Origin: Promethearchaeota archaeon | Lineage (GTDB): Archaea; Asgardarchaeota; Thorarchaeia; Thorarchaeales; Thorarchaeaceae | Length of the DNA stretch: 32,000 nt | NCBI GenBank assembly: GCA_027031765.1 | Contig: JALVPN010000067.1 | Location: forward strand, 1-32,000 | Reading direction: 5' to 3' | Part shown: positions 1 through 32,000 of the stretch, piece after piece | How positions within the stretch are numbered: position 1 is the stretch's first letter | How the letters are laid out: each line of letters opens with the position of its first letter | Notes under the pieces: model-generated | What the model was told of the DNA's origin: nothing | Database searches by the model: none | The model's input: the letters and a program-made list of their open reading frames with translations, nothing else | Made by a program: the position numbers and the translations under genes

Positions 1-1
1 G

Positions 2-1609
2 CGGTGGGCGCTGCTCGGGGTGGGGAGTGCGGTCGGGGTCATCATCACCATAGTGGTAGCAACCGGGGCGTCGAGGGTCGTGCATCTAGAACGGGTGCTG
101 CTGGCAAGTGTGGGGCCCATTGCAGGCCTGTTCAACTTCATCCTCCTGATGGCGTTCATGAGTTCTGTCATGGTCAGTGCTGGAGTGGTGGCCCAGAGCA
201 GCAGGATGGAGTACCTCCTAGTCCTACCCATCCCTGCCAGGACGGTCTTCCTTGAAAAGAGCATTGTGGTGACCGTCTATGCGTCGCTGCTCTGGCTGTT
301 TGCAGGCACATCTGTAGTGACCGGCATTGCCGTGGCGTCCGACCACCCGGTGGCCCTTCTGGGAGTGCCACTGTTCGTCGGCCTCGTGTTCACGCTGGTA
401 GCACTTGGCGTGAGTGCTGGCGGCCTTGTCGGTCTGGTGATTGCCCGGCTGGTGGCAGGCCGCCGCACGCTGAAACAGGTCGGGTACGCAATAATGACAG
501 CCGCCACCATGCTCATGTCGGTGTCGTTCTACTACTGGATGTACGCCACTCCGGACAATAAGGACTTCTGGACGCCCCTCCTGGAGGTGGCCTCGCAGGT
601 CGGGTTCACGGCGACCACGACGCCGGGCTACTTTGCGGCCTACGCCTGTCTGCACACCCTCGCAGGCGCCGCGGTCGGGCTCCCGACCATCATGGCGGTG
701 GGCGTGACGGCCGCGGTTGCAGTGCTACTGCTGCAGGTGAATGCGCTCGTGAGCGAGAGAGCACACTATAGTGGATGGCTCAACACCGTCCCGTCCAGAC
801 GTGACAGGTCAGGAGAGCAGCAGGAACACCCGGTGCGACGGACATGGGGACCGCGTCTGCTCCCTGTGCTCAGGACAAGCACCACAACTGAGGCCGCTGC
901 ATGGTACACGGTCACGGTGGTACGGCGTGACGCCAGAGTGCTGACGAGGTACCTGTTGGGGCCACTGATGTGTGCAGTCTGGCTGGTGGTCCCCTTCACG
1001 ACCGGGGCGTTCATGGAGGTCACGGATGTGCTGCTCTTTGTCGTGGTCGTCCCCTTCGCAACGCAGTATGCAATGTACTTTGCAGGGTACGAGCTCGTCT
1101 TCGAAGGCTCCAACCTCATGAACCTCCAGCTGGCGGCTACGAACATGGAGGAGTATGTCAGGGGCAAGGTCTACGTCGCGCTAGTACCATCGTCTGTTGT
1201 GGGGTGCATCGTTGCCGTCATCACGGTCATTGTCAACTGGGACATGTGGCCACTGGCGCCACTCATCCCGCTCGCAGCCCTGACCACGGCACTCATGGCC
1301 GGTGCCATATCTGCCGACGTGGCCGCAGAACATGGTGAGTTCACGGCTGACCGCATGCTGGTACGCGAGAGGGGCGTCTCAGTACAGCCCCCGCTGAAGG
1401 GGCTGGCATCACTGAAAATGAACATCATACCACAAGTGCTCGCACTTGCTGCACTCTCCTTGATCCTCGCGGCGGACTACACAGCCGGCCCCCTGCTTGC
1501 GTACGTCGTCTTCGCCGGTTACGCCCTCGTGTGCTGGCGGATGTCCAAGAGGTACACACGGAGTGCCGGGCTCCGGCTTGCCAAGATGGAGTGCACCAGG
1601 TACCTGTAG
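2..1609 (+). CDS. Putative ABC-2-type/ABC exporter permease, multi-pass membrane protein (5' truncated by window edge)
   Basis: The frame is open from base 2 (RWALLGVGSAV...) to TAG at 1607-1609. It has about 12 hydrophobic segments in two halves, each with a permease-like loop (MEYLLVLPIPARTVFLEK; LMNLQLAATNMEEYVRGK). Confidence 0.65.
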   Translation, partial: RWALLGVGSAVGVIITIVVATGASRVVHLERVLLASVGPIAGLFNFILLMAFMSSVMVSAGVVAQSSRMEYLLVLPIPARTVFLEKSIVVTVYASLLWLFAGTSVVTGIAVASDHPVALLGVPLFVGLVFTLVALGVSAGGLVGLVIARLVAGRRTLKQVGYAIMTAATMLMSVSFYYWMYATPDNKDFWTPLLEVASQVGFTATTTPGYFAAYACLHTLAGAAVGLPTIMAVGVTAAVAVLLLQVNALVSERAHYSGWLNTVPSRRDRSGEQQEHPVRRTWGPRLLPVLRTSTTTEAAAWYTVTVVRRDARVLTRYLLGPLMCAVWLVVPFTTGAFMEVTDVLLFVVVVPFATQYAMYFAGYELVFEGSNLMNLQLAATNMEEYVRGKVYVALVPSSVVGCIVAVITVIVNWDMWPLAPLIPLAALTTALMAGAISADVAAEHGEFTADRMLVRERGVSVQPPLKGLASLKMNIIPQVLALAALSLILAADYTAGPLLAYVVFAGYALVCWRMSKRYTRSAGLRLAKMECTRYL

Positions 1610-1749
1610 TACTGGAGGCAGACGATTCGTGGGGTATGTACCAGTCCTCGCACAGACTGACAGGCCACAGGACGACGCGGGACGCGACATCGGGGCAGTC
1701 GGCCCACAGGGGGGCCTGGCAGCTGTGAGCCCACCCGTCCGCCCACAGA

Positions 1750-2634
1750 TCAGATGTGTAGCCTTGTGAAGGCTGCGGGCCACACCACGATGCCTACCAC
1801 TGCCGTTACGGCATAGCGCAGTGCACGCGCCCAAGTGTACTCGCTTGCAAGGAAGGAGGACAGGCCCACCATCACACCAATTACGAGCAGCAGACCGAGG
1901 ACTACCCGCAGTACCAGCCGCCACCTGTCAACAGTGGGCTGGTCCTGGAAACCGACCAGGCGGCGTTCCGCAGGAAGGCCGACAGCAGCCCCCATTATGA
2001 GGCCACCGACCGCCCCGAAGTTGTCACTGGGGACAGAGAACACCATGTCAGTGACGAGAGTGGAGAGGAGTCCGAAGAGGAACATGCCTCCATACAGGTA
2101 CGTGTCAGGCACTGTGCTGACCCAGCGGCTCACTGGCCCACTGGCGACCACCTGGAGGACAAGTAAGCAGAGACCAATGCCCCAGCCGAGTATGACGTCG
2201 CCCAGGTAGTGCACGCCGAGATAGACCCGTGACACGCCTATGAGCACCACAAGTACTGTGGAGACCACAACGGCAGCGGTGCTGCCCACGCGACGTGAGA
2301 GCCAGCCGAACAGGACAACGGAGTTCTGAGAGTGCCCGCTGGGCGTGCTGTAGTTCGATGCAGACACGCCCTCATACCAGTACGACTGTGGCGGTCGTTC
2401 TACTGCGAGGAGTGCCTTCAGCCAGAAGTTCAGTACGACCGACACCAATAGGACATACATGGTGACGATAGCTTCGCGTTTCCGCACTGCCCAGTAGCCT
2501 GTGAGGATGAGGACGACGTAGAAGAGCTCGGAGCCGAGCTGTGTGACTGCAATGAACAACGGCCCTGCCCAGGGGAGCATCTCACGTAGGACTGTCGTGA
2601 GTCCGGGGTCGAAGAACAACCTTGCTACCTCCAC
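1750..2634 (-). CDS. PAP2-family (type 2 phosphatidic acid/lipid phosphate) phosphatase, membrane protein
   Basis: All three PAP2 motifs are present: KALLAVERP (KxxxxxxRP), PSGH and SRVYLGVHYLGD (SRxxxxxHxxxD), plus multiple TM helices. Confidence 0.92.
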   Translation of the reverse strand: MEVARLFFDPGLTTVLREMLPWAGPLFIAVTQLGSELFYVVLILTGYWAVRKREAIVTMYVLLVSVVLNFWLKALLAVERPPQSYWYEGVSASNYSTPSGHSQNSVVLFGWLSRRVGSTAAVVVSTVLVVLIGVSRVYLGVHYLGDVILGWGIGLCLLVLQVVASGPVSRWVSTVPDTYLYGGMFLFGLLSTLVTDMVFSVPSDNFGAVGGLIMGAAVGLPAERRLVGFQDQPTVDRWRLVLRVVLGLLLVIGVMVGLSSFLASEYTWARALRYAVTAVVGIVVWPAAFTRLHI

Positions 2635-2662
2635 AGCTGGTGACCCAGTGTGCTGTCCTCAG

Positions 2663-4498
2663 TCAAAAAGTGTGCTGTCCTACAAGGTCGCGCAACCCAA
2701 GGGAGTCTATCCGCTGGTCAGAGGGCATGCCAGTCTCCCTGTCCCAGTCACGGTAGGCGTACCAGACCTCCAGCTGGGCACCTACATCCGGGACGTGTCC
2801 TCCAGTCGGCCCCTCAAGTGGGCGGAGGAGCAGTTCTGGTAGCTGCTCACCCTTCGGGTCGTATCCCAGACGCATTGCCAAGAGCCGCTGCAGTGTGAAG
2901 ATACGCTCGCCGGTGGTCGCTACGTCTTTCACCGAGTACGGGATCCCCGTGACGAGGGCCAACAGATGTGCAAGGACATCGCCGTGTACCGGGTAGAAGT
3001 GACAGACCAGGGCCGAGTTTGTCACACAGCGGAAGTCCTGCAGGCGTGCGGCCACCTCGGCCTCGTTCGCGAAACGGTCGGTACTCACTATGTCCATGCT
3101 GGGGTCGCTCAGTCCCATCTGTACGGCGTACATGTCGCCAGTCATATGACAGGCGCCGCGCGGCGAGGTGGCGTACACCACGGCCATGCCGGAAAAGCCC
3201 CGTGGGTCATGCACCGGGGTCTCCAGCCCATGGACCTGAACCGCAAGGTGCTCCACACCGTGCCTGCGGGCAAACTCAAGGGCCCCGAGCGCGAGCTCAG
3301 CGCCCACACCCTCACAGTGTGCAATCTTACGGGTCAGCTCCACAGCCGCACCAACATCGCCCCATCTCGGCTCGATGCCGTCGAGGTCGTCTGCAGTGAT
3401 GTGCCCCTTATCGAACAGGTAGTAGACCATGGACAGGACATTCCCACCAGAAATAGTGTCGATGCCCAAGAGGTTGTGCATGCGGTTGAGGTACACCAGG
3501 GCCTCAAGGTTGTCGTTCAGGAGGAGCGAGCCCAGTGCGCATGTGCTCTCGTACTCGGGCGCTCCGCAGCGTGGTACTCTGAACTCACCTTCAGTGACCT
3601 CGACCAGCTGGCGGCAGCCCACGGGGCAGCCCAGGCAACCAGTCTTGCCCACACGGATGGTCTCGCTGACAGTGACGCCGCTAATTGCAGTGGCATCAAA
3701 GTCCGATACTGTGTAGTACCCGGCGGGCATCGAGCCGTACAGCATATTCGCCATGTCCACGAAACCGGCAGAACCGAGGTCAGAGTACATGCGTACAGTG
3801 GCGTCGTCGCGCAGCTCCTCTTTGAGGGCCCTCACAGCCTGCAATAGGCCATCAGGGTCGGCAACAGGCACCGTCTGGTCCGTGCCGCGCACCACAAGGG
3901 CCTTGAGCCGCTTCGAGCCCATCACAGCACCCATGCCGGTGCGCCCGGCAGTCCGCTCATTGTCTACAACAATGCATGCATACCTCACGAGGTTCTCACC
4001 GGCAATACCAATCCGTGCGATGGCATACTTGTCACTCACCATCGACCGGTCAATGAGTCGGTAGCACTCCTCTGTGTCCGTCCCCCAGAGCTCGCCGGCG
4101 TCACGTATCTCGACCTCCGCCCCACGGACGACAATATAGCACGGCGACTCGGCACGGCCAGTTATGAGTATCCCGTCGTAGCCAGCACGCCTGATCCCGG
4201 TTGGCAGACGGCCCCCGAACACACTGTACCCGAGGAGGCCTGTGAGGGGTGAACGTGCACACACCACAGCCTTGCTGCTTGTCGGGACCCGTGTCCCAGT
4301 GAGGGGGCCGGTGATGAAGAGCAGGGGGTTCTCGGCCCCGAGCGGGTCGGTCGTGGCACCTATCATGTCCCAGAGCAGCCTGGTACCGAGGCCCACCCCA
4401 CCAAGGAAGTCCCGGAGCAGGTCGGGGTCGAGGGTGACGATGTCGGTGGAGGCGATGGTCAGGTCTATGTTGAGGAGGCGCCCCCAGTAGCCATACAC
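2663..4498 (-). CDS. aor: Tungsten-dependent aldehyde:ferredoxin oxidoreductase family protein
   Basis: N-terminal YGYWGRLLNIDLT; GRTGMGAVMGSKRLKA; 4Fe-4S motif CLGCPVGC plus a distal Cys (ALVCHF); PEYES, LGIDTISGG, HDPRG and SPRGACH motifs. 611 aa, GTG start. The symbol is family-level only. Confidence 0.95.
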   Translation of the reverse strand: MYGYWGRLLNIDLTIASTDIVTLDPDLLRDFLGGVGLGTRLLWDMIGATTDPLGAENPLLFITGPLTGTRVPTSSKAVVCARSPLTGLLGYSVFGGRLPTGIRRAGYDGILITGRAESPCYIVVRGAEVEIRDAGELWGTDTEECYRLIDRSMVSDKYAIARIGIAGENLVRYACIVVDNERTAGRTGMGAVMGSKRLKALVVRGTDQTVPVADPDGLLQAVRALKEELRDDATVRMYSDLGSAGFVDMANMLYGSMPAGYYTVSDFDATAISGVTVSETIRVGKTGCLGCPVGCRQLVEVTEGEFRVPRCGAPEYESTCALGSLLLNDNLEALVYLNRMHNLLGIDTISGGNVLSMVYYLFDKGHITADDLDGIEPRWGDVGAAVELTRKIAHCEGVGAELALGALEFARRHGVEHLAVQVHGLETPVHDPRGFSGMAVVYATSPRGACHMTGDMYAVQMGLSDPSMDIVSTDRFANEAEVAARLQDFRCVTNSALVCHFYPVHGDVLAHLLALVTGIPYSVKDVATTGERIFTLQRLLAMRLGYDPKGEQLPELLLRPLEGPTGGHVPDVGAQLEVWYAYRDWDRETGMPSDQRIDSLGLRDLVGQHTF

Positions 4499-4510
4499 GA
4501 GTGGCCTCTC

Positions 4511-5683
4511 CTAGAAGTCGATACTACGTCCCTCCCACATGTACTCGAAGAACCTGCGAATGTCGGCCTCACTTGGTGAGCGAGGGTTCATTGTCAGGCT
4601 GGAGTCGGCCATGCAGAACTCGACGAGGGACTGTATCTTTGAGGCGAACGTGTCCTCTGGGATACCAGCCGCACGGATGTTCGTTGGGACGCCAACATCA
4701 GACATCAACTGGCGCGTGCGAGTGGCAAAGCGGAGTGACACATCGTGTGGGTCGCCACCATGGATACCGACAGCAGCTGCAAGTCCTGCATACTGTCTGG
4801 CGACACTCTCGTCCTGCCGGTGGTTGTACTCGACCGTATAGGGAAGGGCAAGGCCGACAGCCAGGCCGTGGTGGAGGCCCAGGACAGGGCCCATGGAGTG
4901 GCCCAACGAGTGTGCGAGTGCGACCTGGGAATTACTGAACGCCATGCCAGCAAGGCAGGCGGCAACAAGCATGTTCTCACGGGCCGCGAGGTCGTCCGGG
5001 GAGTCGACAGAGCGTGGCAGCCACTCGAACACCATCCGGACAGCCTGGACGGCGCAGGCGTCAGAAAAGGGGTTCTTCCATTGTGACACATAGGCCTCTA
5101 CGGCATGACAGAGTGCATCCATGCCGGTGTTGGCAGTGAGCGTCGGTGGGAGCGACCTTGTCAGTGATGGGTCGAGAATGGCTATGTCGGGGACGAGCTC
5201 ACGGTTGGACGTCCCCATCTTGCGACCGGTCTCGTCCTCACGTATTACGATGGCCTTTGTGACCTCGGACCCTGTGCCGGTAGTCGTGGGGACGCAGATC
5301 AGTCTGGCCCGGTTGCGCAGGTCGAGGGGTTGCAGTGGTGACACGGCCTGGATGTCCATCTGGGGGTGCTCGTAGAGAATCCATGCGGCCTTCGCAGTGT
5401 CCATGACACTACCACCACCCACGGCAATAATCCAGTCAGGACCGAACCTGCGCATTGCATCCGCAGCCTCGCGCACCAAGGACTCAGTAGGGTCTGACTG
5501 TACCTGGTCCCAGACAGCGATTGACCACCTGCGACGGGACAGGGTCTCGACAATCCTGTCCGGGATGCCCAGGCGATACACGGTGCGGTCAGTCACTATG
5601 AATGCCCTGCAGCCGCAGATTGACTCCACTTCGGACAGGGCGTCCTCTCCAAAGACGACCTTTGGGATATCGAACCACCACAA
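4511..5683 (-). CDS. Iron-containing (type III) alcohol dehydrogenase
   Basis: GGGSVMDTAK nucleotide-binding loop, PTTTGTGSE, and metal ligands in GMDALCHAVE, AHSLGH and LHHG. TTG start gives MWWFDIPKVVFGEDAL. Confidence 0.95.
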   Translation of the reverse strand: MWWFDIPKVVFGEDALSEVESICGCRAFIVTDRTVYRLGIPDRIVETLSRRRWSIAVWDQVQSDPTESLVREAADAMRRFGPDWIIAVGGGSVMDTAKAAWILYEHPQMDIQAVSPLQPLDLRNRARLICVPTTTGTGSEVTKAIVIREDETGRKMGTSNRELVPDIAILDPSLTRSLPPTLTANTGMDALCHAVEAYVSQWKNPFSDACAVQAVRMVFEWLPRSVDSPDDLAARENMLVAACLAGMAFSNSQVALAHSLGHSMGPVLGLHHGLAVGLALPYTVEYNHRQDESVARQYAGLAAAVGIHGGDPHDVSLRFATRTRQLMSDVGVPTNIRAAGIPEDTFASKIQSLVEFCMADSSLTMNPRSPSEADIRRFFEYMWEGRSIDF

Positions 5684-5761
5684 ACGCGGCGACCTCCAGA
5701 CTGTGTAGAGGGCAATCGGTGAAACAGCGCCCCTGCTACAGTGGGACTGGGAACGATTACT

Positions 5762-6859
5762 TCAATCCTTCGAATGGATTACGGATGCGTTGATGTTTCT
5801 GAGCGTGGACACTGCCCCTGCAACAATGTCCTCGACCAGCGACGCAACACTTGGGAGGTCGTTGATGCGGCCGACCACTTCGCCACCGAACATGAGTGCA
5901 GAGTCCTCGTCACCGTCCAGGAGGGCGTCGAAGCCGTCCCGCTCGAGAGATAGTATCTCCTCGTTCGACTCGACGGGCTCGCCCAAGAAGAACCGCGGTG
6001 CGTCCTTGATGGTGCGCTCAACTATCATCTCGGCACGCCGGTTGCGGAGGAACCGCATTGGGCCAAACAGGCCGCGACCGGTCAGCGTCTGCCGCTCCTC
6101 GCGTCTCACCACGGCCTCTTTCCAGACGGGCTCAAAGTCGCTCTCGCGAGTGGCTATGAACCGGGTCCCCATCTGAATCCCCTTGGCACCTAGGCACAGT
6201 GCTGCTGCAAGGGTGGCGCCGTCACAGAAACCCCCGGCAGCCACGACAGGAGTCCGCACGACCCGGGCAACTGCCGGGACGAGCACCATGGAATGTACGG
6301 GCTCCCACGAGACATGGGCCCCGCCCTCATGCCCGGATGCCACAATTATGTCCACTCCGGCACGCTCTGCCTTCTTTGCGTGATAGACGGACGGGACAAC
6401 GTGTATCCAGACAAGACCATGCCGGCGCACCCCGGCCCACGGTGCAGGGTTTCCGGCCGAGGTTATCAGGACGCGCAGGTGCCTGGCGACCTGGGAGTCG
6501 GACTCCACCGTCTCGACCACCTTCTCGACGAACATCTTGGATGCCGGCACGAACTCGGAGGCAACGGGTACATTGACGCCGAACACGCCCCCCGACCCGC
6601 GCAGAGCCTCAGTGACCCGGCGTATGGAGGTCTCAAGTAGCACCTCCGGTGGGTCCGGGCCAAAGAGGCGGATGGGGTCGATGGGTGCAGCGTTGGGGAG
6701 GATGGTGGCAGCCATGCCAATACTGCTTATGACACCCAGCGCTCCGGCGCGGGATACGGCGATGGCCAGTCGTTCCGTCTTGTACGGCCCCATGCCACCT
6801 TGGAGTATTGGGTGACAGATGCCAATCACGTCGCAGATCTCTGTCCTGATGAGGGCCAT
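5762..6859 (-). CDS. Nitronate monooxygenase / FabK enoyl-reductase-like FMN-dependent TIM-barrel flavoprotein
   Basis: PILQGGMG, GHEGGAH, VVAAGGFCDG and GAKGIQMGTRF motifs; 365 aa. Confidence 0.9.
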   Translation of the reverse strand: MALIRTEICDVIGICHPILQGGMGPYKTERLAIAVSRAGALGVISSIGMAATILPNAAPIDPIRLFGPDPPEVLLETSIRRVTEALRGSGGVFGVNVPVASEFVPASKMFVEKVVETVESDSQVARHLRVLITSAGNPAPWAGVRRHGLVWIHVVPSVYHAKKAERAGVDIIVASGHEGGAHVSWEPVHSMVLVPAVARVVRTPVVAAGGFCDGATLAAALCLGAKGIQMGTRFIATRESDFEPVWKEAVVRREERQTLTGRGLFGPMRFLRNRRAEMIVERTIKDAPRFFLGEPVESNEEILSLERDGFDALLDGDEDSALMFGGEVVGRINDLPSVASLVEDIVAGAVSTLRNINASVIHSKD

Positions 6860-6883
6860 GACTAACGGGTGTGCTCCGCTGTG

Positions 6884-6892
6884 ATTTAATTA
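6884..6892 (-). promoter_or_regulatory. Candidate archaeal TATA box for the NMO-ADH-AOR-PAP2 cluster
   Basis: TAATTAAAT on the minus strand in a GC-rich background, 24 nt upstream of ATG 6859. Confidence 0.55.
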
Positions 6893-6929
6893 CTGGGTGT
6901 CCGCTGACGAGCGTGCATGACATGCGAGG

Positions 6930-9900
6930 CTAGTAGTCATGGTCATCCCCGGGGCCACGGCTGTGGTCACTATTACCATCACTGTAGCTGTCACTGTCAC
7001 TGTAACTATGACTGTCAGTGTAACTGTCATCGTCACTGTAACTGTAACTGTCATCCGGGGACCCATCACTAGGACGACCGGTATGGTCTGGTGCGCCCGC
7101 CGCGTCATGGTGGGGACCGTCAGATGTCGCAGCAAAGGCCCTGCCCGTGTCGCTGTGGCCGTCCTCGGTGGGCCGTCCCTGTGTCTGGTCGTCAGGCTGG
7201 TGCTCCACGGTGACCCCCGCATCTGCAATCTCCTGTAGCGAGGTTGGGGACTGGTGCTTGCGGAGGTAGCCAGTAGCCCTGTCAGCAGCCTTGAGTATCT
7301 TTGAGGTGACAAAGGGGATGACGACGAGGAAGAGCACCGGCATGAGTACGATGACACCAAGAGCATAGCTCCGGAGAAAGTCCATGGTGCTGACGGTGGT
7401 ACCCGCGAGCACTACGAGGAACATGAAGAACTTGATGCGGATCGAGGAGCCAGTCTTGTCCACCAGGTCCATCCGCTCCTCCTCCAAGACGGATGCTGGT
7501 GTGCCCGACTCTCGCATGTGGTCGAGCTTTGCAATGCTCCTGCTCAGCTCCTTGTAGAGGTTGACGACCACTACCACTATGGACGACACGTAGGTGACGA
7601 ATACCGTGAGCATTATTGTGGGCACTGCAACACCACCTACCGTGAACGCCTCACGCAACACGTAGTATTCGAACCACTCGATGTGCTTGCCCCACGCGAA
7701 GATCTGTAGCACCACGAGCGGCACGAACACCAGGTGCCAGAGACCAAAGACCATGCGTCGTGTGCTGACATGTCCGGTGTCGAGGATTGCAGAGTTCGCG
7801 TCCCGGTAGAGCCAGATGCCATAGAGGAGGACCGAGATACCGAGTAGGAGGACGCTCTCAGCCACTGCCAGCGAGTACTGGCCCGCCTCTGCGGACAGCA
7901 CCGAGTGCAGGAGGACGAGGCCGGCAAGGGCAACAATGGACACGTATATGATGTCCATGCGCCTTATGCTGCGGTGCAGGTCCTTGCCCGTGCCGCGGGC
8001 CGAGATTGACGAGGACACCTTGAAGTAGATGAGGAACCCGACCAGACTTATGAGGAAGGAGAGCCCGCTACCAAGTGTGAAGGTCTCGGGGCTCATCGAT
8101 ATCTCGGGCGGTCGGACGCCGATGTAGACCGCCTCGACTGTGCTGCCGGGCTCGCATACCGTGCCGCTTGCGCTGACATGGATGTCGTAGGTGCCGTGCC
8201 CCTCAGCCGGTAATGTGAACACTGCCACGTACTTGCCGGCAGTGGATGTTTCCGTCGCATTCAGCACCTGGTCCTGGAAGGACACTGTGATGGAGAGGTT
8301 GCTGAGCGGTTCGCCATACAGGTCGGTGGCCCATACCGTTACTGCGACCGTGTCGCCCTGCACGGGGGTCTCCGGTGACAACTCCACGACCAGCACCGGC
8401 TGCCCCTTCACAATGATGAGACCCTGTACGGTGTGACTGTAGTCGACCAATGGATGTGCAATCACCACCATGTACTCGTATTGACCGGGCTGCCAGCCCA
8501 CGGTGGACAGTGTGGTCACGAATGTGCCGTTGTCAAGGCCATCCAAGTTAGACATGGAGTCGCGTATCACAATGCTGACCGATATGTTGGGGACGGGGTT
8601 GCCAGCAGTGTCAAAGAGGTTGACGACAAAGTGAATACTGTCCTCGCCCTGCACGAACTCCGTAGAGTTGGAGGGCGACACCACACTGACAACAGCCTCA
8701 CTGCGCACCCCTACTGTCGTATGGTAGTCACTCGGTACAACGTACCGCCCGCTGAGCTGTACGACCAGGGGATACTCCCTTGGCGGCCCTGAAACGGGCA
8801 GTGTGACGGACAGCGTGTTGCTCCCAGAGTGGTGTCCCGAGAGCACCTGGCCCTGGAATGTCAGCGTCCAGTTGAACTCTGTCACCGGGTTCATGTACAG
8901 GTCGGTTGCCACGACCGTGAACGTCACGACATCGCCGACACGCACGGGCGTGCCATACTCGACACTGATGGTAGCATGGCCAGTAACGACCAGTTCAAGG
9001 TACTGTTCCACTGCGTACAGGTGGCTGTGGACCACTGTGAGACGTACGGAGTACGTGCCGAGTGGCAGGCCGACAGTACTGATGTCGAGGGCATAGACAC
9101 CAGGCGATACTGCCACAAGCCGGTATGAACTGCCATGGAGGTGGATGGTACAGTTGACGCCCGCTATCAGGTCACCAATACCATCTGTCACATTGACAAT
9201 GAAGGGGACACTCGTACCCTGCGCTGTGACACTCCCCTGGGCTGGTGAGACCACGGTCACATTTGCAGTACTGTACACGTGTACTGTCCACGAGCTGTTC
9301 ACAGTGGCCACGTGGGGTCCAGAAACAGTCAGGGAGAGGTCATACACCCCTGGCGCCACTGCGGGGGTCCAGCCCCACACGAGGACATAGTCATCGGACG
9401 TACCGGAAACGGTAATAGAGTCACCAAAGGCAATGGTGTAGGAGAACCCATTGACAGGGCTACCATACTGGTCGGTGACCGTGAACTTGAACTGTGCGGG
9501 CTCGGTGTTGCGCAGTGGGCTGGGATCAGTGACGAGGCTGACCGTGGGAGTGCCTTGGAGCAGGAGCTCACCTGTTGTCGCCCATTCGGCCATGAACTCG
9601 TGTTCGACAGACACCGTGTAGTTGTACGTCCTCAGAGGCAGGCCCACAGTGGCAACAAGGCCGGAGTACACACCGTCCCCGACCTCGTCCAGGAAGTACG
9701 TACCACCATTCAGTGACACATGCACGGTTGCTCCGGTGACCAGGTATCCGGCGAGGTCACGCAGCACGAGTGTGAAGTTCACAGCATCGCCTTGGGCAAC
9801 GGTCACACTGGGGGCCGGTGACACGAAGGAAACATTGCTCATACCAAGGACTCTGATTGTGGTGGTCTGCAACGACAGGTAGACATAGTCACCGACAAAG

Positions 9901-12900
9901 GACATGTTGAGGACGTGCTCACCCGGTGGGAGGTCTGGCTGGAATGTCCAGGACAGTGAGTACGAGTTTGAGGTGCCTGAGGTACTGATGGTGCCACCGA
10001 GCACGAGGCTGTAGTTGAAGGTGGAGAGCGGGTTCCCATATATGTCCGTCACCGTGAGGTTGATGGTCGTGGTCATATGGTTCAGGACAACGTCAGGGAT
10101 GTCGACGGTCGCCTCAGCCCATCCAAGGACTGTGAGGTTGACGCTGACAGTATGTGAGAAGAGATAGTAGTGCTCAACAGACACGACCACAAGGTACTGA
10201 CCGGGGGAGTAGCCCGTGGTATCCAAGGTCACGTTGTAGTCCCCGGTGGGCCTGTTCTGGAAGGACAGGCTCTCTGGGCTCACTGCGGTGACAGTGGCAT
10301 CGGACACGACCTCTCCGTACCAGTCGGTCACGTTGACGACCATGTGGAGCTCCTCGCCCTGTGCTATCGTCCATCCCGGTGTGACCGTGAGTGTCACAGA
10401 GGCCTGTGAGAACACCTCGATGTCGAAGGCCTCCACATAGTCATAGGCGAGGGTTGCACCAGCATACACCTTGAAGGACTGTGGGCCAATCGTATAGTTC
10501 GCAGTGACGTTGACACGGTACTCAGCACCACCCACGTGTGATGCCGTGAAGTTCACACCGTTGACCTCGACCTTCACCCAGCCACCTGACGGTACCTCCT
10601 CGAACTCGTCGTAGAGCAACACAGAAACAGAGAAGTCTGTGCCCGCTGTGACGACATCGTCATATGTGACCCCCGGGTCGAGGGCACCACGTACGGCCAT
10701 ATGGTACGACCCAAAGGATGTGCCGTCAACGAACGGGTGGGTTACAAATACCTCGACCGTGTAGTTCCCAATCGGGAAGTCAGCCGTGTCGTTGAGGAAG
10801 TAAGCGCCGGGCGCAACTTCGTCGAGGCGCAGCTCTGTGCCCGCGACCTCGACCCTGACGGTCGCGTTGACTATGGCGTTGTCAAACGGGTCGGTGATGT
10901 TGAGCCATGTCGTAAACACAGAGTACTGGTCGACGACCACAGGAGACTCCCGCGCAATCACCAGCTCAGAAGCCACCACAGACACAACACGTGTGGCATT
11001 GGCCGGTCCGACCGCAAACCTGTGCTCGGCCCGGACAAGGAGTGTGTGGTGACCGGGCGCCACCGTCACGTTGTCAATGACCGTGTAGTAACCAGAACTG
11101 GACGGTGCAGCGGGGTACTCGTGGCCATCGAACAGCACCGTCACATTGGCATCACTGATCTGACTGCCGAAGCTGTCGGACACTGACACGTTGATGTGTA
11201 GCGACTCGGTCTGGAGCACCTCGGACTCTGAGAACACGCTCACCGTCAGGGGGGAGTGCACCTCGACGGCACCTGGCAGCTCGATGGCGACGTCGGTGTA
11301 GTGGGAGTGCAGGACGGAAACGGTCAGGTTCACGAGCCCTATTGGCCAGTTGCACGGGATGTCCCCAGTGTAGTTGCCCGATGGTGCGTCATACACGAGG
11401 CCAAACACCTGAGACGAGACGCTGCCACTCTGGAGGTAGTAGGCGGTCACCGTGACCGACGAGTCGGCGACCACTTCGTCGTAGGCGTTAGTGACCGTGA
11501 TGTCCGCTGACACCACGCTGCCCTGGACCACGACCGAGGCGCTCAGTCCCACGTCCACATCCAGTCCATAGAGCAGGTCGATGTTGCGTACGACACCGAA
11601 TGTGTGGCGGGCACGGAACACAGGGAACGTAGCAATGTCAGTCCCGGCGCCAGCATCTACACTGTCCACGGGAATCAGGTTGTACAGGACACCAATCTCC
11701 GCGTCACAGTCTATGGAACCGTCCATGCCAACGGCGTAGAGGAAGTTGTCAGAGGTCGACAGCACGAGTTCGCAGGCCTCGTCACCATCAAAGTCCAGAA
11801 CCGCACCAGACACAGGCTCAGCATCGCTCACATATCTTGACCACACGGTGTTCCCACCACTCGATGGGGCAATCATGGTAAGGTATCCGGACTCGTCCAA
11901 GAGCAGCAGCTCGTCAGTGTTGTCAGCATCAGCATCGTATGTGAAGACACGGGTGGCATGGCTCCCAGACCAGGTGTACACAGGCCCGCTCCCGACCACC
12001 ATAGTAGTGTCGCCAATCATGCAGATATAGTTGACTGGAGTGTCACCACTCCAAGAGTGGAAGACTGCTGCGAGAGTGTTGGCCTCCGTACTGCCGTTGC
12101 GGAACGGCAAGACCACCAGTGGGGTGTCACCAACAGCACCACCGGGGGACGCGTAGTCAAGGTGGCGGTACAGTGAGAGAGTGTTGGCCTCGTACAGGTC
12201 AATGGCGCCAGAGTCCCACAGGAGCGCAATCTCTGGGTGCTCACCACTCAGTACGGCATGTGAAGTGCCCACCAGTGAGGCATTGCCCGCGACCGTCGTC
12301 GTGTTCAGCGAGAACTGGTCATCGACACGGAAGAGGTACCTTGCCGTCCGGTTGGCCACGACGAAGTGCAGCTCCTCTGTCTGGTCACCATCATCATCAA
12401 ACACCTGGAGCATCCGACTGCTCATCATTGGTCGCGCCGGCAGCTGCAAGGTCCGCCATAAGGTGTAGTTGGTCCCATGGTAGGCCCACATGAAAGTCAT
12501 GCTCTTGTTCGTGGCCATCACAATGGGGTCGCGTATAGCGTCGCCATCTATGTGCGCAAAGTACACTTCAAACGCGTCCTTGTCCCACGCACCGGTCACG
12601 TTGATGTCACTGATGTGAGTACCATTGGTATAGTGGACATGCACAACTGCCTGCTGAGAGGGAGTGTGCGTGACGATCCCGGCCATTATGTCGTCCCCGA
12701 AACTCTCGTCCGAGACCGCCAGGACATGTAGACGGGCCTCGTCGATAGTGGCATTGTAGTCAGCATGGCTTGCGAAGTGCCCCTCAACAACGTACTGGTG
12801 AGGACTCGACACATTCCCGTACCGGTACGTGTTGAGGTACTGGTCCACGACCTCAATGTAGTACGACTGCACACCGGGCTCCATGTTGGTCATCAGGTAG

Positions 12901-14465
12901 TAGAAGCGGTTGTCCGAACTCGGGACCATCTCCGACTCGGCATGGTCGGCCTGTACCACGCCACTGACGGGGGAGATGAAGATGGTTGCACGGTCTATTT
13001 TTGACTCGTCCAGTGCTGTGATCTCGAACTTGACGTAACTGTCATAGATGGTCGGGTGCTGTGGCGACAGAGGGTGGACCGTGACGTCGGGGGGCTGTGT
13101 GTCGCTCAGCAGGACGCCGATATATGACGAGAGTACTGCAACATCAGACCTGCCGTCGACGTTGAAGTCGTATGTGATGACCTGAGTGAAGGGACCGGCG
13201 AACCGTGGCTCCTCATAACCCGTACTACCGTCTAGCCCGCGGATGATGGACAACTGACCGCGCGGGCCTTCGAGGGCCACATCCGTATTGTTGTCCGCAT
13301 CCAGTGCTGCGGCGTCAAACCCACGTGTGGTAGAGCCGGGGCACATGTCAACCGAACGCACGAGGTTGTCGCCAGTAGCACCGTCGACGAAGATGATATT
13401 GGAGGACTTGGCAGGCACACAGACGAGGTCTTCGTCCGCATCACCGTTCAACTGGCCGGCTCTGAGGGTCATATTGGTCTCGGGCTCCAAATCCCTTTCG
13501 AACAGCAGGCTCAGTGAGGAACTGTATGTCCTGAGACGTGAATGCGAGTCACCACTGGTGTCGACCGACGTGACGGCGATGCAGTCCAGCACGTCGGGCC
13601 CGTCGTAGCGGATGCCATCGGTGCCAATGTTGTCCGAGACCGTGGTCGAGCCAATGACGAGGCCGGTCCCATTGATGATGGTGATGCGCATTTCAGATTG
13701 ATACGTGTGGACGAGGCCGATCTCGTGCCTCGGAGAGCTCGTGAAGTTGCCTGCGAAGGCGCGATTGATCTGCCCGTCCGCGTCGTAGAAGCCGATGGCA
13801 GCGCCTGAGTTGAGGTCGACTGTTTGAATCAGGTCGTGGCTGTATACGGCAGCGTCACACATGGAGTCACCATCAAAGTCGCCTGTGAACACCTCGAACG
13901 CCTGTGTGACGTTGCAGGCATATGTCCGGAGAGTATCATTATCGCAGTTGATGAGGAGGAGGTACGGGCCCGTGCCGTTGCTGAACATCACGAGGAACTC
14001 TGTATAGCCGTCGTCATCAACATCGGCCCCGGTCAGGGTCTTGTGGAGAACGGTACCTGTCGTGCTAGTCCCAATGGAGTATTCGGTGCTGTTCACTAGG
14101 TTCTTGAAGTGGAACACACCATCATGGATATATCCTATACCGGTACCAATCTGAGTCCTCCCCACTGCAATAGACTCGACTGTATACGGTAGCTTGACCT
14201 TCAGTACATTTGACGAGGGGGACGTACTGAGATGGGGGACTGGTGTGTCCTGCTGTCCACGAACAGCGGTGGGTACCGCGCTGGACGGTGCCATGAGCAC
14301 GATAAGGAACAGGCCGAACAACAGGACCTTGATAATATCACGGACACTTGCTGAGTAACAGCGTGCGCATGAATGCCGGCACAACCTCAATGTCAGATGA
14401 CGCCTCCGTTGGTCAGACGGGCTGTGTCGTAGGATATGGGACAGACCTATGCCGCCGTCGCCCAA
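6930..14465 (-). CDS. Giant cell-surface protein: signal peptide, two FG-GAP/VCBS-like beta-propeller regions, Ig-like repeats, 7 TM helices and a low-complexity cytosolic tail
   Basis: Uninterrupted 2511-codon ORF. The start is uncertain (TTG 14465 or TTG 14390). Hydrophobic leader IIKVLLFGLFLIVLMAPSSA; Ca-loop motifs DVDDDG, DFDGDS, LNGDAD, DFNVDG, DDDGDQ, DADADN, DFDGDE; 12 ~95-aa beta-rich repeats; seven hydrophobic segments at ~7290-8084; many N-x-S/T sequons. Confidence 0.88.
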   Translation of the reverse strand: MGDGGIGLSHILRHSPSDQRRRHLTLRLCRHSCARCYSASVRDIIKVLLFGLFLIVLMAPSSAVPTAVRGQQDTPVPHLSTSPSSNVLKVKLPYTVESIAVGRTQIGTGIGYIHDGVFHFKNLVNSTEYSIGTSTTGTVLHKTLTGADVDDDGYTEFLVMFSNGTGPYLLLINCDNDTLRTYACNVTQAFEVFTGDFDGDSMCDAAVYSHDLIQTVDLNSGAAIGFYDADGQINRAFAGNFTSSPRHEIGLVHTYQSEMRITIINGTGLVIGSTTVSDNIGTDGIRYDGPDVLDCIAVTSVDTSGDSHSRLRTYSSSLSLLFERDLEPETNMTLRAGQLNGDADEDLVCVPAKSSNIIFVDGATGDNLVRSVDMCPGSTTRGFDAAALDADNNTDVALEGPRGQLSIIRGLDGSTGYEEPRFAGPFTQVITYDFNVDGRSDVAVLSSYIGVLLSDTQPPDVTVHPLSPQHPTIYDSYVKFEITALDESKIDRATIFISPVSGVVQADHAESEMVPSSDNRFYYLMTNMEPGVQSYYIEVVDQYLNTYRYGNVSSPHQYVVEGHFASHADYNATIDEARLHVLAVSDESFGDDIMAGIVTHTPSQQAVVHVHYTNGTHISDINVTGAWDKDAFEVYFAHIDGDAIRDPIVMATNKSMTFMWAYHGTNYTLWRTLQLPARPMMSSRMLQVFDDDGDQTEELHFVVANRTARYLFRVDDQFSLNTTTVAGNASLVGTSHAVLSGEHPEIALLWDSGAIDLYEANTLSLYRHLDYASPGGAVGDTPLVVLPFRNGSTEANTLAAVFHSWSGDTPVNYICMIGDTTMVVGSGPVYTWSGSHATRVFTYDADADNTDELLLLDESGYLTMIAPSSGGNTVWSRYVSDAEPVSGAVLDFDGDEACELVLSTSDNFLYAVGMDGSIDCDAEIGVLYNLIPVDSVDAGAGTDIATFPVFRARHTFGVVRNIDLLYGLDVDVGLSASVVVQGSVVSADITVTNAYDEVVADSSVTVTAYYLQSGSVSSQVFGLVYDAPSGNYTGDIPCNWPIGLVNLTVSVLHSHYTDVAIELPGAVEVHSPLTVSVFSESEVLQTESLHINVSVSDSFGSQISDANVTVLFDGHEYPAAPSSSGYYTVIDNVTVAPGHHTLLVRAEHRFAVGPANATRVVSVVASELVIARESPVVVDQYSVFTTWLNITDPFDNAIVNATVRVEVAGTELRLDEVAPGAYFLNDTADFPIGNYTVEVFVTHPFVDGTSFGSYHMAVRGALDPGVTYDDVVTAGTDFSVSVLLYDEFEEVPSGGWVKVEVNGVNFTASHVGGAEYRVNVTANYTIGPQSFKVYAGATLAYDYVEAFDIEVFSQASVTLTVTPGWTIAQGEELHMVVNVTDWYGEVVSDATVTAVSPESLSFQNRPTGDYNVTLDTTGYSPGQYLVVVSVEHYYLFSHTVSVNLTVLGWAEATVDIPDVVLNHMTTTINLTVTDIYGNPLSTFNYSLVLGGTISTSGTSNSYSLSWTFQPDLPPGEHVLNMSFVGDYVYLSLQTTTIRVLGMSNVSFVSPAPSVTVAQGDAVNFTLVLRDLAGYLVTGATVHVSLNGGTYFLDEVGDGVYSGLVATVGLPLRTYNYTVSVEHEFMAEWATTGELLLQGTPTVSLVTDPSPLRNTEPAQFKFTVTDQYGSPVNGFSYTIAFGDSITVSGTSDDYVLVWGWTPAVAPGVYDLSLTVSGPHVATVNSSWTVHVYSTANVTVVSPAQGSVTAQGTSVPFIVNVTDGIGDLIAGVNCTIHLHGSSYRLVAVSPGVYALDISTVGLPLGTYSVRLTVVHSHLYAVEQYLELVVTGHATISVEYGTPVRVGDVVTFTVVATDLYMNPVTEFNWTLTFQGQVLSGHHSGSNTLSVTLPVSGPPREYPLVVQLSGRYVVPSDYHTTVGVRSEAVVSVVSPSNSTEFVQGEDSIHFVVNLFDTAGNPVPNISVSIVIRDSMSNLDGLDNGTFVTTLSTVGWQPGQYEYMVVIAHPLVDYSHTVQGLIIVKGQPVLVVELSPETPVQGDTVAVTVWATDLYGEPLSNLSITVSFQDQVLNATETSTAGKYVAVFTLPAEGHGTYDIHVSASGTVCEPGSTVEAVYIGVRPPEISMSPETFTLGSGLSFLISLVGFLIYFKVSSSISARGTGKDLHRSIRRMDIIYVSIVALAGLVLLHSVLSAEAGQYSLAVAESVLLLGISVLLYGIWLYRDANSAILDTGHVSTRRMVFGLWHLVFVPLVVLQIFAWGKHIEWFEYYVLREAFTVGGVAVPTIMLTVFVTYVSSIVVVVVNLYKELSRSIAKLDHMRESGTPASVLEEERMDLVDKTGSSIRIKFFMFLVVLAGTTVSTMDFLRSYALGVIVLMPVLFLVVIPFVTSKILKAADRATGYLRKHQSPTSLQEIADAGVTVEHQPDDQTQGRPTEDGHSDTGRAFAATSDGPHHDAAGAPDHTGRPSDGSPDDSYSYSDDDSYTDSHSYSDSDSYSDGNSDHSRGPGDDHDY
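6962..7054 (-). repeat. Degenerate hexamer (xACAGT) coding repeat encoding an Asp/Ser/Tyr-rich tail
   Basis: Minus strand GACAGT TACAGT TACAGT GACGAT GACAGT TACACT GACAGT CATAGT TACAGT GACAGT GACAGC TACAGT, translating to DSYSYSDDDSYTDSHSYSDSDSYSDGNSDHS. Confidence 0.85.
8110..11564 (-). repeat. 12 tandem Ig-like (Big-like) domains within the giant 7TM protein
   Basis: Recurrent ~93-99 aa units of the type V.V.D.YG.P(V/L)..A.V.V...G..Y.L.....G.Y......PG.Y.L.V.(H/G), counted by hand from the translation. Confidence 0.75.
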
Positions 14466-14496
14466 TGGACATACACTCGACTCAACGTGCCACCGC

Positions 14497-14510
14497 TTTT
14501 AGTTATATCT
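14497..14510 (-). promoter_or_regulatory. Candidate TATA region for the giant 7TM surface protein gene
   Basis: AGATATAACTAAAA on the minus strand, the main AT-rich patch upstream of the ORF. Confidence 0.4.
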
Positions 14511-14934
14511 TGAATGAGTCCGTTCGAAAAATGAGATGGCCTGCGGGAGCATGCTAATCTACTCGCGTACGGATTCGTCCGGGCCCTACAGTGGTGATGC
14601 GGCGGTGAGGGCCGGTACTCCCAGTACCACTTCTCCGCGCAGTGGACCCCGGCCGTCTGCACCGTCGGGATGCCGCCGCAAATGGTCGAGGCCCCACCAT
14701 GGACCACATACGACCCATGTCTGTCAGCCCCTTCATGGACATCCCCAACATACCCGGTCCTAGCAGGGACCATGCCAGGACCTGGATGGTGTCCGGCAGT
14801 GCTGTCCGGAATCCTTTGCCAACAGGAGGAGGACCATGCACCGGGCGGCCGGTTTCCCTGCGAAAGGGGCACTATGCCTAACAGAGCACTTATGTGAGTT
14901 GTGTTGACAGACAAGTTGGGATTCGAGCGCAGTG

Positions 14935-15753
14935 ATGAGGAGAACGTTGGTGTCAGTGCTCTTGTTGGGACTTGTCGTCTCAGTCCCTGCTGTGACCGCT
15001 GGGAGCAATCAAGGACTGGAGTGGAAGGTCGAAGTGGGGACACGGATGAGCCTTGAAGTCGGACGGCGCGACTATGTCAACGCCAGCGGGACAATGACCT
15101 CTGAGAGTACAGTGAGTGGCAACGTCACGGCAGTTATCACAGGACTACCTGAAATTCCTGAAGGTGTGTCGGGGGTGAGCATCTCCGACCTCCGGCCACG
15201 GATGCCGCGGCCAACAGTGCGCCTGCTGTGGGACAATGTTACCGAGATGAATGCGACCCATCCCCTCACCAAGTTGGTGGTGACTGCACAGGTAGCGACC
15301 CCTGCGGGCAACTGGTCGGTATACTCCGACATCGCCGACTCCATTGTCGTGACATCGCCCGAGGACTGGATGCTCTGTCCTGCACCGGCGATGGCCTCAT
15401 CGCACGGCTACACGGCACTGGGCGTTTCCAGCTCTGGCGGGCTTGAGAAGAACATGACCCACATGGCCTATCGCGGTTGGGTTGACTTCAAGAATGATGG
15501 TTTCATCGTCTTCTTTGAGTGGGTATACTACCTTGTGGATGGTACTCTGGCACGGTTCTCACTGAAGACAGTCCAGAACAGTCCACTGAACAGTTCCGCG
15601 TATGTGACTGAGGGACATGTTACCAGACTGGATCCGCCCCCCATCGAAGTGTCACCCGACCTGTCAGGGGTGATAGTCGCTGGAGGTGTGGTCTCCGTGG
15701 CGCTCCTCATAGTAGTTGTGATATGGTACGCTCAGAAACGCTCCGTAGGCTGA
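14935..15753 (+). CDS. Secreted, C-terminally membrane-anchored hypothetical protein
   Basis: Signal-peptide-like MRRTLVSVLLLGLVVSVPAVTA; beta-rich body with several N-x-S/T sequons; C-terminal TM GVIVAGGVVSVALLIVVVIWY followed by basic QKR. ATG 14935 is preferred over GTG 14932. Confidence 0.8.
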   Translation: MRRTLVSVLLLGLVVSVPAVTAGSNQGLEWKVEVGTRMSLEVGRRDYVNASGTMTSESTVSGNVTAVITGLPEIPEGVSGVSISDLRPRMPRPTVRLLWDNVTEMNATHPLTKLVVTAQVATPAGNWSVYSDIADSIVVTSPEDWMLCPAPAMASSHGYTALGVSSSGGLEKNMTHMAYRGWVDFKNDGFIVFFEWVYYLVDGTLARFSLKTVQNSPLNSSAYVTEGHVTRLDPPPIEVSPDLSGVIVAGGVVSVALLIVVVIWYAQKRSVG

Positions 15754-15948
15754 CCACGAACCGCACGACGGGTTGTCAGGTATAGGCAGACAACGCCTAT
15801 CAGACCCCCATGCGAGAGTGTGTGTAGTCCAGATGACACGGGCGCCGTTTCCGGCCATATGGGGTCTGTGCAGCTGGCGTCAGCACAAGCTGCTGTTGGA
15901 GCGGCTCTGACATGAGCAGCACGTATGCCATCACGGTGGTACAGCGAC

Positions 15949-16374
15949 CTACTCGTCGAGGAACCTCGTTGGTACGCGCGCGGCCGTTGCCACGAGCTCA
16001 GCGGCGGCTTTTGTTGCACGCATTATCTTGGCCATGCTGCCGCGCCCACCGAGCTTGAACTTGCGCGACATCAGGCCCCTTATCGGGCCAATCTCACCTG
16101 CGAAGAGCAGCTTCCAGCTCTCGTACGGGCCCGAGTATATGAACTCAGGGTCGTCATCAGGGCGGGCCATCCGGGCCTCGCGACACTCGCCATGCCAGAG
16201 GTCCAGATAGAAACGCACGGGCTCCTTGATGAGGGCCCCGTCTGCCTGCACCTCGAACACAAAGTCACCTTCCCATGTCTTTGCGGCTTCTTTGTAGGCC
16301 TCGTTCTGGTCGAGCAACTCCTTGAACTTGGCAATCCACTCAGGCGATGGGAACAGTAGTCTCTCTTCGGTCAT
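15949..16374 (-). CDS. SCP2 sterol/lipid-binding domain protein
   Basis: LFPSPEWIAKFKELLDQNEAYKEAAKTWEGDFVF...FYLDLWHGECREA...YESWKLLFAGEIGPIRGLMSRKFKLGG is typical of standalone SCP2 proteins. ATG 16374 is preferred over the longer ORF start. Confidence 0.85.
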   Translation of the reverse strand: MTEERLLFPSPEWIAKFKELLDQNEAYKEAAKTWEGDFVFEVQADGALIKEPVRFYLDLWHGECREARMARPDDDPEFIYSGPYESWKLLFAGEIGPIRGLMSRKFKLGGRGSMAKIMRATKAAAELVATAARVPTRFLDE

Positions 16375-16400
16375 AGGTCCTTGTCCCAGTTGCGGAGCAT

Positions 16401-16408
16401 ATTGTATA
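16401..16408 (-). promoter_or_regulatory. Candidate TATA box for the SCP2 gene
   Basis: TATACAAT on the minus strand, 26 nt upstream of ATG 16374. Confidence 0.5.
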
Positions 16409-16704
16409 GGGCACCAGTCCCATCCGCCGGACAAAAGCCTTTCGAACTCCATAGACCACCCCCATACAAGGACTAGTGAGGAGCTCGGACTCCAAGGCCG
16501 TCCCTACCTATGATGACCGAGTCCCGGAGCCCGTGTGTACCTGTTGCGATATCCCAGCATCCAAAGTGCATGGCCATGCCCGCACGGCCCCGTACGTATG
16601 AGCGACACCATGTACAACACCGGACGGGAGGGTTCAGACGGGAGGACGGGAGGCCAGTGCACCTGTGCCCTGACACTCGTGCGGAAGGCCTGTTGTGAGG
16701 GGCC

Positions 16705-17406
16705 TCAGGGCCCAGAGGGGCGACCGGGTCTGGGCCAGCCCCTCACCAAGGGGAGGGACAGGCCTTGGGCCAGTGCAGCCTGTTCCTGCAGGCGGCCCAG
16801 CTCGTAACTGCAGTGGGCATCACTCCCGAGGGTGAAGACACAACCTAGATCCCGGGCAGTACACAGGAAGTCGACGTTGTCAGATGGATAGTTAGAGTTT
16901 ATCTCAATGGCAATGCCACTGTCGGCCAGGGCCTGTGCGACCCGCCGGCCATCATCCGGCGAGTAGGACGTGAGGTAGCCACTCCAGTGCCCAAGGACGT
17001 CAAAACTCGCGCTACTGGCCGCACGCACCACCGCAGAGGCCCACACACTGGACCCACACAGCTGATGGACCGAGCCGATTACAATGTCGAACTGTTCGAG
17101 GCCCCCTGCAACAGGCGCCAGCTCGCCGTCGAGACCAATGTCGACCTCCGCACCCTCCAGTATGACCAGACGCTCATGGTCGTTCCGGGCGTCCTCAATC
17201 TCGCCGTGTCGTTGCAAGACCAAAGAAAGACCACCGCGCCGGGAGCCACGAGACGGCCAGAAGTGGTCGGTAATGGCAACGGCATCGAGGCCGCGCTGCT
17301 GTGCGAGGGCTGCAATCTCAGCAACCCCCATTGTGCCGTCTGAGAACGTAGAGTGTACGTGCAGGTCGGCAACCGACCACTCCTGTTGTGGGGTCACACC
17401 GGTCAC
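16705..17406 (-). CDS. PHP-domain metallo-phosphoesterase (standalone, YcdX/PolX-PHP-like)
   Basis: DLHVHSTFSDG, AITDH, GAEVD, GSVH, VLGH and LGSDAH metal-binding motifs; 233 aa. Confidence 0.9.
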   Translation of the reverse strand: MTGVTPQQEWSVADLHVHSTFSDGTMGVAEIAALAQQRGLDAVAITDHFWPSRGSRRGGLSLVLQRHGEIEDARNDHERLVILEGAEVDIGLDGELAPVAGGLEQFDIVIGSVHQLCGSSVWASAVVRAASSASFDVLGHWSGYLTSYSPDDGRRVAQALADSGIAIEINSNYPSDNVDFLCTARDLGCVFTLGSDAHCSYELGRLQEQAALAQGLSLPLVRGWPRPGRPSGP

Positions 17407-17634
17407 TACTAGCAGCCACCTTCGCAGTGGCCCACATCACAGCTCAGGCTGCTGGGAGCACCCTGTATGGGGCCACGCTCTCCACGGGCCAGTCTGCAGC
17501 ACCTCATATATCATCTGATGCTGCACAGTCAGGGGACGCAACACGTCTGATACGGACACGTGATGGCAAGATGGCCGTGGCGGCGGCCCGGTGGACAGAC
17601 AGGCCAGTATTTGACGTTTGACGAGTACCAAACA

Positions 17635-17640
17635 TTTATA
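17635..17640 (+). promoter_or_regulatory. TATA box (TTTATA) of the membrane protein-wHTH-DUF4097 operon
   Basis: Consensus archaeal TTTATA in an AT-rich divergent intergenic region, 57 nt upstream of ATG 17698. Confidence 0.65.
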
Positions 17641-17662
17641 TCTGGGTTGTGTTTGGCATTTG

Positions 17663-17674
17663 TCAAACGTTTGA
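17663..17674. promoter_or_regulatory. Perfect 12-bp palindrome TCAAACGTTTGA, candidate repressor operator
   Basis: Self-complementary sequence about 23-34 nt downstream of the TATA box, over the expected TSS. Related GTTTGR half-sites lie nearby. Confidence 0.6.
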
Positions 17675-17697
17675 AAGCTTACAGGAAGCGATGACGG

Positions 17698-27100: not shown

Positions 27101-30100
27101 TGGTAAGGCCGTCATGGTCCACGTCGAGGTAGTAGTCTGAGGTGCCATTTGCATATGTGGAGTACCTTGACGCATTGAGGCCCAAGAGGCGGTCCTCCGA
27201 ATAGTCGTCAAGCCCATCACGGTCGGTGTCCTTGCGGCGCGGGTCTGTACCGATGAGGAACTCATCATGGTCTGTGAGCTGGTCGCCATCAGTATCACTC
27301 ACCAGCGGGTCCGAGGTCACAGTGAAGTGCTCAATGCCCTCTGAACTGTTCACAATGGAGACCGTGAAGCCGAGGACTTCGGTACCGTCCGGGAGGTCAT
27401 CATCGTCGCTGTCCATGTCACCGGGCGAGGTCTTGTAGACGTACAGCTCGTTGCCATTCGAGAGGCCATCACTGTCCGAGTCGAGGTCATAGTCAAGGAT
27501 ACCGGGGGTGGTCATATTGGTCGTGGGGTCAGTACCGGTGACCTTGACCTCGGTGTAGTCGTCAATCTGGTCACTGTCGGTATCGTTCACAAGGGGCAGC
27601 GTGCCATAGTCGTTGACCTCCTCACCGTCCTTCAGGCCGTCACTGTCGGTGTCAGGGCGCAGTGGGTCAGTGTGCCACGTGAGAACCTCCTCACCGTCCT
27701 TCAGGCCGTCACTGTCGGTGTCAGCAGTCGCAGGGTCTGTCTCCCCAGGGTCGACCACGCCGTCACCATCGATGTCCTCGCCGACCTCGCCGGGGTCCCA
27801 CCGCCCATCGTGGTCGGTGTCGTTCCAACCGTCTGGCAGCTGGTCGTTGTCGGTGTCCCAGAGCGTTGCATTGAGGCCCACATCCACCTCTAGGCCGTCA
27901 CGCAACATGTCGCCATCCGTGTCCCATACCAGCGGGTCAGTGTTGTAGGTGCGTATCTCCTGCACGTTTGTCAGGCCGTCATGGTCCTGGTCGTCATTGG
28001 CGTCCCGCACACCGTCGTCGTCCGAGTCTGCGTCCAGAGGGTCGGTCATGGTCTGGCGCACCTCCTCGGCATCGGTCAGCCCGTCAGAGTCCGTGTCAGC
28101 GACCCGTGGGTCACAGCCTGACGCGTACTCGTCTATGTTCGTGAGGCCGTCACCGTCGGGGTCCTCGGCACCATCAAGGGTGCCGTCGTCGTCAGTGTCA
28201 TTGTAGCACGGGTCGGTCTGCGTCTCCCGTACCTCGAACCAGTTTGGCAGGCCGTCCCCATCGTTGTCGTACTGGTCGTCACGTGGCTGGCCGGAGCCGT
28301 GTGTGTACGGTGTCGTAGGGTCGGTCCGGGTCACATAGAGCTCCACACCGTTCGACAGACCATCACCATCAAGGTCCTCATCATAGTCGCCAACACCGTT
28401 GTCGTTACTGTCCGGGTCATTTGGGTCGGTACCAAGATCTGTGTACTCGTGGCCGTCCTTGATGCCATCACCATCAGTATCGGGGACCCGTGGGAGGGTA
28501 TGGGTCACGTTCAGCTCGACTATGTTGGACAGGAAGTCCAAGTCGGAGTCCTCCGCGTCATCACGCGTGCCATCGCGATCGGTGTCTGCGAGTGCGACAT
28601 CCGTCCGTGTGAGATATATTTCCTGACCGTTGGTCAGCGTATCATTGTCATAGTCATAGTCATAGTCGTTGGTCGCGTTGGTCGGGTCGAAGGTGTAGGC
28701 ATTGGTCGGGTCGAACAGCTGGGAACGGTCAATCTCGTCCTTATCAAGGACGCCATCGCCGTCTGTGTCAACGGATGTGGGTGATGTACCGTACTTGTTG
28801 ACCTCGATGCCATCACCGACAGAGTCCCCATCAGTGTCGGACTCTGTGAGGTTGGTACCATATACATTGACCTCGTCATAGTCGCTGAGGCCATCGACAT
28901 CCGAGTCGTTCGAGTTGGGGTTGCTGTGCCAGACGTTGACCTCATCACCATCTGACAGCATGTCGCCATCACTGTCGGGGTTGGTGGCGTTGGTGTTGTA
29001 GGTGTTTATTTCGGCATAGTCGTCAAGGCCGTCACCGTCCGTGTCCGCACTTGACACGTTCGTCCCGTATGTGACGTACTCGGCATAGTCGTCAAGGCCG
29101 TCGCCATCAGTGTCGCTGTCCCTGGGGTCTGAGTGGACGACTGCCACCTCCTCGTAGTCGGTGAGCCGGTCGCCATCCGTGTCCTCATTCGTGGGGCTCG
29201 TCTTGTAGACCTTGACCTCTTCACCGTCCGACAGCCCGTCATCGTCTGAGTCGGGGTCGTGGACATCGCTGCCCACCGAGATCTCCTTCCAGTTGGCGAG
29301 GCCGTCACGGTCCTCGTCATCGTAGTAGTCTGACACCCCGTCGTTGTCACTGTCCACATCATTCGGGTCCGTGCCCGTTATCCTGACCTCCTGCAGGTTC
29401 GTGAGGCCATCGCCATCATTGTCGTCCTGTCCATCATCGACACCATCGCCGTCCGTGTCAGCCTCTGTGGGCGAGGTCTGTGTGATGTTGTTCTCCTCGT
29501 AGTCGGTGAGGAGGTCGCCGTCCGTGTCGCGCCTGTTCGGGTCGGTCCCGAGGTACACCTCCTGCCAGTCGGTCAGGCCATCGCTGTCCGAGTCACTGTC
29601 GTTCGGGTCGGTGCCGAAGGTGACCACCTCATCAAAGTCATTGAGTCCATCGTCATCACTGTCGGGGTCAAGTGGTGATGTCCCGTACTGCAGCACCTCG
29701 TCGCCATCGCTGAGCCTGTCGTTGTCAGTGTCCGGGTCATCGACGAGCGTACCCTCAATGAGGGCCTCCCTCGCATCGGCAAGGCCGTCACGGTCATTGT
29801 CGCGCCCATAGGCCCTCACAGAACCACCATTCGTGCCCACGACAAACTCGTAGTTCCCGTCGGCATCGAGATCGCATGTCCCAAGCACACCGGAGAAACC
29901 CACTATGTCCACTCCAGTGACCAGGTAGCCAGAGGCATTATACAGGGTCACAGTACCGCCCGTACCAACAAGCACCTGTGGGTCTGCCAGACCGCCGATA
30001 TTGGCGACCCCCACCACGTTCACCTGGGCACTAAGAGTCCTGTTCCACACTTGGAGGCCTGACGCGTTGTACACACGGAGGGCGCCTGCGGATGTACCAG

Positions 30101-30986
30101 CCACAATCTCGTCGGCACCGCCTGTGAGCAGTTGCGCGACCTTGAGACCCGTGATGCTCTCATTCAGGAGTAGTGTCCACACGGGTGTACCATTGGCAAG
30201 GCGCACGTACACATCACCGTGCGAGTTGCCATATGCGATGTCCGCCGACGCCGAGCCAGTGAGGTTACCACTGCTCACTGCACGCACACCGTATACGGTC
30301 GTGTGGGAGAAGACGGCCGTGCCATTGGGCCGCAGCAGTACGAACTGACCCGAGTCAGAGCCGGTGAGGACCTCAGAATAGGAGTCACCATCGAGGTCGC
30401 TGGCCGACAGGGCACGTACCCGGCCACTGACAGTATGGTTCCACAACTGGGTGGAGTTCAGATGGTACGCATAGACGGTACCATCGTCGCAGCCCGCAAC
30501 GACCTCCTGTGGCGAGCCGGCATCGAGCTGGGCGCCAGCCACAACATTCACTGGACTGGGCAGTGTGATGTTGGTGAGCAGCTGTGCGTTGTCGTCGTAC
30601 ACGACCAGCCCACTCGCTGTGCCCACGACCAGTTCGTCCTGCGGGTCGGCATCTGCTGACACGAGTGCGATGCCGTAGCCAGCAGCACCGAGTGCGGTCG
30701 TCCAAAGACGCGTGCCGTCCTGGTCGAAGACAAAGAGACTGCCGTTGTCTGTGACCACCGCGACCTCTGAGTAATCATCTGTATCGAGGTTGCCAGTGAC
30801 GATGGCGTTCACACGGTTGCCGGTCGAGTTGGACCACACCGGGGCGACCTCGAACGGGGCGATAGCGGCGTAGGTGGTGCCCGTTGACACAGCGCTGTTG
30901 CCGGCACCCATGTGCGAACCCTGCTGGACGCCTGCGAGGACACACAAAAATAGGGACAGTAGTATGACCAGACGGCGGACTTTCAT
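24198..30986 (-). CDS. Giant single-pass surface protein: signal peptide, FG-GAP/PQQ-like beta-propeller, 77 thrombospondin-type-3-like Ca-binding repeats, TM and cytosolic beta-sandwich
   Basis: ATG 30986 gives MKVRRLVILLSLFLCVLAGV (2262 aa; the ORF-track start 31019 is less likely). About 8 blade motifs (LDTDDYSEV, LDGDSYSEV, LDADGNYEF); DxDxDGLxDxxE repeats; TM WGFAVMRVVLAVVVLSVVG followed by RKVAERWRRR. Confidence 0.9.
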   Translation of the reverse strand: MKVRRLVILLSLFLCVLAGVQQGSHMGAGNSAVSTGTTYAAIAPFEVAPVWSNSTGNRVNAIVTGNLDTDDYSEVAVVTDNGSLFVFDQDGTRLWTTALGAAGYGIALVSADADPQDELVVGTASGLVVYDDNAQLLTNITLPSPVNVVAGAQLDAGSPQEVVAGCDDGTVYAYHLNSTQLWNHTVSGRVRALSASDLDGDSYSEVLTGSDSGQFVLLRPNGTAVFSHTTVYGVRAVSSGNLTGSASADIAYGNSHGDVYVRLANGTPVWTLLLNESITGLKVAQLLTGGADEIVAGTSAGALRVYNASGLQVWNRTLSAQVNVVGVANIGGLADPQVLVGTGGTVTLYNASGYLVTGVDIVGFSGVLGTCDLDADGNYEFVVGTNGGSVRAYGRDNDRDGLADAREALIEGTLVDDPDTDNDRLSDGDEVLQYGTSPLDPDSDDDGLNDFDEVVTFGTDPNDSDSDSDGLTDWQEVYLGTDPNRRDTDGDLLTDYEENNITQTSPTEADTDGDGVDDGQDDNDGDGLTNLQEVRITGTDPNDVDSDNDGVSDYYDDEDRDGLANWKEISVGSDVHDPDSDDDGLSDGEEVKVYKTSPTNEDTDGDRLTDYEEVAVVHSDPRDSDTDGDGLDDYAEYVTYGTNVSSADTDGDGLDDYAEINTYNTNATNPDSDGDMLSDGDEVNVWHSNPNSNDSDVDGLSDYDEVNVYGTNLTESDTDGDSVGDGIEVNKYGTSPTSVDTDGDGVLDKDEIDRSQLFDPTNAYTFDPTNATNDYDYDYDNDTLTNGQEIYLTRTDVALADTDRDGTRDDAEDSDLDFLSNIVELNVTHTLPRVPDTDGDGIKDGHEYTDLGTDPNDPDSNDNGVGDYDEDLDGDGLSNGVELYVTRTDPTTPYTHGSGQPRDDQYDNDGDGLPNWFEVRETQTDPCYNDTDDDGTLDGAEDPDGDGLTNIDEYASGCDPRVADTDSDGLTDAEEVRQTMTDPLDADSDDDGVRDANDDQDHDGLTNVQEIRTYNTDPLVWDTDGDMLRDGLEVDVGLNATLWDTDNDQLPDGWNDTDHDGRWDPGEVGEDIDGDGVVDPGETDPATADTDSDGLKDGEEVLTWHTDPLRPDTDSDGLKDGEEVNDYGTLPLVNDTDSDQIDDYTEVKVTGTDPTTNMTTPGILDYDLDSDSDGLSNGNELYVYKTSPGDMDSDDDDLPDGTEVLGFTVSIVNSSEGIEHFTVTSDPLVSDTDGDQLTDHDEFLIGTDPRRKDTDRDGLDDYSEDRLLGLNASRYSTYANGTSDYYLDVDHDGLTNGLEIYGYHSNATAWDTDGDLLSDGTEVHLAGTSPTDMDTDDDGLSDYEEYVVYHTDPTGDDSDADGLDDYHEVYVSRTSPTDWDTDGDLLSDYDEVNTYGTSPNSPDSDGDQIDDRKELELGLDPNNNDTDSDGLSDWEEWKVYDTDGTDPDCDDDGLLDGEEIDHGCDPKNPDTDFDDLKDGDEVNDLGTDPTTPDTDGDHLADNDELWNSHTDPTSSDSDGDGVPDDLDDQDGDGINNYLEIYYYETNCTLVDTDGDMLSDSYEVFTSHTSPRDGDTDDDSIGDWDEIFLFSSDPNRRDTDGDLLEDGEEAYTYHTLLNSTDTDADGVSDYDEIMVFETDALTPDTDGDGLTDGLELNVYNTDPLVMDTDSDLLLDAQEVALGTDPLSPDTDSDGLTDYQEANLTLTNPLRYSTRGDGTSDADWDIDSDGLSNSDELALTHTDPRNPDSDGDGIDDGADDEDRDLLTNYQECYLTGTDPRDKDTDDDGISDLNDDEDGDGLTNIEEILAGTAPRKADTDGDTLSDYDETRVYHTDPLARDSDGDGLDDNREVKDYRSDPLRVDTDDDRLTDYEEVELTGTSPIKNMTHPGVLDSEWDSDGDGLSNIEELRVYGTLPLDPDYDNDDLADGLEVQYGSNPRKRDTDSDSIIDGAEVHLYGTSPTSVDTDNDHLSDYDEVFVYGTNATLSDTDGDGLSDYYEVMVSKTSPTSVDTDSDGLSDREEVTEYHTDPELADTDSDRLSDYDEVNVYHTSPLVNDTDGDGLSDYAELTLYHTSPVSADTDGDGLSDREEVVVYGTNATSSDTDGDMLLDGADFEPTVHWGFAVMRVVLAVVVLSVVGRKVAERWRRREYVTEAEPASPGLEPGMEVLVEYKIRDGKVIFGVAVRNGSKNPMHNVQVVLGVPDLTDVIKSQVVGTIEPGGVSVTEIDFELQPGAEGELVGMVEYDSADGEHRVVNLRPVHIVA
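24640..29801 (-). repeat. Array of DxDxDG(L)xDxxE calcium-binding repeats (bacterial TSP3-like), 77 motifs by manual count
   Basis: Mostly 22-23 aa (66-69 nt) units such as DTDGDGLSDYAELTLYHTSPVSA, interspersed with 12-aa units such as DSDGDGVPDDLD. Confidence 0.92.
27616..27724 (+). repeat. Exact 40-nt direct repeat at 69-nt spacing
   Basis: ACCTCCTCACCGTCCTTCAGGCCGTCACTGTCGGTGTCAG occurs at 27616-27655 and 27685-27724. Confidence 0.9.
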
Positions 30987-31054
30987 GGTGACCGTGCTCC
31001 CGTATTGCTGTACGGACACGGCGAGATGTTGTTATTAGTATTGTGCGAGGACAC

Positions 31055-31999
31055 CTAGTCCTGTGCTGCCCCCTCCCGGTCCCGTCCGCTACGCGACTTC
31101 CACGGCTTGACCTGGAAGTAGTCGAAGAAGTCGGCCTCCACGACGCTGACCTCTTCAAAGGGGATTTCCATCCTGTTGAACGCCCGGATGATTGGGAGCA
31201 CCATGTCAGCAGGGCGGTCCACGAAGAGCTTCAGTGTGTTCCGGCCGGCCTTGGCCATGAAGCGTACCTCGGGGACAGACCAGATACGGTCCACAACCGA
31301 CGGGGATAGGGTCGGCAGGACAACACGCAGGCCCTCACCACGTCCCGGCAGGCTGGCGATAAGGTCTTCGGGTGTACCGAACTGGCTGACCTCTCCGTTC
31401 TCAAGGAGGCAGACGCGGGTACAGTAGTCAACAATCTCAAGGTCGTGACTGATGATCACCATTGTCGTACCGAGCTCGTAGTTCAGCTGCTTCAGGTAGT
31501 TGAGGACCTCATGACGGAGGTGCGCGTCGAGTCCGGTGGTGGGCTCGTCGAGCAGCAGTACTGGGGGGTCGTGGATGAGGCCAAGACAGATGGACACGCG
31601 CTTCCGCTCGCCCCCTGAGAGGCGGCTGACACGCTTTGTCATGAGGTCCTCGTCGAAACCGAGGATGTCAAGGATGTTGCGGGCACGTTCCTCAATCTCA
31701 CGTGGCCGCATCCCGAAGCAACGTCCAAAGAACTGTGCATTCTCAAGGGCCGAGAAGTCGTAGTAGAGTGAGAGGTGTTCCAGTTGTGGGACGTACCCCA
31801 CGAGGTAGCTTATCAGGTCTCTCTGCTTTGTGACGTCGTGTCCACCAACGTAGGCCTTTCCACTGGTGGGACGTATCTGACCTGTGAGGACACGCAGGAC
31901 CGTGGTCTTGCCAGCACCAGACGCGCCGATGATACCGAGGAACTCTCTCTTGTTGGCGAAGAATGAGACCCCTTTCAGCGCATAGAACTTGCCAAAGGC
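31055..31999 (-). CDS. ABC transporter ATP-binding protein (CcmA/drug-export type; 5' truncated by window edge)
   Basis: The frame is open from 31999 (AFGKFYALKGVSF...). Walker A GASGAGKT, Q-loop VPQ, signature LSGGE, Walker B LLLDEPT, H-loop ISHD, plus a C-terminal accessory domain. Confidence 0.95.
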   Translation of the reverse strand, partial: AFGKFYALKGVSFFANKREFLGIIGASGAGKTTVLRVLTGQIRPTSGKAYVGGHDVTKQRDLISYLVGYVPQLEHLSLYYDFSALENAQFFGRCFGMRPREIEERARNILDILGFDEDLMTKRVSRLSGGERKRVSICLGLIHDPPVLLLDEPTTGLDAHLRHEVLNYLKQLNYELGTTMVIISHDLEIVDYCTRVCLLENGEVSQFGTPEDLIASLPGRGEGLRVVLPTLSPSVVDRIWSVPEVRFMAKAGRNTLKLFVDRPADMVLPIIRAFNRMEIPFEEVSVVEADFFDYFQVKPWKSRSGRDREGAAQD

Positions 32000-32000
32000 C

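Follow-up and report, generated by a model that had tools for sequence, protein, structure and literature searches.

Does a giant surface protein of Asgard archaea end in a receptor of the GPCR kind? This question was raised by a locus in a 32,000-nucleotide stretch of Thorarchaeaceae DNA (GenBank assembly GCA_027031765.1, contig JALVPN010000067.1; hereafter the window). In the initial annotation, a seven-transmembrane (7TM) module was described here as having GPCR-like topology, with a long cytosolic loop between TM5 and TM6 (loop 5) that might serve for docking of a cytosolic partner, with small GTPases and longin/roadblock proteins given as examples. Attachment to partners and contact sensing by Asgard cells are central to models of eukaryogenesis, and seven helices with an outside N-terminus are insufficient to call a protein a GPCR. 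We considered the whole protein, its family and its predicted fold (Table 1).

Table 1. Coordinates of the giant surface protein and its parts in the window.
Feature	Residues	Positions	Strand	Basis or remarks
Giant surface protein, whole gene		6930..14465	-	2,511 aa, single 7,536-nt ORF
N-terminal hydrophobic signal/anchor	44-62	14280..14336	-	Kyte-Doolittle mean 2.25
N-terminal ectodomain, FG-GAP/VCBS-like repeats	~63-950	11616..14279	-	Pfam match below cut-off
Stalk, twelve tandem ~95-aa Ig-like (Big_1/invasin-D3-like) domains	957-2102	8160..11597	-	Self-built profile, Big_1
Membrane-proximal linker	2103-2127	8085..8159	-	Conserved P2120
7TM module	2128-2386	7308..8084	-	Hydropathy, AF2 model, charge counts
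TM1		8022-8084	-	Hydropathy peak 2128-2146; AF2 helix 29 residues
TM2		7896-7952	-	Hydropathy peak 2172-2190; AF2 helix 34 residues
TM3		7806-7871	-	Hydropathy peak 2199-2217; AF2 helix 34 residues
TM4		7692-7754	-	Hydropathy peak 2238-2256; AF2 helix 25 residues
ECL2, conserved extracellular beta-hairpin	2259-2278	7632..7691	-	Motif G..IEWF..Y........G; AF2 models, alignment
TM5		7554-7631	-	Hydropathy peak 2273-2301; AF2 helix 37 residues
ICL3 (loop 5), antiparallel helical hairpin	2305-2345	7431..7553	-	Turn S-G-T-P 2320-2323; AF2, alignment
TM6		7377-7430	-	Hydropathy peak 2346-2364; AF2 helix 37 residues
TM7		7308-7364	-	Hydropathy peak 2368-2386; AF2 helix 39 residues
Cytosolic tail	2387-2511	6933..7307	-	Basic juxtamembrane helix, L.EIAD, then lineage-specific D/S/Y-rich low-complexity end
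6/18-nt tandem repeat TCACTG		6979..7053	.	12.5 copies; encodes D-S-Y-rich tail end

Organization of the protein and its ectodomain

Four in-frame TTG codons (14465, 14390, 14384 and 14321) made the start codon of the gene uncertain, and the public database version of the protein, which starts at TTG 14321, has 2,463 residues. The order along the 2,511-residue ORF was a signal/anchor, an FG-GAP-like region, 12 tandem Ig-like domains, the 7TM module and an acidic tail. A Kyte-Doolittle scan (19-residue window) revealed exactly eight hydrophobic segments, and the signal/anchor was the only one located outside the 7TM region. When the ORF was searched against Pfam and NCBIfam, Big_1 (E 1.9e-11) and invasin-D3-like matches were detected in the long N-terminal part, and nothing was obtained from NCBIfam. 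Using a profile that was built iteratively and seeded by the last Ig-like domain, all 12 repeats scored at E 1e-20 to 1e-30, and the array stopped 25 residues short of TM1. FG-GAP_3 was matched in this copy with E 0.008 and 17.2 bits, below the cut-off of 26.9; precomputed FG-GAP and FG-GAP_3 matches are available for many relatives, and this region is a candidate integrin-alpha-type propeller on the basis of sequence. All 50 N-x-S/T sequons of the ORF fell within residues 63-2127, compared with 15.9 expected from composition, and none was C-terminal of TM1. On these grounds, the protein has a secreted and probably glycosylated ectodomain, made up of a candidate propeller and a stalk, and a multi-pass base at its C-terminus.

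This ectodomain would have the same make-up and order as that of integrin alpha, with candidate FG-GAP-type repeats at the N-terminus (below the Pfam cut-off in our copy) followed by an Ig-like stalk. However, integrin alpha has one transmembrane helix, whereas the Asgard protein has seven, together with 12 Ig-like domains and no known beta subunit. Similarly, long Big_1/invasin-D3-like arrays are shared with giant bacterial Ig-repeat adhesins of the invasin/intimin, Bap and SiiE type; the bacterial proteins rely on beta-barrels, sortase signals or T1SS retention for their anchoring, in contrast to the C-terminal 7TM bundle of the Asgard protein.

Membrane topology

The seven transmembrane segments initially annotated matched one for one with the seven hydropathy peaks, and the range assigned to them (7290-8084) was correct, as the module runs from 8084 (start of TM1) to 7308 (end of TM7). 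Basic residues had been said to cluster in loops 1, 3 and 5 and in the tail, from which an N-out/C-in orientation had been deduced. We counted 22 Lys and Arg residues inside (6, 3, 8 and 5 in ICL1, ICL2, ICL3 and the first 20 residues of the tail, respectively) versus 3 outside (0, 2 and 1 in ECL1, ECL2 and ECL3). The family means were 25.2 inside versus 1.3 outside, and the inside number exceeded the outside number in all 63 aligned relatives. Also, distant relatives from Loki- and Helarchaeia carry a double zinc ribbon, a cytosolic domain, after TM7. Because of this bias in all 63 members and the zinc ribbons after TM7, the N-out/C-in orientation predicted from these features is well supported, and the location of the sequons before TM1 upheld it as well.

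Family and distribution

A word-indexed search identified 96 proteins of 1,409-4,181 aa with 43-64% identity in the module, and all named members carried Thor-, Sif-, Odin-, Loki- or Promethearchaeota labels. Since the module is conserved to this degree in 96 giant Asgard proteins, the 7TM feature is far beyond chance. The family was small: when 1.84 billion representatives were scanned exhaustively with HMMER, just 119 matched (43 below 1e-30). The module was always C-terminal, ending proteins of about 750 to 4,200 aa, and short matches mostly started inside the module and looked like contig-end fragments. The sole non-Asgard label was Latescibacterota, on a 4.4-kb MAG contig, and was probably a binning error. 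Judging from these searches, the family appears to be essentially Asgard-specific. Among 400 Asgard genomes, module matches were found in 111, including 56 of the 85 genomes of the window's own family, and the occurrence was patchy elsewhere. There were one to four copies per genome, including one in the window's genome (95% complete), and the ORFs were nearly always 1,300-3,000 aa long, contig-end fragments aside. Ectodomains varied, with FG-GAP/Ig in Thorarchaeia and BNR (BNR_2) propellers in Loki- and Helarchaeia; in one complete Promethearchaeota protein the ectodomain was just ~390 aa. A second 7TM ORF of the window (21098-22243) was unrelated to the module (hhalign probability 0.2). We found no paper on this family in the literature searched.

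Neither the module nor any of the 63 members gave a Pfam or NCBIfam match above noise. TMEM125, DUF2178, DUF2207_C and HlyIII appeared as single or few weak matches and were rejected, as were intramembrane protease, archaeosortase and rhomboid, for which there was no profile match and no invariant Ser/His/Cys/Arg set.

Predicted fold and comparison with GPCRs, rhodopsins and channels

An AF2 model of the window's module, built with a 63-sequence alignment, had a pLDDT of 88.7 and a pTM of 0.81. When a lokiarchaeial relative with 19% identity was modelled independently, AF2 gave the same secondary-structure layout, with a pLDDT of 85.6 and a pTM of 0.81. Both predictions draw on only ~62 sequences. 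In both models TM2-TM7 were helices of 25-39 residues that ran 10-20 residues beyond the membrane into the cytosol, and TM3-TM6 formed an up-down four-helix bundle; in the window's model, TM2, TM3, TM4 and TM7, besides TM5 and TM6, reached 10-16 residues into the cytosol. Prediction of a homodimer from two copies of the module with the alignment scored 0.11, against a mark of 0.42, which speaks neither for nor against a dimer.

Helix packing was then judged by aligner scores on these predicted models, not on solved structures. Foldseek gave no PDB match at E<=0.001 for either model. For both, the weak top rows were GPCRs (E 0.06-0.3), as might be seen with a very diverged member of the GPCR/microbial rhodopsin superfamily in which ICL3 is the binding site of a small GTPase or roadblock/longin partner; however, the TM-scores of these rows were 0.14-0.25 and the rmsd was 16-19 Å. 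When the top 1,000 Foldseek entries were realigned with VIA-align, GPCRs and rhodopsins had Z of 6.4-7.0 at an rmsd of 11-16 Å, with rhodopsin chains at 12.6-13.3 Å. A Foldseek-independent search of 48,161 chains also counted against a diverged GPCR, the best matches of both models being the designed four-helix bundles 7xge and 4uos (Z 9.5-10.1, rmsd 2.7-3.8 Å), which covered model residues ~92-262, i.e., TM3-TM6 and their extensions. Other generic bundles ranked below these, among them the transmembrane domains of pentameric channels (Z 6.5-8.3). With the window's model, the 50 best matches contained no GPCR or rhodopsin, and the lokiarchaeial model had a single GPCR, GPR55, at rank 41 (Z 6.4, rmsd 14.4 Å). 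All scores of this search were within the background stated by the tool for helical proteins, and no family rose above the helical-bundle background in the Foldseek and VIA searches. Within the limits of predicted models, the packing was thus unrelated to that of GPCR and rhodopsin folds (TM-score 0.14-0.25, rmsd 11-19 Å over the two models). The initial designation of the topology as GPCR-like is therefore valid for the seven helices and the N-out/C-in orientation, and finds no support in helix packing.

Sequence profiles and motifs were also compared. Neither the query nor any of the 63 members matched 7tm_1/2/3, Frizzled or other GPCR Pfam profiles at E<=1. Matches to 7TMR-DISM_7TM (PF07695), DISMED and Bac_rhodopsin were likewise absent, and TM7 (residues 2368-2386) has no Lys, so that the retinal-binding Lys of microbial rhodopsins is lacking. 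E/DRY, CWxP and NPxxY were absent from both the sequence and the family consensus, in agreement with the first reading, in which no canonical DRY or NPxxY had been seen. All that was present in their place was Y-R-D at the end of TM3 and, in TM7, a single Pro that is invariant. A profile search of PDB sequences resulted only in rows at E>=0.0076, a designed channel and TM5 of the beta-1 adrenergic receptor (E 0.038); the second could be counted in favor of a diverged GPCR, and we rejected both sub-threshold rows as compositional. In a recent preprint (10.64898/2026.10.28.762692), further 7TM and class C GPCR-like clusters of Asgard archaea are noted; these would also fit a diverged GPCR, but nothing ties them to the present family. 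Apart from the common topology, the features in favor of such an origin are the Y-R-D sequence, the ECL2 beta-hairpin and the TM5/TM6 extensions, and we regard all three as GPCR-reminiscent but convergent or coincidental. Based on the models, homology to GPCRs or rhodopsins appears unlikely, and a diverged superfamily member that binds a GTPase or roadblock/longin protein through ICL3 seems very improbable.

The protein may still be compared with such receptors in its layout. Adhesion GPCRs (class B2) likewise have a huge, repeat-rich, glycosylated ectodomain directly before seven transmembrane helices, the N-out/C-in orientation and a cytosolic tail. They differ in having GAIN + 7TM, whereas a GAIN/GPS domain is lacking in the Asgard protein, which showed no similarity to them in sequence or profile, did not superpose in helix packing (TM-score ~0.2, rmsd >11 Å in predicted models) and has no known link to a heterotrimeric G protein. 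Bacterial 7TMR-DISM proteins are similar in that a prokaryotic N-out 7TM cassette is placed between variable outer and cytosolic parts; however, they carry cytosolic signalling modules, while the tail of the Asgard proteins is a zinc ribbon in some members and a helical motif or acidic repeat in others.

The weak resemblance of TM3-TM6 to transmembrane domains of pentameric ligand-gated channels would fit another explanation, in which the ectodomain gates a channel, a transporter or a mechanosensitive pore, or in which the module is a membrane enzyme with the cell envelope as its target. With either model, no shape match in the ESM Atlas exceeded TM 0.42, and weak resemblances were to MS-channel, ATP-synthase-a and LGT clusters (TM 0.28-0.42); a search of the Atlas by features gave no usable match. 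S2294/S2295 and H2244, which are conserved within the membrane, would also be compatible with such an activity. On the other hand, all these scores were within the stated helical-bundle noise, no family profile matched, family conservation revealed no invariant charged or catalytic residue in the membrane core, and an oligomeric pore gained no support from the homodimer prediction. We consider a channel or enzyme improbable.

Conserved elements on the two sides of the membrane

Loop 5 had been described as a long (~40 aa), helical-looking cytosolic segment, and in both AF2 models its 41 residues were indeed helical. TM5 continued to E2319 and TM6 began at A2324, directly after the four-residue turn, and the two extensions formed the antiparallel hairpin with a pLDDT of 92-98. 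The segment was exactly 41 residues long, without any indel, in all 63 relatives (13-100% identity), with a hydrophobic seam (I2314, I/L2327, V2335 and I2342) and conserved charged positions (E2330, K/R2337, R2343 and K2345). Across homologs it was neither poorly conserved nor disordered. According to the models, loop 5 is a rigid helical continuation of TM5 and TM6 and not a loop.

ECL2 was one of the parts with the strongest conservation, distant members included. Its conserved residues are G2259, I2262, W2264, F2265, Y2268 and G2277, and the hairpin is followed by the near-invariant P2282 (97%). Further conserved sites were found at the cytosolic end of TM3 (Y2215, W2218, Y2220, R2221 and D2222, i.e., Y..W.YRD, with R in 73% and D in 84%), in TM5 (Y.SS/Y..SS), in TM6 (K...FL...G, with F2349 in 98%, and L2350) and in TM7 (the invariant P2376). 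The conservation of these residues could be due simply to the way in which a robust anchor folds and packs.

The cytosolic tail was variable. In orthologues of ~2,500 aa, L.EIAD is accompanied by an acidic linker and by a helical motif of ~35 aa, LTK..EL...L...ELKKL.K.QL, which matched no Pfam family. The window's copy retains only LQEIAD, followed by the repeat-encoded D/S/Y-rich stretch, and the helical motif was not hidden in other frames of the window (tblastn). Depending on the lineage, tails were acidic and of low complexity, or contained the LTK..EL motif or the double zinc ribbon. No kinase, cyclase, phosphatase or other known signalling or enzymatic output domain was present in the protein.

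Anchor or transducer

The main rival to a transducing role is a plain anchor, in which the 7TM bundle only keeps a very long protein that bears force, an adhesin or one like a surface layer, attached to the membrane, with the helical extensions as ballast that has no partner. It would account for the lack of an output domain and of a conserved gene neighbor, for the variable and partly low-complexity tail, and for the giant adhesive ectodomain as the constant feature of the family. However, most archaeal surface proteins have sufficient attachment in single-pass or PGF-CTERM-type anchors. Also difficult to reconcile with ballast are the strictly fixed length of ICL3 and its charged positions, the strong conservation of ECL2 and the recruitment of zinc-ribbon tails in Loki- and Helarchaeia. 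For these reasons we find a plain anchor rather unlikely. The module is most likely more than an anchor because it combines a hairpin of fixed length, a conserved ECL2 next to the stalk, reuse as a cassette and zinc-ribbon recruitment. Accordingly, it is best described as most likely a new Asgard-specific anchor/transducer module.

We conclude that the segment forms the membrane base conserved in a family of giant surface proteins that is specific to Asgard archaea, and that it is not a GPCR; it may also couple the outside to the inside. In this explanation as a whole we have about even confidence. The module would hold the adhesin firmly in the membrane. ECL2, adjoining the last Ig domain, may sense the state of the ectodomain, such as ligand binding or pulling force, and together with the helix bundle pass it to a cytosolic helical "foot" and the tail, which in turn might recruit a putative cytosolic partner. 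A protein working in this way would be a functional archaeal analogue of integrin/adhesion-GPCR type receptors on an unrelated fold. We tentatively extend this to a more ambitious proposal, itself unlikely as it stands, that the family represents its own Asgard adhesion-receptor class, with an integrin-like ectodomain, an undescribed 7TM fold and a rigid four-helix foot (the TM3-TM6 extensions with the 41-aa hairpin) that recruits cytoskeletal or small-GTPase/roadblock machinery to signal from the outside inwards, or to couple mechanically, at the archaeal cell surface, and that this class evolved separately from GPCRs and integrins. If true, such signalling or coupling arose in the lineage closest to eukaryotes.

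With its integrin-like ectodomain, its conserved base of several membrane passes and its structured element in the cytosol, the family occurs in more than a quarter of the Asgard genomes sampled, with no Pfam family and no structural match for the base. If the foot has a partner, it would offer a tractable way into archaeal outside-in signalling; if it has none, the module would still represent a novel way of anchoring giant archaeal adhesins in the membrane.

Candidate partners and genomic context

With regard to the partner suggested for loop 5, genes scoring over the cut-off in the window's genome numbered about 25 for the Ras family and 13 for roadblock/LC7, an abundance that would suit a diverged GPCR with a GTPase partner. 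None of these genes is on this contig, and the absence of a linked GTPase or roadblock gene argues against that reading. For the anchor/transducer module as well, a small-GTPase or roadblock partner at ICL3 is possible. The neighbors of the gene in the window were metabolic or unrelated: nitronate monooxygenase-like, Fe-ADH and AFOR genes downstream, and unknown ORFs, SCP2 and PHP upstream. Sequencing runs matching the window included no RNA, and the only one was a DNA run from a hydrothermal-vent metagenome, from which the window itself may derive. Two orthologous contigs and 20 further loci had no neighbor in common with the window; synteny was local and seen solely around the paralogue of ~1,840 aa from related genera, which lies largely on the opposite strand, and it had nothing in common with the orthologue group of the window.

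Cytosolic tail and termini of the giant surface protein

Orthologues of about 2,500 aa that carry the 7TM module were found to share a conserved helical cytosolic motif of ~35 aa (RLTK.E.I..LP.E.KE..G..EL.KL.K.QL); no frame of the window's copy contains it. It is reminiscent of SAP/HeH motifs, and a comparison with Pfam gave no significant match. The D-S-Y-rich C-terminal end of the window's protein is encoded by the TCACTG tandem repeat, which in other reading frames also gives rise to long shadow ORFs, at 6890-7366 (minus strand) and 6939-7238 (plus strand). At the other end of the gene the start codon is ambiguous, with four in-frame TTG codons at 14321-14465 (minus strand), and the longest form adds 48 Arg/Cys/His-rich residues ahead of the hydrophobic signal segment. 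A TATA-like AT-rich stretch is located at ~14500-14512.

One relative, P0114 (RKY70245.1), is labelled Candidatus Latescibacterota bacterium. Because all other named family members are Asgard, its 4.4-kb contig was likely mis-binned.

Neighboring genes

At its N-terminus the second giant ORF has a beta-propeller of BBS2/FG-GAP-like type. It also carries 34 calcium-binding repeats of the bacterial TSP3 kind, and its top NCBIfam match is CglD, a Myxococcus gliding protein (7.4e-122). The 381-aa ORF had no Pfam match at E<=0.001, and its kinship with the 7TM module was rejected (hhalign probability 0.2). The wHTH gene is clustered co-directionally with 17698-19575 and 20205-20975, which encode membrane proteins of unknown family with weak GPDPase_memb and LiaF-like_C matches.

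Features of the window and of orthologue tails
Feature	Position	Strand	Remarks
TCACTG hexanucleotide/18-nt tandem repeat	window:6979-7053		12.5 copies
ArsR-type wHTH gene	window:19579-20208	+	
381-aa ORF	window:21098-22243	-	
Second giant ORF	window:24198-31019	-	2,273 aa
ABC ATPase gene	window:31055-31999		directly upstream of second giant ORF
Helical tail motif	P0008:2330-2377; P0016:2455-2501		also in P0012, P0009, P0036
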